Below are positions 1-64,000 of a DNA stretch of 64,000 nt, piece after piece. Location of the stretch: IMG/VR virus record IMGVR_UViG_3300033075_000468. The stretch is one strand, 5' to 3'. The notes below the pieces were generated by a model. The model saw nothing but the letters and a program-made list of their open reading frames with translations. It was not told where the DNA came from and did no database searches. Origin of the DNA: a virus. The translations under genes and the position numbers were made by a program. The first letter of the stretch is position 1. The number at the start of each line of letters is the position of its first letter.

Positions 1-1734
1 TGAAACTGGTTGGGTTACTGCGGAACCATCCACCTTGACAGCAGTCATGCCAGTAATACCCTGTACAGTTATTACATCTGCTGATGCTGTTCCTGCGGTG
101 CCTAATGCGGGTTGTTTAGCTGCGGTAGCTGCACCAGTTGGAAGAGAAACAGTACCAGATACGTTAGTAATGTTCCATGTTCCAGACTGTGTGGCAGCTA
201 CAGTGCCATCGACTGTTATAGAGCTACCATTATCATCAATCGAGATAGCTCCACCTAGATCAGAGATACCTACACGTCCTGCTGAGTCTACAGCAATAGC
301 AGAGAAGTCTCCGTCAAGAGAAGTCTTAGAAGCTGCGGCGTCGTTTCTGACACCAAGGATCATCAGTCCCGTTTCGCCTCCTGCTGAGGCTGCATCTTCT
401 GTTTGTACTGACGGGAATCCTGTACCCGCATTTGCGGTTACTGACCCTGATATAGCTACAGTACCATCAACTGTTATTGATCCTCCACCATCATCTATCG
501 AGATAGTAGAAGCATTGTCATCTATGTGAACAACGTTGGTAATAGTTGAAACAGTACCTACGTTCCATGTTCCTGACTGAGTAGCTTGCACCGCAAAGGT
601 ACCAGCGTTGTCTACAGTGAGTGAACCACCATTATCTGTAACGGGAACGGCAGCAGATGAAGCGTCTACTTTGAGTGCTCCACCGGCAGATACAGTGGCT
701 CTTTGGCCTCTAGTTGATGCATCTTCAAGCACCAATACCTGCGCCCGCTTAGAGTCTACTCTAGCGGCTGCTGCGTCATTTTCTGTTAAAGCTGTCCCGG
801 CGACTTCATCGAAGATGTATCCAGCCTGAAACAGTTTTGATGTACCATCAGTAAACCCTGCATTGTCAGTGATTACTTGTGAATCTTGAACAGCAAAGGT
901 TCCGGCATTGTCTACCGTTAGAGAACCTGAGTTGTCTGTTACAGCTACCGCTGTAGAAATTGCGTTGATATTCCAGGTACCTGATTGTGCTGCTTGAACA
1001 GCGAATGTACCCCCGTTATCAACTGTTATAGAACCTGCACCGTCGTCAATGGATATTGTAGATCCATTGTCGTCAATAGAAATTGCCCCGCCACCATCTT
1101 GCACCGTTACAGTGCCAGAAACCGGCTGTGTTACAGCCGAATTATCTACCTTAAGAGCGCCAGCAGCAGAAACAGTTGCCCGCTGACCTCTTGTTGTTGC
1201 ATCCTCAATTGTAAGAACCTGCGCTCGCTTAACATCTATACGAGCAGCAGCGGCATCGTTTTCGGTGAGAGCAGTACCGGCAACCTCATCATACACATAG
1301 CCAGCAGCAAATACTTTAGTAGTTCCATCTGTAAATGCTGCATTGTCAGCAACTACTTGTGAGTCCTGAACAGCAAAAGTCCCACCGTTATCAACGGTGA
1401 GAGATCCTGCCCCATCATCTATAGATAGAGTTGAACCATTATCATCAACGTGTACAACGTTGGTAATGGTTGTGACAGTACCTACGTTCCATGTACCAGA
1501 TTGGGTGGCGGCTACGGTGCCGTCAACAGTTATTGACGATCCACCATCATCTACTGAGATAGTGGTGCCATCGTCTCTAATTGGAATACCGTGAGACGCA
1601 TCGACTAGCTGGGTACCAACAGTTAATTGCACAATTTGATTTTGTGCAACACCTGCTCCTAAATCCTGCTGATCAACATTTACGTCATAAGAACCGCTAA
1701 GACCATCTGAAATAGTCTGTTTTGCTACTGTCAA
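1..1734 (-). CDS. Repeat-containing tail fibre-like structural protein, partial; its C-terminus lies beyond the window start. Probable TTG start at 1734.
   Basis: Hand translation of the minus strand gives a stop-free frame for more than 570 codons. It has tandem roughly 300-aa repeats rich in VTDNSGSLTVDNAGTFAVQ / SIDDNGSTISIDDGAG motifs. GGAG lies 10 nt upstream of the TTG. The plus-strand ORFs listed in the track for this region are opposite-strand artefacts. Confidence 0.55.
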   Translation of the reverse strand, partial: MTVAKQTISDGLSGSYDVNVDQQDLGAGVAQNQIVQLTVGTQLVDASHGIPIRDDGTTISVDDGGSSITVDGTVAATQSGTWNVGTVTTITNVVHVDDNGSTLSIDDGAGSLTVDNGGTFAVQDSQVVADNAAFTDGTTKVFAAGYVYDEVAGTALTENDAAAARIDVKRAQVLTIEDATTRGQRATVSAAGALKVDNSAVTQPVSGTVTVQDGGGAISIDDNGSTISIDDGAGSITVDNGGTFAVQAAQSGTWNINAISTAVAVTDNSGSLTVDNAGTFAVQDSQVITDNAGFTDGTSKLFQAGYIFDEVAGTALTENDAAAARVDSKRAQVLVLEDASTRGQRATVSAGGALKVDASSAAVPVTDNGGSLTVDNAGTFAVQATQSGTWNVGTVSTITNVVHIDDNASTISIDDGGGSITVDGTVAISGSVTANAGTGFPSVQTEDAASAGGETGLMILGVRNDAAASKTSLDGDFSAIAVDSAGRVGISDLGGAISIDDNGSSITVDGTVAATQSGTWNITNVSGTVSLPTGAATAAKQPALGTAGTASADVITVQGITGMTAVKVDGSAVTQPVS

Positions 1735-1773
1735 GACAAATCAACTCCGAAGGCAATTATACTAGCTGAAATA

Positions 1774-2436
1774 TTAAACTGCCGTCCCTGCGGCTCTAGC
1801 TCTTGCCATCTTTAACTCTTGATGTGTAAAGCTGATTGCTGATGCCAATGGATAGTTCTTGAATGTAGCTGCACCAGTAGCAGGATCATAAGATTCAATC
1901 AATGGAACCTCTACTACGCCAGTTTGCTCATTGTAAACTCCACCCAAAGCTACTGCTAAATCTCTTGGATTCATATCTTCCTCTTCCTCCTGTACTAAAA
2001 ATGGTGCATCATAAACTCCATCGTATGGAGTCCACCATTGCAAGTGCCAGTTCTCTGACGGCACTGTATTCACCAAACCAAATTGTTTGGCTAGCAAGTG
2101 AAGCTCCCACCATTGCATGCCTTCGATTGCAACATCTATGGCATGTGAATAACCATCATATTGGGGCTGATGCATTGAGCCCCAAATAGCCCAGCCCCCG
2201 CCATCTTTCAACAACGGGGACTTCGGGGCATATCCTGAAAAAGCGTCGGGATTTGCAACGACAGAACTTCTAAGTCCTGTTATGTATGCAATATAAAGAC
2301 TCTTTTGTTGTGCATATGGACGAGTAGAACTTACGATATCGAGATGCCAACCTCTTGCCCAGCAAGCTTGCAAAAGTCCGTTGAATCTCTTTACCAACTC
2401 GGGGTGCGAAGCCCCCATCTTATCTACTGTATCCAT
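1774..2436 (-). CDS. Putative cell-wall hydrolase or endolysin with a weak M15-like H..D motif.
   Basis: It sits at the distal end of the tail gene block. The GGGWAIWGSMHQ...GYSHAIDV segment resembles metallopeptidase H-x-D signatures. No holin was recognised nearby. Confidence 0.4.
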   Translation of the reverse strand: MDTVDKMGASHPELVKRFNGLLQACWARGWHLDIVSSTRPYAQQKSLYIAYITGLRSSVVANPDAFSGYAPKSPLLKDGGGWAIWGSMHQPQYDGYSHAIDVAIEGMQWWELHLLAKQFGLVNTVPSENWHLQWWTPYDGVYDAPFLVQEEEEDMNPRDLAVALGGVYNEQTGVVEVPLIESYDPATGAATFKNYPLASAISFTHQELKMARARAAGTAV

Positions 2437-2754
2437 ACTATCTATACGTTTATCTTTCTATGGGTCCGTTGCTGTTAAGAGCATCCCATGTAGTCTTCGG
2501 GGTTTGTGACGGAGCAATTGTTTCCGCCTTTGTATTGTCCCCTCCGGTACGATCTACCTTCTTACCCGGTTCTAGATTTGCCATGTTGACTCCTTACGGG
2601 TTGACGGGGTTTAGCTGCCCGACCTTTGTCAGTGTTGCTGAAGAAGCATCTGCACCCGATCCACCAGAATCACCTGACCGACCATCTCTAGCCGATGTGT
2701 TATGATTCGCTGGCTTAGCTGCCGGGAAAGCTGCCTTGTTAGCTCCTGCTGGAC

Positions 2755-3189
2755 CTACTGTTGTATTTTCTGCCATGTCTGATTTCCTCCAAATTCCATT
2801 AGATACTCTATAGCCTTTAACATAAGCTCAGTATCTTCTTTAAACTTTCCTAATCCAGTGTTGCAATTATGACATAGCAACCCCCGCACTATTCCAGTCT
2901 CATGGTCGTGATCTATGTGCAAGGCTCTGCCACTCTCGTTAAGGCCACCACATATTCTACACCCATTATGACTTGTTTCAAGCGCTTTGTACTGCTCATC
3001 AGTGAGCCCATACCTGGAATGTCTTTTATTTCTTTTATTAAGTTGCCTAGCTTGCTCACGATTTTTATTTTTGTGAGACTTATTATTAGCCACCATGCAC
3101 TTCTTGCACCACGATTGATAGCTAGTTACACGATGCCTATAAAACTCTGAGTAAGGTTTTTCTATCTTGCAATTAGTGCAAGCTTTCAA
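2755..3189 (-). CDS. HNH endonuclease with an N-terminal Zn finger.
   Basis: It carries CxxC...CxxC followed by HIDHDHETGIVRGLLCHNCN, an HNH motif. It is a paralog of the HNH genes in the tRNA island. Confidence 0.8.
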   Translation of the reverse strand: MKACTNCKIEKPYSEFYRHRVTSYQSWCKKCMVANNKSHKNKNREQARQLNKRNKRHSRYGLTDEQYKALETSHNGCRICGGLNESGRALHIDHDHETGIVRGLLCHNCNTGLGKFKEDTELMLKAIEYLMEFGGNQTWQKIQQ

Positions 3190-3198
3190 CCTTTCTCC

Positions 3199-3825
3199 TT
3201 AGTAATACTCTAGGTATGCACCTAGAGCAAATGCTGACTTTCCACCTGCTGTTTCAGGCGATGCTGAAATTCCTACATAGAAATAGTGATCTGCTGAACC
3301 TGATCTTGATGCAAGATCGTGGCGCTCAGATGTGTTATCTCCACCAACGTTAGCTGTGGTAAATCCTGTCGGACCAGTTGTTGTGTCTGAGTTCAGCACA
3401 AACCATGCTGAAAGACCCTCGCCCTTTACGTAGCTGGCTACGTCTACACCAGTGGCCTGAGTTGTTGTTACTGAGCCATTGTATGTATAAATCTTACCAT
3501 TCTGTAGCGCATATGCAGCGGCATCATTAAAGTGAAGTCTGTATGAGCACTCATTGTCAGCTAGGTTTGTGTCGTTCAATGTCTCTGAACCACCACCATT
3601 TACTGACATTGTTGTTGAAGTCAGATACTTCACATTGTTTGCGTGTGATGAACCACACTGGTCTGTGCCAGGTGTTCCGTTACCCAAGTGGGTACCGTCT
3701 TGAAATGCTGTGGCGGCTACTGTTGCAGAAATTGATGAGCTTGAGCCCGAAAATACAAGTCTATTTGCGCCCATATCCGTCCAAGCTGGTGTCCCTACGT
3801 AAGCCTCCCAAGTTATTGTTGCCAA
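3199..3825 (-). CDS. Hypothetical minor tail protein.
   Basis: ORF of 208 aa, Ser/Thr/Gly-rich, within the tail block. Confidence 0.4.
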   Translation of the reverse strand: MATITWEAYVGTPAWTDMGANRLVFSGSSSSISATVAATAFQDGTHLGNGTPGTDQCGSSHANNVKYLTSTTMSVNGGGSETLNDTNLADNECSYRLHFNDAAAYALQNGKIYTYNGSVTTTQATGVDVASYVKGEGLSAWFVLNSDTTTGPTGFTTANVGGDNTSERHDLASRSGSADHYFYVGISASPETAGGKSAFALGAYLEYY

Positions 3826-3877
3826 TTTTACTCCTTTGATTAGCCCACATGGGCATATGTATCAATGATAGATACCC

Positions 3878-4282
3878 TTAAATTATATGTCTAGTGTAGT
3901 CACAAGCAATGCGTAAATCATATTTTGGGTTTGGTGACCATGACGTAGGAATATCTATCATTATCCAAAACTTCAATTCTTCGTCCGCTGCTAAATCAAA
4001 ACTCAATGTCGGGCCATAGGTCCCTGCCACCCCCGCCACATCTAGAGCGAACTGCACCCATCCAGATTCATCTGTATCTCCTAAGTCTGTACAATACAGC
4101 AGGCCATCGGTGAGATATTCTGCTGAGGGAGAGTTCATTCTTAAGTAAAATGTCTGTTCGATAGTTGCTCCGGTAGATGGTGCGCTCCACACAATGGGAT
4201 TACTGAACGATTCATCTTCAGATATCTGTCCTACTCCGCTAGGATACTTATAGATACCAAGCATTAAGTTCCCACCGCCCAA
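3878..4282 (-). CDS. Hypothetical structural protein.
   Basis: ORF of 134 aa in the tail block; its start overlaps the upstream gene. Confidence 0.35.
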   Translation of the reverse strand: MGGGNLMLGIYKYPSGVGQISEDESFSNPIVWSAPSTGATIEQTFYLRMNSPSAEYLTDGLLYCTDLGDTDESGWVQFALDVAGVAGTYGPTLSFDLAADEELKFWIMIDIPTSWSPNPKYDLRIACDYTRHII

Positions 4283-5352
4283 ACTAGAATTCTACACAAC
4301 TTATTCACTGTACTATTCATTTTTACACGCACATAATTGACATTCTTACCTAATGGTAAATGCACTTCCAGCGGCATACCAGTCATACCTGGAATATCAG
4401 ACACAGGAGACACTGCCTCCCAAATTAATGCATCTGTAGATGTTTCTATAGATATTGAAGTAAGATCGGGATCTAAAGGAAACACTACAGAAATTTTACC
4501 TATGTTATATACTCCACCCAAATCATATGCTAACCATTGAGAGCCTGTTCCAAACTCTACCCATTTATCATAATCAAACATATAGCTTAAAAAAGCTGAA
4601 TCTGGATCTGTTACACCTCCACCGTATGATGTGAAATAATCTATGCCAAATACAGGAATTAAGGACCACTCATTTACTACAATGGTTTCGGCTGGAACTG
4701 CACTGATAGTAATATTTGTACCATCTGATGTGATATCTACACCCGCCCCATTGACTAAAGTCAGAGCCCCTGTATTCTCTTCATTGTCTGGCGTCGTTAT
4801 TTTATGCACATAATCAACTAGAGCATTTGACGACAATGTAGAAGCTTGTAGCGTTATAGTAAATTCTGCGCTGTTCAGTCCAGTGTTTTCTATCTTGTAG
4901 TGCAGCCAATTACCTTGCGTTGAATCATAGTGCGCCCATAGCTCTTGGTATCTCAAGGTGTCTGTCACACCAACAAGAGAGAACTCTTTGTCCGCATCAA
5001 GATAGGAAGATGTATGATACGAAGAGAAGCTTATCTCTGTGTCATTTGAAAAAGAGAAGTATGTGTCCCGCACTATTGTGAGAGAACACCATGAGATAGA
5101 TGCCTCGTAAGTATCCCCCGGCGCAATAGATGGAGTCACAATTTGTAGCTCTCTAATAGCCATGGATGCAGGATTGTTTAGAGAATAATACTCTAGGATG
5201 GCTGTCCTGGCCTGCGAACGAATATAATCCATTACGTCAGTGTTTAAGTGTGGGAGCTTTATTTGCTTGGCCTGCAAATTAACTGGCGAAGAGTTCACTC
5301 CATCGTGATCATGCCCTTTAGCTTTGAAGAAACTTATTTCTCTTTCATTCAT
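4264..5352 (-). CDS. Hypothetical tail-associated protein.
   Basis: ORF of 362 aa, stop/start-coupled with the 805-aa tail protein. Confidence 0.4.
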   Translation of the reverse strand: MNEREISFFKAKGHDHDGVNSSPVNLQAKQIKLPHLNTDVMDYIRSQARTAILEYYSLNNPASMAIRELQIVTPSIAPGDTYEASISWCSLTIVRDTYFSFSNDTEISFSSYHTSSYLDADKEFSLVGVTDTLRYQELWAHYDSTQGNWLHYKIENTGLNSAEFTITLQASTLSSNALVDYVHKITTPDNEENTGALTLVNGAGVDITSDGTNITISAVPAETIVVNEWSLIPVFGIDYFTSYGGGVTDPDSAFLSYMFDYDKWVEFGTGSQWLAYDLGGVYNIGKISVVFPLDPDLTSISIETSTDALIWEAVSPVSDIPGMTGMPLEVHLPLGKNVNYVRVKMNSTVNKLCRILVWAVGT

Positions 5353-7769
5353 TAATCCGCTATCTCCCTTATTGTCATTGACATATTTAGCCCACCATCA
5401 TATGAGTAATTCACTGAGATAACATGGAACAACACGTTATTAATCCCTAGCTCTTCAAGCAGCACCACTCTAATCAAATCGCCCGTTTCGATTCTCAAGT
5501 CACCAGTACAGTTCAGAGAAACTATACGCCTAGGGCTATTGTACTGGTTAATATAAAAGTTTACAATCTTTTGAGCATGCTCTACTGACTGAATCCAGTT
5601 ATTGTTAATCTCAATCTCATTCTTTCCATATCTTCTAATCAAATTATTGATTGTACCTGTTGGATTCTCGATGCTTTCCTTGATCTTTTCTGATCCATTG
5701 TCGGCAATGACTGTACCAGAAATAGCTGTAGCAAAGTTGATTTGAATATCGTGAGCCTGATCATCAAAATCTTTCAGTGTCTCTCCTGTGCCAGCCAACC
5801 AAGTATTGAATTCCACCATATTCCCCACAACAAGCTTCCCTTTGAAAGCATCATGCTCCCAAAACACCACATAAGCTTGCGCCGTTCTTTCTGCCGGATC
5901 GGTAAGCAAAACATCTATCGCTGTAACGAATGGATAGTTCACAGAGATTACAGGAGAGTTGCTGAACTCCATCTCAAATACTCTTGCCTCACCAGCATAT
6001 GATCCTGGCCAGACATATGATATTGGTGTCCCCAGGTATCCTCTATGTAGTCCGGTAAAGGTTCTTGTGGCATTGTCGCAAGTATCATACTTAATAAGCT
6101 CCCCGCCCGTTAATAGAAATGATCCATCAAGTTGTACTGTCCATTGAGGCAACCATATCAAACCATTTTTTGTAGGCCACAAGAACTCCACTGTAGTCTC
6201 AGTTGACTCGGTGGACTGTCTTGCTCCCAACGACATAGTTAAAGAAGTTGTATTATCCACTAGCAATTCATCGGTAAGAATCCCATAGCTCAATATAGTA
6301 GGAGATGGCGCATTCCATACACTGGCAGTTCTTACGGTATCAGTATTGTAAGGGGCTACCTTGACTGTAATCTTATTAGCATATATCTGAGTATTTAATG
6401 TTCCATTCTGGATATTCGTATCATGTGAGAAGTCTGCTATAGGTCCAGCTACAGGAAGTTCGCTGTATGCCTCATACCTAAACACCCCATCAGAATCAAA
6501 TCCAAAGTAAGCCATATCCGCCAAGGCTATTTCACCCAGAAATGACCATGGTTGTGTATCTCTCATGAACAAGATATCAAATGTGTTTAGATTGGCCGGA
6601 TTGATTTGAATCTTGTTATTGGGAATACCTGCTAGTTGCAGTATCTCTCGAATAGGGCCTTCAGCCGTAGTGTTCACCCACGACTTACCCCAATGAGTAG
6701 CATCATCTTGTAAGAATCTAGAAGCATCTCTACAAGAGGCTGAGGTAACCATCCCGCCTGAGTCTGATTGCCATTGATCTACCCAAAATTCCCCCATCTT
6801 GATATACTCATCATTGCTGCCATTATATAAACCAAAATATGGAACTACTTTATTACCTCGACCTAACTCTGGACGTTCTAGAAGAGTCCAGTAGCCATCT
6901 GTATTAGATAGAGAAAAATTCAGAGTGCTAGCTTCTGTTGTACCTATCGGTACAGTACTATTATACTCTTCTCTAGTATCAGATATATCCATAGATATAA
7001 TAGAATCAGTGGATACGTTTTCAACAAACATACCATTGAATTCAAGTACTCTAGCATAGTCATTCGGACGCCATGTTGAAAGCACTTCGACTACTAATCC
7101 AGTCACATCACTGAAATTATAGTCATTCGATTCCCAAACATATGTATCCTCAGGTATTTCTATTGAAATAAAATTGTTATAATTAAGTCCGCTATCTCGA
7201 TAATAAAGATTGACCAATCTTATATTTGAATATCCCTGTGGCAATGTAAGCTTAAATCTATTCATAGCTTTAGGAGTATTCCAATGAGCTAAAACATATT
7301 CAGATCCATCAAAATTTCCTGATCCATCACTTTTATTTCCACTCCACCATCCACGTTCAAAATCTGATTCAGTCATAGGAATAGCTCTAAATCCATTACC
7401 GTCAGCTACGTCATAAACTTGAGCCCCGCAATCACATACCAGCCACTTAGGTGAAGTTTCTTTATTATTGTATACATCTGATACTTTCCAGAATTTCTTC
7501 ATGCCATTAGAAGTAACTAGAGTATCATCACTCACATTTCCAATAAGATTTGGAGGATCAGCGTAATATCCTAAATATGGAGAGGTAGCATCTAGACCAG
7601 TAACATGATCAAACCCTTTTCTCATTAACTTCAGACTTGAAGCCACCACTTCAGTAAAATCATGCTGAGAATTATCTAGAGTAGTAATCTCTAAGAATCC
7701 AAAGATATTAACTGCTAAGTTTGAATCAAATGACTGTGCTAGTTCACTACCACTCGTTAATGCTCTCAA
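5352..7769 (-). CDS. Minor tail protein, paralog A.
   Basis: ORF of 805 aa. It shares several conserved blocks with the adjacent 1328-aa protein (WLVCDxGA..DGxG[FY]R..ERGWWS, FLQDxxTxW, ANKITVKV, WLAGTGxTxxDxDDxxHDIxIxFATA, LxRRYGKNEI). Confidence 0.55.
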   Translation of the reverse strand: MRALTSGSELAQSFDSNLAVNIFGFLEITTLDNSQHDFTEVVASSLKLMRKGFDHVTGLDATSPYLGYYADPPNLIGNVSDDTLVTSNGMKKFWKVSDVYNNKETSPKWLVCDCGAQVYDVADGNGFRAIPMTESDFERGWWSGNKSDGSGNFDGSEYVLAHWNTPKAMNRFKLTLPQGYSNIRLVNLYYRDSGLNYNNFISIEIPEDTYVWESNDYNFSDVTGLVVEVLSTWRPNDYARVLEFNGMFVENVSTDSIISMDISDTREEYNSTVPIGTTEASTLNFSLSNTDGYWTLLERPELGRGNKVVPYFGLYNGSNDEYIKMGEFWVDQWQSDSGGMVTSASCRDASRFLQDDATHWGKSWVNTTAEGPIREILQLAGIPNNKIQINPANLNTFDILFMRDTQPWSFLGEIALADMAYFGFDSDGVFRYEAYSELPVAGPIADFSHDTNIQNGTLNTQIYANKITVKVAPYNTDTVRTASVWNAPSPTILSYGILTDELLVDNTTSLTMSLGARQSTESTETTVEFLWPTKNGLIWLPQWTVQLDGSFLLTGGELIKYDTCDNATRTFTGLHRGYLGTPISYVWPGSYAGEARVFEMEFSNSPVISVNYPFVTAIDVLLTDPAERTAQAYVVFWEHDAFKGKLVVGNMVEFNTWLAGTGETLKDFDDQAHDIQINFATAISGTVIADNGSEKIKESIENPTGTINNLIRRYGKNEIEINNNWIQSVEHAQKIVNFYINQYNSPRRIVSLNCTGDLRIETGDLIRVVLLEELGINNVLFHVISVNYSYDGGLNMSMTIREIAD

Positions 7770-10700
7770 TCTAAATCTCTCCTGACTCGAATCTCTTGAT
7801 CAATTCCACCATCATATCTTATCGTATTACCGATTACGACGACACTTCTCTCAGTAGAGAAGTTAAATCCATCTAGATAGCCAAATAAGATTTTATCTTT
7901 TAGATCTAAATCTAGAATTGCTGTAGTCTTTACTTTCCATTCCGGCACTGGATATTGGAATCTTGCGATCATTCTATCAAGAATAGTCTCTGCGGCTTCT
8001 CTAGTTTGAATGAATGGAGAATCAATCTTAATTTCATTCTTACCATATCTGCGTACTAGATTTGCTAATGTCTTCTCTGGATTGATAATAGTCTCAGTAA
8101 TCACTTCTGATTGCACCTGTACTAATGCTACTCCCGCCACAGCAGTAGCAAATTCTATCTCTATGTCATGTTCTGTATCATCAATATCTCTAGCTGTTTG
8201 TCCTGTTCCTGCTAACCAAGTGTAGTAGTCAGCAATGTTGGCTATAGCTAGCCTACCTGATGCTTGATCATGCTCCCATAGCACTACGTGTGCCTGTTTT
8301 GTAGCTTCTATATCATCATAAGAAAGTACATCTATTGCCGTTACAAACGGGAATCTAATATCCTCTACCGGTGCGTTACTAAACTCCATGTTGAACATGA
8401 CTAGTTCACCTATCTTGGTACCAGCAGTCCAATCCTGTGCCGCTGTATACAATGCCCCCCGTTCTATATCTGTGAAAGCACTATCTGTTCTTGAGTTGTA
8501 CTTAACTACCTCTCCATTGATAACCATTGGATATGGACGCCCGCCACGAATCTCATAAGCAAGCTCGTATAGGAATAGATATCCCCTGTCAGGCCATCCG
8601 TAGTTCGTCAAATTAAATCCAGATTGTCTAGGGGCAGTAGCCACAGTGATTGTACTAGATTCTGCATTTATGTTAGCCCCTAGTGCAGACCACGACAAGA
8701 TTGTTGGTGATGGCGCAGCCCACAAAGAAGTGAGTTTATTTTCTTCTTTAATTATAGGATTTACTTTAACAGTTATCTTATTTGCATAAACTTCTGTTTG
8801 CATGTTGGCACTTATTATATTCGTTGAATAATCTAATAATTTATCTTTAGAAACTGAAGAAGAGAAATCATCATATTCAAAAATATTATCTCTTGTAAAT
8901 CTGAACATAGAGAAACTAACTAGGGCTAGTTCACCAAATAGTTCCCACGGAGTAGATTGCTTTAGATATACCTGATTAATCGTAGTATTATTTCCATTAA
9001 TATTAATTCTTCTTAAAGGAATATCATTCAGAAGAAGTATTTCGATAAGTGGAGCATCAATAAGCGTATCCTTCCAGACCTTGTTCCAATAAGTCATTTG
9101 ATCTTGTAAGAATTTTGAAGCATCTCTACACTGCACTGAGGCTGTCATAGAGCTAGAGTCATTCGACCAAGAATCTGAATAGTAATCTCCAAAATATACT
9201 TCATCCATTACTAGAGTGTCATTATTGAGTTGACTTAGATATATACTAAATCGTGTATTCGCTCCAAGTACGTAACCAGTGTATGGGGCGAATAACTTAT
9301 ACTTTTCACTAATGTTATTAAATGTGATATCAACACTCTTTGCAGCAGTTCTTGGAATTGCTACATTTGATTCATAGAATTCCATATCTTCTTTGATATC
9401 AATTGAAATTACATCTTCTGATATATCTACAATATAAAAAGCATTAAGCTCGCTCAATCTGGCCCAATCATTTGGTCTAGTTGTTGAATATACTGTTGCT
9501 CTAAGTCCTGAGATCTCTATCGCAGAAGAAAAATCATACGTCCAAATGAAATCTTCTGGATTAAATGCTGTGATAAAGTTAGGTGTAGCCAACTGCACCC
9601 ATTGACCATCAGCAGTTAAATATTCTATACCAACAGAATTCATTGGAGCATATCCATACATAAGATTTAGCTGTATTCTATTTACCAATCTAGGAGTTGT
9701 CCATTGGGATTGCACCCATTCTGGAGTAGTAAAGTTTCCTGCTGAATCGCTACGATTCTGGCTCCACCATCCTCTTTCATAGTCTTCGTTATCAAGTGGG
9801 CATGTTCTATACCCCGTACCGTCCGCAGTATCATGCAGTATCGCCCCCGCATCACATACCAGCCACTTCATCGTAAGTTCATTTCTATTATTATAAACAT
9901 CTTCTGGACGCCAGAACTGATAATAACCAGGAGGAATATCTGGATGCTGTCCAGGTATAACTGTACCTGAACCTGGTCCAGTAGTTCCATCCGTAGGAAA
10001 CTGTGCGCCCGCATTTGTAACAACTATATTATCGAATAAGATAGTTCTATTACCTACAAAGTTACCAACTGTGACTCTCTTATATTGTCCACCCTGAACA
10101 GCAAACGTTCCAAGATCAGTGAATCTAAAGAGAATAACATCATAAAATCCCTCAGTAGGAAATTTTAGACTAAATACTTTATCAGATATAAATAAAGGTG
10201 GAGGATCAGAAATATCTATAGAGTCTGCTATAGAAACACTCCTTATGACTCTAGGAGAAGCAGAAAGATCTACACCATTCTCAGCAAATAATGCAGCATT
10301 AATATCTGGCCCAAACTCATCACTAAATGCTACTAATATGCCATACAGCACATCAGAAGTAGCTAATGAACTAATAGGGGTTCCAGAAAGAACACTTGAG
10401 AAATCTACACCTTGCTTTCCAATCACCCATATATCACCAGCAGGCGGTCCTATATCAAATGTAATATCTGTGAATGTAACTGTCTGTAGTGTATTGGGAA
10501 CTGGATCTGGTGACCAAATAAAATCTACACCATTAGTGGGGAAACTACTCCCGTCTGTAAATATAGTGACTGATTTACTTCTTGTACCATTTGGTGCTCC
10601 AGAAATTGTTGCTAGAGCAGCTACAATATATGAGCCAGTAGTGAGATTAAATACTGGAGTTTCTAATGAACTTGTTTGAAGTAAAGTAGTTCCATCAGAC

Positions 10701-11752
10701 TCATATACACGCCATGTCCAACTCTCTAATGCTCCAGTAGTTGTTAGAAATGGTGTAAAAGTAATCGGACCTGGTGTATCAGGAGAGTATGAAAAATCTA
10801 ATGAAGTAGAGCCAGCCTCAACATTTACATATGAATCTGATGGAGCCCATCCAGTATCACCCTCATAATTTACATAATATGTTCTAGTTCCTGTGAAACG
10901 TCTTTCTACAGGAATGACTACTTCGCTATATGAAGCACCAATATCATTTAGACTATTTCTAGCAACAATATAATAATTTCCAGATTCATAATACCAAACC
11001 TTTAAGTATCCAAGCGGGACAGGATCGCCCGGATTGATAACAAACTCAGAAGCAGTAACATGAATAGTTAAATCTACTCCTCCATCTATGTTACCAGCTT
11101 GTGTCACCGACACAGACGTTCCCGCCTGAGTTCCCCCCACTCCGTCAGATGCCTTAAATATTAAAAATGGCTCTGTTTCAGTAGCGTTATTAAATGCCGC
11201 AGGATTGCTATGTGAAGCAAAATACCCTGGCGCAGAAGCACCTCTTGTGGTTCCAGAAAACGGATAGTATCCACCATATGATGCAAGGCTGTCATCAAAC
11301 CATACAAAATCAACATGGATTGGATTGCTTGTATGACCAGGGGTACCAACTTTATATGGATTATTAGCTATTCTAACAGTATTAATACCTTCGGTGAAGA
11401 AATAGTGCCCCATGAACCCAGCACCAGTGTCCATGACATTCTCAAATCTATTATATGTAGAATTTGTATCAGGTATTCCTACTGGTCCTGAAGGTCCACC
11501 TACGCCAGTACCTCCAGCCATTCCATTTACATAAATAATTGGAGTACCATAGCCATTAGATCCAAGATCAGCAAAAAACGGGCCAGACTTTCTCACCCCA
11601 GCACCCATAGCGAGCGCTGAGTTATTTGCTCTAGCTGCGGTATCAGCGTCCATTGTAAATGTCCACTCGATATAATCGTTATACTCTTCTAATATAGCGA
11701 AGGCAGGCGACCAAAAATTTCCTGATGGAGACGTAACTATATTTGTTGTCAT
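7766..11752 (-). CDS. Minor tail protein, paralog B (large).
   Basis: ORF of 1328 aa. Its C-terminal region of about 600 aa is paralogous to the 805-aa protein, and its start is coupled to the downstream gene. Confidence 0.55.
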   Translation of the reverse strand: MTTNIVTSPSGNFWSPAFAILEEYNDYIEWTFTMDADTAARANNSALAMGAGVRKSGPFFADLGSNGYGTPIIYVNGMAGGTGVGGPSGPVGIPDTNSTYNRFENVMDTGAGFMGHYFFTEGINTVRIANNPYKVGTPGHTSNPIHVDFVWFDDSLASYGGYYPFSGTTRGASAPGYFASHSNPAAFNNATETEPFLIFKASDGVGGTQAGTSVSVTQAGNIDGGVDLTIHVTASEFVINPGDPVPLGYLKVWYYESGNYYIVARNSLNDIGASYSEVVIPVERRFTGTRTYYVNYEGDTGWAPSDSYVNVEAGSTSLDFSYSPDTPGPITFTPFLTTTGALESWTWRVYESDGTTLLQTSSLETPVFNLTTGSYIVAALATISGAPNGTRSKSVTIFTDGSSFPTNGVDFIWSPDPVPNTLQTVTFTDITFDIGPPAGDIWVIGKQGVDFSSVLSGTPISSLATSDVLYGILVAFSDEFGPDINAALFAENGVDLSASPRVIRSVSIADSIDISDPPPLFISDKVFSLKFPTEGFYDVILFRFTDLGTFAVQGGQYKRVTVGNFVGNRTILFDNIVVTNAGAQFPTDGTTGPGSGTVIPGQHPDIPPGYYQFWRPEDVYNNRNELTMKWLVCDAGAILHDTADGTGYRTCPLDNEDYERGWWSQNRSDSAGNFTTPEWVQSQWTTPRLVNRIQLNLMYGYAPMNSVGIEYLTADGQWVQLATPNFITAFNPEDFIWTYDFSSAIEISGLRATVYSTTRPNDWARLSELNAFYIVDISEDVISIDIKEDMEFYESNVAIPRTAAKSVDITFNNISEKYKLFAPYTGYVLGANTRFSIYLSQLNNDTLVMDEVYFGDYYSDSWSNDSSSMTASVQCRDASKFLQDQMTYWNKVWKDTLIDAPLIEILLLNDIPLRRININGNNTTINQVYLKQSTPWELFGELALVSFSMFRFTRDNIFEYDDFSSSVSKDKLLDYSTNIISANMQTEVYANKITVKVNPIIKEENKLTSLWAAPSPTILSWSALGANINAESSTITVATAPRQSGFNLTNYGWPDRGYLFLYELAYEIRGGRPYPMVINGEVVKYNSRTDSAFTDIERGALYTAAQDWTAGTKIGELVMFNMEFSNAPVEDIRFPFVTAIDVLSYDDIEATKQAHVVLWEHDQASGRLAIANIADYYTWLAGTGQTARDIDDTEHDIEIEFATAVAGVALVQVQSEVITETIINPEKTLANLVRRYGKNEIKIDSPFIQTREAAETILDRMIARFQYPVPEWKVKTTAILDLDLKDKILFGYLDGFNFSTERSVVVIGNTIRYDGGIDQEIRVRRDLD

Positions 11753-12915
11753 GCAAACACCACATTTGTAACTGTCAGTACAGAACTAGGATCATATACC
11801 AAAGATCTTCCTGTATCGAATACTCTGATATTAGATACAGAGCACCCTGTTATCGGTGGATCATATGCAGATATATACGAACCCGCAGATCCTTGCTGAC
11901 TATAAATATCTACACCACTTACTGACGAGTTAGAAATGCCTAGATTACTATTATAGAATAAAATACTTGGGTGTCCACTTCCAGTAGAGCTACGAGTAAT
12001 TTTTCCACCAGTTATACTAACCCCATCTACATAGTTTGTCGTATATTCTGATTCTGAAGAAATATATATACTAGCATATTGAGAGTCTTGAATATCAATA
12101 TCTGTGAATGTGATAAATTCTCCACCAACGACAGATAATCCTCTTGCTCTACCACCACGATACACTGGTCTATTCACTGTGATATCGTGACAAATATTAG
12201 AAGTTCCATAAGATACGATAGCCACTCCGCCCCCTCCAGTTACCGTAACTTCTTGTGAATAGTAAATATAATATGATGTTACTGCCTGTGGTCCAGTTAT
12301 GGAATTATAAGAAGAGGTATAGAAAGAAGATACATACCCAGCAATCCCATATGTGCCAGCAACCGTATAAGAAGTATTTACAGGTGATCCTATTACTGAC
12401 CAATAAGATGTGGTAGCATTAGTAGTTTGTAATCCTTCAACCGGAATAGTAATACTAGTATCTTGTTCAAACCACACTATGCCATCAAATGAAGTGGCTT
12501 GCTTAGACTTGGCTATAGGGGTAATAGTAACTACGTCTCCCACAGCAGGTGTCAAATTAGATACGGTAAACTCTGGAACGATAGGGTCTGCCGGAATAGT
12601 AATAACAACATCTGCTGGACCATCATCACCAGTGTAATAAATGTGAGCTTCACAGTTATATCCATAGTAAGTTGAAGCAAGCTCAGGCATTTGAAAATCA
12701 TATATATCAGAGCTACCAGAAATGGTAAACGGACCAAGGCTGTACTGTCTCCACAATGGGCCAGACTCATTCAGATTTATTGTCCACTCCCCGCCAGTAG
12801 ATCCGCCAAGCAAATCAATGGTGAGTCTCCAATGGTCAATATCTGCTGGATCAGGGGCCTGCCCAGGAGTGCTCGAATCAAATCTTCTGTCTACATAGAG
12901 ATTAAATACTGTCAT
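11749..12915 (-). CDS. Tail fibre or spike-associated protein.
   Basis: ORF of 388 aa. Its C-terminal roughly 130 aa (GG.ARG..VVG......D.D.QD..YA.IYIS.E......GHPSILF...VDIY.Q.G) are homologous to the C-terminus of the adjacent 1297-aa protein. Confidence 0.5.
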   Translation of the reverse strand: MTVFNLYVDRRFDSSTPGQAPDPADIDHWRLTIDLLGGSTGGEWTINLNESGPLWRQYSLGPFTISGSSDIYDFQMPELASTYYGYNCEAHIYYTGDDGPADVVITIPADPIVPEFTVSNLTPAVGDVVTITPIAKSKQATSFDGIVWFEQDTSITIPVEGLQTTNATTSYWSVIGSPVNTSYTVAGTYGIAGYVSSFYTSSYNSITGPQAVTSYYIYYSQEVTVTGGGGVAIVSYGTSNICHDITVNRPVYRGGRARGLSVVGGEFITFTDIDIQDSQYASIYISSESEYTTNYVDGVSITGGKITRSSTGSGHPSILFYNSNLGISNSSVSGVDIYSQQGSAGSYISAYDPPITGCSVSNIRVFDTGRSLVYDPSSVLTVTNVVFA

Positions 12916-15900
12916 CCGTACACCACATTTGTTGCTGTAATTCCACCCGCTGTCAGTGCTGTTCTAGGAGTAGAGAACACTGTTACATTTGTTGCAGAGC
13001 ATGATGTTGGACCACCACGCCCCTCAATAAAGTATGCTCCATCACCCGCTTGATTATAGATATCTACTCCGGTAATAGAACAGTTATTAACTGTACCACC
13101 TGTATCTTGGAAGAACAAGATTGACGGGTGTCCATTATTTCCATTAGCACAACTAGTAACCTTTCCTCCCGTGACTGAGCAGTTCGTTGTTGGCTCCGTA
13201 TCATACGATATAGTCTCATTTGATATATATATACCAGCATAAGCTGTATCTTGTAGATCAACATCTTGAGCAACACAATTGTCAGCACCAACCATTGCAA
13301 CACCACGGGCGTTACCACCCCTACATACAGGTCTTATCCAAGTGATATTTGTATTTGGTCCCTGGCCTCCATACCCGACAATAGCAAAGCAGTCGTCTCC
13401 AGAATTCTCTACATAACAATCCGTGTATGTGATATTGTCACATGCATCTGTATTGTGAATGGAGTCAGAGTTTGTGTTCATCACAATCAGATTCTCTACT
13501 GTTGAGTTGGTAGCAGCCGAACCCATAAAGCCAGCAGCATATGAACCATGCACTGCACAGTTCTTTACCGTAATTCCATTACCTCGCATAGTGACTTTAT
13601 TATGCTCATAATTAGCTCCACGTGTAGTCGCATCATTGCGGAAGATGATTCCAAATGCTGAAGCTCCATCTCTCAGCCATACATTTGAAGTTGTATCATT
13701 TGTTCCCCAAAGTATTGCCCCGCCTGTGATGTCATTTCCACTTCTTGATCCACCACCATACATCGGGATACCATCACAGAAAAGGACATCGCTATGACAA
13801 TAAGTCTTTGATGAATTCAAGATCATTGAACCCGAACCATTTGCTAGCACTGCATCCATGCAAGCTTGAAGCGCAGCAGTATCATCGGCTACACCATTAC
13901 CAAGCGCACCGTAGTCTTCTGGATAGAAGAATGGCGCTACAGGTTCATCAGGAGATGTTGAGCTATTTGCGAATACTTCTATTGCCCCCGCAGACCATGT
14001 TGTGTCGGTGCGATAGTTACGCAGTGCATCAGGCCACCCACCTATACGTGAATACAATGCCGAATCAACTACCACTTCATCAGATGTGATCGGTCTAAAA
14101 CTCGTCCATGTACCAATCGTAGGTGTCCCGAAATAATTGGAGCCTTGTGCTGAGCGATCAAAGTTATTCGATGCATCATAAGATGATGGCTCGGCCAATA
14201 TCACATTGTCTACTGGCGTTGTAGCAACCTCATAAATATCAAACCATTTGTTCCCAGCATTCGGGAATGAGATATTCCCACGGACTACACAGTTCTCTGA
14301 ACCAATCGTGTCTATCTCCGCTTGCCCATTGATAGCTGTAGAGTTGCAATTACCGACTGATGTATTGAACATGATGTCGCAGTTGCGTGAGAACAACGAG
14401 TGAATTCCTCTACCACCATTATTGATAGTAATATTATTCATTACTAAGACTCGACCTGTATATCCCACAAGATTTGTGGCGTAGTCACCATTAGCAATAT
14501 CAATGATTATTCCATTGCCATCTGTGATGGCTCCACCATATGACGGGTCATTCTCGTTATTGTATGAAATATTGCCAATGATTCTGTTGTCATATCCATC
14601 AGCATCGACTCCCCCGCCTATATTCACAAGCTTGTAGAGTGAAATGCCCGAAGCAAAAGTATCTAGCCATCCTGAAGTATCGTGGACATAGTTATAGCAA
14701 ATATCATAATGATTGCATTCAACGCCACCAACACCTGACGCTCCATCGTGAATATCACAATTCCATATAGCTATGTGATGTGAATTGCCTACGCCAACAC
14801 AGTCTGCATACGGATGTCCTGAAGTGTTGACTGAACTAATCTCAAATCCATATGCTCCGATGTAACTAGAATTCTTGATGAGAATTCCTCGCTCAAGTCC
14901 TTCAGCATCAGCTTGTCCTGCGGCATCAATGTGAACTGTTGCTCCTGAAGCTGGCATAAGCAAGATATATTGCGAAGGATTCACATTGACAAAACTGACA
15001 GGTCCATATGTGCCTGTGGCCATCTCAATAATTCCACCAGTAGAAGCAAGTTGTGTTATGGCAGCCGCAACCTCTGCATCGTTTGCAACCTTTACAGTGA
15101 TAGCTGGGTGAGCATATCTATCCAAAAACATTTGTCTAATATCGGCTGTACCAGTACCACCTCCTGGTCCACCACCATTACCACCTGTACCACCACCAGT
15201 ACCACCTCCACCAGTAGAAGACGGAGTGCCATCAAAGTATGCTACTTTCATATAGTTTCCTGAAGAATTTCCAGCATATGTAGTATCTACTACAGATACT
15301 TCCCAATCAGAAGGCCATGTAAATCCACCCTCAACACTAGTACCCACCATAGCTCTAATAGTATATCCATTACATTGTAGAGCTATAACATGAGGCCATG
15401 CTGACGCTGTAGCAATCATATATTGTGATGTAGCTGTCTTTAATAATGTATGTGCACCAGTTTCATTTACCTTATAAATAGATAATGTTTTTTTAGATAG
15501 ATTCACATAAAGTGCATAACAGTTAGCTAGAGTTTGAGTAACATGTTCTTGAGTACTTCTAAACGATAAAACTATTGTTTTATCTCTATCAGTTGGTAAT
15601 GCTGAATACCCCCCTGCTTCATTCAACGGCCAAAACGGAACCACAGCATCAAAATTAGATGGAAGAAGAACATTGTATTCTGTGGCTGCCTGGTATGTAG
15701 CTGTTGGCCCTAGGGATATCTGGCCCATCTGTCCAGAACCACCATCTGTAACACCACTAACATCAGATCCATTATTATTTAAGTGAGCCCAGTTTGTATC
15801 CCATCCAATAGGTTCAAATGTTTCAGTAAAACTGAAATCAACAGGATCGGTACTTGGTTTTGTAACGGTACCCACTGGAGGATTCTGATATGAATCTGTT

Positions 15901-16805
15901 GTAGTCTCAAACAAATGAAATCCACGTGTCGCTATCTTTGCAGATGAAGCTGTAATAATTTGATTATCGTTCTGAGAATTATTTCCAAATTCAGCAATAA
16001 CTCTATGGCCTAACTCTAAAGTAGCAGATGTACTTGGGGGAGCAGGTGGAGTAGTTCCCTCGATACTTAATCCAAAGGAAGAATCTATTGTTCCAGAAAT
16101 CTCGCCAGGAATATATATAGATTTTGAGCTTGTGGCTACTGGAATTAATCTATTATTATCTGCTGACGCTACAAAATATATACCTGCTGCACCAGGATAA
16201 GCTTCAAATGTCTGAGTAGGATCAAATTGATAATCATATCCTCCGTCATAAATTATTCCATTATCAGCATAAAAGCTTAAAGAACTAAAGGCCCAACCAT
16301 TTGATGGTATAAGATTTGTAGCACTAACTGTAGGGGAAGATCCATCATATATAAATCTTGCAATAGTGACATACATATAATCACTACCGCCAAGCCATTG
16401 TTGAAATGGAAATTTAATTTCCCATGTTGGTTCGGTTGATGTAAAATTCTGTACATATAAATCAGCAACATAGGTGCCGTATCCGATCAAGCAAACATAT
16501 ACATAGTCACCTATCTGAGTTCCAGTAGGTACAGTTATTAATTCAGAATCATTAGTGGAAACAATTTGGGGTTCATAGGCCCGGAATCTGACAAAACTAC
16601 CAGAGCCATCTGAAAATGACAACGACATTCCCACCCATGGATCAGGGCCATTTACGCTCTGAGCCCATGAAGGCATTATAAATTTATCGTTGATATTTAC
16701 TGGTGGTTCCCGCTCTACATAGCCAATAGCAGTAGATAGACCCACACCAGTAGAGCTAGAATTTTCCGGCCCACTTCCCAATATTGTATAGTTAAATATC
16801 GCCAT
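12912..16805 (-). CDS. Tailspike-like protein with a predicted right-handed beta-helix, possibly a depolymerase.
   Basis: ORF of 1297 aa. It has repetitive N/G/I-rich beta-helix-like segments (NNITINNGGRGIHS, GNISYNNEND) and a Gly-rich linker (GGGGTGGGTGGNGGGPGGG). Its C-terminal domain matches that of the 388-aa neighbour. Confidence 0.5.
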   Translation of the reverse strand: MAIFNYTILGSGPENSSSTGVGLSTAIGYVEREPPVNINDKFIMPSWAQSVNGPDPWVGMSLSFSDGSGSFVRFRAYEPQIVSTNDSELITVPTGTQIGDYVYVCLIGYGTYVADLYVQNFTSTEPTWEIKFPFQQWLGGSDYMYVTIARFIYDGSSPTVSATNLIPSNGWAFSSLSFYADNGIIYDGGYDYQFDPTQTFEAYPGAAGIYFVASADNNRLIPVATSSKSIYIPGEISGTIDSSFGLSIEGTTPPAPPSTSATLELGHRVIAEFGNNSQNDNQIITASSAKIATRGFHLFETTTDSYQNPPVGTVTKPSTDPVDFSFTETFEPIGWDTNWAHLNNNGSDVSGVTDGGSGQMGQISLGPTATYQAATEYNVLLPSNFDAVVPFWPLNEAGGYSALPTDRDKTIVLSFRSTQEHVTQTLANCYALYVNLSKKTLSIYKVNETGAHTLLKTATSQYMIATASAWPHVIALQCNGYTIRAMVGTSVEGGFTWPSDWEVSVVDTTYAGNSSGNYMKVAYFDGTPSSTGGGGTGGGTGGNGGGPGGGTGTADIRQMFLDRYAHPAITVKVANDAEVAAAITQLASTGGIIEMATGTYGPVSFVNVNPSQYILLMPASGATVHIDAAGQADAEGLERGILIKNSSYIGAYGFEISSVNTSGHPYADCVGVGNSHHIAIWNCDIHDGASGVGGVECNHYDICYNYVHDTSGWLDTFASGISLYKLVNIGGGVDADGYDNRIIGNISYNNENDPSYGGAITDGNGIIIDIANGDYATNLVGYTGRVLVMNNITINNGGRGIHSLFSRNCDIMFNTSVGNCNSTAINGQAEIDTIGSENCVVRGNISFPNAGNKWFDIYEVATTPVDNVILAEPSSYDASNNFDRSAQGSNYFGTPTIGTWTSFRPITSDEVVVDSALYSRIGGWPDALRNYRTDTTWSAGAIEVFANSSTSPDEPVAPFFYPEDYGALGNGVADDTAALQACMDAVLANGSGSMILNSSKTYCHSDVLFCDGIPMYGGGSRSGNDITGGAILWGTNDTTSNVWLRDGASAFGIIFRNDATTRGANYEHNKVTMRGNGITVKNCAVHGSYAAGFMGSAATNSTVENLIVMNTNSDSIHNTDACDNITYTDCYVENSGDDCFAIVGYGGQGPNTNITWIRPVCRGGNARGVAMVGADNCVAQDVDLQDTAYAGIYISNETISYDTEPTTNCSVTGGKVTSCANGNNGHPSILFFQDTGGTVNNCSITGVDIYNQAGDGAYFIEGRGGPTSCSATNVTVFSTPRTALTAGGITATNVVYG

Positions 16806-16808
16806 AAG

Positions 16809-17219
16809 TTAAACCGCTTGTACAAGCGTAAGAGATATTCTATATCTGAATCCCTCTTCGGTGCTGCGGCGTTGCAATAATTCTTCTTCGTATGACTCAA
16901 CGAATACAGTATATGTATTATCATGTAAGCCATCTTTCACACGAAGATCCATAGAACCATATGAATCCAACGCCACCGACGAAATTTGGTTTCGTCCCCC
17001 GAACCCATCAATTGTATATGTCGCATCGGCAGACACATTTGTCCATTGAATGGTCCACTTTTTGTACAAGCCTTTTATGTATCTTCTCTTTGAACCATTA
17101 GCAAGTTCCACCTCTACCATGCGCTCATCACGCTGTGTCTGTAGAGGTTCCCTAGACTCATCAGTAAACTCTACCCCGTTTAGAGATATGATATTTGGCA
17201 TTGAGAACGTGATTGGCAT
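16809..17219 (-). CDS. Hypothetical tail protein immediately downstream of the tape measure gene.
   Basis: ORF of 136 aa whose start overlaps the tape measure stop. Confidence 0.4.
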   Translation of the reverse strand: MPITFSMPNIISLNGVEFTDESREPLQTQRDERMVEVELANGSKRRYIKGLYKKWTIQWTNVSADATYTIDGFGGRNQISSVALDSYGSMDLRVKDGLHDNTYTVFVESYEEELLQRRSTEEGFRYRISLTLVQAV

Positions 17220-20200
17220 TAGTGTGTCACCTTACTAAATGTTCTGGATTGAGTGCCCTTGACTCTTTGAATCTTGGGAGTAATCTCTCTGTCAATTCTG
17301 CCAACAAGCTTCTCAATCTCTCTGTCTGAACCGAAGAAGTTTCCATCAATGTGGACATGAATTTCTGTCTTTCCACCAGCATTGTAAGCTGCTGTTTGAC
17401 TTGCTGTCAGCACACGCTCACCCTTATGTACTTCTGCAATTCCAGACTTTCTAATCATACCACCAACATCTAGTGAAGGCACATTTTGTACAACTAATCC
17501 ATTGCGAATTTTGAAACCTAATTCACTATATGTATTTTGAAGATTCTCTGAACCAGCCTGCAAAGATTCACGTACTTGCTTTGCATTGATTGGCTCAACG
17601 TGCCATGGCTCGGAAGGAATTGGGAAGACTAGACCAAACTTTCTAGCAAGTTCTCTATCTGCTGGGGTTGAATTTGGAGCAGTGTCCATAGCAAGACCGA
17701 ATTCGTGCATTGATGAGCCAGGAGGCGCAGCTAGATTGCCCTTGCCCGCCAGATACTTGGCATACAAATCAGCTTGCTGTTGATATGATCTGAAGCCAGA
17801 AACAACATCAAACTTATTCCCTAGAGCAGCATTGAAATCATTGAATGCTTTCATAAATGCTGGATAGATATGATCAATGATCATATTGGCTGGGCTAGCA
17901 GCTTCTAGGATGGCTTGCTTCATTCTCGAAGCGTTAATATTTGTAGTTGTCCCGTCGCTACCTGTAAGTCCAAGCCCTATGTTTCCACCCATGAAGCCCT
18001 TAACAAACTGACCAAAGACATTCTTGATACCACCAGCAAGAACATCAGAAACCATACCACCAGAGTGGAACTTCATCTTTCCATTGTTCATTGCATCTAG
18101 CATCTTCTGACCGTACTTAGATACGGCAGATCTTTGCATTACGTATTCGCCACTAAGAAGTGTTGCGTCTACTTCACCAGGCATACCTGCAACTGTTCCA
18201 CCTGAGTGGTATCTATTAGGATTATCGGGGAATGAATTAACCGTATATCCCTTACGTCCTTGGTATCCTCCACCCTGAGCCTTCGCCCAATTGTCTCCAC
18301 CTGCTGCCGCTGCCGCTTCATCACCTGTTAAGGGTGCATTGCCAGGAGTATCTTCAAATGCCTTCGGATCTAGCTCAACACCAAGTTCCTTAGCAAATGC
18401 AGCCATGGCTTCTTGACCCATGTTCTTCCAGTAGTTATCATCTTCTACTTGCTTCTTGGCCTCATCCATAGCTGTCTTCCAAGAAGACGACCATGCGCTT
18501 GCATTCTCCGCACCGATTGTGGCATATCCACCAGTAGCAGCGCTAAGTGCCCCAAGAATCTTGGCCTGTAAATCCTTCGCAGCCTGTTCACTTCGTGGAG
18601 TAAATTCTGTGAATGCGTCAAGCTGTGCCTCTAGAGCCTTTCTTTGTGCAGCAATAGACTTCTCAAGGGCGTCCTTTTCAATTTGTAGTCTTTCCTTTTG
18701 GGCGTCCCGTTCACGATCTACAAGAGTCTTTACACGATCCTTGTCAACATCAGCATCTTCTTTTCTAAGATCCTTCAGTGATTGACCATGGTCATAGTCC
18801 ATTTGCTTAGCATCATCGAATCTACCCTCATAGATAGCAAGGGCTCTATCGGCACGATACTTGACATTCAGTTCTCTACGCTTCTCACGAATCTCTTCCT
18901 TGCGGCGTAGATACTCAAGATCTTCGTCACGCTTACGCTCGGCGTCAATCTCTTTGTCTATTGCTTTGACTTTCTCGTCAATAGCATCTTTTTGGGTCTG
19001 AGCCCAATCATCAAAGGCTGAAAGCGCTGCGTCTTTCCAGCCCTCCATAATCTTTTCTAGCTTAGACTTGAATGCAGAAATGAATTCTTTTGTGGCTTCT
19101 TCAGCAGCAGCCTTTTGTTCATCAGGAGTTGGCAAGTTTGAATAAAGATCAAGCTTCTCCTGATTAATCTTATCAAGCCCGTCTTTGTATGCTTCTCCCT
19201 GCTTCTTCCCAGCTTCAGCAGCTTTTCTATTTGCAGAATCGGTATCCCATACCTTATCTTCAAGTGCGCTTTGTGCTGCTCCTACTGCATCTAGAGCACT
19301 TTGCTTCCATTTATCTACATTCTCTAGAGGACCAGCCCCACCTACAGGATTCAAGAACGCAACAAACTTACGGGCTGCGTTCCCGATCATACCCATACCC
19401 TCAATTGTGCCTCTTACAAGAGCGAACACGCCCTTGATAACAGCAAGCACGGCAAGACCAGCCACCATCTTCATGTGGTCCCACACTTCACTGAAAATTT
19501 CCTTAGCCGCATCCCAAGCATCTGACCAATCTCCTGTAAGGAGAGCAATGATAAGTCTAATCGCTTGAATGAATATATAAAGAGCACTAGCCAATGTGTC
19601 TGCAAGCAAGCTTACAAATGGTCTAATAACGTCTATTATCTTGGAGAATGCTCTGGCTGCTGCACCTATAATAGTTCCAATGTTTTTCCACATTGAACCT
19701 TGCTTATTGCCCTCGCCACCTAGACGCTTGAATACGCCAATAAATGGATCAATAATGCCATGCCATAGTTTGGACAGAGATTCCTTAAGGGCCTCAATGC
19801 CAGGTCTAGCCGTATCAATCCATTTCTTCCAGTTCTTCCATAGGATCAATACGACAGCAGCAATAGCAGCAATAACAAGTATCCATGGTCCAGCCGCAGC
19901 TAGTCCAGTAGAAATTTGCCCAGCCATTTGTGGACCGAACATACCCTCCATGATTGCGACACCCTTGCCACCCTCTTGAGCGAAGCTCTTCATGAATCCT
20001 GTGAATTTACCTATAGAAGCAGCAGGATTAGTTAGAATGTTTAAGAAACCAAATGCTTTACCACCAACAGACTTACCTTTTTCTGACTCGGCAGCATCCT
20101 TAACCAGTCCACCAAAGAACTTGGCTCTTGAAAAACGCTTCTTTCTTGTGATCGGGAATTGATCCCCAGCAAATTGAGCTAGAGTCTCAGTAGTATCTCT

Positions 20201-23200
20201 GTCCCGATAACGCTGAACGAAGTCCAAAGCACGCTCTGCTGCTCCACCAGCCTTAGATCTAGTCTTTGAGAATCTACCCTCACCAGGCATATTCCGCCAT
20301 CCATACCCAAGCGTATCTCCCGCCTGTTGAGCAATCTCTTGTCGCATCTTCCACTTAGCAAATCTAGAAATCTCTTTACGAGTATAATTCTTGGCGTCTC
20401 TACCAGTAGAAACATCATCAAGGTGCATCTCTGCCAACAACTTCTGTTGTTCAACAGTAAGAGCACGGAACTTTCTCGCCCCGACAAGCTCTCTCTTAAA
20501 GCTTCTCTTCGCCAGCGCTTCCTTATTCTTGTTTACTCTATCATTTGCAGTATCACGAATAGCAGCGGTCTTAGCATTCTCTAGATTGGCTGCGTCCTCT
20601 GCCTTCTTGGCTAGTTCCTCAGCTTCCTTAGCAATTCTATCGGCAGCTTTTGTTTTAGCCTCATTCCATGCAGCTTTCTCTGCCTCCCATGCAGCAAGTT
20701 TGGCTTCGTTTCTAGCTTTAATTTCTTCTCTTTGCTTTGCTGAACCCTTAACCTTCTCAAGTTGTGGCTTCTTAGGCTCTTCGCCAGTTCCTAATTCTGC
20801 ATTAGCAAGCTCTTCAAGCTTCTTATTTCTACGCTCTTCTGTTACTCTGTTAAACTCTTGTTCTGAATTGAAGATTTCTTCAGTACCATCATCATAAGTT
20901 ACCTTGAAAGCACTTGTGAACATATCAGCAAGTTCTCTCTGTGCCTTGTCTCTATCTAGCTTAGCCTTTGACAATTGGTTCTGAAGCCCCAGCTTACGAC
21001 GCTTATATACTTTAGCAAGTCTCTCGTCATGTGCCTTTACAGCAGCTTCTTCAGCAACTCTTGCCTCTTCTAGCTGGTCCTCGATAACCCAAAGAGCGTC
21101 TTGTTTAGTAACAAAGGCATCTCGCATTCCATCAATCTCTTGTTGAGAATGGCTAGCCAGTGCATCTACAGCACTATATCCTCTATCACTTCTAGCTTCT
21201 CCTGTATCCTTAACAAGATCCGGGTCCATCTGGAATTCTTTTCTAGCATTGTCGTCTTCTGGCCCATTTGCTCTTAGACCATTCAAGGTATTGACACGCC
21301 CATCCATTCCAATGGACTTCATACCTCTGCGTCGTGCAGCCTCAGCAATGTCTCTAGTGATTGTCTCACCAAATACCAATTGAGCCATATCAAGGTTTCT
21401 ATTTAGCTCACCCGCAATAGCATGAGCACGCTTTGCATACTCTGTAACCATGTCTTCTGACAAGTCGGGGAAATATGCACGCACAAGCTTCTTCGCATCA
21501 CGCAAAGAGTTAGAAGTTACACGTGATTCACGAATCTTACCCTTCTTAACGGTTGCTTCAGTACCCTCTGTTGCTGCTGCAACTGTCATGTTGTGCAACA
21601 AGCCTGCCATCTCAGGAGAAAGATTTCCTACAAGCGCTCCCAGGTTTGGAACACGCTCAAACTTAACACGACCTCTTCTACCAAAGAGTTTAGGTGCAGT
21701 CTTATCTGATGGGCCAAAGTATTTATCAAGTATATCACTGTGTCTCTCTCCACCAAAGATATCCTTGCTATACTTCTCTGCTTGCTCTTCCCGGCGAGAC
21801 TTCTTGCCAAACTTGACAGTACGCATATAACCGCTCTTATCCAGAGCAGCGTCAAGTGCCTCTAAATCTGTATCGTATAGCTGACCCTTTGTTAGAGATT
21901 CAATGAATCTTGTTGCTTCTATAATCTTGCGCTCTGAACGCTTATTCATTCCACGCATTCCAGACTGTGCAGCAATAACTTCATCTAGAGTAAGTAACCT
22001 TCTAGTCTCTAGATCCCGCAGTTCATTCTGAATCTTTGCTATGTAGTCCTCAACTAATGCACGACGCTCTGGACGAGTAGCACTCTCACCAGTTCTCTTA
22101 TCAAATCTATCGAGTGTATACATAGCCTTAGAAAGCTTGTCTCTAAGGTTTCCAGTATAGAAATTGTAAAGTTCCTCATCACCGTGAACTTCTTCCCAAT
22201 CATTATCAATCTTTCTGATTGTCTCAATGTTTGCAGCAATAGACTTCTTGTGTCCATCAATAAGCTGTCTGGCTCTACCCAATGACTCTGAGTGCTTAAC
22301 TGAGAAATCTTCTGGATCTAAGTCCACTGTGTCTGAATCAATCTCACCAGATATAGCAAGGTTCTTAAGAGCACGAAGTAGTGCTTCTCTACGGCGTTGA
22401 CCTCTTTCAATCAGATCACCAGTCTTACCCATCTTGGCTTGTTCGGCTTCAAACTTGTCAAATGTCTTATTGAAGTCGTATAGAAGAGAGGTATAGCCCT
22501 TCGCAATTTTTTCATCGCCAGTGTCAAAAGTTTGTCTTCTAAGGAAATCTTGGAATCTACGAACTGCACGCTCAGCATCACCATACTGTCTTGGCTTACG
22601 CAATCTTCCATTGCTAAATCTGTCAGCATAAAGCTCTGCCTTCTTTGCCTGAAGCCGACCCATCTCATCAAATAGATCGCTAAGATCTTGAAGTCTTTTA
22701 CCTGTTGCTGAAAGTCCTTCTTCTTGTGCAGCAAGAATTTCTCTTACGCCAGCAAGTGCCTCGTCAACCTCACCAACAGATTTCTTAATTGCACGGGCCT
22801 TGATAGAGCCCTGGCTTCTTATGAGATTGCTACCAGTCAATGACCGATCTACACCATATGAAGGTGTTGTCTGTGATGCATCTGGATTAAGGGCACTGTC
22901 TGTAGCATGCTTGATAATGCTCTCGAATTCTTGAGTAAACATTCTGTCCACCCCAGCCTTATCCATAATCTCCTTTGAGATTTGAGCTACTACAGCAGTA
23001 GCCTTATGGAAGTCCTCGGTTGGCAGCATGGCACTAAGCGCTTTCATAGCCTCAGCCGGTCTATAACCCGCATAAACAATTCTTGAAACAGCATCGGCTA
23101 CAGCAGGAGGCAGACCACCCTTTGAAGCAATATGTGAGTGCTGATCTGATTGCCCGAAAGCGCTTCTAATGAAGTCGATCATTATCTCTTCATTTTTCTT

Positions 23201-26200
23201 ATCTGACTTCTCAATAGTAAGAGCATTTCTTGCACGAATCATTCCGTTAATTTCAACGATACGATCATAAGCAGGCGAATCTGCATCTGGAACTTGTAGT
23301 TCTTCGATAAGAGAACGAACACGACTAATCATCTTTTGGATTTCTCCATCAGACATACCAGCGTGGATTTCCTTCTTCTTCTTAGTAAGCTTATTGCTTA
23401 GAATACCAAATGTATTTGCTAGCTTTTCATTACCACGCTCTACATATGTTTCTCTTTCACCTAGGCTCTTTGAGAAGAACATATTATTTATCTTGTCGCC
23501 AACTACAGTTGCAACAATAGAATCTACACCTCTAGGCGAAGCTCCAATTTCTCCTGAAGTTACTTGTTCCATACCAAATTTTCTAGGAGTTCTTGGGCGT
23601 GCAGCAAATCCTTTAAAGAATGTATTTCTTCTATCATCTTCAGCGAGAATTTTATCTAGTCCGGTAAAGTCAAAATACTTCTCTCCCGACTTATCATCTT
23701 GCCCCAACTCAAGCAGTTCTTTGAGTGATTCACCAATAAAGTAATCAGGAGCCAAAGACTTAGATCTTGTATTGCCCGTGATATTTCTGATCGTTCTCTT
23801 TAGACCATTGCTAAGACCTACTTGTCTTTGGATCTCAACAAGATCATTGCTGTCTGGCACCATACCACCGGCAATATCTTGAACAATGCGAGCAATCGCA
23901 TCACGCATAACACTCTGTGAGCGAAGGATTCTTTTTCTTTGTACCTTCAAAAGACTTGTGTTTGTAGCTGTGTGTCTCCCACTTGAAACCTCGTTCTCGA
24001 TCATTTCAAGTACATACTTGTTCTTACCCTCAACAGTCTCGACCATCTTGATCAAGCGCTGTTGCAGGGTATTGAATTGAGCAGCCTCAGTAGGAGAGAA
24101 TGATTCAGTAATAGAACGAAGAACCCGCCCCATCTCTTCAGTGAGTCCTTGGTCCTTCTTCATTCTGCCCTTTTGACCTTTGCCAGCTAATTCAGCTTTT
24201 CTAATGTCATAAAGGCTCTTGCTTATTCTCTCTACAGGGTCTAGTCCTTTACCCCGAGCATCAACATCTTGTGCCTCAGCTTTTGCTACCTCTAGCACCT
24301 GTGCAATTTGTCTATCATATTCCCGCTCTGATACGTCAATAAATCCTTGGCCTGAAGAATCATGAATTAGTTCCTTAATATGCTCGAACATTGTAAAAGG
24401 CAATGGACGTGGATCATCTGCCGTAGTCATTGCTTCTCTAGCTCTGACAATATCTGAAGCAGCTTCTTCAATAGTGTCTCTTGCCGGGAAGGCATCTCTT
24501 CTTGCTTTAAGGCCAGCACGCTCAAGGGCATCCTTAAATAGTGCTGACTTATCTTGTGCAGATAGATCTGACTTCTCTGCTGCCTTGATCCACTGATCAA
24601 CTTGAACGGCAGTGATAGTTTCACCACTTGGCTTTTCCACAAGCTTACGAAGGGTTGAATCCCAAGTTGTAACTTTTTCTCTACGAATTGATCCTCTTAG
24701 TCTCTCAATTCTCTTTGATGCGGCTTCTGACCCAGCCGAATTTGTAGAGATATCACGCAATGTATCTCTCAAAGCATCAGAGAATCTATAGAATCTGTTC
24801 TCGAAGTCTGCAAGAGCCTCAGCAGGATCAGCAATAGACATATCAATAGTTACAGGAGCATCATATCCCCATGTCTTCTTGAATGATGCCATTCTATTTC
24901 TAAGACGCTCTAGTCTCTCAATGCGATTATTTACAGCATCAAGATCCGGGTCCACCATATCGCCAAGAGCTAGTCTTCTTGCAAGATTCTTGATATCTGC
25001 CTCTGAACCTAATGCCTTGATTTGATCGTCTGAAGAAGCAATTATTGCCTCAAGATCCTTGACTCTGGCATCTGTTTGGCCAGGCTTTAGGATTGAGGTA
25101 TCAATAGCTTCCTTTACGTCTTTACCTCTACCTAGCCCAATTCTCTTATTTCTTCTGATAATCTTATTTCTTAATGACATTGCAGCATCTTCAGAAGAAA
25201 CTGCGCTAGCTGTTGCTGTACCAGGCATCAAAGTAGCAAGATACGCTCCCGAATCGAAAGCCTCATGCTTTAATGAACCAGCAGCCTTGCGCTTCATAGC
25301 AATGCCCGCAGCCTCAACAGAGTTGAGGTGCGTTTGTGCTGTGGCCTGAGCCTCAATAGCAGTAGCATTAGCAGTAGCAGCAGCAGTGTGCGCCTGTGTT
25401 GCTGTAGCGATACCTTCAGTAGTTATCTTTGTCTTAGAAGCTTCATCAATAAGTGTCTTTAAAGTTACCTTGTAATCATTGATGCTTATTTTTCCCTTAG
25501 AAAATGCATCATTAAGAAGAACAAGTGCGTCCTCGGCTTCAGGCGTCCACTTCCACATCTCACCAAAAGTTTTGGATATACCAAACAGCTTAAGGAATGG
25601 GAAGATCAAACCCTTTGCTGATGTGCCAAGCACGATCATCGCCTGACCAGCAGAATAAATCACTGGACCTAATGCGGATAGACCTACCAGCAATGTAAGC
25701 GCAGCCTTTTTTACGCCCTCAGGAAGCTTCTCAAACGAGTCAATAACTTTCTTTATATTCTCAAGAAGATCAACAACATACGGAATAAGCTTCTTGCCAA
25801 TGTCCTGACCAGTATTAACGATCTTTTGAAGTAGACCTTGAATACGGATTGTCTCATCAGCACCTACAACATCTAGCTGCTTTGACCATTCCTGAGCGAA
25901 TGCACCAATTTCTGTATTAGCAATGTTCATTGCTATTGCAAGATCTTGTCCGCTAGCTGTCGCTTGATCCATTGACTTAGACAGTGCCTCAAGAAGCTGT
26001 CCACCTTCTGTAGCCCCTTCTCCACCAAACAATGCTCTAATAGTTCTGAGAGATGTTGCGTACTTTGTGGGATCTGTTTTTTCTAATAGAGCATATCCCT
26101 TTGCCAATTCAGAAAGCATTTGCACAGCAGTTGCAGGCTTCCCGTCATTATTCATGAGCTTAACCTGTACGCCAGTAAGCTTTCCTATAGAATTGATTTG

Positions 26201-27358
26201 CTCCTGAAGGTCCTTAAGTCTTTGCTTACCACCTGTTGAACCCGTCTCAATGTTTGCAAGAGCAGTAGGCAACTTTACAAGTGCGTTATTCAATGCCCGA
26301 GCAGCATCAGAGGCAGACAGACCACCCTGGGTAATACCAGCCATAAGGGCTGCTGTCTGTGTAATAGAAGCATCGAATCTTTTTGTAGTTGGGAATACAT
26401 CTGCTAGAGCAGCAGCAGTATCCTTAATGTTCATGTTTGTCTTCTGATCAATGATCAAGAATTTTTGTAGCTGATCTTCTACTGTTTCGATAGACATACC
26501 AGCCTGATACATAACCTGCACAAGCTTTTGTGCTTCTGAAGTATCAACCTTACCTAGAATTGCTAGCTCTGAAGCTTGTTGTGTGGCTTTACCTACTTTT
26601 TCAATACTAAAGCCTACACGTGCAAACTCTGATTGCATTTCTTTCAGGCTTACACGTGTCATTCCATATGTCTCAGAAAGTGAGCGAGTCTGATCATCAA
26701 GCTTCTTTAGATCGTCTGAACTAGCTGTAGAAAGTACACGCTTAAGAACAAGATCTACTGCACCAATTTCCATGGCAGCACGAACAGAAGTAACACCAAT
26801 AGCAGCTAGTGGAGCAGTAACACCAACCATAAGCTGGCGACCAGTCCACTGTGCATTCTTACCTAGCTTGATCCACTTATCTGCTGTGTTATCAAGATAT
26901 CTTGTGATTAAGTTGCCCTTGATCAAGAATCGAGTATGCGCCATGTCCATGTCATTCATTGATCTGACATATCCATTGTGTCTAGTCGATGTTGTCTCGA
27001 ACTCTTTACCTAACCGATATAGACCTTCCTTAAGTCCATTCAATGACTTAAGATATCTATTATCTATAACCTTTGAGCCCTCGTTCCAGGCATTAGCCAA
27101 GAGGGACCCGTGCTCTCTAGCAAGCTGGGCCTGAGTGATGTTTTTATTAAGGGCTTTGGTAACTGTACCAATGGCAGCAGCTTGTTTATTAGCGCTGCTA
27201 GCTACCGCTCCCCCACCTAGTGCTTTATTCATAGAAGCACTGGCTTGTTCCATAGCCTTAGCTATGCCCTTCGCCATTTGCTCTACTACTTGCCCACCCT
27301 TGATTGCTGATGTAGCATCAACATTTACAACGATGGGCATTACAATTGCTTGACTCAA
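17219..27358 (-). CDS. Tail tape measure protein (3379 aa) with a C-terminal M15-type peptidase motif.
   Basis: It lies immediately downstream of the chaperone pair. It has long Ala/Glu/Lys-rich coiled-coil tracts, a hydrophobic Gly-rich membrane-like segment, and a C-terminal SSMHEFGLAMD, which fits the M15 signature S-x-H-x-x-G-x-A-x-D. Confidence 0.8.
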   Translation of the reverse strand: MSQAIVMPIVVNVDATSAIKGGQVVEQMAKGIAKAMEQASASMNKALGGGAVASSANKQAAAIGTVTKALNKNITQAQLAREHGSLLANAWNEGSKVIDNRYLKSLNGLKEGLYRLGKEFETTSTRHNGYVRSMNDMDMAHTRFLIKGNLITRYLDNTADKWIKLGKNAQWTGRQLMVGVTAPLAAIGVTSVRAAMEIGAVDLVLKRVLSTASSDDLKKLDDQTRSLSETYGMTRVSLKEMQSEFARVGFSIEKVGKATQQASELAILGKVDTSEAQKLVQVMYQAGMSIETVEDQLQKFLIIDQKTNMNIKDTAAALADVFPTTKRFDASITQTAALMAGITQGGLSASDAARALNNALVKLPTALANIETGSTGGKQRLKDLQEQINSIGKLTGVQVKLMNNDGKPATAVQMLSELAKGYALLEKTDPTKYATSLRTIRALFGGEGATEGGQLLEALSKSMDQATASGQDLAIAMNIANTEIGAFAQEWSKQLDVVGADETIRIQGLLQKIVNTGQDIGKKLIPYVVDLLENIKKVIDSFEKLPEGVKKAALTLLVGLSALGPVIYSAGQAMIVLGTSAKGLIFPFLKLFGISKTFGEMWKWTPEAEDALVLLNDAFSKGKISINDYKVTLKTLIDEASKTKITTEGIATATQAHTAAATANATAIEAQATAQTHLNSVEAAGIAMKRKAAGSLKHEAFDSGAYLATLMPGTATASAVSSEDAAMSLRNKIIRRNKRIGLGRGKDVKEAIDTSILKPGQTDARVKDLEAIIASSDDQIKALGSEADIKNLARRLALGDMVDPDLDAVNNRIERLERLRNRMASFKKTWGYDAPVTIDMSIADPAEALADFENRFYRFSDALRDTLRDISTNSAGSEAASKRIERLRGSIRREKVTTWDSTLRKLVEKPSGETITAVQVDQWIKAAEKSDLSAQDKSALFKDALERAGLKARRDAFPARDTIEEAASDIVRAREAMTTADDPRPLPFTMFEHIKELIHDSSGQGFIDVSEREYDRQIAQVLEVAKAEAQDVDARGKGLDPVERISKSLYDIRKAELAGKGQKGRMKKDQGLTEEMGRVLRSITESFSPTEAAQFNTLQQRLIKMVETVEGKNKYVLEMIENEVSSGRHTATNTSLLKVQRKRILRSQSVMRDAIARIVQDIAGGMVPDSNDLVEIQRQVGLSNGLKRTIRNITGNTRSKSLAPDYFIGESLKELLELGQDDKSGEKYFDFTGLDKILAEDDRRNTFFKGFAARPRTPRKFGMEQVTSGEIGASPRGVDSIVATVVGDKINNMFFSKSLGERETYVERGNEKLANTFGILSNKLTKKKKEIHAGMSDGEIQKMISRVRSLIEELQVPDADSPAYDRIVEINGMIRARNALTIEKSDKKNEEIMIDFIRSAFGQSDQHSHIASKGGLPPAVADAVSRIVYAGYRPAEAMKALSAMLPTEDFHKATAVVAQISKEIMDKAGVDRMFTQEFESIIKHATDSALNPDASQTTPSYGVDRSLTGSNLIRSQGSIKARAIKKSVGEVDEALAGVREILAAQEEGLSATGKRLQDLSDLFDEMGRLQAKKAELYADRFSNGRLRKPRQYGDAERAVRRFQDFLRRQTFDTGDEKIAKGYTSLLYDFNKTFDKFEAEQAKMGKTGDLIERGQRRREALLRALKNLAISGEIDSDTVDLDPEDFSVKHSESLGRARQLIDGHKKSIAANIETIRKIDNDWEEVHGDEELYNFYTGNLRDKLSKAMYTLDRFDKRTGESATRPERRALVEDYIAKIQNELRDLETRRLLTLDEVIAAQSGMRGMNKRSERKIIEATRFIESLTKGQLYDTDLEALDAALDKSGYMRTVKFGKKSRREEQAEKYSKDIFGGERHSDILDKYFGPSDKTAPKLFGRRGRVKFERVPNLGALVGNLSPEMAGLLHNMTVAAATEGTEATVKKGKIRESRVTSNSLRDAKKLVRAYFPDLSEDMVTEYAKRAHAIAGELNRNLDMAQLVFGETITRDIAEAARRRGMKSIGMDGRVNTLNGLRANGPEDDNARKEFQMDPDLVKDTGEARSDRGYSAVDALASHSQQEIDGMRDAFVTKQDALWVIEDQLEEARVAEEAAVKAHDERLAKVYKRRKLGLQNQLSKAKLDRDKAQRELADMFTSAFKVTYDDGTEEIFNSEQEFNRVTEERRNKKLEELANAELGTGEEPKKPQLEKVKGSAKQREEIKARNEAKLAAWEAEKAAWNEAKTKAADRIAKEAEELAKKAEDAANLENAKTAAIRDTANDRVNKNKEALAKRSFKRELVGARKFRALTVEQQKLLAEMHLDDVSTGRDAKNYTRKEISRFAKWKMRQEIAQQAGDTLGYGWRNMPGEGRFSKTRSKAGGAAERALDFVQRYRDRDTTETLAQFAGDQFPITRKKRFSRAKFFGGLVKDAAESEKGKSVGGKAFGFLNILTNPAASIGKFTGFMKSFAQEGGKGVAIMEGMFGPQMAGQISTGLAAAGPWILVIAAIAAVVLILWKNWKKWIDTARPGIEALKESLSKLWHGIIDPFIGVFKRLGGEGNKQGSMWKNIGTIIGAAARAFSKIIDVIRPFVSLLADTLASALYIFIQAIRLIIALLTGDWSDAWDAAKEIFSEVWDHMKMVAGLAVLAVIKGVFALVRGTIEGMGMIGNAARKFVAFLNPVGGAGPLENVDKWKQSALDAVGAAQSALEDKVWDTDSANRKAAEAGKKQGEAYKDGLDKINQEKLDLYSNLPTPDEQKAAAEEATKEFISAFKSKLEKIMEGWKDAALSAFDDWAQTQKDAIDEKVKAIDKEIDAERKRDEDLEYLRRKEEIREKRRELNVKYRADRALAIYEGRFDDAKQMDYDHGQSLKDLRKEDADVDKDRVKTLVDRERDAQKERLQIEKDALEKSIAAQRKALEAQLDAFTEFTPRSEQAAKDLQAKILGALSAATGGYATIGAENASAWSSSWKTAMDEAKKQVEDDNYWKNMGQEAMAAFAKELGVELDPKAFEDTPGNAPLTGDEAAAAAGGDNWAKAQGGGYQGRKGYTVNSFPDNPNRYHSGGTVAGMPGEVDATLLSGEYVMQRSAVSKYGQKMLDAMNNGKMKFHSGGMVSDVLAGGIKNVFGQFVKGFMGGNIGLGLTGSDGTTTNINASRMKQAILEAASPANMIIDHIYPAFMKAFNDFNAALGNKFDVVSGFRSYQQQADLYAKYLAGKGNLAAPPGSSMHEFGLAMDTAPNSTPADRELARKFGLVFPIPSEPWHVEPINAKQVRESLQAGSENLQNTYSELGFKIRNGLVVQNVPSLDVGGMIRKSGIAEVHKGERVLTASQTAAYNAGGKTEIHVHIDGNFFGSDREIEKLVGRIDREITPKIQRVKGTQSRTFSKVTH

Positions 27359-27418
27359 ACGATCACCCGTATTTAAAGGAATAGACTACTCTCTAAGTAT
27401 AGAGCAAGTTTTTTTTAA

Positions 27419-27721
27419 CTACACCTTCTCATATCCCATCTTAAATTCAAGGAACTCAGCTTGAAGTCCTTTGTCTGCTTCCTCTTCCTTTTTCTTTTTC
27501 CATTCACGCTCTGCCTCGATTAGTTCCTTTGGCAAATCTCCATCGAATTTAGGTTGAGAAAGTTCATCATCGCCTACTTCTATACCTTGAACTGCTGCCA
27601 TCATTTTAAACTCATTTCTTTTGGCTTTACCTAATTGCTCAGATAATAAAAGTAATTCATCAAGGATAAGATATTCTTCTATATCGTCAAAATTCTTCCA
27701 GGCCCCGATTCCATTTACCAT
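27419..27721 (-). CDS. Tail assembly chaperone, frameshift-extension (T-like) ORF.
   Basis: Acidic 100-aa ORF directly upstream of the tape measure gene. Its frame stays open into the last roughly 10 codons of the upstream chaperone gene in the -1 frame. Confidence 0.45.
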   Translation of the reverse strand: MVNGIGAWKNFDDIEEYLILDELLLLSEQLGKAKRNEFKMMAAVQGIEVGDDELSQPKFDGDLPKELIEAEREWKKKKEEEADKGLQAEFLEFKMGYEKV

Positions 27722-27780
27722 TAAATCGGCCTCTATCTCAGAGAAAGGTATATCCTCAAATTTGACCCCATCCCCTGAGC

Positions 27781-28092
27781 TTACTCTTCCGGGCTTGACT
27801 GACCCATTGCTATATTCATTAGCTTAGCAAATACATCAAGATCAATAGAATCCTCTAGTCGCTCTCTGTCCGCTGCTAGTTCTGGATCTACCTTCTTAAG
27901 AATGATGGATGCTGCATCCATCATGGTATCAATATCTTCGTCATTCATAGCCGTACCAAACTTCTCTTGATCCATCTTTTCAATGATCTTTACGAAGTCT
28001 CTTAGCTGACGAATAGTCAGTGGCTTAACTAATCTCTCTTGCTCATCAGCGAAAACCACAAGTTCGCCTTTTCTAACATTATGCTTGTCCAT
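27781..28092 (-). CDS. Tail assembly chaperone (G-like).
   Basis: Acidic 103-aa ORF between the major tail protein and the tape measure, the canonical position. Confidence 0.5.
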   Translation of the reverse strand: MDKHNVRKGELVVFADEQERLVKPLTIRQLRDFVKIIEKMDQEKFGTAMNDEDIDTMMDAASIILKKVDPELAADRERLEDSIDLDVFAKLMNIAMGQSSPEE

Positions 28093-28178
28093 ATTCTTCT
28101 CCTAGATAATAAATGATAGAGCCTAGGCAGTAAAACCTAGGCTCATATCAAGTATTCAATTTTCTCAGCTTATATCAA

Positions 28179-28724
28179 TTACGATTCAGCGTCTACAATT
28201 GTTCCATACTCTTGTCCAGTATGTGAAGCATCCGGCAGAATTCTAAACTCTACAGGGAACAGAGTTGCCTCTGAACGCTTGTATGAGTGACCTGACGAAG
28301 CGACGGATACTGCACGCCAGCATGTGTATGTACGATCGAATCCTTCTGGCGAAGTACCAATGAATTGAAGCTGACGCTCTGTCGGCTTACCTGTCTCATT
28401 TACACCTAGCTCAAGTGTTCCACCGAATGTTCCCGCTGTATAAGCAGCATCGGGGCGACCCCACGCAATTGCGAGATTTGCCAGAGTTGCCTCGGCAAGA
28501 GTCGTCTTGATCATTACCTTTACTGACTGCTCGATAAGTCTAGCAGCGTCACCGAATTGGTCTACGTTAATGTCCACCATGTTGGGCTCAAGCGTTACCT
28601 CTACACCGTCTACTGTGAATCCCATATCCGCTAGCGGGGTTGCTGGGGATAGATTTGCATCTAGCTCTCCTGAGAGCTTGATCGTACCTACGCCGACTAG
28701 AATATTCTTAACCTGTCGTGCCAT
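28179..28724 (-). CDS. Major tail protein (tube).
   Basis: ORF of 181 aa immediately upstream of the chaperone pair, preceded by a strong RBS (AGGAGG) and an upstream structured region. Confidence 0.55.
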   Translation of the reverse strand: MARQVKNILVGVGTIKLSGELDANLSPATPLADMGFTVDGVEVTLEPNMVDINVDQFGDAARLIEQSVKVMIKTTLAEATLANLAIAWGRPDAAYTAGTFGGTLELGVNETGKPTERQLQFIGTSPEGFDRTYTCWRAVSVASSGHSYKRSEATLFPVEFRILPDASHTGQEYGTIVDAES

Positions 28725-28823
28725 TATTTCCTCCTAAAAAAAATAAGTCCTCTTGGATTTTGGCCTCTAGGCCCATCCAAATCCTCATCTCTGAGAGTAG
28801 ACTTTTTGTTGTTCTACTGCAAA

Positions 28824-29606
28824 TTATCTGTTTATTGTGGTGGGGACTAAGCCTTTACCACTTACGAAAGCACCAGCAGCACCAGTTTGTGTAGGACCAA
28901 ATAATAATATCTGTCCTCTAGAAGTAACCTTTGCTCTTGCTACACCAAGTGAAGCTAGAGTAGTGCTACTCACACCCGCTCTTCTAAACGCTGCTGCGGC
29001 TGATCTATCTATCTTGATTTTGCCTTCTGTTTTAATCTCTATAACATCAGCAATAAAAGTATTTGATACCACAGCATTATACGCTGACAGTAGCCCCTTT
29101 ATTTCTGATGAAAGAGAATTGATTACTTTCTTGACTGCACCTACATATGGAGAACCAACACCATATTCAGTACCATCACGAACGACGCTTACTCCACCAG
29201 AATCTTTTTTATAGTTTTGATCCTCTGTAGAAGAGCCATCCGATGGGATACCAAACTCATGTGTATTCCAAAGATTTACATCACCAGATGAAACTCTAGG
29301 AATCGAACCGTCAGTTCTTGGGGGATGCCCGGCTTCCGATTCAGTCATACCTGAGATAATTACATCAATCCTATTGGAAGAAGTCTCTACCTCAATCTTT
29401 GTTCTATCAGCCATGAAGTTACCAATGCCTGAGTTTGGCATTCGTGTTCTTATGGCATCAATTATGATATTTCCTACAGCTTCTCCTGATTGTTCTGCAT
29501 GCTCTAATATGTTATGAGAAAAACCGTTCCCTATTGATCTTAGGGATGCAACGACAGTATCAACCTCAGAATAATCAACTTCAAATTTCGCTCTAAACCC
29601 TGCCAT
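28824..29606 (-). CDS. Hypothetical head-tail or neck protein.
   Basis: ORF of 260 aa between the capsid and tail genes. Confidence 0.35.
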   Translation of the reverse strand: MAGFRAKFEVDYSEVDTVVASLRSIGNGFSHNILEHAEQSGEAVGNIIIDAIRTRMPNSGIGNFMADRTKIEVETSSNRIDVIISGMTESEAGHPPRTDGSIPRVSSGDVNLWNTHEFGIPSDGSSTEDQNYKKDSGGVSVVRDGTEYGVGSPYVGAVKKVINSLSSEIKGLLSAYNAVVSNTFIADVIEIKTEGKIKIDRSAAAAFRRAGVSSTTLASLGVARAKVTSRGQILLFGPTQTGAAGAFVSGKGLVPTTINR

Positions 29607-29878
29607 TAATCCGCATAGTAATCCTCTACATCTTCTACTGTTGCGGGTACGAAATACACAAAGTGTGTTTCTTTAAAACCAAGTAGGTGCTCCGCTTCAG
29701 CCTCGTCTACTAATTGAAACGGATGATCCTTAAAAAAGCGAGTGCCATTTTCAGATGTATAAGTCATCGGACCCTTTTTCATCTTGATCAGGGTCTTTCC
29801 ACGATGTTTTCTTTTATCTAATAAATCTTTGTAATCGAAGACAACTTGCCCCGCCATCTTCTTTCTACGTTCTCTCAT
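29606..29878 (-). CDS. Hypothetical protein.
   Basis: Basic 90-aa ORF, start/stop-coupled with the downstream gene. Confidence 0.35.
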   Translation of the reverse strand: MRERRKKMAGQVVFDYKDLLDKRKHRGKTLIKMKKGPMTYTSENGTRFFKDHPFQLVDEAEAEHLLGFKETHFVYFVPATVEDVEDYYAD

Positions 29879-29955
29879 GAAAACCTCCTAGCCTAAAATA
29901 GCAAAGCTGCGCCCGAAGGCGCAGCTTGAACTGCTAAATCAATTCACTATCGACA

Positions 29956-30963
29956 TTAGGCGATAGCTGCGTCTGAAACTGCAATATCAGAAATTGTTAC
30001 TGCGGCATCAAGGTTCTCGATCTGGTTCGCAACTCTTGTGTACACTGTGTACTCAATTGCGTCCTTCTTCGGCTTGTACTCACGGTAGACCTTAATCTCA
30101 CGCTGTACACCGACGATCATGTTCTGCGGAATTGTCCACACACCATAACCGTGATCACCTGTTGCACCTGAATAAGAACCATCTACGTCCTCTGGCCACA
30201 GCGGAATTTCAACTGGCTGAACACCGAACGGACGAAGGAAGATTGATCCCCCACCATTACCGGCTACAGCTTCCGAACCGTATGCCTTCTCCTGAAGGTT
30301 CAGGAAGGCACCACCTGTTGCGTCAGTTGTTACGTTCATGAAGTCCTGTAGCAGACCCGGTGACGTGAAGAAACGGAAGTTTCCTCTACGAGAAAGATAC
30401 TTTCTCGGCAGTGTCTTTACAGCCTTGTTGAAGACTGACTTGTTCAGGTTCGCTCCACCAGCAGAAACAACGTGTGCTCCCGCTAGGAATCTCTTGATGA
30501 AGCCATCTAGTGCAGATAGCAGCGCATCACCTGAACCTGTATCACCATTGATGTACAGATCCTCAAGATCGTTTCCAAGCTGTGTTGCCATCAGTCTTGC
30601 TACGTGATCCTCTAGTGCATCGCCCTCAAGGTTATCCTCAAGTGACTCCGTTGTTAGCTCCCAATCCAAACGGATCTTCACTGTTGTCATCGAAATCTTT
30701 GCGAATGTAGGATCTACGTTCTGACCATCATCTGTACCCTCAGTTGCCTTACGAGCTAGACGACGACCGACAGCAATCTTATCAATTTCCATTGCAGGGT
30801 TATTCATCTTAACTCTGCGAACCATTGAGGTTAGCGCTGTCTCGTCCCACATGTAGTCGATAAAGCGGTTAGCCTGCTCTGGCTTAAGAATACCACCGCC
30901 AGCAGCACCAATCGCTGTGGTTGTAAGTACCTTCTCAAGTAGCTCTTCTGTAGTAGCCATCAA
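29956..30963 (-). CDS. Major capsid protein (HK97-like fold).
   Basis: ORF of 335 aa directly downstream of the protease/scaffold gene, with MCP-typical composition and a strong RBS. Confidence 0.65.
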   Translation of the reverse strand: MMATTEELLEKVLTTTAIGAAGGGILKPEQANRFIDYMWDETALTSMVRRVKMNNPAMEIDKIAVGRRLARKATEGTDDGQNVDPTFAKISMTTVKIRLDWELTTESLEDNLEGDALEDHVARLMATQLGNDLEDLYINGDTGSGDALLSALDGFIKRFLAGAHVVSAGGANLNKSVFNKAVKTLPRKYLSRRGNFRFFTSPGLLQDFMNVTTDATGGAFLNLQEKAYGSEAVAGNGGGSIFLRPFGVQPVEIPLWPEDVDGSYSGATGDHGYGVWTIPQNMIVGVQREIKVYREYKPKKDAIEYTVYTRVANQIENLDAAVTISDIAVSDAAIA

Positions 30964-30972
30964 ATCCTCCTA

Positions 30973-32550
30973 TTACTTGCGAAGGAACTCGGGTAGAATT
31001 GTCTCTCCCCAAAATCCTTCGTCACTCTTCTCTAGTTTCTCGCCGGTCTTCCCAGCGTCCTCACCTGACTTCTTCACCGCACCCGAATTCTCAAGTGTGG
31101 TTACACGCTCTACTAGAGCGTCTAGCTCGGTCTTAATCTCTGTCTTGACTGTCTCTACTGCCTCAGCGGTAGCAACCTTCTCAAGAGCCTCGGCAATCTT
31201 TGTTAGCGAGTCGCCAATACCTGTGAACTTCTCGTCCACTGACTTTGTTAGCGCATCTGTTGCCTCATCAATTGCCTTTGTTACATCTTCTGTATTCATT
31301 TCCAGTGTTTCACCTTCCCCTTCTGTTGTTAGTTCCTCACCGGCATTTGACTCAGTGCGAACTTCGTTCCCTTTTAGAAAATCTACGAACTTTCTGAAGA
31401 CACTTCTTTCCTCTTCAGTTAATTCTTGTACACTATTGGTATCAGAATTTTCTTTATCAGTCAAAGTTTCATCCGATTTTTCCATAGTTTGTCCTCCTTT
31501 AGCAGCGATCTTAGCATCTGCTGCGGCCATATCTGCCTTAGCAAGATCATCATTCACTCCATCGAGAGAGTAATACATGGCATCGACGGAATCTGCTGCC
31601 CGCTTATGCTCATACATTTCCGCTCTCATATAAGATCTGACGCTAGCCAAAAGCTCAGAGATACGAGCAACTGCGTACTCATCCTCTTCGTCTATTTCCT
31701 TTTGCCGCCACTTAACCATGGCATCAATAGTCGCCTGAATCTCTGCCTCGCAACACCCGTCCTCATTAGGTGCGTGTGCCGCCTTTTCAATATCAGTTTC
31801 CTCTTCAGTATTCATAACTTCGTCTGCAACAATATCATCTACTTCAACTTCTCCATCAACTGATTTGATTAATGAAATTCTGGCTAATCCATTACACGGC
31901 GCATCAACTAGTGATAGCTCCGTAAGCCTGTACTTTGTGATGCGCCAAACTTGCTTATCAACATCACCAGATTTAACAATAGTCCGCTGCTTTTCTAAAG
32001 TAGCTCCACCAATGCTAAAACCACCGAGGGTGCCGTCCAATACTTTTTGCCAAGTATCTTCAGCACCCTTCGAAATCTTCGCCTCTACCCAAATACCATT
32101 GTATTCTGTTCCGTCATCATCCTTATAGACTTTTGGTTCCCACTTAATGGCTTTACCAACCGCCTGCTTATTATGCATTTCTCTGATGTTTCCGAACCAG
32201 CTACCGAAAGCTTCCTGAGATGCTTCTGCATCAACCAAGTCGCCAGCGTTATCAATGTTATCCAGGGTGGCATAACCTCCGACAATTCTATTCTGAACAT
32301 CTATCTTTGTGATAGGCGAAGAGAATACAAAACCTTTGTCATCAAGTTCTAAATTAATATCCATACTTTTACCCCATTTACCACTTGCTTTTTTTTCGTA
32401 GCCTGCTCTTTTAACAGCGGCCCAAGCTTCTTTCGAAGCCTCTTCTTCCGATTGACCCTCATCTAACGCACCGTTAAAAGCAGTAAGCCATACTTTCTGA
32501 CCTGCTGGTGGTAAAACTCGGGCTGCATCAGGTAACACACCTCTTGGCAT
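30973..32550 (-). CDS. Prohead protease (S78-like) fused to an acidic coiled-coil scaffold domain.
   Basis: IVGGYATLDNIDNAGDLVDAEA..AFGSW resembles the HK97 gp4-type protease block. The C-terminal roughly 250 aa are Glu/Asp/Lys-rich coiled coil. It lies between the portal and capsid genes. Confidence 0.55.
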   Translation of the reverse strand: MPRGVLPDAARVLPPAGQKVWLTAFNGALDEGQSEEEASKEAWAAVKRAGYEKKASGKWGKSMDINLELDDKGFVFSSPITKIDVQNRIVGGYATLDNIDNAGDLVDAEASQEAFGSWFGNIREMHNKQAVGKAIKWEPKVYKDDDGTEYNGIWVEAKISKGAEDTWQKVLDGTLGGFSIGGATLEKQRTIVKSGDVDKQVWRITKYRLTELSLVDAPCNGLARISLIKSVDGEVEVDDIVADEVMNTEEETDIEKAAHAPNEDGCCEAEIQATIDAMVKWRQKEIDEEDEYAVARISELLASVRSYMRAEMYEHKRAADSVDAMYYSLDGVNDDLAKADMAAADAKIAAKGGQTMEKSDETLTDKENSDTNSVQELTEEERSVFRKFVDFLKGNEVRTESNAGEELTTEGEGETLEMNTEDVTKAIDEATDALTKSVDEKFTGIGDSLTKIAEALEKVATAEAVETVKTEIKTELDALVERVTTLENSGAVKKSGEDAGKTGEKLEKSDEGFWGETILPEFLRK

Positions 32551-32586
32551 TCTATTATTAAACTCCTAATATAGCTCTATTGCGAA

Positions 32587-34368
32587 TTAACGCCGAGTAG
32601 ACTTCTCCTGAAATCCACCTGCTGCTTGTGATCCCGCTGCTGCCGTTTCACTCGCTGGCGTTGCTAATGGATTCCCATTTCTAGGTGATCCATCAGTTGT
32701 ATGTCTTCTACGACCTGGCGTTCCAGTCCCACCAGATGACATATCTTTTGCTGGTGCTGGCTTATGAGTTGTTGTCCCGTCAGCATTCTTTGTAGGAATT
32801 AGACCAGCAGTTTTAGCTGACTCATTCGTCATACCAACTTGAGCATCTGCCAAATCAGCCTGAGCAAGTGTCAGTTCAATCTTCGCAGCAGACTCAGCAG
32901 CCATATCTACGAACTTGTCTCCACCCTTGCGGGGGTGACGACCAAGATCTGCTCTTGCTTCGTTGGCGTTTTCTATACCAAGACGAATATACCGATCATG
33001 AATACGTGAATTCGTTTCGGCGTCCAGCAAGTCATACGACTCGAACTCAAATAAATACATATCTGTTTTCTCAGATATGATTCTATTTATCTTCTTAGCT
33101 ACTCTGCGCTGCTCTGGCTGGCAAACCTGTAGCTTGAATGACTTATCTTCTTCTCTTGCTGCCGCTACACCAGCACTAATACCAAGCTTAGACTTTGGAA
33201 CTCTGTGAACCATAGCAATAGATTCTCTATTGCCCGTCCGATATTTTTCGAATGAGCCCTCTTGGACCTTGTTCTCAATGGCCTCAAGTTTTACATCTAC
33301 ATTCGAACCCATGTGCGCTGGCACAGGAATGTAGAGAGTACCGTGGTTCTTGCCCTTGACTTCCTTACGGAAATATTCAAGGATCTTCCGCTCAGCTTGT
33401 GCTGATAGCTTTGCACCCTTGATGATCAAGGCGTATCTAGGAACAGCCTTGTTCTCGAAATAATCTAGATTGTACTCAGAAGCGAACTTCTCGCCCGCAA
33501 CTGAAGACATGGCAGCAATAATATCCGGCACTCCATAGTATGCATTCTTTGGGGAATGCTTCTTGAAATGGATAACCTCATTAGGACGTGTGTCCTGCCC
33601 GAAATAGTCAGGAGTTGTGCGATCACCAAAGTTTCTAAAGAAAGTTATAGCGTCTTGTACAATCTGAATAAATCCATCACGTTCCTTACGGACACGCATG
33701 GTCGCTGCCGGAATATGACCAATATAGCCAATCTCTCCGTTGTTCTTACGACCGACCTCTAGATAGCCATTTCCTGTAGCCTCTACGTCAATCCAAACCT
33801 TATAGAGAATTTCATTGAAATCCTCATCGTCATTTAGATCCTCTACCCACTCAGTCAAAGAATCTGTAATACGCTGAAGCTTACGAGAGAGCTTTTTCAT
33901 CGCATCATCATCGTCTTCTACTTCAGCACGGGCTGACTTAACCTTAGACTTCTCAGCCCACTTGAATCCCAATCCCACAATATTTATTGCTTTGGTTACC
34001 GAACAAGCGTAGTGAGTATCATTTTCACACGATAGCTCGACTAACTGGTCCAGGTTGTATGGAGGGGTAGCTAACTCATATAGCTCATACCCATTGATCT
34101 GATCAATTGTTACAGACTTACCAAACGCACCATCCCGCTTCATCTTGCGGGTAAGTCTACGACGAGAGTTTCTATCGACCATCTCGTATGGAACATTGGC
34201 GAATCTATCTCCACCAAAAATATACTTCTTTAGCTCTTGCTGATATCCTGGGATTATTTCTCCCTCTAGGCGCACATCACCAATGACATTATGATTTCCA
34301 CCATCATCAGTGAAACCATCCCATGTCTCTTCATCTTCATCTATATCTACTGCTCTAGCTCTGGCCAT
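32587..34368 (-). CDS. Portal protein.
   Basis: ORF of 593 aa upstream of the protease/scaffold and capsid genes. It has no Walker A motif, which argues against terminase. Its C-terminus is disordered and basic/Gly-rich. Confidence 0.55.
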   Translation of the reverse strand: MARARAVDIDEDEETWDGFTDDGGNHNVIGDVRLEGEIIPGYQQELKKYIFGGDRFANVPYEMVDRNSRRRLTRKMKRDGAFGKSVTIDQINGYELYELATPPYNLDQLVELSCENDTHYACSVTKAINIVGLGFKWAEKSKVKSARAEVEDDDDAMKKLSRKLQRITDSLTEWVEDLNDDEDFNEILYKVWIDVEATGNGYLEVGRKNNGEIGYIGHIPAATMRVRKERDGFIQIVQDAITFFRNFGDRTTPDYFGQDTRPNEVIHFKKHSPKNAYYGVPDIIAAMSSVAGEKFASEYNLDYFENKAVPRYALIIKGAKLSAQAERKILEYFRKEVKGKNHGTLYIPVPAHMGSNVDVKLEAIENKVQEGSFEKYRTGNRESIAMVHRVPKSKLGISAGVAAAREEDKSFKLQVCQPEQRRVAKKINRIISEKTDMYLFEFESYDLLDAETNSRIHDRYIRLGIENANEARADLGRHPRKGGDKFVDMAAESAAKIELTLAQADLADAQVGMTNESAKTAGLIPTKNADGTTTHKPAPAKDMSSGGTGTPGRRRHTTDGSPRNGNPLATPASETAAAGSQAAGGFQEKSTRR

Positions 34369-34684
34369 TTTCTGTGTTCTGTAGATACAGGTCTACAGCA
34401 TCAGGCACCTTCCCGTCCATAAATCTATCCATTTGGTCTTCCCATTCAGATTGAGTAATCTTTCTAAAGCCGGGGAACCAAGCTGGCTTCCCTGTAGTTA
34501 TACCTAGATGCTTAACAGCATCTCTCATTCGTTTTTCAATATTAAGATTACCTATCTTGCCCTGAGCACAGAAGTAATCTCCTTCAGTATTCTTAACATA
34601 TGAACCGTCCGGCATCTGCCAAACACAGACACCAAATCCTACGTCTACGTGTTCAGTTCTCTGCTTTGGTACCAATATACCCAT
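34355..34684 (-). CDS. Hypothetical protein; start trimmed to the Met that has an RBS.
   Basis: AGGAG lies 6 nt upstream of the ATG at 34684. The ORF overlaps the portal gene start. Confidence 0.35.
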   Translation of the reverse strand: MGILVPKQRTEHVDVGFGVCVWQMPDGSYVKNTEGDYFCAQGKIGNLNIEKRMRDAVKHLGITTGKPAWFPGFRKITQSEWEDQMDRFMDGKVPDAVDLYLQNTENGQS

Positions 34685-34721
34685 AATAACTCCTAAACCA
34701 TAATAAGATGATCTAGGTATA

Positions 34722-34755
34722 ATAGCAAAAAGCCGCACCTAATGGTACGGCTGAT
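34722..34755 (-). terminator. Putative intrinsic terminator downstream of the glycosyltransferase gene.
   Basis: On the minus strand the sequence folds as a hairpin (cagccg...cggctt) followed by a TTTTTG run. Confidence 0.4.
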
Positions 34756-34781
34756 GCAAAATTTGATTGAAAATGGTCAGG

Positions 34782-35762
34782 CTATGACACAGTATTCAAA
34801 ATTCTCTCCACTGCTAGGTCTGCTATGAAGTCCCAATCAAACTTTTCATAGAGCGCAGCAGTCTGTCTATACTGAAACTGAGCATATTTGCTGTAGTCAG
34901 CAATCATCATCTCCATTAGATATATAAGTTCATCCATATCATGTTGAAGCCATTCGCCAGGATGAATCCTCTGCTCTGTTGATTTTACCCACTCAGAATT
35001 ATAGAGAACACCAGCGGCATAGTCAGTAAAATCTCCCATTCCATATCTAGGAATTATAGTGGGAAGACCTGTCGCCATAGCCTCAAGAGGTATCAGCCCG
35101 AAACCTTCTCCCCTAGAGGGATAGACCAAACAATGACATTGATGATACAGTTCCACCATTTGTTGTTGAGTCATTATTTGATCATAGACTTTAACCTTCG
35201 GTCCAGCACTTGTTGGAGCCGAAAGAATATGTCCTTTAGCATCTTTCGCTCTACACCATGGAGAGCCTATAGATTTGAAGACTAGATTTACATCTTTGTT
35301 ATGTCTGAAATGGTGATACCAAGCATTGAAGAATATATCCCCACCCTTTCTTACTGCTGGTTCTCCAACATGCAAAAAGGTAAACGGCCCATCCCGTTTC
35401 ATAGTTCTAACCTTGGGTTGCTTCCATACTTCATCTATTCCATGCGGTAATACAAATACTTCTTTTCCATCTGTATATCGCTGGAAGGTTTCCTTAACCC
35501 ATGACGAAGTAGTCCATAGATCATCCACGCCCCGTAGAGGCAAAACCCAATTCTTAGGAACTTCAGTAGACTCCCAAGGAGTGTAACCAATCGTCCAGCC
35601 ATCACCAACATCATAATCCGGTGGCATACAAAAGTTCAACTGTATACCAGAGTCGGGGAGTATTTCTACTCCCCGACGTTCCAGCGCACCTACTAGTGAT
35701 TTCGATGCTCCCCCATACCCTGTGTGTTCACCTATTACAATACTTTTAAATGCTAAGTCCAT
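34782..35762 (-). CDS. Glycosyltransferase, GT4 family.
   Basis: It carries the EGFGLIPLEAMATGLP (E-x7-E) motif. It is paralogous to the gene at 39087-40133. Confidence 0.8.
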   Translation of the reverse strand: MDLAFKSIVIGEHTGYGGASKSLVGALERRGVEILPDSGIQLNFCMPPDYDVGDGWTIGYTPWESTEVPKNWVLPLRGVDDLWTTSSWVKETFQRYTDGKEVFVLPHGIDEVWKQPKVRTMKRDGPFTFLHVGEPAVRKGGDIFFNAWYHHFRHNKDVNLVFKSIGSPWCRAKDAKGHILSAPTSAGPKVKVYDQIMTQQQMVELYHQCHCLVYPSRGEGFGLIPLEAMATGLPTIIPRYGMGDFTDYAAGVLYNSEWVKSTEQRIHPGEWLQHDMDELIYLMEMMIADYSKYAQFQYRQTAALYEKFDWDFIADLAVERILNTVS

Positions 35763-35946
35763 AAATCATTTTCGTTCTGTGAAACAGGGTCTTTTCCCTA
35801 CATACCTCGCATGGAAGATGGATATCTTCCAACATACAGTTTTTAAGCTCTAACTCAAATTCTTCGCATTCTTGGCATTCATACACTGCGAGGAAATGTA
35901 GAGGATAGTTAGACATTATTTCTCCGGGCACCCATTCGGACCACAA
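35746..35946 (-). CDS. Small Zn-ribbon protein.
   Basis: ORF of 66 aa with CQECEE...CEVCREK. Confidence 0.3.
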   Translation of the reverse strand: MWSEWVPGEIMSNYPLHFLAVYECQECEEFELELKNCMLEDIHLPCEVCREKTLFHRTKMIYGLSI

Positions 35947-38900
35947 GCTAGCTCTCCTGAGCCAGTAGTTGCGACGTACTCATAAAGTTCATACTCCGCT
36001 CTCGAAATACGCTCATATGGAGACTGTGGTCTTGACCCGTCAATCATAATGGTTGTTCCCTTTAGGTTTGGTAGATAATGAATAATTGTTTGCTTTGCCC
36101 GCTCGACAGTTTCAAAGGATGGAGGACCAACCTTTAGTGCCCATGCTGGCACATCGTTCTCTATTTGCTTAGCAAGAAATTCACGTTGTCTTTGATCAGG
36201 CTCAATGTTTACAGTAAAGCTAATTGCATTGTCTGCATAGCACTCTTGAACCATTGCTTGAATAGCTAAGAAATCTGTGAGGGAAACATCTTGTGCCCCC
36301 TCAACTAGATCAGCATCAAAGCCCAAAGCTTCAACTTCAGCTACTAGCGGGTCCTTAACATAGAATGTTACTACCTTTGTATTAACCGTATAGATATCAT
36401 CTTCAATCTCATAACCTTGAGCAGCTAGCTCAATGAGTTTAGGTGAATCTGCGGAATACCGTACTCTTCGCTTAAAATAAGGTGAGTAAGTTGTTTGTAT
36501 AGATTCGGTTGCTCCTGGCAATTTTGCAATTGTTCCAGTAGGAGCAAGAGTAGTTCCCTTAATTGGAATTGGGATTCTAAGTTGGTGAGCATAACGAATC
36601 TTTTCCTTATCTACTACGGCCTTCCAATCCCGCAAAGTCTTACGAACATTACGGTCACGGTGTGAGTCGCTATAGCGTAGACCTTGCTTCACCAGCCATG
36701 CCTGATAACCAAAAAATCCAACACCGATACGACGATTACGATCCACTACCTCACGCTGCAACGGATTTGGAACATCTCCAAATGTTGCTCTCATGAGGAA
36801 TCTCGTCATTAATCTGAAGGCTTCTTTTGAACCCTCGAAATCGTTATAGAATGCAGAGACATTGACATGACCCAAGTTGCAATTTTCCCATGGCTCCAAT
36901 GCGATTTCCCCGCAATTATGAACATATAAACCATTTGCATCAAATGCATTTATACCAGGAACTTGAGCATCATATACTTCTTGTTCCCCAATATATTCTA
37001 ATGAATTGAAGGTCGCTGTCCACGGCTTCGAATAAAAGCCACGCTTCATCAATTTAACAGAATCATAGAACTTATTGGACTTATTATCATTTACGAAGCC
37101 GATAATATCCATAAATCTTTCTGAGTCAGATGTGATTATGAGTCTCCAATTATCCTTCGTCCAGTAATCAGCTAATCCTCCATGACCATCGGGCATGGCT
37201 TTAAATCCAGCGGGGCGGGCATGATTTATCTTTGATCTTATACCAAAATTGAGAAGCATCTTCTGTACCGTCTGTAATCTCTCAAAATTAGATTGTGACA
37301 ATCTTATTGAAATACCTCCGTCAGTAGACGATCCCTCCACATGTCCGTCAGTATCAAATAGACCTCGTAGTAATCCTTTCTGGAAATCTGAACTTGTCTT
37401 AGTTATCAAATGATCAAAATCTTTTGTCCCAACTGGCAAATACTCAGATATAATATCAGCCTTAAGCTCATATCTTTCAGTGCCCTTATACCAGCCACCA
37501 CTATTTACACATATAGAAAGATATTGACGCACACCTATCTCAGCAATATCCTCGCCCCAAGAGCAAAGTAAAGGTCTGCTATTGCTCCAAGTACCATCGC
37601 CAACGAAATGCCCTATGGCATATCCGTCTAGCTCTGATCCCTGTCCACCCCAATCTGCTTCAACTTCATGGTTATGGAGCATAATCTTATCTCCATGGCG
37701 CAAGGACCCTGCTTCTATCCAACCTTCTTCCGTCATGACCTTGTGATCGTATGTAAGATTAAGCTCATATCCTTCTAACGTTGATAGTGTGTATACAGGC
37801 TTAACACCAGTTGAAAAGAATCCATCAGTCTTGTATGGCTTACCATCAACCATCATATAACATGGACGGTTTAAATATTCGTCCACCCGCCTTGGACCAT
37901 TTTGGGTAAGGACTAATGTATCTCCTGTTACGCAAGGGTTGGTCGAACCAACATCTCCCAATTCTCCGACAGAGGCCAACGATATATTATAGAATCCAGG
38001 CTCGCCATTCTCGAACATTCCTTCTATTACTTTTTGATATACTTCTTGTGCATGTTCATGATATCCATGCCGCTTGCTCTTTAGAGCTACAAAAAAATCA
38101 TCATCAATCTCTACCGAGATATTTGTAGACCAATGCTCACCAGAGTCCTTCTTGCAATCAATGAACTCAAAGATATCATGGTCAATCCAAGACTTGATTG
38201 ACATACGTGCGCTTCTACGCACATTTCCTGCCACTACACACTCAGCGATACGATGATCAATAAGCATGTTCTCTAGAGAAGTAAGCTTTCTTCCCACCGT
38301 ATTATTCAATACTTCACAAATCTTATGAAGCATTATAGCTAATGCTATTGGTCCTGACGCAGTTCCACCGAACCCACGAATAGGAGAATTCTTTTCTCTA
38401 ACATTAGATACGTCTAGAACAAGAGTGTTGTATCCCTGTGCTCCATCTACTGTTGAGCCAACCAATAGTTGACGTAGGGCTTCTACCCAGCCCTCTCTTG
38501 AATCATCAATACGCTCCGCTCCATCCCAAAGATGGGAGAAATCCTTTGAGATTACTCCTGCATCTACCATGTCCTGATAATCAGGATGGGCTGGATTGCA
38601 TGTCACATGGACACTGATTGGATTCAGAATAGGTGGTTGTTCCGTTAAATAACGATTGGAGTAGTTTGCTCCTACTCCACCACCCTTCATTAATTCATCA
38701 AATGCAAACGTAAAATGTGTTGACAGCGTATTATCAAACGCTGCCCTGTGACAGTTAAACAAGAACTGTCTCCCCGGCACACCTGAAACCCATAGGTGTC
38801 TTCCTGCCGGAATCATCTTGAAGTTATAGATCAAATCAAATAACTTCTGCTTCTCATCAGGCTCAATATACTTTGATGCTACTAGCCCGGTATTTCCTTC

Positions 38901-39017
38901 TACTACTCTGCGAACTGTGTCTTCCCAAGTCTCGTTCTCGCCGTTCGCTTTGACTCGCATGTACGTGCGCTCATAGACCTCCTGGCCTATGGGACCCCAC
39001 TTAATGCCTTCAGGCAT
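35916..39017 (-). CDS. nrdJ: Ribonucleotide reductase class II (adenosylcobalamin-dependent NrdJ) interrupted by an intein.
   Basis: The extein junction reads GSTNP|C...HN|CGEIALEPWENCNLGHVNVS, which reconstitutes the class II active-site NPCGEI motif. The intervening segment begins with Cys, ends with His-Asn, and is followed by Cys. Confidence 0.9.
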   Translation of the reverse strand: MPEGIKWGPIGQEVYERTYMRVKANGENETWEDTVRRVVEGNTGLVASKYIEPDEKQKLFDLIYNFKMIPAGRHLWVSGVPGRQFLFNCHRAAFDNTLSTHFTFAFDELMKGGGVGANYSNRYLTEQPPILNPISVHVTCNPAHPDYQDMVDAGVISKDFSHLWDGAERIDDSREGWVEALRQLLVGSTVDGAQGYNTLVLDVSNVREKNSPIRGFGGTASGPIALAIMLHKICEVLNNTVGRKLTSLENMLIDHRIAECVVAGNVRRSARMSIKSWIDHDIFEFIDCKKDSGEHWSTNISVEIDDDFFVALKSKRHGYHEHAQEVYQKVIEGMFENGEPGFYNISLASVGELGDVGSTNPCVTGDTLVLTQNGPRRVDEYLNRPCYMMVDGKPYKTDGFFSTGVKPVYTLSTLEGYELNLTYDHKVMTEEGWIEAGSLRHGDKIMLHNHEVEADWGGQGSELDGYAIGHFVGDGTWSNSRPLLCSWGEDIAEIGVRQYLSICVNSGGWYKGTERYELKADIISEYLPVGTKDFDHLITKTSSDFQKGLLRGLFDTDGHVEGSSTDGGISIRLSQSNFERLQTVQKMLLNFGIRSKINHARPAGFKAMPDGHGGLADYWTKDNWRLIITSDSERFMDIIGFVNDNKSNKFYDSVKLMKRGFYSKPWTATFNSLEYIGEQEVYDAQVPGINAFDANGLYVHNCGEIALEPWENCNLGHVNVSAFYNDFEGSKEAFRLMTRFLMRATFGDVPNPLQREVVDRNRRIGVGFFGYQAWLVKQGLRYSDSHRDRNVRKTLRDWKAVVDKEKIRYAHQLRIPIPIKGTTLAPTGTIAKLPGATESIQTTYSPYFKRRVRYSADSPKLIELAAQGYEIEDDIYTVNTKVVTFYVKDPLVAEVEALGFDADLVEGAQDVSLTDFLAIQAMVQECYADNAISFTVNIEPDQRQREFLAKQIENDVPAWALKVGPPSFETVERAKQTIIHYLPNLKGTTIMIDGSRPQSPYERISRAEYELYEYVATTGSGELACGPNGCPEK
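36924..37934 (-). other. Intein with a LAGLIDADG homing-endonuclease domain inside nrdJ.
   Basis: It has an N-terminal CVTGDT, C-terminal LYVHN with Cys at +1, and internal YAIGHFVGDG and LLRGLFDTDGHV LAGLIDADG blocks. Coordinates come from the junction codons read in the DNA and carry roughly +/-9 nt uncertainty: the DNA junctions give a 337-aa intein, whereas counting residues in the ORF-track protein gave 340. Confidence 0.8.
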
Positions 39018-39086
39018 ACATGACCAACTCCCTTTGTCGATTTATATAAGGGATTCATTCTATCTCTGTGACTCTTTGCGATCCAG

Positions 39087-40133
39087 TCACTTCAGATTTT
39101 CGATCATGTATTCTACGGCGAGCCTTGCCTGGTTGTCCCAAGACCAGTACGCTTCATTTTTCGTTGCTTTATCAAAGGCTAAATTGAAGAACTGTTCAGG
39201 GTAATCATAGAAAGCACAGAACCATCTATGCACGTCTTCTAGGCTAGGTTCACACCATTGTCCTAGATGCGGTTCATAATCACAGTCTGTCATTTTCCAT
39301 GCCCGAATTGGGAAACATCTCTCTATATAATCGGCAGGACCAGACCATTCTGTTACTGCTGTTGGTATACCCATGCTGGCAGCTTGAAAAGGAACAAGCC
39401 CGAAGCCCTCTCCTTTGCACGGATAAATCATTCCATGACATGACTGGTATAACTCAAGCATTTCTTCATGCGAGTATTTATCACGGATGACTGTGATGTT
39501 CTTACGTTGAGGTAGCGAGTCGAATTTATATCCCTTTAGTATTAGCTGAACGTCTGAGTTGTTCTCATGAAATGTATCACAGAAAACCTCTACGACTTCT
39601 TTTGCTCCCTTTCGTGGAGCATGCCCACCTATGTGTAGATATCGAAACTGTTCCGTTACCGGAATAGTTTCAAAAGCATCAGGCCCAAGCTTCTTTAGCA
39701 CACGTTTCGATACAGGAAAGTCATTGCGATCTATACCATGATGCAATACTCTAACCGGCACGTCTAAGTAGCGTTCAAAGACACGCTTCATCTCTTCACA
39801 CATAGTCCAGATTTCATCCATCTGGTTCATATAGTGTACCCAGCTTTTAGGAATTTCAGTTGATTCCCAAGCCGTATAACCTATGTTTAGTTTGCCTTCA
39901 ACTCTGTCATGATAGAAAGGTGGTTGACCCATACTAAATAGTATTGGAGCAGTATCATCGTTAGCCCATACGGGTATTCCCATACGTTGCCAGGCTTGTA
40001 TGAGTCTGATTGCGGCATAACCATATCCATCATTTATACCTACTCCCCAAAGCGGACCAAAGAATCCGATGTTACTTACTAGTTTCGAATAGTTTTGCAA
40101 ATTCAGCGTCGAAATTTTCTTTGAAGTCATCAA
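39087..40133 (-). CDS. Glycosyltransferase, GT4 family; second paralog.
   Basis: It carries GEGFGLVPFQAASMGIP, and its N-terminal half aligns with the 34782-35762 protein (IGYTxWESTExPKxW). Confidence 0.8.
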   Translation of the reverse strand: MMTSKKISTLNLQNYSKLVSNIGFFGPLWGVGINDGYGYAAIRLIQAWQRMGIPVWANDDTAPILFSMGQPPFYHDRVEGKLNIGYTAWESTEIPKSWVHYMNQMDEIWTMCEEMKRVFERYLDVPVRVLHHGIDRNDFPVSKRVLKKLGPDAFETIPVTEQFRYLHIGGHAPRKGAKEVVEVFCDTFHENNSDVQLILKGYKFDSLPQRKNITVIRDKYSHEEMLELYQSCHGMIYPCKGEGFGLVPFQAASMGIPTAVTEWSGPADYIERCFPIRAWKMTDCDYEPHLGQWCEPSLEDVHRWFCAFYDYPEQFFNLAFDKATKNEAYWSWDNQARLAVEYMIENLK

Positions 40134-40383
40134 TTTCTTTCTCGGTTATCTTTGTAAACTTTTCACTCAAGGATAGTACCTTTACTCCCCGCTTCCTAAA
40201 GTTGGACACATGATCCCATGTTAGTTTTGTTTCAACTTTATTCTTGCACTTAGCACACGTTACTTGAGCTATTGGGTACTCATCATCTGGATGAGCCCAA
40301 ATTTTAATCTGCTTTGTTTTATTAATATAGGTGACATGCTTACACTTGTCACACTCGACAAACCCTATGTATGGCACAGTCAA
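40072..40383 (-). CDS. Small Zn-finger protein.
   Basis: ORF of 103 aa with CDKCKH...CAKCKNK. Confidence 0.35.
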   Translation of the reverse strand: MTVPYIGFVECDKCKHVTYINKTKQIKIWAHPDDEYPIAQVTCAKCKNKVETKLTWDHVSNFRKRGVKVLSLSEKFTKITEKEIDDFKENFDAEFAKLFETSK

Positions 40384-40398
40384 AGTATAACTCTTTTC

Positions 40399-40692
40399 TT
40401 ATTGAGTAGCGCTACAAGACTTGCACAAAATTGTAAGCCCCGTAATTTGACAAGCATTCTCACGCCTGCATTTATCGCACTTCAACCAATATAACACCTT
40501 TTCAGAAAGCTGCATGCCAATTCGTTTATCCATTTCACCCTGGCCTACTGGCACTGTGAAATATGCCTCACAATCTGAATGTGAACAAGTGTATTGCCAT
40601 ACTGTCTTTTCTTTGTTCTGACCAAGACAAGTGCTCCACCCCGAGCCGCAGTATGGACAGAATTCCCACCTATCCTTCCACTGACCACTCAT
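40399..40692 (-). CDS. Small Cys-rich protein.
   Basis: ORF of 97 aa with several CxxC pairs. Confidence 0.35.
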   Translation of the reverse strand: MSGQWKDRWEFCPYCGSGWSTCLGQNKEKTVWQYTCSHSDCEAYFTVPVGQGEMDKRIGMQLSEKVLYWLKCDKCRRENACQITGLTILCKSCSATQ

Positions 40693-40933
40693 TACACCAC
40701 CTGCAACTCAATTCGCCAGTTTTACGATCAATAGTAAAGTAGTTCCATCCACACTTTTTGCATGCAGGGATATGGCCCAACTTCTCACGCTTAATAAGTT
40801 TCTCTACATTCTTCTTTGCCATAGCGACGATACCGTTTGTTTGCTTTTCTCTTGATAGCTTTCTGGACTCCTGCCCGCCACTTCTTTGCGGCGTAATATC
40901 CACGCTTGGCAAATGAATCCATTTCGTTGCCAT
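40670..40933 (-). CDS. Small Zn-ribbon protein.
   Basis: ORF of 87 aa with CKKCGW...CRWCNEW. Preferred over the overlapping ORF at 40791-41048. Confidence 0.3.
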   Translation of the reverse strand: MATKWIHLPSVDITPQRSGGQESRKLSREKQTNGIVAMAKKNVEKLIKREKLGHIPACKKCGWNYFTIDRKTGELSCRWCNEWSVEG

Positions 40934-40962
40934 CTATTCTATCTCTGCGCCTAGTGTTAGAA

Positions 40963-41337
40963 CTATCGCTCATTTGATATCCACCACATAAGCTTACGAA
41001 GTTGTAGTTTGATTTCATCAGCATCACTAAGTTCATATCCGAAGCCATCTTCGCTTCTTAGCTTCCACCATAGATGTACTTCAAACTCGCTATTAAAATA
41101 TAGTGATATATCGTATCCATTTTTATGCCAAACAAACATGATGCCAGTCCACTCTTCATCAGGAATAACAGATGGTGTTGGGCTGTAATCTGGCAAATAT
41201 ACAGGTGTAAGAGTTTTTACGACCCAAATCAATTCCTTACTAGGATAAGGATATTCTGGCTCTCCCTCATATCCTTTAGACTTAACTAGCATACTAGCTA
41301 ATCTCTCATCAATATAAGGAAAGAGATGTTCATTCAT
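40963..41337 (-). CDS. Hypothetical protein.
   Basis: ORF of 124 aa. Confidence 0.4.
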   Translation of the reverse strand: MNEHLFPYIDERLASMLVKSKGYEGEPEYPYPSKELIWVVKTLTPVYLPDYSPTPSVIPDEEWTGIMFVWHKNGYDISLYFNSEFEVHLWWKLRSEDGFGYELSDADEIKLQLRKLMWWISNER

Positions 41338-41339
41338 GG

Positions 41340-41366
41340 TCTAGTATGAGGGATTTGAACCCCCGA
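41340..41366 (-). pseudogene. tRNA 3-prime fragment (T-arm plus 3-prime acceptor, CCA encoded) between an HNH gene and the next gene.
   Basis: The minus strand reads gtcgggggttcaaatccctc-atactag-a-cca, a perfect T-arm like those of the tRNAs at 50686 and 57532, with no 5-prime half present. Confidence 0.35.
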
Positions 41367-41954
41367 CTACCAATCCTTCCTCGTTTTTAGTGCATGACAC
41401 CATACACACAATGGCATCAAATTTTCTATTTTATTATTAGATCTATTTGAGTCAATATGATCAACATCTAACATTTTTTTGGGTATTTCAATTCCAGATT
41501 TTTGAAGAGAACAATCAGGATTACAGCAAATCTCTCCAAATTTAGAAAAGGCTTTTTCTCTATAATTGGTGCCTCCTTTCCAATTTGGATGAAACTCTTC
41601 TACTTTAAACTTATTATTAAAGGAAGTTGCACAACTTCTATTACAAAATACTTTTCCTGTTTTACTTTTATCAATTTGTGACTTTCTTCTTTTTACTTTT
41701 TTTTGACAATATCCACACTCTAATGTTATAGATTCAGATTTTCCTACTGACTGACAATTTCTACTACAATAAACATTAGGGAAGATATGGGTTTTGCGCC
41801 TCCAAATTTCTGTATCACATACAGAACACTTAACTAGCGCCCACCATCTATGATTCTCAAATTTTTCATCAATAAAGTCAGGTAAGAGGGCTACGATCCC
41901 CCGACCTTCGATTCCCAAAACCGACGCTCTTCCTACTGAGCTATTACCTGTCAT
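41367..41954 (-). CDS. HNH endonuclease with a Zn finger. The annotated N-terminal 25 codons coincide with a tRNA-Pro gene.
   Basis: The C-terminal LMPLCVWCHALKTRKD fits the HNH motif. No alternative in-frame start exists downstream of the tRNA until late in the ORF. Confidence 0.55.
   Translation of the reverse strand: MTGNSSVGRASVLGIEGRGIVALLPDFIDEKFENHRWWALVKCSVCDTEIWRRKTHIFPNVYCSRNCQSVGKSESITLECGYCQKKVKRRKSQIDKSKTGKVFCNRSCATSFNNKFKVEEFHPNWKGGTNYREKAFSKFGEICCNPDCSLQKSGIEIPKKMLDVDHIDSNRSNNKIENLMPLCVWCHALKTRKDW
41878..41950 (-). tRNA. tRNA-Pro(TGG) with a non-canonical T-loop.
   Basis: Hand fold: caggtaa-ta-gctc-agtaggaa-gagc-g-tcggt-tttggga-atcga-aggtc-ggggg-atcgtag-ccctc-ttacctg-a, 73 nt. 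The acceptor is a perfect 7 bp. The T-loop is aTCGtAG, with positions 54 and 58 swapped relative to consensus. Confidence 0.5.
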
Positions 41955-42042
41955 ATGTCTATACTGTTATATTTCGGATTCTAATTCAAGCTTGCGTCCC
42001 AAAACAAGCGCTCCACCAAGCTGCGCTAATACTAGATAGTTA

Positions 42043-42062
42043 GAGGGGCCTTTCGGCCCCTC
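42043..42062. other. Strong GC hairpin (gaggggcc-tttc-ggcccctc) downstream of the 42102-42335 gene.
   Basis: Perfect 8-bp stem with a tetraloop. It has no adjacent T-run, so terminator function is uncertain. Confidence 0.3.
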
Positions 42063-42101
42063 ATAAGTATTCTATCCTTAGTCGCTTCAGCGAGAGGCTA
42101 C

Positions 42102-42335
42102 CTAAGGATTTACCTCTTCCACATCTAGCCCATCGGCTACCCACCATCCGGCATCTCTAATGTCGGACAATTCGGGAGGCCAATCTTCTAAAGTGTGTCC
42201 CTCCACACTATCAGGCCAAGTGCCTGTGTCTTTGTAAGATGGATAAAGGAAAATGCCGCCAAATTGCCCCCAGCCCTCATTGCGATCCCGTAAGTCTTGC
42301 GGGGGCGTTTCTGATCTAACTGCTGGTGCTGGCAT
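42102..42335 (-). CDS. Hypothetical protein.
   Basis: ORF of 77 aa. Confidence 0.3.
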   Translation of the reverse strand: MPAPAVRSETPPQDLRDRNEGWGQFGGIFLYPSYKDTGTWPDSVEGHTLEDWPPELSDIRDAGWWVADGLDVEEVNP

Positions 42336-42345
42336 CTATATCTCC

Positions 42346-42921
42346 TTAGTCGTTTCTGTATGTGTATGTGCCGTCTGTGTGTCCCCAACCACTGGTACGA
42401 TCACGTAGAGATGTTCTAGCCGACTCATCCCGCTTTGTTGCATTGCCATCGTTTAGCTGAACAGTGTTGCGTGTATCTGCTGTGCGACCTGAGGCAAGTG
42501 CCTCTGAATCAGAGGTTGAATGAGCGGTGTTTGAACCCGTTCCTGTTTCTGCCGAATTTGTCTCGTCACGGAAAATACCATATGTATAATCCAGCGGATC
42601 TGCTAGGGAAACGGGTGTCTCTGCGTCCATATTTTCAAATCCATACGAACCTGCACCACCAATACCAGTAAAATCTCCACCATAACCTGCTGTACGATCT
42701 ACGTTATCTACTTGATTCGCCTCAGCAAAAGACTTGCGTAGTCTGCGTGCTCTAGCTACTCTTGTAGCTGTTGATTCCTTTGAAGCATCTGTCTGTGTTA
42801 GCGAATTACCTGATGCTGAGCCCCAAGTACCATTGTCTTCTCTATTAGAATCAGAAGCTGCTGTGTGGCCCCATCCTTCGACTCTATCTACAATCGAAGC
42901 GGCCCCTCTTGTTTCTGCCAT
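42346..42921 (-). CDS. Hypothetical low-complexity protein.
   Basis: ORF of 191 aa, Ser/Thr/Gly/Asp-rich. Confidence 0.4.
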   Translation of the reverse strand: MAETRGAASIVDRVEGWGHTAASDSNREDNGTWGSASGNSLTQTDASKESTATRVARARRLRKSFAEANQVDNVDRTAGYGGDFTGIGGAGSYGFENMDAETPVSLADPLDYTYGIFRDETNSAETGTGSNTAHSTSDSEALASGRTADTRNTVQLNDGNATKRDESARTSLRDRTSGWGHTDGTYTYRND

Positions 42922-43047
42922 TGTTTACTCCTTTTAAACTTTGTGCGCCAAATAGCGCCTGTTGGCACTATATCAAATTTATCATTACTTGGCGATAGAA
43001 TAGAAAAAGGGCACCCGAAGGTGCCCTTAATCTGTGCGTGACTGCTG

Positions 43048-43120
43048 AGCCCACTCAGGGATTCGAACCCTGGACCTATCGCTTACAAGGCGATTGCTCT
43101 AGCCTCTGAGCTAAGCGGGC
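43048..43120 (-). tRNA. tRNA-Thr(TGT).
   Basis: Minus-strand fold: gcccgct-ta-gctc-agaggcta-gagc-a-atcgc-cttgtaa-gcgat-aggtc-caggg-ttcgaat-ccctg-agtgggc-t, 73 nt. Confidence 0.8.
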
Positions 43121-43127
43121 AAATCTT

Positions 43128-43499
43128 TTAAAGATTAGGAACTAAATGATTCCTAAAAAACGGTCCATCGAAACAGAGCTTAGCAAGATGGGCGTCCATG
43201 CCCTCACCCATATCAAGTTCTTCATCTATGATAACACCATTAAGAGGATACCGCTCCACAATTTCTAGCGCACCTCTTGTGTGGTACATAGTTATGAGCA
43301 CCTTAATTTCATCGTCAATAAAGATCCCCGCAGATTCGAGAAACGTGCGAACTCCTAGCTCTGTGATCATACCGTAGGCCAGACCTAGAGTATCCAAGAG
43401 GTAAAAGGCACGGTTCATTGGGTCGGTAATTGATGACGCCTCATTACGTCGGTCTTCTAGGAAGTCCAGTAGGGGCGTAGATATTGCTAGCTCGTCCAT
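43128..43499 (-). CDS. Hypothetical protein.
   Basis: ORF of 123 aa. It is preceded on the minus strand by an unusual GC-rich leader. Confidence 0.45.
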   Translation of the reverse strand: MDELAISTPLLDFLEDRRNEASSITDPMNRAFYLLDTLGLAYGMITELGVRTFLESAGIFIDDEIKVLITMYHTRGALEIVERYPLNGVIIDEELDMGEGMDAHLAKLCFDGPFFRNHLVPNL

Positions 43500-43566
43500 G
43501 GGGTCAGCCTAGCAGGCCCCAGCGCCCGGCACAACCCCGCTGAGCGAGTGCTTCATGCGCCCGTCT

Positions 43567-43581
43567 CACAAAAATTTTGTG
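43567..43581. promoter_or_regulatory. Perfect palindrome cacaaaa-a-ttttgtg, operator-like, inside the AT-rich divergent intergenic region.
   Basis: A 7+1+7 inverted repeat followed by ggcgctattatatatataat (TATAAT-like). It lies between the divergently oriented gene blocks. Confidence 0.3.
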
Positions 43582-43932
43582 CGGCGCTATTATATATATA
43601 ATACTTATGAGTAGTACAATCTTTTAAACATTACTGAGAATTACAGTAAGTTAATACTTGAATAGAAGATTAGAGATAGATATCTCTTAATTATAAGATA
43701 TATACAGGGTACCAGAATCCCAAGGCCCGATGCTGAGCATTTCAATTTTTTCGTGAGCACACCTCTTGGATCATTATGGGCGCAGCCCGACCCAATCGTT
43801 TCAGTAGTCATATATGTGCGCCTAGACTCCCCCAGGGCAGCACACTAGCAAACAGAAGTCCATAGGCAAATTCCCGTTTCAAAAATCCAAAGCCCCTGAG
43901 CAGGTTCGAAGACTGAGCTAGCATGTCCACCG

Positions 43933-44667
43933 ATGAAATTTTCAAGCGAAATCGACGTGCATCTCATAGACAGCATGGGTAATGATGATTCAGTCATACG
44001 TGCCATGCTCGTCTCTACAAACGGTGGTGCCCTGTCTCTAGAGGACGACTTCTTAGCGGAAGTGGAATCAGAGAAGTATCAGAATTCAAAGAACGGACGT
44101 ATCAATTTCTTGATGAAGAACCGTCATGGGTCCCCGTTTGAACACAACGCCTTCACCTTCTATGTGAAGGCTCCTATCTTCGTGTTTAGAGAGTGGCACA
44201 GACACCGCATTGGTTTTTCTTACAATGAAGAGTCAGGTCGTTATACGCAACTTAAGCCTGAATTCTATCTCCCCGCACCTGATCGTAACTTGGTGCAGGT
44301 TGGCAAGCCGGGACATTATGAATTTGTGCCCGGAACTTCTGAGCAATATGCAGACATGTTCTTAGGGCATACACAAATCTGTGCTGACTCATATGCTAAT
44401 TATGAGTATCTACTAAGTAAGGGTATTGCAAAGGAAGTTGCTCGTATGACTCTTCCTGTGAATATCTACAGCAGCATGTATGTTACGCTTAATACTAGAT
44501 CACTAATGGCATTTCTTTCTCTCCGCACGATTCATGAGGGCTCGATGTTCCCCTCATTTCCCATGAGAGAGATTGCAATGGCGGGAGAAAAGCTTGAAGC
44601 CGTGCTTGCCGATAAGTTCCCTATTACGCATGAAGCATTTAATAAGAACGGTAGAGTGTGCCCCTGA
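43933..44667 (+). CDS. thyX: Flavin-dependent thymidylate synthase ThyX.
   Basis: It carries the ThyX signature RHRIGFSYNEES (RHR-x7-S) and is 244 aa. Confidence 0.85.
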   Translation: MKFSSEIDVHLIDSMGNDDSVIRAMLVSTNGGALSLEDDFLAEVESEKYQNSKNGRINFLMKNRHGSPFEHNAFTFYVKAPIFVFREWHRHRIGFSYNEESGRYTQLKPEFYLPAPDRNLVQVGKPGHYEFVPGTSEQYADMFLGHTQICADSYANYEYLLSKGIAKEVARMTLPVNIYSSMYVTLNTRSLMAFLSLRTIHEGSMFPSFPMREIAMAGEKLEAVLADKFPITHEAFNKNGRVCP

Positions 44668-44918
44668 TGTTTAAAAAGAAGAAGCAATCGAATCAAGAAA
44701 TTTACGATGAGTCGATTCGCTGTATTGATCGTGCCTTGTCTAGATACAGAGATGATATTCTTTGGGTTGAAGATTCAACTCTTCTACTAGAGAAATACAT
44801 CGAAGAGTTAGCTAAGATCAAGGCTTACCTAGATTCTGAGATTAAGAAATCCAGAGAACAAATAAGAAAAAACCACAAGATAGCTTCAAACCTATCACAA
44901 CTAATAGAGGAAAACTAA
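44658..44918 (+). CDS. Hypothetical protein.
   Basis: Charged 86-aa ORF, start-coupled to thyX. Confidence 0.4.
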   Translation: MPLMFKKKKQSNQEIYDESIRCIDRALSRYRDDILWVEDSTLLLEKYIEELAKIKAYLDSEIKKSREQIRKNHKIASNLSQLIEEN

Positions 44919-44919
44919 A

Positions 44920-45207
44920 ATGGCGACCAAGCCTGTCAAGATCAAGAAAAACGCTCACCCGCTAGACAAGGGTAAGGCTATCTCTGCCAACGCTCTTGGT
45001 CTATTTCATCAGGCCCTTGCTGGTCTAGATGAGTCTAATGAGATTCTGAATCAGCATGCTGTACAAGCTGAGAATGCTGCTGATCAAATTCTAGCTGCGG
45101 CTAAGGCTCAAGCTGACGCTTTACGTGCAGAAGCATCTGAGGCGTACAAGGGTGTTGAAGCTAATACTGCTGTGAGAGATAAGATTTCATCTCTTCTTAC
45201 GGTGTGA
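44920..45207 (+). CDS. Hypothetical coiled-coil protein.
   Basis: Ala/Glu-rich 95-aa ORF. Confidence 0.4.
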   Translation: MATKPVKIKKNAHPLDKGKAISANALGLFHQALAGLDESNEILNQHAVQAENAADQILAAAKAQADALRAEASEAYKGVEANTAVRDKISSLLTV

Positions 45208-45208
45208 T

Positions 45209-46012
45209 ATGAGAGGGGAACATTTCAAAAGATTTGAAATCCCCAAAAGTCAATCATCAGAAGTAGCACTCCAAAACGAAATCCTGAGAGTATTGGTTGG
45301 TAGTTCTCTTACAGGAATTATCGGAGCTAATTCCTCTCAGGATTTCGACTACTGTGCAGTCTTTATTGAACCGATTGACTATGTTGTGGGACTACATCGA
45401 ATGGATCATTACACTTGGCGTTCGAAGCCCGAAGGCGTAAGATCTGAACCCGGTGATATTGACTTTTCTTCGTATTCACTACGTAAGTTCATGTCATTGG
45501 CTATGACTGGAAATCCTTCTATAGTGCAGATGCTATTTGCTCCCTCGACACATAGAGTTGCAAATAGAAGCGGAATGAAGCTATTAGAGTTGGCACCAGC
45601 AATTGCATCTAAGCAAGCTGGGCCGAGATTCCTAGGATATCTAGAGTCTCAAGAAAAGCGTCTAGTTGGTGAGTTAAAAGGACACATGCCTAAGCGTCCT
45701 GAGCTAGTAGACAAATATGGCTATGATACCAAGTACGCTGCTCATGCGCTAAGACTTGGCTTTCAGGGTATCGAATATATGGAAACCGGACAAATTCGGT
45801 TGCCCATGCTACCTGATCCCGGCGATTATCTGAGGGCAGTGCGAGCGGGCGAGTATTCGCTGGCAGATGTAGTGGCAGATATTGCAGTGATCAAGCAGAA
45901 TTTGAAACATGCAATTGATACCTCACCATTGCCACCCGAACCACATAAGCAAGCTATTGAAGAATGGCTAATAGATATACACTTAGATTGGTGGAATAAC
46001 AATGAGCTATAG
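45209..46012 (+). CDS. Nucleotidyltransferase of the Pol-beta superfamily.
   Basis: GSSLTGIIGANSSQDFDY fits the G[SG]-x9-13-D-x-D NTase motif. It is translationally coupled to the downstream RNA ligase. Confidence 0.6.
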   Translation: MRGEHFKRFEIPKSQSSEVALQNEILRVLVGSSLTGIIGANSSQDFDYCAVFIEPIDYVVGLHRMDHYTWRSKPEGVRSEPGDIDFSSYSLRKFMSLAMTGNPSIVQMLFAPSTHRVANRSGMKLLELAPAIASKQAGPRFLGYLESQEKRLVGELKGHMPKRPELVDKYGYDTKYAAHALRLGFQGIEYMETGQIRLPMLPDPGDYLRAVRAGEYSLADVVADIAVIKQNLKHAIDTSPLPPEPHKQAIEEWLIDIHLDWWNNNEL

Positions 46013-47264
46013 TGCTCTAGTTTGCAGAGTGCATACTAGACCTCATCCGAATGCAGACAGACTACAGCTTGGTACCGCAAATGGTTATCAAGTCATTGTC
46101 GGCCTTGATGTTCAAGATGGTGAGCTAGGTGTGTTCTTTGGTCCTGATGGACAGCTATCGGAAGAGATGTGTGCAGCAAATGACCTCATCGGATATACAG
46201 ATCCAGACACCCACGAACGACGTGGAGGATACTTTCCCAAAAACCGTCGTGTACGGTCCCAAAAGCTACGTGGCATTCCTTCCGATGGATTTTGGACAGG
46301 GCTGTCATCCTTTGTATTCACAGGAGTACGTGCGGAGGATTTCGTGGAAGGACAAACCTTCACCGAACTCAACGGAATCCCCATCTGCAACAAGTACATC
46401 ACCGAAGCAACTAGAAGAGCACAAGCTTCTGGACAAGGTAAGCAGCGCAGAGAAAACGCCGGATTCCCTAAGCACATAGATACCAAGCAGCTTAAGCACT
46501 ATATTGATTCTATCCCCGAAGATTCAATCATCTATATCACAGAGAAGTTGCATGGCACATCTGGAAGATATGGTTTGGTTTATGAGGAAACTGAAGTTCC
46601 TCTCAAGTGGTGGGAAAAGCTCGCTAGACGTAAGTCTAAGGCAGTCGGTGAATATAAGTACATGAATGGCACTCGTAATGTCGTCATGGCTGATCACACC
46701 CATTCTGGCTTCTATGGTAATGAGGAATTCCGTTTCAATGCAGTGAAAGATATTCAACTGCACAAGGGTGAAGTGCTATACTTTGAGCTAGTGGGCTATA
46801 CGACAACGGGTACCCCCATCATGAGCCCGCAAAACACTTCAAATCTGAAGAAGGAGCTTAAAGGATATGCCAACCCGATGGTTTACTCCTACGGAACAGA
46901 AAGTCCGAATTGCGATCTATATGTCTATCGTATTACTCGGGCTGATCCTGACGGTAATATAACTGAACTAAGCTGGCCGCAAGTCAAGCGTAGATGTGGT
47001 GAGCTAGGTATCAAGCATGTGCCAGATATTGCTAGAGCTTTATACACTGGTAAAAAAGATAAACTCCAAGATAAGGTGTCTGAATTTACAGAAGATCTTT
47101 CTTCAACCCTGGATTCTAGACACATTCGTGAGGGTGTGGTTATCAGAGTTGAAGCACCTGATGGCACCACCGACTGGTACAAAAACAAGTCATTTACCTT
47201 TGGTGTGCTTGAGGGTTATCTGAAGGATTCAGATGACTATGTGGATGCTGAAGAAATTGCATAG
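46002..47264 (+). CDS. ATP-dependent RNA ligase, Rnl2-like.
   Basis: Motif I is ITEKLHGTS (compare T4 Rnl2 EKIHGTN). It also has EGVVIRV (motif IV) and KNKSF (motif V). Confidence 0.7.
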   Translation: MSYSALVCRVHTRPHPNADRLQLGTANGYQVIVGLDVQDGELGVFFGPDGQLSEEMCAANDLIGYTDPDTHERRGGYFPKNRRVRSQKLRGIPSDGFWTGLSSFVFTGVRAEDFVEGQTFTELNGIPICNKYITEATRRAQASGQGKQRRENAGFPKHIDTKQLKHYIDSIPEDSIIYITEKLHGTSGRYGLVYEETEVPLKWWEKLARRKSKAVGEYKYMNGTRNVVMADHTHSGFYGNEEFRFNAVKDIQLHKGEVLYFELVGYTTTGTPIMSPQNTSNLKKELKGYANPMVYSYGTESPNCDLYVYRITRADPDGNITELSWPQVKRRCGELGIKHVPDIARALYTGKKDKLQDKVSEFTEDLSSTLDSRHIREGVVIRVEAPDGTTDWYKNKSFTFGVLEGYLKDSDDYVDAEEIA

Positions 47265-47292
47265 TAGTCGTATAATGTGACATACTCTACCT

Positions 47293-47805
47293 ATGAAGAT
47301 CTGCACTGTCAGCGAATGCCAAAACAAATATTATGCTAAAAATATGTGCAAAATACACTACAGTAGGTTTCTTAGACTAGGTCAAGTTGGGCTTCCTGCT
47401 CCAAAAATATGCGCTGTAGATGAATGCAATAATCGTCACTATGCTAACTCATATTGTGAAATGCATAATAGAAGATTTAAGCTTTATGGAGATCCATCAA
47501 TTCGTAAAATTAGACCAAGTGGGTCTGGAACTTATGATGAAAATGGATATATTGTAATAATGAAAAACTCTATTTCTAAGCGTGAACATCATTGGGTCAT
47601 GGAAGAATATTTAGGCAGAGAACTTTTTGTTCATGAAAATGTTCATCATAAAAATGGAATACGAGATGACAATAGATTAGAAAATCTAGAACTATGGTCA
47701 GTATCTCAACCACCTGGACAAAGAGTTAAAGACAAGATTCAATGGATGATTGAATTTCTATCTCAATATGGATATAAAGTTCTAGACCTAGAAGAGTCAA
47801 GCTGA
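47293..47805 (+). CDS. HNH endonuclease.
   Basis: N-terminal Cys pairs followed by [19 protein letters not shown] (HNH). Confidence 0.7.
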
Positions 47806-47818
47806 CTATAATGCTTAG

Positions 47819-48028
47819 ATGGCTGGAAAAAAGAAGGGCAAGGGCTCTAAGCCCGGTCATCTAAAAGTAACAAAAGAAACAATCGGTGAGCGTGTGCTGG
47901 TGTGGAATATGTCTGATGAGGATTTGTTCTGCGCTGCTACAGGTGCCAAACTACCAAAAAGAGGCATGGTCGTAAGACACAATGGAAAATACTACCGAAA
48001 CTCTGATGCAGCAAGAATGGCGAATTGA
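47819..48028 (+). CDS. Hypothetical protein.
   Basis: Basic 69-aa ORF. Confidence 0.35.
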   Translation: MAGKKKGKGSKPGHLKVTKETIGERVLVWNMSDEDLFCAATGAKLPKRGMVVRHNGKYYRNSDAARMAN

Positions 48029-48320
48029 TCCTCATTCAGATGTGTACGAGCATGATTCCGTAATACTGACAACCAGTAGCGGATTCAAATTCAAGGTAAC
48101 TGGTGTCAAAGAAGCGCTAGACATTATCGAAATGCTCCTTGGTGATGGAGAAGTCCCACTCCCTGATGGTTCGAGACTTCGGACTTCATGGAGAGAATGG
48201 AATGTCTATCTTGTAGACACTGATCCATGGCTGAATCCATCATGGAATTATGGAGATAATGTTGGACGTATCCGTGATATGTTATGGGTACTTACAAAGG
48301 TTGCTAGGGATTTCACATGA
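47982..48320 (+). CDS. Hypothetical protein; the true start is probably at the internal Met near 48006.
   Basis: ORF of 112 aa that overlaps the upstream gene. Confidence 0.35.
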   Translation: MENTTETLMQQEWRIDPHSDVYEHDSVILTTSSGFKFKVTGVKEALDIIEMLLGDGEVPLPDGSRLRTSWREWNVYLVDTDPWLNPSWNYGDNVGRIRDMLWVLTKVARDFT

Positions 48321-48532
48321 AGGAAGTATTGATCCCTGTTGGGCGTTGTCCCAACTGTGAGAAATTCATGCCTGTGGTGGTCGAGGATATCGAAATCGAA
48401 TCGCTCGGTAAGCACACGCTCATCTATTGTCCTTCGTGCGTCGAAATAATCAATAACGACAGGAACGTCGAACTGCGGTGGTATACTCCTGAGGAACTTG
48501 AAAGGGACCTTGGGTGGCGAGCGGATTTGTAG
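48317..48532 (+). CDS. Small Zn-ribbon protein.
   Basis: It carries CPNCEKF...CPSC. Confidence 0.4.
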   Translation: MKEVLIPVGRCPNCEKFMPVVVEDIEIESLGKHTLIYCPSCVEIINNDRNVELRWYTPEELERDLGWRADL

Positions 48533-48765
48533 AAGATCCTGCGGGAACTGTGATAATTGAAATACACCATAGAAACTTATGGGTTGTTGCTAAGCTTCTA
48601 CATAAAGCAATACTAGAGGCAAGAGATGTTCATACTGTCGCTGGGGCTAAGGAATTATTGGCTGAGCTAGCGGACCAAACAGATCAAGTCCAGCTTGATG
48701 TTAAGAAGCATCTTTCAGCTATAGAAATATTTGAAGCAACACCAAAGGTTTCAGGAGTAATATGA
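48514..48765 (+). CDS. Hypothetical protein.
   Basis: ORF of 83 aa. Confidence 0.35.
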   Translation: MASGFVEDPAGTVIIEIHHRNLWVVAKLLHKAILEARDVHTVAGAKELLAELADQTDQVQLDVKKHLSAIEIFEATPKVSGVI

Positions 48766-48971
48766 GTAATATCAGAGATGGGCAATTTCAAAGCGATAAA
48801 TATGATTGGTGCCCGCCCGGCTTTTTTGCCATAAAACTGACAGATCCTATTGGTCAGCTATGTCTTTTGACTTATGCTGAGCTAACAGATCAGGCAGATC
48901 TAGCCGAAGACTTAAGAGAAGCTATTAGGATAATAAATGCAAGAGATGACTCTAGAGCCGGTACTTCCTAA
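48762..48971 (+). CDS. Hypothetical protein.
   Basis: ORF of 69 aa, start-coupled. Confidence 0.35.
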   Translation: MSNIRDGQFQSDKYDWCPPGFFAIKLTDPIGQLCLLTYAELTDQADLAEDLREAIRIINARDDSRAGTS

Positions 48972-55959: not shown

Positions 55960-56382
55960 ATGAGAGATACAGAGCTTTTTAGAGACGTTGCACAATATAT
56001 TCGAGATTATCCTAATGAATATGCTCAGGAATATTGGGCATACGTTGATGAAGATTCATGCTGCACTTACCGCTGTATTCTTGGTACTGGAATTCATTTA
56101 AAGGGTCTTTCTAGAGAATGCTTCGAAAGAAGTGGAGACGGAGAAGTTACCTTCAAGACAGGATTCCTTCCTTTTGTTGATGGTGCTGCAATATTTGGTA
56201 TCTCGAAAGAAGAAGCGAACTTCTTGTTCCACGGGGCTTGGCGTCCCGCTCATGGTCTAGAGGTTGCAGAGGCTCTTGAAAAGCTTGCTGCTGGTGCCCA
56301 TATCAAAGATGTTACTGATATGAGAGGCGAATACTTCGGGGCTGCTGAGGATCTTCGCCCCGAAGAGTCTACGCACTTCTAA
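55960..56382 (+). CDS. Hypothetical protein.
   Basis: ORF of 140 aa with AAAGGAG 6 nt upstream of the ATG. Confidence 0.45.
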   Translation: MRDTELFRDVAQYIRDYPNEYAQEYWAYVDEDSCCTYRCILGTGIHLKGLSRECFERSGDGEVTFKTGFLPFVDGAAIFGISKEEANFLFHGAWRPAHGLEVAEALEKLAAGAHIKDVTDMRGEYFGAAEDLRPEESTHF

Positions 56383-56389
56383 AGGTGTT

Positions 56390-56462
56390 GTCTGCGTAGC
56401 CCAACGGCAGAGGCAACGGACTTAAAATCCGCAAAGTGTGGGTTCGAATCCCACCGTAGACA
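56390..56462 (+). tRNA. Class I tRNA with anticodon TAA (decodes Leu UUA/UUG) and a short variable arm.
   Basis: Hand fold: gtctgcg-ta-gccc-aacggcag-aggc-a-acgga-cttaaaa-tccgc-aaagt-gtggg-ttcgaat-cccac-cgtagac-a. Its anticodon stem is identical to that of tRNA-Arg(TCT) at 53417. Confidence 0.6.
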
Positions 56463-56466
56463 CAGT

Positions 56467-56775
56467 ATGGAATCAAAGTGCGTGCAATACGGATTACCTA
56501 CTGATTACTTCTTCCCGATACCTTTTTCGGGGCGACCAAAAAAGGGAGCAGAAAACAACACTCATGTAGTGCAGTCAGAAATTGCAAAGTTCTGCAACGG
56601 CACAAATGATGGAATAGTTTGTCAGTACAAACAACAATGTTTTGAAATGGGGTTGCACAACAATGAACCAGGCGTTTGGGGAGGAACAACCGAAGCGGAG
56701 AGGGACGTATTTAGATCGAAAATCCGCAAAGGTAATACCATTTCCTACCAACTACCAACCGAAGAAACGGGTTGA
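56467..56775 (+). CDS. WhiB-like (Wbl) protein, divergent.
   Basis: It has PTDYFFP, a Cys cluster C..C-x5-C, and the G[VI]WGG signature (PGVWGGTTEAER). Confidence 0.5.
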   Translation: MESKCVQYGLPTDYFFPIPFSGRPKKGAENNTHVVQSEIAKFCNGTNDGIVCQYKQQCFEMGLHNNEPGVWGGTTEAERDVFRSKIRKGNTISYQLPTEETG

Positions 56776-56858
56776 TTGGGTTGGTGGCTTTCTGATTGCA
56801 TTTGGTGTTATCGAAGTTACTGTGATATATCTTCTTATTAAAAGGTTTAGTTAGTCTC

Positions 56859-56929
56859 GGTCCATTAGTTTATTGGTAAAATCTCGGATTTTCACTCCGA
56901 AGAAGAGAGTTCGATTCTCTCATGGACTA
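56859..56929 (+). tRNA. tRNA-Glu(TTC).
   Basis: Hand fold: ggtccat-ta-gttt-attggta-aaat-c-tcgga-ttttcac-tccga-agaa-gagag-ttcgatt-ctctc-atggact-a. Confidence 0.85.
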
Positions 56930-56953
56930 CTCCTTAGAACAAAGGAAAACAAC

Positions 56954-57097
56954 ATGCAGGTTTCTGATGCCAGAATGAGAGAGATGGGCAAGGATCTTTA
57001 TGCGGTGTCGAGAGATACCACGGTTCCTGAACATCTTCGTCAAAGAGCAGCGGGTCATAGCCAGTTCATCTATGATAAGCTGCATGAGAATAAGTAA
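56954..57097 (+). CDS. Hypothetical small protein.
   Basis: ORF MQVSDARMREMGKDLYAVS..., 47 aa, with AAGGAAA 7 nt upstream of the ATG. The track ORF started inside tRNA-Glu. Confidence 0.3.
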   Translation: MQVSDARMREMGKDLYAVSRDTTVPEHLRQRAAGHSQFIYDKLHENK

Positions 57098-57104
57098 GTA
57101 ATCA

Positions 57105-57165
57105 GGAGAGTTGGCAGAGCGGACTATTGCACTGGTCTTGCTATGTAATAGACGCCAGTATAGTC
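57105..57165 (+). pseudogene. 5-prime fragment of a tRNA-Ser-like gene (acceptor 5-prime strand, D-arm, start of anticodon arm) that continues into a long hairpin.
   Basis: The sequence ggagagttggcagagcggactattgca matches 19 of the first 20 nt of the intact tRNA-Ser at 57532 (ggagagatggcagagcggccaaatgcg). No T-arm or 3-prime acceptor follows, and the nuclease gene starts at 57173. Confidence 0.4.
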
Positions 57166-57172
57166 TACTGGT

Positions 57173-57526
57173 ATGGACTCCCGTACAAAGCTGGGGAGCC
57201 TAGCAGAACTAAAGGTAGCTGCTGAACTATTATCACAAGACTACGAAGTATTCGTTGGTTGGGGTGGGAAAACCACATGTGATTTAGTCGCCATCAAAGA
57301 CTCAGAAATATTGAGAGTTCAGGTCAAAGGAACTGGAACACAAAGTAAGTCTGGAAAATGGATAACGCAACTCAAGTCAGTTAGGTCAAACAGAACAAAG
57401 AACGTTATATATCCTTTCGATTCAACATTGTGTGAAATCGTAGGAATCTATATAGCACCAGAAGATAGAGTAGTTATATTAAGCTCGGAAGAGCTACATG
57501 GTAAAAGTGAAATAAGAATAACATAA
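57173..57526 (+). CDS. PD-(D/E)xK nuclease, Hjc or restriction-endonuclease-like.
   Basis: [30 protein letters not shown] fits the Hjc-type E..D-x-[VI]..K nuclease core. The gene is sandwiched between the tRNA-Ser 5-prime fragment and the intact tRNA-Ser. Confidence 0.55.
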
Positions 57527-57531
57527 TACTT

Positions 57532-57616
57532 GGAGAGATGGCAGAGCGGCCAAATGCGAGCGCCTTGAAAGCGCTAGACTCGAAAGGGTCCGGGGGTTCA
57601 AATCCCTCTCTCTCCG
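57532..57616 (+). tRNA. tRNA-Ser(TGA), class II.
   Basis: Hand fold: ggagaga-tg-gca-gagcggccaaa-tgc-g-agcgc-cttgaaa-gcgct-agactcgaaagggtcc-ggggg-ttcaaat-ccctc-tctctcc-g, 85 nt. Confidence 0.85.
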
Positions 57617-57677
57617 CTGCACATAATAACCGGCCATGACTAGAAAGATGGGCTACCTAAAGGGGTATGTCTGCTAG

Positions 57678-58235
57678 TTGGGGCACGACGAAAGGAATAC
57701 TGTGCTTACACAAGAAATCATTGAACATATGAAGGAATTCTGCCTTAATGAAGATAAGATGCTTTGGCAGATGGGCGACTATCTTAATGAGCACAAGCTG
57801 ACAGACGAGGAAATTGAAAAGCTTGCTGATATCGTTCAGCGCAAAGCTTCTACACTTCGTCAGCGTGAAATGGTGGCAAGAGAATTCCAGCCAGAAGTTC
57901 GTAACTATAATCATGCATGGTCAGTTTATAAAGAACTAATGAGAGTTAAGGGGAAGGATTCCCGCCAAGAACTTCTAGATGGTAGAAATGAATGGACTGT
58001 TGACTCTATGAAGTCGGCAGTAAATGATTTCATTTCATCACAACCTAGTGATGGTTCGGGGCGTAATAGAATAGGTACACCGTTAGGTGGTGCAAGTGCA
58101 GGCATGAGAATTGGCAATATTCTCATTCGTGGCACTGAGCAGAATGGTGAATTAACAATCACCATTGATAAACCATTATCTGATATTCAAACCCTTTCAG
58201 GAAAGCAGTCCACCACTATCATCTGTCATGTCTGA
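57678..58235 (+). CDS. Hypothetical protein. The ORF-track start is a TTG; a GTG at 57702 with AAAGGA upstream is more likely.
   Basis: ORF of about 177-185 aa. Confidence 0.4.
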   Translation: MGHDERNTVLTQEIIEHMKEFCLNEDKMLWQMGDYLNEHKLTDEEIEKLADIVQRKASTLRQREMVAREFQPEVRNYNHAWSVYKELMRVKGKDSRQELLDGRNEWTVDSMKSAVNDFISSQPSDGSGRNRIGTPLGGASAGMRIGNILIRGTEQNGELTITIDKPLSDIQTLSGKQSTTIICHV

Positions 58236-58662
58236 TCATTTCAGTAGCCTAGTAAGAAGTAGAAGGCTTGAATTAGGGCTGACTCAGATAGAATTATCTA
58301 GACAGATGGGTGTGTCTAAAAGTGTTATTGCTAAAATGGAGCAAGGGTTAACTCGTTCTATTTTATCCACCAGAATTCATTTTTTTACTAATCCACCACT
58401 TCTATTTTCTAGAGAAATTGTTGAATCTTGGTGCAGCACTAATAGAGAGTGTTCAATAAAAGGTTGTTCAAAGCCAGCAGAAAAACGTACCGTATGTGGA
58501 ATGCATTACCGCAGATGGCAAAGAGATGGAGATTTGCGTGGGGCAGATAGAGAACGGCCCTCATATGTAGACTCAATCTGCTTGATTGTCGGATGCGGTC
58601 TTAAACCTCATGGGCAAGGGTTATGCGATAAGCACTACATGCAATTCTTAAGAAGTCGATAA
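58228..58662 (+). CDS. HTH (XRE-like) DNA-binding domain fused to a duplicated actinophage-type HNH-like Zn motif.
   Basis: It has LGLTQIELSRQMGVSKSVIAKME (HTH) and two copies of C-x4-GC...[GR]-x-[GV]-x-C-x2-HY-x-[RQ][WF]. The start is trimmed to the internal Met after the overlap. Confidence 0.5.
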   Translation: MSDHFSSLVRSRRLELGLTQIELSRQMGVSKSVIAKMEQGLTRSILSTRIHFFTNPPLLFSREIVESWCSTNRECSIKGCSKPAEKRTVCGMHYRRWQRDGDLRGADRERPSYVDSICLIVGCGLKPHGQGLCDKHYMQFLRSR

Positions 58663-58670
58663 GTAAGGTA

Positions 58671-58749
58671 GGAGGGTATGGCATTGGTTGCACTGGTGAA
58701 AACCAGCGGGTGCTTCGGTGCCCCCAGGGTTCGAATCCCTGGCTCTCCG
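58671..58749 (+). ncRNA. Anticodon-less tRNA-like RNA: tRNA acceptor and T-arm combined with two tetraloop hairpins.
   Basis: It reads ggagggt-at-g-gca-ttggt-tgc-a-[ctggt-GAAA-accag]-c-[gggtgc-TTCG-gtgccc]-c-caggg-ttcgaat-ccctg-gctctcc-g. The acceptor pairs over 7 positions (two G-U). The anticodon position is a GNRA-capped hairpin and the variable position a UUCG-capped hairpin. Confidence 0.45.
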
Positions 58750-58860
58750 CAAACGCATACATGACGGTAGTATGCGGGGAACAAACAAGTCCTAAAATCC
58801 GAAGGCGACACGCACGTGCAATCTGACTGTCGTAAACCAGTAACTTGTTTGTTCCCACCA

Positions 58861-58935
58861 GGCCCATTAGCTCAGTCTGGTTAGAGCACCGGCTTGTCAC
58901 GCCGAAGGTCGCCGGTTCAAATCCGGCATGGGTCG
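58861..58935 (+). tRNA. tRNA-Asp(GTC).
   Basis: Hand fold: ggcccat-ta-gctc-agtctggtta-gagc-a-ccggc-ttgtcac-gccga-aggtc-gccgg-ttcaaat-ccggc-atgggtc-g. Confidence 0.85.
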
Positions 58936-59094
58936 CAATGCACAAGTGGAGTGCTCATAGCGCATGTGATGATAAAGGAAGGCATTCCTCATCCCCGCAG
59001 ATTGGATATTGGTAGATATTTCCAGCAGTGCTACCACACTGAAAGCTGGACCCCACTTGTGCAGTTTCTTACACCTTCAAAAAGGAAAGAGATA

Positions 59095-59373
59095 ATGTCA
59101 AGTTGGTATGACGAAGCAGCCTGTAAGGGAATGGACCCTGAATTGTTCTTCCCGCAAACTAAAGGCATCGTCTCTCACTTCAAAGACCTTAGAAGGAGAT
59201 GTGAAAACTGCACAGTAAGAGATGAGTGTGAAGATCAAGTTATCTCAGAACTCGTCTTCTGTGTAAACATTAGAGAACATAAAGTCGGATTTCGGGCGGG
59301 CATGTCTGAAAAGCGGCTTAAGAATATAGCAATTTCTATCCGCAAGGACAGAGCAAAAGAAAGAGCAGCATGA
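59095..59373 (+). CDS. whiB: WhiB family protein.
   Basis: It has WYDEAACKGMDPELFFP...RCENCTVRDEC, matching the canonical WhiB N-terminus and C-x2-C-x5-C pattern. The start is trimmed, because the track ORF began inside tRNA-Asp. Confidence 0.75.
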   Translation: MSSWYDEAACKGMDPELFFPQTKGIVSHFKDLRRRCENCTVRDECEDQVISELVFCVNIREHKVGFRAGMSEKRLKNIAISIRKDRAKERAA

Positions 59374-59942
59374 AGAAAATCAAATATGTGTTTGTGGCTC
59401 TCGCCGCAGTAATTGGATTACTATTAGTTACTGAACAAGCTGACGCACATCACCCCGAGATTACTGCTGAAGCTGACTGTTCAAATGGGCCTACTTCTGT
59501 TGTTGTGGCTCATGCTGAAGCTTGGCAAACTGACAGTGCAGACCATAGATACAACGACAATATACAAATTGCGTATCGTATTGTTGGCGCTGCAACTGGT
59601 GCTACTGGCGCTAACTTTATCCCGGTGGGGAACGGCAAATTTCTCCCCGCCAACGGCTATAAGTTCTCGCTTGCATTCAGTGTGCCATCATCTGCCAAAC
59701 AAATTGTTGTCAGAGCTACAGCATTGTCAAGTTGGGGACCGAATCAAGAATTCCAGGGTGACTCTGACTTCAGAGAAGTTACAGTTGATCTTCCCCTGAA
59801 TTGTAATGACGTGGTGGAAACCACCACTACTGCCCCTACATCAAATACCGTGGAGAAACAAACAACTACCACTATTACGATTGCATCAACAACTATTCCT
59901 CCCGCAGACACAATTATCCGTCAACCTAGATTCACAGGGTGA
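59370..59942 (+). CDS. Secreted protein with a signal peptide and a Thr-rich C-terminus.
   Basis: It begins MKKIKYVFVALAAVIGLLLVTEQADA and ends in a TTTAPTSNTVEKQTTTTITIASTTIPP linker. Confidence 0.5.
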   Translation: MKKIKYVFVALAAVIGLLLVTEQADAHHPEITAEADCSNGPTSVVVAHAEAWQTDSADHRYNDNIQIAYRIVGAATGATGANFIPVGNGKFLPANGYKFSLAFSVPSSAKQIVVRATALSSWGPNQEFQGDSDFREVTVDLPLNCNDVVETTTTAPTSNTVEKQTTTTITIASTTIPPADTIIRQPRFTG

Positions 59943-59945
59943 TAA

Positions 59946-60932
59946 ATGTTTTTCTTCTTTATTCTGGCAGTCATAGCATTGCTCATTTCGTGGGTGATGC
60001 TGGGCTTCTCATTCCTCACGAAGAATGCTGCTGAGAAAAAGTCATCATTTGCTGGCTCTTTCGTGGTGTTCTTCATAGCACTGGTGCTTGGATTCATTTC
60101 ATGCATCAGAATTGTTCCTGCTAATAGCGTCGGCATTCCTGTGACGTTTGGCTCAATTGGAAAGTCAGTTGATTCAGGGTTCCACCTGACTTCTCCGTTT
60201 ACGAAGATTCATACCTTCTCAACTCGGCTTCAAGAGTCGTCAATGATTGGTGATCCCACTGAAGGTGATCGCAAGACTGATGATGCGGTTGATGTTCGTG
60301 GTTCAGATGAAGGTGTTGTGTATCTTGATGTTACCATTAGATATACGGTTTCTGAAGGAACGGCTTCAGAGCTTTTCAAGCGCACGGGTTCGATGGAAGG
60401 TATTCGGGAGAAGATCATTCGCCCCGATGCTCGTTCCATTCTGAGAGATGTGTCGAAGAACTTCATTTCATCTGATCTTGTTGCTGCTAAGCGTAGCGAT
60501 GTTGAAAAGCAGGCTTCTGATATTCTAAAGCAGAGAATGAAGGATGCCTACGGCATCAACATTGACGCTGTGCTTTTGCGTGGTGTTAGACCTTCTGATC
60601 AAGTGGAGAAGGCTATCCAGGCTAAGCTTACTAAGCAACAGGAAGTTGAGCAGGCACTTCTGCAACAGCAGAAAGAGTCAACTGAAGCTGATACCCGTAA
60701 GAAGGTTGCTGCTACAGATGCCGAAACTGCTAAGACTGCTGCTCAAGGTAAGGCTGATGCTGCCCGCATTGAAGCACAGGGTACTGCTGATGCAAACGCT
60801 AAACTTTCTCAGTCTCTTACTCCCGAGATTCTACAGAAGTTGAAGACTGAAGCGCTCAAGAATGGCACGGTGTATGTCGTGCCGGATGGAGCTAACTTCA
60901 TTCTTGGGGATCTGACTACCGCTAAGAAGTAG
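59946..60932 (+). CDS. SPFH/band-7 (stomatin/prohibitin-like) membrane protein.
   Basis: N-terminal transmembrane segment followed by an SPFH-like core (VPANSVGIPVTFGSIGK...YLDVTIRYTV) and a C-terminal Ala/Lys/Glu coiled coil. Confidence 0.7.
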   Translation: MFFFFILAVIALLISWVMLGFSFLTKNAAEKKSSFAGSFVVFFIALVLGFISCIRIVPANSVGIPVTFGSIGKSVDSGFHLTSPFTKIHTFSTRLQESSMIGDPTEGDRKTDDAVDVRGSDEGVVYLDVTIRYTVSEGTASELFKRTGSMEGIREKIIRPDARSILRDVSKNFISSDLVAAKRSDVEKQASDILKQRMKDAYGINIDAVLLRGVRPSDQVEKAIQAKLTKQQEVEQALLQQQKESTEADTRKKVAATDAETAKTAAQGKADAARIEAQGTADANAKLSQSLTPEILQKLKTEALKNGTVYVVPDGANFILGDLTTAKK

Positions 60933-60945
60933 TCTAAAAGCTAAT

Positions 60946-61281
60946 ATGAATAGTGAACAATTACATTGGGTAGCAGGCTTGCTTGAGGGCGAAGGCTGCT
61001 TTCAGATAACAAAAACATCTCCTAAAAAAGATGGCAGTGAAGTTTATAGCCACCTTTCAGTAACAGTAAATATGGGAGATGAAGATATTGTTAGGAGATT
61101 AAAGGAATATATAGGATATGGCAATATTCAAGGGCCATATCTTCCTAAAAAATCTCACTGGACACCAATGTGGCGGTTTGCTGTTCAGAAAGATAGTGAC
61201 GCTAGGAAACTAATGCAAGATGTTCTTCCGCTGATGGGGAAGAGACGTTCAGCCAAAATAAAAGAACTTCTTGATTCTTAG
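60946..61281 (+). CDS. Free-standing LAGLIDADG homing endonuclease (single-motif type).
   Basis: It carries WVAGLLEGEGCF, a LAGLIDADG block, and is 111 aa. It lies immediately upstream of tRNA-His. Confidence 0.7.
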   Translation: MNSEQLHWVAGLLEGEGCFQITKTSPKKDGSEVYSHLSVTVNMGDEDIVRRLKEYIGYGNIQGPYLPKKSHWTPMWRFAVQKDSDARKLMQDVLPLMGKRRSAKIKELLDS

Positions 61282-61298
61282 CGTATTTGTGGCCGTAG

Positions 61299-61369
61299 CT
61301 CAATGGTAGAGCAGTGGTTTGTGGTACCACGTATGACGGTTCGACTCCGTTCGGTCACCCTATGAAAAC
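61299..61369 (+). tRNA. tRNA-His(GTG).
   Basis: Hand fold: gtggccg-ta-gctc-aatggta-gagc-a-gtggt-ttgtggt-accac-gtat-gacgg-ttcgact-ccgtt-cggtcac-c. It has a C73 discriminator, and position -1 is T rather than G. Confidence 0.8.
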
Positions 61370-61371
61370 AA

Positions 61372-61511
61372 CAGATATCTTCGATAAGTGTACATGTCGT
61401 TGTCATAATGATGCACCAGGGATGCATAGACAACATATAGCTGCATGTTGTTGCCCACATAGATATCGTGCTAGGTGTCCGGAGGGTTGTCATGGCACGG
61501 GGAACGAATAA
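61372..61511 (+). CDS. Small Cys/His-rich protein.
   Basis: ORF MKTTDIFDKCTCRCHNDAPGMHRQH...; the track ORF started inside tRNA-His. Confidence 0.3.
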
Positions 61512-61656
61512 CAACGGTCCATTTGAAACATGCGGACATTGTAAAGGTTCAGGACTAGAAGATGGATTCTATGGTCCTAGAGATTGCAGTGTTTGTTATG
61601 GTAACTGCGTTGTTATGAAAAGAGATAACAAAGGTAGATTCACAAAATCTGAATAA
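61492..61656 (+). CDS. Small Zn-ribbon protein.
   Basis: ORF MARGTNNNGPFETCGHCKGSG...CSVCYGNC; it overlaps the upstream small ORF. Confidence 0.3.
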   Translation: MARGTNNNGPFETCGHCKGSGLEDGFYGPRDCSVCYGNCVVMKRDNKGRFTKSE

Positions 61657-61662
61657 AGATTT

Positions 61663-61734
61663 GGGCCTCAAGCTTTTACGGTGAAGCTCCAGACTTTTAA
61701 TCTGGCGAACTGAGTTCAAGTCTCAGGGGGCCTA
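61663..61734 (+). tRNA. tRNA-Lys(TTT).
   Basis: Hand fold: gggcctc-aa-gctt-ttacggtg-aagc-t-ccaga-cttttaa-tctgg-cgaa-ctgag-ttcaagt-ctcag-ggggcct-a. The acceptor includes two G-U pairs. Confidence 0.75.
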
Positions 61735-61777
61735 CTTTTTAATCCGCCGGTCGTGGGTTCGACCCCCACCGCCCCTA
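61735..61777 (+). pseudogene. tRNA 3-prime half (from the anticodon-stem 3-prime strand onward) fused directly after tRNA-Lys.
   Basis: It reads ctttttaa-tccgc-cggtc-gtggg-ttcgacc-cccac-cgcccct-a. The tccgc strand and gtggg..cccac T-arm resemble the 56390 tRNA, and the acceptor end cgcccct-a is identical to the fragment at 55905. Confidence 0.4.
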
Positions 61778-61818
61778 CAAAAATTCGGACTGTCACACCC
61801 CTTGGGTATAATGGAGCC

Positions 61819-62829
61819 ATGACAACACAAAATTACATAAACCACATTGCACTCGTACTAGACGAATCAGGCTCTATGTCTGGTCTGTCAGATAAAGTCG
61901 TTAAGGTCGCAGATAATCTCATTTCATATTTAGCACAAAGATCAAAGGAACTAGATCAGGAGACAAGAGTCTCGGTCTATACCTTCAACAACACAATCAA
62001 ATGCATCATCTTCGATAAAGATGTGCTACGACTTCCCTCACTAAGAGGTAAGTATAGACCGACAGGGCAGACAGCACTTATTGATGCTCTGTTGAAGTCA
62101 CAAGAGGATCTAGCAGATACATCAGAACTTTATGGTGATCATGCTTTCCTCACATATGTTATTACTGACGGTGGAGAGAACGCTTCTCGTAGATTCTCCC
62201 CCGCAGATGTTAGCCTAAAGATTAAGATGCTTCCTGAGCATTGGACAGTTGCTTGTCTGGTGCCTAATCAGCAGGGAGTGTTTGAGGCAAAGAAGTTCGG
62301 CTTCCCATCAAATAATATTGCGATTTGGGACGCAACAGTTCAAGGTCTAGATGTTGCTGAAACTGTTATTCGTACAGCAACCGAAAACTTTATGCAGGCC
62401 CGCTCAACTGGTACCTTCAGAGGCACTAAGGGCTTGTTCGACATGTCCTCCGCAACTCTTAACAAGGACACAGTTAAATCAGTTCTTAAGGAATTGAAGA
62501 ATGGTGAATACTTCATCTTCGAAGTTTTTGAAGGCTCGCCTGAGCAGATTTCAGATTTCGTTACGAGATGTGGACTGCAATACATTCCAGGCATGGCATA
62601 TTATCAACTGATGAAGTCTGAGACAATTCAGTCGTATAAGAAAGTTGCTATTGTCGAAAAATCAACAGGCAAGTGCTATTCAGGACAAAACGCTAGAGAC
62701 TTGTTGGGTCTGCCCAACTATGATATTCGTGTGCGTCCTCAAGATAACCCTGATTACTATGTCTTCATTCAGAGCACTTCTGTGAATAGAAAACTCAAGC
62801 CAAATACTAAGTTGCTGGTGCTCAAGTAA
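61819..62829 (+). CDS. von Willebrand factor A (vWA) domain protein.
   Basis: ALVLDESGSMSG (a DxSxS MIDAS motif) lies near the N-terminus. The start is trimmed to the ATG after the tRNA fragment. TATAAT at 61807-61812 sits immediately upstream. Confidence 0.65.
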   Translation: MTTQNYINHIALVLDESGSMSGLSDKVVKVADNLISYLAQRSKELDQETRVSVYTFNNTIKCIIFDKDVLRLPSLRGKYRPTGQTALIDALLKSQEDLADTSELYGDHAFLTYVITDGGENASRRFSPADVSLKIKMLPEHWTVACLVPNQQGVFEAKKFGFPSNNIAIWDATVQGLDVAETVIRTATENFMQARSTGTFRGTKGLFDMSSATLNKDTVKSVLKELKNGEYFIFEVFEGSPEQISDFVTRCGLQYIPGMAYYQLMKSETIQSYKKVAIVEKSTGKCYSGQNARDLLGLPNYDIRVRPQDNPDYYVFIQSTSVNRKLKPNTKLLVLK

Positions 62830-62851
62830 CGAGGCATGGTAAGCTTATAGA

Positions 62852-63406
62852 GTGAAAACAAAGCTGCTACTAGTAGTGGCCGTTACATTGCTAGTAGTAG
62901 CATCTCTGTATGTTCCTAATGCTAAAGCGGCTACTACATACGAAAAAGAATTCATAGCACTGATAAATGAGCTAAGAGTTAATAACAGCTTAAATCAGCT
63001 AACTGAAAACCCCGGACTTACTGATGGTGCAAGAGTGTGGGCACAAGCATTAGCTGACTCTGGAACCATTGGACATGATCCTAATCTCAAGAATGCTCTG
63101 GCAGAGTATGATGAGTTAGGAGAAAATGTGGGAATGGGAGGCTCAGTGCAAGCTATATTCAATGCGCTTGTAGCTTCTCCTGGGCATCATGAAAATATGG
63201 TGCGTCCAGAGTTTTCAGAAATTGGTGTAGGCGTTGTGGCATCTGGTGATACATTATTCACGGTTCATAGGTTCTTGGACCCCGTGACAAATGTGACTAC
63301 AACAATAGCTATCTCTATACCGACAGAGATTCTAGAGCCCACTACCACAACAGAAGTCATCGGCAAAATATGCTCTCCCATTTATCCAAAACAGATGACG
63401 GGCTGA
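62852..63406 (+). CDS. Secreted CAP/SCP/PR-1-like domain protein.
   Basis: It has a signal peptide (MKTKLLLVVAVTLLVVASLYVPNAKA) and the CAP-like motif GHHENMVRPEFSEIGVGVV. Confidence 0.55.
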   Translation: MKTKLLLVVAVTLLVVASLYVPNAKAATTYEKEFIALINELRVNNSLNQLTENPGLTDGARVWAQALADSGTIGHDPNLKNALAEYDELGENVGMGGSVQAIFNALVASPGHHENMVRPEFSEIGVGVVASGDTLFTVHRFLDPVTNVTTTIAISIPTEILEPTTTTEVIGKICSPIYPKQMTG

Positions 63407-63428
63407 GCGGCTATGCTAGGCTAAGGCC

Positions 63429-63599
63429 ATGAGACTTGACTCTGAAGATATTGCCGCTATTCATCACGCTATGGAGCACTTAAAAAAGTTTCAACATGGC
63501 ATATACTCATTTGGAGAAATTGAGTTCTTCGCTGATGGCGAGTGTCTTGGCACTTTGTATCAAGATACCGATTGGAATTTTGTTCCGACTACAAAGTAA
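63429..63599 (+). CDS. Hypothetical small protein of 56 aa.
   Basis: ORF MRLDSEDIAAIHHAMEHLKKF...; below the track threshold. Confidence 0.25.
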   Translation: MRLDSEDIAAIHHAMEHLKKFQHGIYSFGEIEFFADGECLGTLYQDTDWNFVPTTK

Positions 63600-63604
63600 G
63601 GTTT

Positions 63605-63677
63605 GGGAGTGTAACTCAATTGGCAGAGTAGCTGACTCTTAATCAGCAAGTTGAGGGTTCGATCCCCTCCACTCCTA
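63605..63677 (+). tRNA. tRNA-Lys(CTT).
   Basis: Hand fold: gggagtg-ta-actc-aattggca-gagt-a-gctga-ctcttaa-tcagc-aagtt-gaggg-ttcgatc-ccctc-cactcct-a. Confidence 0.85.
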
Positions 63678-63679
63678 CT

Positions 63680-63964
63680 GTGAGTACATATTATAGCCTC
63701 AGCCAAGAGGTTGAAGAATTATACGAAGAATATGTTGGGCTGAACAATAGAGTCGAAGAGCTAGAAGGCATTCTCTACGAGCTTGAGAGTGATCTTATCT
63801 TTGATGCTATCGAACATGCCGGACAAGAAATTGCAAGAGAATTGGGTTGTGCTATGCCAGGAGCATGGCGTACAGAAAACAATCGTATCCTAGAGCTTCT
63901 ATATGAAGTCTACAAGGAAGTGGAGAATCAATGTCACCGTATCTCAGCGGCACGGCGCTCGTAG
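63680..63964 (+). CDS. Hypothetical acidic protein with a GTG start right after the tRNA. Its last codons run into a GC-rich segment at the window end.
   Basis: ORF of 94 aa. Confidence 0.35.
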   Translation: MSTYYSLSQEVEELYEEYVGLNNRVEELEGILYELESDLIFDAIEHAGQEIARELGCAMPGAWRTENNRILELLYEVYKEVENQCHRISAARRS

Positions 63965-64000
63965 ACGCCGCTATGGCCCTGGCCCTGCGGGCGCACGCCG

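Follow-up and report, generated by a model that had tools for sequence, protein, structure and literature searches.

A probable homing-endonuclease block with its own tRNA-Ser at a disrupted tRNA-Ser(UGA) gene in a phage tRNA array

How does the 5' part of a tRNA-Ser gene come to stand upstream of a nuclease gene that is itself followed by a complete tRNA-Ser gene? This arrangement lies in a 64,000-nt stretch of viral DNA (IMG/VR record IMGVR_UViG_3300033075_000468; referred to here as the window), in which ARAGORN called 22 tRNAs, 19 of them between 49.6 and 63.7 kb. The reading that we favor, with a probability of roughly two in three, is that a homing-endonuclease block bearing its own tRNA-Ser disrupted a resident tRNA-Ser(UGA) gene, the enzyme being a free-standing member of the I-Ssp6803I family in a tRNA array. 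It builds on direct observations of the family assignment, the tRNA association, presence/absence polymorphism, linked allele changes, and the anatomy of the disrupted tRNA and its flanking repeats. The features of the locus are as follows.

57090 to 57098, + strand: leader 9-mer ATAAGTAAG, which holds the stop of the ORF at 56954-57097 and starts the left direct repeat
57105 to 57139, + strand: 5' half of a tRNA-Ser(UGA) gene (Ser-A), comprising the acceptor 5' strand, the D arm, the 5' strand of the anticodon stem, and the loop to U34
57141 to 57153, + strand: 13-nt filler CTATGTAATAGAC, separating the broken tRNA from the nuclease cassette
57155 to 57171, + strand: palindrome CCAGTATAGTCTACTGG (6-bp arms CCAGTA and TACTGG around TAGTC), left end of the conserved nuclease cassette
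57173 to 57526, + strand: free-standing homing-endonuclease gene of the I-Ssp6803I family (PF11645, PD-(D/E)xK), 117 aa, ORF intact
57532 to 57617, + strand: intact tRNA-Ser(UGA) (Ser-B), called by ARAGORN; Rfam tRNA, 55.4 bits
57678 to 58235, + strand: ORF of 185 aa from a TTG start, inside the block, without a Pfam or PHROG match
58228 to 58662, + strand: ORF of 144 aa with a helix-turn-helix (HTH) domain (Pfam HTH_3, E 7e-8)
58659 to 58667, + strand: second copy of the leader 9-mer ATAAGTAAG, which starts the right direct repeat
58671 to 58750, + strand: degenerate tRNA-Ser-like element, found by motif search (nhmmer profile positions 23-87, E 4.5e-4)

A sequence-only reading of this locus had placed a nuclease gene at 57173-57526 with a complete tRNA-Ser after it, and both were recovered there, the tRNA spanning 57532-57617. 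It had also called the nuclease "Hjc-like," a label that holds at the level of fold resemblance only. The 117-aa product matched PF11645 (PDDEXK_5) over residues 6-109 (53.5 bits; E 3.2e-14; curated Pfam cutoff, 26.1 bits) and phrog_5018 in PHROG (E 5.9e-14). Its other Pfam matches, NERD and DUF6723, were both subthreshold, and the Pfam results contained neither a GIY-YIG domain, the mark of SegB homology, nor any Hjc family at E <= 0.1. The top PDB sequence match was 2OST (i.e., I-Ssp6803I), and the AF2 model (pLDDT, 88.9; pTM, 0.82) aligned with 2OST_A in Foldseek at E 8.1e-9 (TMq, 0.86; rmsd, 2.2 Å; 117 columns). The next folds, Hjc and EcoRV, had E values of >0.01, and the Hjc entries (E 0.013-0.15; TM, 0.44-0.52) fell far behind 2OST; Hjc identity was rejected. 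Residues D37, Q50, and K52 align to the same residues in 2OST and, together with E12, are invariant across six homologs. The catalytic D...(E/Q)xK set is present, and activity is predicted. Judged from its sequence, the product is a homing endonuclease of the I-Ssp6803I/PF11645 family.

The distribution of the gene among cultured phages bears on whether it is mobile. Five Samistivirus phages (6 records) carry it, placed precisely where tRNA-Ser(gct) begins, and relatives with 85 to 97% identical flanks lack it; in Felixounavirus, it is present in 8 of 254 records (i.e., presence or absence at a fixed site is sporadic among close genomes for cultured family members). The allele difference specific to nuclease-bearing Samistivirus genomes affects the D arm rather than the anticodon arm: the tRNA-Ser(gct) of nuclease-bearing Bartholomune has a different yet base-paired D arm and an identical 3' part, and the D-arm palindrome GCGAGAGGTCTCGC is the predicted target of the Bartholomune enzyme. 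In nuclease-bearing NJ12 (Felixounavirus), the resident tRNA-Ser(tga) has given way to one of wholly different sequence. These comparisons suggest co-conversion of adjacent tRNA sequence with the spread of the nuclease in both groups. The claim that the nuclease is mobile and tied to tRNA-Ser was borne out, the mobility being of homing type. That it is instead a housekeeping or accessory phage enzyme (a junction resolvase or a tRNA-array-linked antidefense factor) is quite improbable. Its fold is distantly Hjc-like (PMC3384342), and some GenBank records name its homologs "Holliday junction resolvase"; against this, a proven homing endonuclease is the top match by both structure and sequence, with Hjc weak, the gene always lies within tRNA arrays, and its sporadic distribution, with close relatives lacking it, is unlike that of an essential function.

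All 13 homologs whose surroundings were read lie inside phage tRNA arrays. Twelve of them have a tRNA gene, mostly tRNA-Ser, no more than about 25 nt away; for the exception (L006), the distance to the closest called tRNA is 165 nt. Close homologs (51 to 67% identity; L001, L002, L003 to L005, L006, and L008) are each directly followed by tRNA-Ser(tga), recognized by eye only in L002, and more distant relatives adjoin tRNA-Ser(gct), Val, Leu, Arg, or Ile genes. What these loci share with the window is the nuclease and tRNAs, nothing else. Protein-pattern searches of IMG/VR recovered no relatives of the nuclease; further searches gave no close relatives of the studied phage in genome contigs and none with an empty site, and no DNA matches of the window in cultured phages beyond tRNAs. 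The spacer between the nuclease stop and Ser-B is 5 nt; close ORF-tRNA spacing is widespread across the tRNA array of the window and is therefore uninformative alone.

The duplication of the 5' part of tRNA-Ser at 57105 is real; its length is about 35 nt, not the 27 nt first proposed, and it reaches anticodon position 34/35. A profile built on 11 phage tRNA-Ser genes matched 57105-57140 over profile positions 1-36 (nhmmer, E = 2.3e-4), which places the similarity above chance once aligned with scoring, and the G at 57140 could be G35 of Ser-A. Neither ARAGORN nor Rfam called a tRNA here; the 3' half is missing. Positions 57105-57130 match the start of the intact tRNA at 22 of 26 sites (85%; direct repeat D1), and over the first 35 nt, 1 mismatch and one 1-nt gap separate the fragment from an intact tRNA-Ser(tga) in L074, an unrelated viral contig. 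The anticodon stem of the Ser-A type is CTGGT and that of Ser-B is AGCGC/GCGCT, so that the fragment is closer to another tRNA-Ser(UGA) allele than to its intact neighbor. On these alignments, the fragment is no copy of the intact tRNA; it derives from a second tRNA-Ser(UGA) allele, of which it is the 5' half, with the break inside the anticodon. A decayed tRNA-Ser(GCU), a candidate prompted by the motif TTGCTA and by an upstream tRNA-Ser(gct) in L002, L003, and L010, was rejected: GCT is one base out of register, and from the anticodon stem into the start of the loop, as far as G35, the sequence agrees fully with the tRNA-Ser(UGA) genes of L006, L074, L115, and L079.

Many viral contigs contain the Ser-A anticodon arm (at least 120 matches); 120 loci were retrieved for these matches, and the nuclease was absent from all of them. 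At L006, a 64%-identical nuclease lies 3 nt 5' of a tRNA-Ser(tga) bearing the exact Ser-A anticodon arm, which counts against this arm as the common target of the clade. The 5' half of Ser-B had no exact match in IMG/VR.

Where, then, is the rest of Ser-A? A complementary 3' half with a pairing acceptor strand is found at 58698-58750, 1.56 kb downstream, and joining 57105-57139 to 58698-58750 in silico gave a canonical tRNA-Ser(tga) in ARAGORN. These data uphold the proposal that the fragment is what remains of a tRNA-Ser gene whose disruption was connected with the nuclease. The accompanying idea of a partial target-site duplication stands insofar as the 5' part of the disrupted gene is present twice and direct repeats flank the block; the partner, taken to be the tRNA at 57532, is instead the element at 58671-58750. 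The unit is therefore about 1.56 kb, not about 0.4 kb, and contains the nuclease, the tRNA-Ser, and two ORFs. The flanking repeats are imperfect, about 45 nt long, with indels. Their leader 9-mer ATAAGTAAG occurs at only two places in the window (57090-57098 and 58659-58667), each preceding a Ser-A piece, and TTGCACTGGT occurs at 57127-57136 and 58688-58697 only. The block has no distinct base composition (42.0% GC, versus 42.9% for the window). Of its two ORFs, that of 185 aa returned identical copies only from the protein database, and no relatives of it were found. The 144-aa ORF has Cys-rich N-terminal repeats as in actinophage HNH endonucleases and lacks the HNH catalytic domain; its match to phrog_5351 ("HNH endonuclease"; E 1.5e-11) covers profile positions 44-109 of 171 only.

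In the element at 58671, every stem is intact, the D loop is shortened to 5 nt, and the anticodon loop is GAAA (4 nt), with 3 nt gone at the same position where the fragment breaks. It was called neither by ARAGORN at default settings nor by the Rfam tRNA model, and its score with the Rfam tRNA-Sec model (25.7 bits) was below threshold. Because the element possesses a 5' acceptor strand and a D arm of its own, a single gene split in two is not the sole way to obtain this anatomy: two loop-damaged paralogous copies would look alike. Ordinary decay of redundant tRNA-Ser(UGA) paralogs (e.g., after segmental duplication), through random deletion of a 3' half and loop deletions with the nuclease as a bystander, is the alternative that this 5' half favors, as do orphan tRNA pieces and odd tRNA-like elements elsewhere in the window (at 61736-61780, 55894-55937, 53634-53725, and other positions) that are unlinked to the nuclease. 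We nevertheless regard decay as unlikely. The two lesions share one 3-nt anticodon-loop position, and the end of the fragment coincides with the start of the nuclease cassette; all stems of the 58671 element are intact, unlike the outcome of slow random decay. Moreover, this nuclease family is specific to tRNA genes and linked to tRNA-Ser at every inspected locus, and nuclease presence tracks tRNA-Ser sequence replacement in two cultured phage groups.

A different view takes the same two pieces, 57105-57138 and 58697-58750, as the exons of a working tRNA-Ser(UGA) gene that has a 1.56-kb self-splicing intron with its endonuclease at 33/34, like the Synechocystis tRNA-fMet gene, or as halves joined in trans. 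On sequence grounds, U33 could close the 5' exon and a G (...CACTGG) the intervening sequence, the joined exons form a canonical tRNA, and 33/34 is the site of PF11645-encoding tRNA-fMet introns (PMC13011429). Three Rfam scans with permissive filters, however, gave no group I or group II match at E <= 10, and ARAGORN in intron mode (introns up to 3 kb) found nothing. The 1.56 kb consists almost entirely of ORFs and a complete tRNA, with about 130 nt noncoding, and the last 27 nt of the supposed intron mimic a tRNA 5' half, unlike introns. As for the split-tRNA variant, which would need complementary flanks, no complementarity was seen by eye between the sequence that follows the 5' half and the one that precedes the 3' half. 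This explanation is very improbable, and the suggestion of an intron-like insertion that was later repaired is unsupported, no group I or group II signal having been found. Since no intron matched and a complete tRNA begins 5 nt past the ORF, the nuclease is a free-standing relative and not intron-encoded.

The region between the fragment and the nuclease gene had been described as a long irregular hairpin. Its minimum free energy (-19 kcal/mol; z = -0.78 versus shuffles) shows no extra stability, and the real structure there is the palindrome with 6-bp arms at 57155-57171. A -10-like TATAGT (57159-57164) lies within it and ends 8 nt 5' of the nuclease ATG. This structure recurs upstream of the nuclease in relatives: a like palindrome and/or a TATA(C/G)T-like box is found 4 to 8 nt 5' of ATGGA in L001, L002, L003, L008, and Bartholomune, and a weaker box, TAAACT, precedes the gene in L006. 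TATAGT is a putative promoter element; a sigma-70 two-hexamer scan upstream of the nuclease found nothing. The filler CTATGTAATAGAC resembles neither tRNA-Ser nor the upstream sequences at homologous loci.

Under the favored reading, in which a homing-endonuclease block with its own tRNA-Ser disrupted Ser-A, phage members of the family would move with a sequence-divergent, presumably cleavage-immune tRNA allele that replaces all or part of the resident allele. Here, the resident Ser-A would not have been cleanly replaced but broken in the anticodon loop at about 34/35. Its 5' half (57105-57139) would have stayed upstream of the 1.56-kb block, with the nuclease, a working Ser-B, and two ORFs, and its 3' half (58698-58750) would have come to lie downstream, fused to a second, altered version of the leader and 5' half. 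The present arrangement may stem from repair of a double-strand break in which one junction was illegitimate. From two indirect signs, the stop of the disrupted tRNA-Ser at 34/35 and the absence of 3 nt from the same loop in the second copy, we infer that the nuclease cuts Ser-A DNA in the anticodon loop; the order of events outlined above is likewise deduced from this anatomy. Ser-B, an allele different from that of the fragment, most likely travels with the nuclease; it is presumed to be the linked replacement allele and would be immune to the enzyme.

Several known systems resemble this one in part. I-Ssp6803I, of the group I intron in Synechocystis tRNA-fMet, leaves 3-nt 3' overhangs. The nuclease studied here shares with it the Pfam family, the fold, the D...QxK residues, and the link to a tRNA gene. 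The intron of I-Ssp6803I sits at 33/34, and the disrupted Ser-A is broken adjacent to this position, at 34/35 of the anticodon loop; the palindromic anticodon arm here would suit a symmetric oligomeric enzyme like I-Ssp6803I, which reads a 23-bp pseudopalindrome as a tetramer (PMC3384342). The present nuclease differs in being free-standing, with no detectable intron, in its length (117 aa, versus the 151-residue 2OST chain), and in its setting, phages instead of cyanobacteria and tRNA-Ser rather than tRNA-fMet. Function is kept here by a linked second tRNA allele and there by RNA splicing, and the target here is a candidate.

SegB of T4/T6 cuts within tRNA genes, spreads with neighboring tRNA genes, and replaces the recipient tRNA region (PMC2330249); it can also produce segmental duplications of tRNA genes (PMC13096335). 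It is likewise a free-standing gene in a phage tRNA array, and the same lifestyle is probable for the nuclease here. However, SegB is a GIY-YIG enzyme, unrelated in fold and motif to PD-(D/E)xK, and thus an analog in lifestyle and no homolog. It recognizes a T-psi-C stem-loop motif without isotype preference, whereas the present system has a marked tRNA-Ser association and anticodon-loop lesions. Stand-alone PDDEXK_5 genes, of the same Pfam family as here, have been included in a tally of homing endonucleases in Jug (jumbo gut) phages (PMC12880540); the passage on them gives counts alone, the word "tRNA" is absent from the main text, and no tRNA-gene link, linked tRNA allele, or target is described. 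Integrase elements in tRNA genes, with their att core duplication, are alike in that a block lies in a tRNA gene between direct repeats of part of that tRNA and element-borne sequence preserves tRNA function. In contrast to these, the present locus has no integrase and imperfect repeats, and a whole separate tRNA is carried while the interrupted one is not restored.

To our knowledge, one PD-(D/E)xK homing endonuclease of the I-Ssp6803I family has been characterized so far, borne by an intron in a cyanobacterial tRNA gene. Our results indicate that its phage relatives are free-standing genes of tRNA arrays that move together with a tRNA allele serving as replacement. They would form, beside SegB, a second and structurally unrelated case of nucleases that shape phage tRNA repertoires. 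Pairs of genomes with and without the nuclease in Samistivirus and Felixounavirus, which have cultivable hosts, represent natural experiments with defined candidate targets, and the locus studied here adds a likely cut-site footprint. As a practical caution, fragments of tRNAs and anticodonless tRNA-like elements in phage arrays may be recombination scars and not genes. More tentatively, and with the odds somewhat against it, the phage members as a whole may be an undescribed class of intronless, tRNA-gene-specific homing endonucleases, each with its own cleavage-immune tRNA allele, mostly tRNA-Ser. If so, the problem of cutting an essential gene would be solved by the carried tRNA allele, tRNA allele turnover would be driven by these enzymes, and tRNA pseudogene scars would be left in the arrays of actinophages, Felix-O1-like phages, and T5-like phages; the fragment end at 34/35 and the 3-nt loop deletion at 58697/58698 would mark the cleavage site. 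A more remote idea is that the 58671 element, anticodonless but otherwise perfectly paired, is kept as a tRNA-like processing signal or decoy.

An ORF of 117 aa at 57173-57526, read as a nuclease gene from the sequence alone, is real, and its stop codon is followed after a spacer of 5 nt by an intact tRNA-Ser(tga) (ARAGORN; Rfam tRNA, 55.4 bits). The features of the locus are as follows.

57105-57139: 5' half ("fragment") of a disrupted tRNA-Ser(UGA), Ser-A
57173-57526: nuclease ORF, I-Ssp6803I family (PF11645)
57532-57617: intact tRNA-Ser(UGA), Ser-B
58228-58662: ORF with an HTH_3 domain
58671-58750: degenerate tRNA-Ser-like element ("58671 element")
58698-58750: matching 3' half for the fragment, embedded in the 58671 element

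The nuclease matched Pfam PF11645 (PDDEXK_5) with 53.5 bits (cutoff, 26.1), and its top PDB sequence match was 2OST, I-Ssp6803I. A confident AlphaFold model (pLDDT, 88.9) superposed on 2OST over all 117 residues (E = 8e-9; TM, 0.86; rmsd, 2.2 Å), and residues D37, Q50, and K52 are invariant across the homologues and the same in 2OST. I-Ssp6803I is the homing endonuclease of a group I intron in a cyanobacterial tRNA-fMet gene, with a specificity for the anticodon region (PMC3384342; Bonocora and Shub 2001, by its title as cited in PMC2175346); tRNA-fMet introns encoding PF11645 are located at position 33/34 (PMC13011429). The enzyme is a tetramer that reads a 23-bp pseudo-palindrome, and its fold is distantly Hjc-like (PMC3384342). 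Since the model reached a TM of only 0.44 to 0.50 against Hjc resolvases, the earlier label "Hjc-like" applies at the fold level only.

Five database homologues (51 to 67% identity by alignment) and a sixth from a metagenome scan (54%) were all in phage-like contigs. A tRNA-Ser(tga) lies directly 3' of the nuclease gene in all six (that of contig L002, uncalled by ARAGORN, was counted by eye), and contigs L002 and L003 also have an intact tRNA-Ser(gct) a short way upstream. By tblastx, the nuclease and the tRNAs were the sole sequence that these loci shared with the window. More distant PF11645 members (31 to 43% identity) are found beside tRNA-Ser(gct) (Streptomyces phages Jada and Bartholomune), tRNA-Ser(tga) (Felixounavirus NJ12), tRNA-Arg (Arthrobacter phage Racecar), tRNA-Leu (Vibrio phage pVp-1), and tRNA-Val (locus L009), or between tRNA-Ser(gct) and tRNA-Leu (locus L010). 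A second copy in contig L001 (1240-1674; 22% identity) lies between tRNA-Ile(gat) and tRNA-Ile(tat) and runs at its 3' end into the latter.

Several homologous nuclease ORFs (L001, 3249-3653; L003, 6001-6390; L008, 2045 onward; L012, 1225-1581) lack a stop codon of their own and continue into the tRNA; that of L003 terminates at the tRNA-Ser anticodon itself, TGA. A conserved TATA(C/G)T box ends 4 to 8 nt before the ATGGA start in the window (57159-57164), L001, L002, L003, L008, and L012, and a Shine-Dalgarno sequence is absent before the start at these loci. The closeness of the box to the start, together with this absence, suggests on sequence grounds that the nuclease mRNA is leaderless. 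In Jada, Racecar, and pVp-1, the nuclease ATG immediately follows the upstream tRNA; therefore, tRNA processing could yield the same leaderless 5' end.

Cultured phages with (HEG+) and without (HEG-) the family gene were informative about mobility. In five Samistivirus phages (six records), the gene is present as a ~385-nt insertion placed precisely at the junction of the preceding CDS and the tRNA-Ser(gct) 5' end, and the flanks in relatives without it are 85 to 97% identical. The tRNA-Ser(gct) of HEG+ phages has the D arm CCTACAGGTGTAGG, which is still base-paired, versus the palindromic GCGAGAGGTCTCGC in HEG- phages; the T arm and the 3' acceptor strand are identical between the two groups and the variable arm nearly so. 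In Felixounavirus, the gene occurs in 8 of the 254 records having the locus, and in NJ12 (HEG+) the resident tRNA-Ser(tga) has been swapped wholesale for a very different tRNA-Ser(tga) plus the nuclease. As far as sequences can tell, these patterns are signatures of a free-standing homing endonuclease targeting the neighboring tRNA gene, and the family gene travels with a divergent tRNA allele that is presumably immune to cleavage. A housekeeping resolvase role is disfavored by this sporadic distribution in both groups. At the same tRNA-Ser/tRNA-Leu intergenic site in Felixounavirus (L014/L138 locus), some relatives (heid, tootiki, and Michonne) have a gene annotated as HNH endonuclease in place of the PF11645 gene, which suggests a hot spot shared by different homing endonuclease families.

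The sequence-only reading had also described a duplication of the first ~27 nt of tRNA-Ser at 57105, running into a long irregular hairpin. The similarity is well above chance and extends over ~35 nt, given that 57105-57130 is identical to the first 26 nt of Ser-B at 22 of 26 positions, that a profile built from 11 phage tRNA-Ser genes matched 57105-57140 at positions 1 to 36 (E = 2.3e-4), and that the first 35 nt differ by 1 base and one 1-nt gap from the intact tRNA-Ser(tga) of an unrelated viral contig (L074). The hairpin was insignificant (z = -0.78); a palindrome with 6-bp arms, containing TATAGT, is present at 57155-57171.

The partner of the fragment is not Ser-B, whose anticodon stem is AGCGC versus CTGGT in the fragment. 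Many phage tRNA-Ser(UGA) genes have the same stem as the fragment, with identity through G35, where the similarity ends. A motif search for orphan T arms located, 1.56 kb downstream, a 3' half that matches the fragment (...TTGCACTGGT-GAAA-ACCAG-(variable arm)-CAGGGTTCGAATCCCTG-GCTCTCC-G), with an acceptor 3' strand complementary to GGAGAGT of the fragment. Joined in silico, 57105-57139 and 58698-58750 form a canonical tRNA-Ser(tga) that is called by ARAGORN and has the acceptor stem of the intact L074 gene. The 58671 element that contains this half is complete but degenerate: it has a 5' strand of its own (GGAGGGT), its D loop is shortened, and only GAAA is left of the anticodon loop CTTGAAA. 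The element gave no tRNA call (best Rfam score, 25.7 bits on the tRNA-Sec model) and matched the tRNA-Ser profile at positions 23 to 87 (nhmmer, E = 4.5e-4). Thus, the end of the fragment and the deletion in the element coincide at the same 3 nt of the anticodon loop.

ATAAGTAAG precedes both the fragment and the element, and TTGCACTGGT lies inside both; each has only two copies in the 64-kb window. The 1.56-kb block is thus flanked by imperfect direct repeats (tRNA leader plus 5' half). Besides the nuclease and Ser-B, it contains two ORFs, one of unknown function and one that is HTH/HNH-N-terminal-like but has no catalytic domain. A functional intron or a split tRNA is disfavored, as a ribozyme signal is absent and the block has hardly any noncoding space. 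In the HTH ORF (58228-58662), two Cys-rich repeats of the kind seen at the N terminus of actinophage HNH endonucleases come after HTH_3, and the ORF stops short of any HNH catalytic motif, where the 58671 element starts; its product may be a second homing endonuclease that was truncated or, alternatively, a derived protein that binds DNA.

We infer that break and repair is the most likely origin of this arrangement. By analogy with I-Ssp6803I, the family prototype, which cuts such sites, a double-strand break would have occurred in the palindromic anticodon arm of the resident Ser-A. Repair off a nuclease-bearing template, homologous at the 3' side, would have copied leftward through the template's tRNA-Ser-like 5' part, two ORFs, Ser-B, and the nuclease, and illegitimate repair at the 5' side would have left a 13-nt filler (57141-57153). 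The old 5' half would remain as a stump, with ~45 nt of the target duplicated, and the phage would depend on Ser-B with its different anticodon stem. An alternative order, in which two Ser-A copies were each damaged at the cleavage site, fits the same anatomy. Random decay of tRNA-Ser paralogues is possible because the array has other orphan tRNA pieces, but it leaves the coincident lesions and the family-wide tRNA-Ser linkage unexplained. Two observations speak against the anticodon arm as the target in the break-and-repair scheme: a 64%-identical nuclease (L006) lies beside a tRNA that has this very arm, and sequence comparison in Samistivirus makes the D arm the better candidate. Daubenski (HEG-) has the anticodon arm of the HEG+ phages and not their D arm.

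Phage tRNA clusters are already known to harbor free-standing homing endonucleases. The GIY-YIG enzyme SegB cleaves tRNA genes at the T-psi-C motif and takes adjacent tRNA genes along as it spreads (PMC2330249), and it is also able to amplify tRNA segments (PMC13096335). A survey of jumbo gut phages counted stand-alone PDDEXK_5 genes and reported no tRNA link (PMC12880540). In the open-access papers searched, we found no account of phage PF11645 enzymes that presents them as homing endonucleases associated with tRNA-Ser and having a linked tRNA allele.

The window (G+C content, 42.9%) seems to belong to the genome of an uncultivated phage. It has 22 tRNAs, 19 of which make up an array at 49.6 to 63.7 kb (ARAGORN); scattered among them are small ORFs, WhiB-like genes, and a number of genes for HNH endonucleases. 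JGI metagenome 3300045331 contains an identical fragment of the window sequence; beyond this, no close relative of the phage was found in any collection searched. ORFs in the array mostly end 4 to 10 nt from the next tRNA or ≤10 nt inside it. Three HNH endonuclease ORFs (49240-49653, 54161-54487, and 55409-55828) overlap the next tRNA (Gly-tcc, Gln-ttg, and Ile-tat, respectively) by 10 nt, their stop codon being the conserved U8-A9-G/A10 (TAG/TAA) of the tRNA. A perfect 14-nt inverted repeat (58777-58790/58843-58856; GGGAACAAACAAGT/ACTTGTTTGTTCCC; 52-nt loop) lies between the 58671 element and tRNA-Asp.

With its default settings, ARAGORN missed two odd tRNA-like elements. The one at 53634-53725 scored 26.3 bits on the tRNA-Sec model and has the acceptor GGCGGGG/CCCCGCC, CAT within an oversized anticodon loop, and a long variable region; the one at 50411-50487 gave a weak tmRNA/tRNA signal. 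A 79-nt tRNA-Ile(gat) called by ARAGORN at 1349-1427 (minus strand), atypical in sequence and distant from the array, may be a false-positive call. Orphan T-arm plus acceptor-3' motifs, uncalled as tRNAs, occur at 55894-55937, 55040-55100, 49820-49865, and 41330-41400 (minus strand), and no matching 5' halves were found for these four. The motif after tRNA-Ile(tat) terminates in CACCGCCCCTAC, as does that after tRNA-Lys(ttt). Immediately 3' of the intact tRNA-Lys(ttt), 61736-61780 is an orphan tRNA 3' half from the anticodon loop on (TTTTTAA-TCCGC-...-GTGGGTTCGACCCCCAC-CGCCCCT-A), sharing 28 of 34 positions with the tRNA-Arg(tct) 3' half; as a copy broken in the anticodon loop beside an intact tRNA, it mirrors the main locus.

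Follow-up and report, generated by a model that had tools for sequence, protein, structure and literature searches.

Mobile DNA that targets tRNA genes leaves partial copies of them, as happens when integrative elements use the anticodon loop as their crossover site. In phage T4, the free-standing homing endonuclease SegB, whose gene belongs to a tRNA cluster, has tRNA-gene sequence as its recognition target and drives its own inheritance together with that of neighbouring tRNA genes (PMC2330249), and the F-Tfl HNH enzymes of T5 have been named as a main source of differences among T5-like genomes (PMC10644984). The gene of the homing endonuclease I-Ssp6803I lies in an intron that interrupts a tRNA gene at its anticodon loop (PMC11622646; PMC3424549). 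Among tRNA-like RNAs, YrlA of M. smegmatis is a substrate of RNase P and of CCA addition; a loop closes its 'acceptor', the two ends of the RNA lie in a Ro-binding stem, and it carries a GNCGAAN0-1G motif (PMC4201824). The locus described here lies in a 64,000-nt window (the whole stretch of viral DNA that was analysed, IMG/VR record IMGVR_UViG_3300033075_000468) and contains a 79-nt tRNA-like element that is probably what remains of the phage's own tRNA-Ser(UGA) gene after a homing-endonuclease cassette inserted in its anticodon loop; the element cannot decode and is most likely a by-product.

The element occupies positions 58671-58749 of the plus strand and reads GGAGGGU-AUG-GCA-UUGGU-UGC-A-CUGGU-GAAA-ACCAG-C-GGGUGC-UUCG-GUGCCC-C-CAGGG-UUCGAAU-CCCUG-GCUCUCC-G. 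Its acceptor stem has 7 bp (GGAGGGU/GCUCUCC, with two G.U pairs), its T arm is perfect (a 5-bp stem in CAGGG-UUCGAAU-CCCUG, with a T loop of the GTTCGAATC type), and its long arm has 6 bp, again with two G.U pairs, under a cUUCGg cap. The D arm is very small, with only 3 bp in its stem and 5 nt in its loop; G serves as the discriminator, and CCA is not encoded. The 5-bp anticodon stem ends in a U-A closing pair and a 4-nt GAAA loop, where a canonical tRNA has a 7-nt loop with a triplet. The element is flanked by an HTH/HNH-like open reading frame (ORF; stop at 58662) and by tRNA-Asp (58861-58936). A sequence-only reading of this DNA had described a tRNA-shaped RNA, with a 7-bp acceptor, a perfect T arm and a 4-nt GAAA loop, that has no anticodon and cannot decode, located in a tRNA island between an HTH-HNH gene and tRNA-Asp; our analysis bears out both the shape and the location.

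The tRNA-like cloverleaf is real and far beyond chance, because the element is homologous to genuine tRNA-Ser(UGA) genes, with 82% identity over 68 nt to that of the homologous phage L015. Features of the class II tRNA-Ser lineage are present as well, including the long variable arm, G73, G1-C72, and G2-C71 (serine identity features: PMC9976931). The element folds better than its shuffles (z = -3.08). Structure modelling strongly predicted the 12-bp acceptor/T minihelix, with pair probabilities of at least 0.99 except for the terminal U7.G66, but did not return the cloverleaf as the thermodynamic optimum, which is a rod-like alternative (-39.3 kcal/mol, compared with -37.1 to -37.6 for the cloverleaf). 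ARAGORN made no tRNA call on the element, and Rfam tRNA (RF00005) did not match it at the gathering score or at E <= 10. The family check suggested by the sequence-only reading found no match to tRNA, tmRNA, or YrlA. Rfam scans of the whole window at the gathering score, and of 58560-58870 and 57060-58780 at E-value thresholds, gave no tmRNA, YrlA, or intron match; the only sub-threshold matches were tRNA-Sec (RF01852; the top match of the element, at 25.7 bits for a gathering score of 47), plastid-UTR (an antisense tRNA-like match), and mascRNA (16 bits for a gathering score of 42.5). On related contigs, gene calls do not span the element, and the ORFs that overlap it all lie on the minus strand, the longest running across tRNA-Asp too. 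A promoter/terminator scan of 56700-59400 returned nothing that exceeded the shuffle expectation.

A conspecific allele carries the gene uninterrupted. In L093, a contig from an activated-sludge assembly, positions 1-2137 correspond to window 55004-57140 at 99.9% identity and positions 2124-2313 correspond to window 58688-58874 with a 3-nt CTT gap as the sole difference (CTT being extra in L093); ARAGORN calls an intact tRNA-Ser(tga) at L093 2102-2189. The cassette-free allele is seen in run DRR046817, and in DRR236222 a contig stops right at the junction. That L093 is an assembly artefact is unlikely, since its GGTCTTGAAAACC junction occurs nowhere in the cassette allele. In the window, the same gene is split, and the features of the locus are as follows.

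57105..57139, plus strand: orphan 5' half (positions 1-34) of the disrupted tRNA-Ser(UGA), GGAGAGTTGGCAGAGCGGACTATTGCACTGGTCTT, identical to L093 2102-2136
57140..58697, plus strand: insertion (cassette) of 1558 nt, missing from the conspecific allele L093
57173..57526, plus strand: PD-(D/E)XK homing-endonuclease gene of the I-Ssp6803I family, 117 aa (Pfam PF11645 PDDEXK_5, E = 3.2e-14)
57532..57617, plus strand: intact replacement tRNA-Ser(UGA) in the insertion (ARAGORN call; Rfam tRNA, 55.4 bits)
57702..58235, plus strand: ORF of 177 aa with no assigned function, within the insertion
58228..58662, plus strand: HTH plus HNH-like (Cys-rich) ORF of 144 aa, which ends the gene series of the insertion (Pfam HTH_3, E = 8.7e-8)
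58671..58697, plus strand: pseudo-5' half, GGAGGGTATGGCATTGGTTGCACTGGT, the 27 nt that close the insertion, aligning as a diverged copy of positions 1-31 of tRNA-Ser
58671..58749, plus strand: chimeric anticodon-less mini-tRNA, the pseudo-5' half joined to the native 3' half
58698..58749, plus strand: native 3' half of the disrupted tRNA-Ser(UGA), G35 to G73, 100% identical to L093 2137-2189

The cassette-free allele, the gene halves that flank the insertion, and the gene content of the insert are thus all directly observed. The insertion site lies after U34 (CTT|GAAA), between U34 and G35 with an uncertainty of +/-1 nt (G57140 can be assigned to either side of the junction), and the insertion is bordered by the direct repeat TTGCACTGGT(CTT)G / TTGCACTGGTG. 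The orphan 5' half matches the 5' half of the L015 tRNA-Ser(tga) at 35 of 36 nt. The native 3' half contains the GAAA loop remnant, the 3' strand of the anticodon stem, the variable arm (GGGTGC-TTCG-GTGCCC), the T arm, the 3' strand of the acceptor, and the discriminator G; these 52 nt carry zero mutations, and their T arm and acceptor are also identical to those of the L015 tRNA-Ser. The anticodon stem, variable arm, T arm, and acceptor 3' strand of the element are the same as in the intact allele. Both tetraloop hairpins singled out by the sequence-only reading are therefore present, but the UUCG hairpin is no substitute for a variable arm: a class II tRNA-Ser has a long one, and this is the native arm, unchanged in the intact allele. 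The GAAA loop is the anticodon loop CUUGAAA minus CUU, exposed at the junction of the 1558-nt insertion. With an ordinary UUCG arm and a leftover GAAA, the proposal of a purpose-built tRNA mimic or decoy loses its footing.

The first cassette gene encodes a 117-aa protein whose top PDB match is 2OST (E = 1.1e-3, a weak sequence similarity of 22 bits); PF11645 and 2ost both denote the 'ssp6803i' homing endonuclease family (PMC3424549). The replacement tRNA-Ser(UGA) that follows has an anticodon stem of the GCGCC/GGCGC type and differs from the disrupted gene at 8 of the 10 anticodon-stem positions. For the 177-aa ORF, we found no Pfam or PHROG family, and the sole homologue found was its own 90% cluster. 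The HTH/HNH-like ORF matches PHROG HNH endonuclease families (phrog_5351, 2e-11, residues 91-161 of a 165-aa reading); homologues of its protein outside its own cluster were not found, and its stop is 8 nt ahead of the start of the element. Together, the three ORFs and the tRNA gene leave ~150 nt of the cassette non-coding.

The pseudo-5' half provides the acceptor 5' strand, the mini D arm, and the anticodon-stem 5' strand, and this 27-nt copy pairs with the native 3' half to recreate a cloverleaf with a GAAA loop. Besides an exact 10-nt repeat, the copy reaches 9 nt further upstream (ATAAGTAAG; local alignment p about 0.026 against shuffles). Its differences from the genuine 5' half fall almost all outside helices: the 7/10 linker has gained 1 nt and the D loop has shrunk from 11 to 5 nt with GG kept, whereas only 1 of 18 stem nucleotides has changed (A5G), with pairing retained as G.U. 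Counted per nucleotide, this preservation resembles selection for the fold and is suggestive of it; counted per mutational event, the same stem-versus-loop comparison is not significant (about 0.1 by our own estimate), and we therefore do not use it as proof of selection. Because the flanks are 99.9% identical between alleles, the pseudo-5' half did not diverge in place after a recent duplication but travelled with the cassette, which hints that it may be a maintained part of it.

Normal tRNA-Ser(UGA) genes occupy the syntenic position in homologous phages (L015, L016, and L021). In the distant relatives, which have 75-86% nucleotide identity, the gene order is tRNA-Glu - small ORF - tRNA-Ser(tga) - (tRNA-Cys) - tRNA-Asp - WhiB; the element aligns to the tRNA-Ser of these relatives, and the spacer 3' of the element aligns to the tRNA-Ser/tRNA-Asp spacer of L016. 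The expectation that the element would be conserved in homologous phages therefore largely failed, as those three phages and L093 have a normal tRNA-Ser(UGA) at the site, and a search for compensatory changes was equally unproductive: all nine contigs that bear the element are 100% identical over it, so that no covariation can be read and neither decay nor conservation can be measured. Activated-sludge samples hold these contigs, among them the SRR12487046 and SRR32380191 series.

Scans of IMG/VR, JGI metagenomes, and GTDB genomes revealed no truncated-loop homologue and no second lineage. In IMG/VR, the pattern GCACTGGT N0-3 GAAAACCAGCGG recovered 10 tRNA-Ser genes, each with a full 7-nt loop and with GCACTGGT-CTTGAAA/TTCGAAA-ACCAGCGG in common, and the pattern TGGTGAAAACCA...GGTTCGAATCC recovered two matches, both unrelated. 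A looser short-loop pattern gave 53 matches in JGI metagenomes and 21 in GTDB genomes, none homologous; about half of these were intron-like inserts in tRNA genes, where the intron end and the 3' exon happen to spell GGTG|AAAACCA. Neither IMG/VR nor GTDB contained an exact match to the 41-nt 3' half. Against deposited phages, megablast found nothing and blastn matched nothing but tRNA-Asp and tRNA-Ser genes, the latter in their 3' halves. A 'tRNA-OTHER' in Streptomyces phage pSt2308 was considered as a counterpart and rejected, as it is a normal tRNA-Ser(GCU). A PD-(D/E)XK gene also follows tRNA-Tyr in L016, with no comparable split tRNA there. A second half-gene scar occurs in the same island of the window, where 55898-55935 agrees at 38 of 38 nt with the 3' half of an L015-type tRNA-Ile(UAU) and adjoins a different, intact tRNA-Ile(UAU).

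The arrangement can be rationalized by a homing cycle in which intact tRNA-Ser(UGA) alleles would be cut by a cassette endonuclease within or close to the anticodon loop, and repair-mediated copying would spread the cassette. A genome that carries the cassette would offer no intact target, with one copy truncated, one altered by a 3-bp change in spacing, and the replacement tRNA divergent, and this replacement would keep up decoding. The mini-tRNA is most likely a by-product of these events, and a dedicated trans-acting role is not needed to explain it. Because it retains the 12-bp acceptor/T minihelix, it is probably still excised from the operon transcript by RNase P and 3' processing, and it could possibly be processed by the CCA-adding enzyme or serylated. 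Some retained role for the element at the RNA level is unlikely, though by no means negligible. We give slightly less credence to the idea that the pseudo-5' half is a selected cassette component, which re-caps the 3' half of the destroyed gene into a processed, CCA-bearing, possibly serylated functional mini-tRNA; were it true, the mini-tRNA could stabilise or terminate the endonuclease mRNA, insulate the replacement tRNA from mispairing, or titrate a tRNA-binding factor, and intron-less selfish DNA would have a new way of inhabiting an RNA gene.

The preserved stems of the pseudo-5' half (1 of 18 nucleotides changed, and that change keeping its pair) next to a heavily changed linker, D loop, and upstream flank are what would be expected if the cassette maintained the mini-tRNA as a component acting in cis, the pseudo-5' half serving to give the orphaned 3' half a local, tRNA-like fold. 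The arrival of the pseudo-5' half with the cassette between near-identical flanks, the strongly predicted minihelix, and the start of the element 8 nt past the stop codon of the HNH-like ORF fit this model as well. We nonetheless consider it rather unlikely, as there is one sequence version and hence no covariation, the event-based count of changes is not significant, and the cloverleaf is not the predicted optimum fold. Under it, the fold would provide a site for RNase P or 3' processing that would define and stabilise the 3' end of the endonuclease mRNA. It would also keep the orphan 3' half from pairing wrongly, be it with the orphan 5' half or with the replacement tRNA-Ser, which has a complementary acceptor strand (GGAGAG), although any insulation would be incomplete given that the orphan 5' half stays uncapped. 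A product acting in trans is improbable. As such a product, the element would be a non-decoding tRNA-Ser mimic, processed, CCA-tailed, and perhaps serylated, that draws away tRNA-targeting nucleases or tRNA-binding enzymes, acting as decoy or sponge, or that donates seryl groups outside translation; the decoy idea is that of the sequence-only reading. The element does keep bacterial serine identity features (long variable arm, G1-C72, G2-C71, G30-C40, and G73) as well as an intact T arm and the D-loop GG, serine identity does not depend on the anticodon (PMC9976931), and phage tRNAs counter tRNA-cleaving defences according to work cited in PMC10644984. But an anticodon nuclease would find the loop it requires absent, the D arm departs strongly from the canonical form (5 nt in its loop, one additional nucleotide in the linker) and E. 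coli SerRS reads tertiary shape (PMC9976931), the form occurs only where the cassette split the gene while relatives and the conspecific allele have a normal tRNA, and the IMG/VR, JGI metagenome, and GTDB genome sets contain no shortened-loop homologue.

Could the two halves instead be spliced into a functional tRNA-Ser(UGA), with the 1558 nt being an intron and the element being the intron end folded on the 3' exon? The position U34|G35 in the anticodon loop is the usual one for group I introns in bacterial tRNA genes, the endonuclease belongs to the family found in the Synechocystis tRNA-fMet intron (PMC11622646), and the 1-nt ambiguity allows the insert to be read as ending in G; this last reading, however, moves the 5' splice site to after G rather than U, so that U and a terminal G are incompatible. 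No Rfam intron family matched 57060-58780 even at E <= 5, a profile built from the 26 intron-like tRNA inserts of the pattern scans found only its seeded motif in the cassette, the core words AGAGACT, GACGG, CCGAG, and GGGAAAC are absent from the cassette, the ~150 nt of non-coding sequence leave little space, and a tRNA-Ser(UGA) of its own would be superfluous for an intron. We consequently reject a group I intron in the anticodon loop, on the missing Rfam match and the negative insert profile, and hold splicing of the two halves to be highly improbable. Least credible is an ordinary tRNA pseudogene, decayed where it stands through point mutations and small deletions, independently of the endonuclease genes. 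The redundant tRNA-Ser(UGA) 1.1 kb upstream would permit such decay, but the true 5' half, with the missing CTT as its precise end, sits 1.56 kb upstream, the insertion alone separates the cassette-free allele from the window, and the 3' half is free of mutations; the upstream 5' half and the cassette-free allele refute in-place decay in that form.

Interruption of the tRNA gene by a homing cassette thus remains our preferred explanation, and a presence/absence polymorphism that can be read base by base accounts for the odd RNA and deflates the idea of a tRNA mimic. What merits attention is the architecture, in which an I-Ssp6803I-family endonuclease cassette sits at the classic position of tRNA introns (anticodon loop, 34/35); as the cassette has no detectable ribozyme, the gene is killed, and a divergent replacement tRNA with the same anticodon is carried instead. 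The locus is a clean natural example of selfish endonucleases remodelling phage tRNA islands, demonstrates one origin for the non-canonical "tRNA-like" genes of phage annotations, and supplies a predicted target sequence for an uncharacterised homing endonuclease.

Compared with known RNAs, the element is closest to class II tRNA-Ser(UGA), to which it is related by descent, its 3' 52 nt being identical to the intact allele of the same species; its D stem (GCA/UGC) and anticodon stem (CUGGU/ACCAG) are also those of the L015 tRNA-Ser. It differs from a canonical tRNA-Ser in having an anticodon loop of 4 rather than 7 nt (CUUGAAA), a D loop of 5 rather than 11 nt, and an extra A between positions 7 and 8. 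We rejected tRNA-Sec on its sub-gathering score (25.7 versus 47) and its geometry, as that family combines an 8/5 or 9/4 arrangement with a UCA anticodon, whereas the element is 7/5 (12 bp) and has no anticodon. With YrlA Y RNA, the tRNA-like domain of tmRNA, and mascRNA, the element shares a tRNA-shaped acceptor/T-arm unit without a usable anticodon. Unlike YrlA, it has open acceptor ends and no Ro-binding stem, and this reversed topology and the absence of an Rfam match exclude a Y RNA. Relatives of the phage encode a TROVE/Ro60 protein, but the gene lies ~8.5 kb downstream, whereas a Y RNA gene would be expected beside rsr. A tmRNA has alanine identity through G3.U70 and also an mRNA-like domain that contains a tag ORF; the element has A3-U70, and neither ARAGORN nor Rfam finds a tmRNA, so that this assignment was rejected as well.

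Compared with known mobile DNAs, the locus resembles the targets of integrative elements in that the anticodon loop is the point at which a tRNA gene is broken, and the inserted DNA is bordered by half-gene copies and short direct repeats. Here, however, no integrase is present, and the mobile DNA does not rebuild the gene with a 3' half of its own; it brings a different, complete tRNA gene, and the 3' half left behind pairs with a degenerate 5' half. I-Ssp6803I and the Synechocystis tRNA-fMet group I intron share the endonuclease family and the type of site, the anticodon loop, but the cassette has no detectable ribozyme, so that the gene is not restored by splicing and a second tRNA gene in the insert supplies the function. 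The likeness to SegB and F-Tfl lies in endonuclease genes placed among phage tRNA genes, the insertion here being polymorphic between near-identical genomes and carrying a tRNA gene. The predicted nucleases of the cassette are of PD-(D/E)XK and HNH-like families, compared with GIY-YIG for SegB. Finally, the SegB and F-Tfl genes lie between genes, whereas this cassette lies inside a tRNA gene, which it destroys; it compensates by supplying a divergent isoacceptor copy, and it leaves a re-capped half-gene.

The 79-nt element at 58671-58749 (+), which the sequence-only reading took for an anticodon-less tRNA mimic, almost certainly originated from a tRNA-Ser(UGA) gene that was disrupted by a cassette. 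An exact-protein look-up with a 47-aa ORF retrieved L093, a 2313-nt contig of the same phage species from an activated-sludge assembly, which carries the sequence GGAGAGTTGGCAGAGCGGACTATTGCACTGGTCTTGAAAACCAGCGGGTGCTTCGGTGCCCCCAGGGTTCGAATCCCTGGCTCTCCG, called tRNA-Ser(tga) by ARAGORN. L093 1-2137 matches window 55004-57140 with 2 mismatches, and L093 2124-2313 matches window 58688-58874 with three extra bases, CTT, as the sole difference; the L093 gene is thus uninterrupted. By alignment, the window corresponds to this gene with 1558 nt inserted after U34, a position that is ambiguous by one G, and the borders of the insert read TTGCACTGGT(CTT)G and TTGCACTGGTG. L093 and the window agree at all 52 nt from G35 to G73, and the UUCG variable arm is native. 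L093 cannot have arisen by collapse of the cassette allele during assembly, as the GGTCTTGAAAACC junction is absent from the latter.

In blastn searches of deposited phages, none of which was close to the window, the element alone matched annotated tRNA-Ser genes in their 3' halves (84% over 44 nt in Vibrio phages, for instance), which identifies it as a derivative of a class II tRNA, with a long variable arm represented by the UUCG hairpin. More distant relatives were found via a 190-aa protein encoded downstream of the element. In one of these, the 135-kb contig L015, the gene order is tRNA-Glu(ttc), 47-aa ORF, tRNA-Ser(tga), tRNA-Cys, spacer, tRNA-Asp, and WhiB. The D stem, anticodon stem, T arm, and acceptor 3' strand of the L015 tRNA-Ser are identical to those of the element, whereas its anticodon loop is CTTGAAA rather than GAAA. 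The 5' half of the L015 gene is found at window 57105-57139 (35/36 nt identical) and terminates in ...CTGGTCTT, exactly the CTT absent from the element.

The window derives from an uncultured phage (G+C ~43%). Its structural genes occupy the minus strand, and its tRNA island, on the plus strand, extends from ~49.6 kb to the window end. Genes near the element encode WhiB, SPFH, LAGLIDADG, PD-(D/E)XK, and HTH proteins, the last of which has matches to PHROG HNH endonuclease families in its C-terminal half. The contents of the insert are listed here.

Features of the cassette (window 57140-58697, +)
57173-57526: PD-(D/E)XK protein, 117 aa (Pfam PF11645, 3.2e-14; best PDB match 2OST)
57532-57617: complete tRNA-Ser(UGA) with differing anticodon stem and variable arm (Rfam 55.4 bits)
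57702-58235: 177-aa ORF without relatives
58228-58662: HTH/HNH-like ORF without relatives
8 nt past the HTH/HNH-like ORF: terminal 27 nt of the insert, GGAGGGTATGGCATTGGTTGCACTGGT

A perfect 6-bp hairpin, CCAGUA-UAGUC-UACUGG (57144-57172), precedes the PD-(D/E)XK gene, with its end 1 nt short of the ATG; hairpins that limit translation have been described for homing endonuclease genes of other phages (PMC3014915). In relatives, tRNA-Glu is separated from tRNA-Ser by an Endonuclease_7-type gene (L016 391-828, L021 642-1079), and a second PF11645 gene (L016 8400-8732) starts 4 nt after tRNA-Tyr; no split tRNA was seen at these borders in L016 and L021. Elsewhere in the window, 60588-60920 at the 3' end of the SPFH gene carries a dense patch of >50 substitutions in four conspecific contigs (L006, L008, L009, L011) that are otherwise ~100% identical. 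This patch ends just upstream of the LAGLIDADG ORF (60946-61281) and looks like a recombination or co-conversion tract adjoining a homing endonuclease gene. In L094 and L095, 17-25 clustered substitutions are confined to 56298-56464, which comprises tRNA-Leu(taa) (56390-56463) and its upstream flank; a further tRNA gene thus seems to have undergone intraspecific allele replacement.

The insert terminates in 27 nt that copy tRNA positions 1-31 in diverged form, and this copy reaches 9 nt further upstream (ATAAGTAAG). Compared to the genuine 5' half, A5 is changed to G with pairing to U68 kept, an extra A stands between positions 7 and 8, and the 11-nt D loop is reduced to UUGGU, with no change in the D stem or the anticodon-stem strand. 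The two alleles share 99.9% identity in their flanks, so these differences are not the product of in-place change following a recent duplication; the cassette brought the copy with it.

The resulting element reads GGAGGGU AUG GCA UUGGU UGC A CUGGU GAAA ACCAG C GGGUGC UUCG GUGCCC C CAGGG UUCGAAU CCCUG GCUCUCC G, and contains every helix originally claimed for it. The acceptor stem has 7 bp, two of them G.U, the discriminator is G, and CCA is not encoded. The T arm is perfect, a GAAA-capped 5-bp stem occupies the anticodon-arm position, and cUUCGg caps a further stem of 6 bp, which also includes two G.U pairs. The D arm is reduced to a minimum: its stem has 3 bp, and its 5-nt loop still contains GG. 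Neither the 22 tRNAs called by ARAGORN in the window nor the 19 reported by Rfam at gathering score include the element; at relaxed thresholds, tRNA-Sec was its best Rfam family but remained below threshold (25.7 bits vs a gathering score of 47), and the general tRNA model still did not report it. The element folds more stably than shuffled sequences (z = -3.08). Modeling gave a high pairing probability to the acceptor/T minihelix alone and did not favor the cloverleaf, which was 1.7-2.2 kcal/mol less stable than a rod-like optimum (-39.3 kcal/mol) formed by pairing between the D region and the long arm's 3' strand. No gene calls cross the element on related contigs. Minus-strand ORFs over it are not credible, and the longest also crosses tRNA-Asp.

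Other candidate structured RNAs were noted in the island and in relatives. A tRNA-like gene without an ARAGORN call (53634-53726; Rfam tRNA-Sec, 26.3 bits vs a gathering score of 47) has acceptor stem GGCGGGG/CCCCGCC, T arm GUGAG-UUCGAAU-CUCAC, and a long irregular 'anticodon' arm whose 11-nt loop contains CUCAUAA; its ends are identical to those of an 82-nt L015 gene (6647-6728; ARAGORN, tRNA-Thr(agt)), and the middle differs. Long perfect stems (GGGAACAAACAAGU...ACUUGUUUGUUCCC and GCACAAGUGG...CCACUUGUGC) close the spacers flanking tRNA-Asp (58750-58860, 58937-59070), which fold far below shuffles (z = -4.25 and -3.44) and may represent structured RNAs that are processed from the tRNA operon; an L015 spacer (9332-9472) differs in sequence and has a similar closing stem. 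Relatives also encode an RF-1 domain protein, NAMPT/NAPRTase, an HD_4 protein, and a 545-aa TROVE/Ro60 protein (L015 18465-20102; also L016, L017, L018), ~8.5 kb downstream of a 184-aa gene, a locus that would fall past the 3' end of the window. As Ro60 partners with Y RNAs, which contain tRNA-like modules, a phage Y RNA may be encoded nearby.

The element cannot decode, and in our judgment it is probably a by-product without a dedicated role. Scans of IMG/VR, a JGI metagenome set, and GTDB genomes found no homologous short-loop elements; 10/10 viral tRNA-Ser genes with the same anticodon arm have 7-nt loops, and the short-loop form is confined in these scans to cassette-bearing genomes of one phage species, where it is 100% identical in all nine contigs from other samples. 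The main rival, a maintained cis-acting role, appears unlikely. Only 1/18 stem nucleotides changed in the terminal 27 nt of the insert vs heavy change elsewhere, which hints at the pattern expected from selection for pairing, but the non-stem changes may represent as few as three events, in which case the contrast is not significant. A trans-acting mimic is less probable still.

The element retains a 12-bp acceptor/T minihelix and could still be processed, given what RNase P and CCA enzymes generally accept as substrates and given the example of YrlA (PMC4201824). Serylation is also conceivable, because the variable arm, G1-C72, G2-C71, G30-C40, and G73 are kept and serine identity is independent of the anticodon (PMC9976931); the abnormal D arm counts against it. 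A designed mimic, as first proposed, is not supported, as the UUCG arm is native and the site is a disrupted tRNA-Ser(UGA) gene.

The locus combines an insertion polymorphism, two gene halves, endonuclease-type genes, and an internal replacement tRNA. We propose that, during co-infection, a cassette nuclease would cut close to the anticodon loop of intact tRNA-Ser(UGA) alleles, and that repair would copy the cassette into the cut allele. The carrier would be immune because no intact site remains: one of its tRNA-Ser copies is truncated after CTT(G), another has a 3-bp deletion between stem strands, and the replacement tRNA keeps the CTTGAAA loop with 8/10 flanking stem positions different. Decoding of UCN codons would pass to the replacement tRNA. 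Window 55898-55935 is an exact copy (38/38 nt) of the 3' half of an L015-type tRNA-Ile(UAU) (positions 39-76; L015 7921-7996); a different tRNA-Ile(UAU), which is intact (55819-55893), lies 5 nt upstream of this copy. The breakpoint of the copy again lies at the edge of the anticodon loop, and this second half-gene scar supports recurrent tRNA gene replacement in the island.

No intron was reported by an Rfam search of 57060-58780 (E <= 5), typical ribozyme core words are absent from the cassette, and a profile from 26 intron-like tRNA inserts in our own pattern scans recovered only the seeded motif; beside the ORFs and internal tRNA, ~150 nt of the cassette are non-coding. Those scans revealed conserved ~250-300-nt inserts (L097 2359-2685, L032, L046, L064, and ~20 other loci) that end ...GGUG before AAAACCA..., are followed by a T arm and acceptor strand, often with CCA, and contain words such as GUAGAGACU..ACGG and AGUCCAGACCAC. 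They resemble group I introns of tRNA-Leu(UAA) genes; Rfam at gathering score reported nothing at 7 of these loci.

The cassette matches a known tRNA-gene homing system in endonuclease family and insertion position. A survey of the superfamily equates PF11645/2OST with 'ssp6803i', a family of homing endonucleases whose target is 17 bp long (PMC3424549), and the I-Ssp6803I gene lies in a group I intron that splits the Synechocystis initiator tRNA gene at its anticodon loop (PMC11622646), whereas the cassette has no detectable ribozyme. T4 SegB, a tRNA-cluster endonuclease that recognizes tRNA-gene sequence and carries neighboring tRNA genes along (PMC2330249), provides a precedent for an endonuclease among tRNA genes with co-carried tRNAs. 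Here, the homing-endonuclease cassette occupies the tRNA-intron position but has no intron and brings along a spare tRNA.
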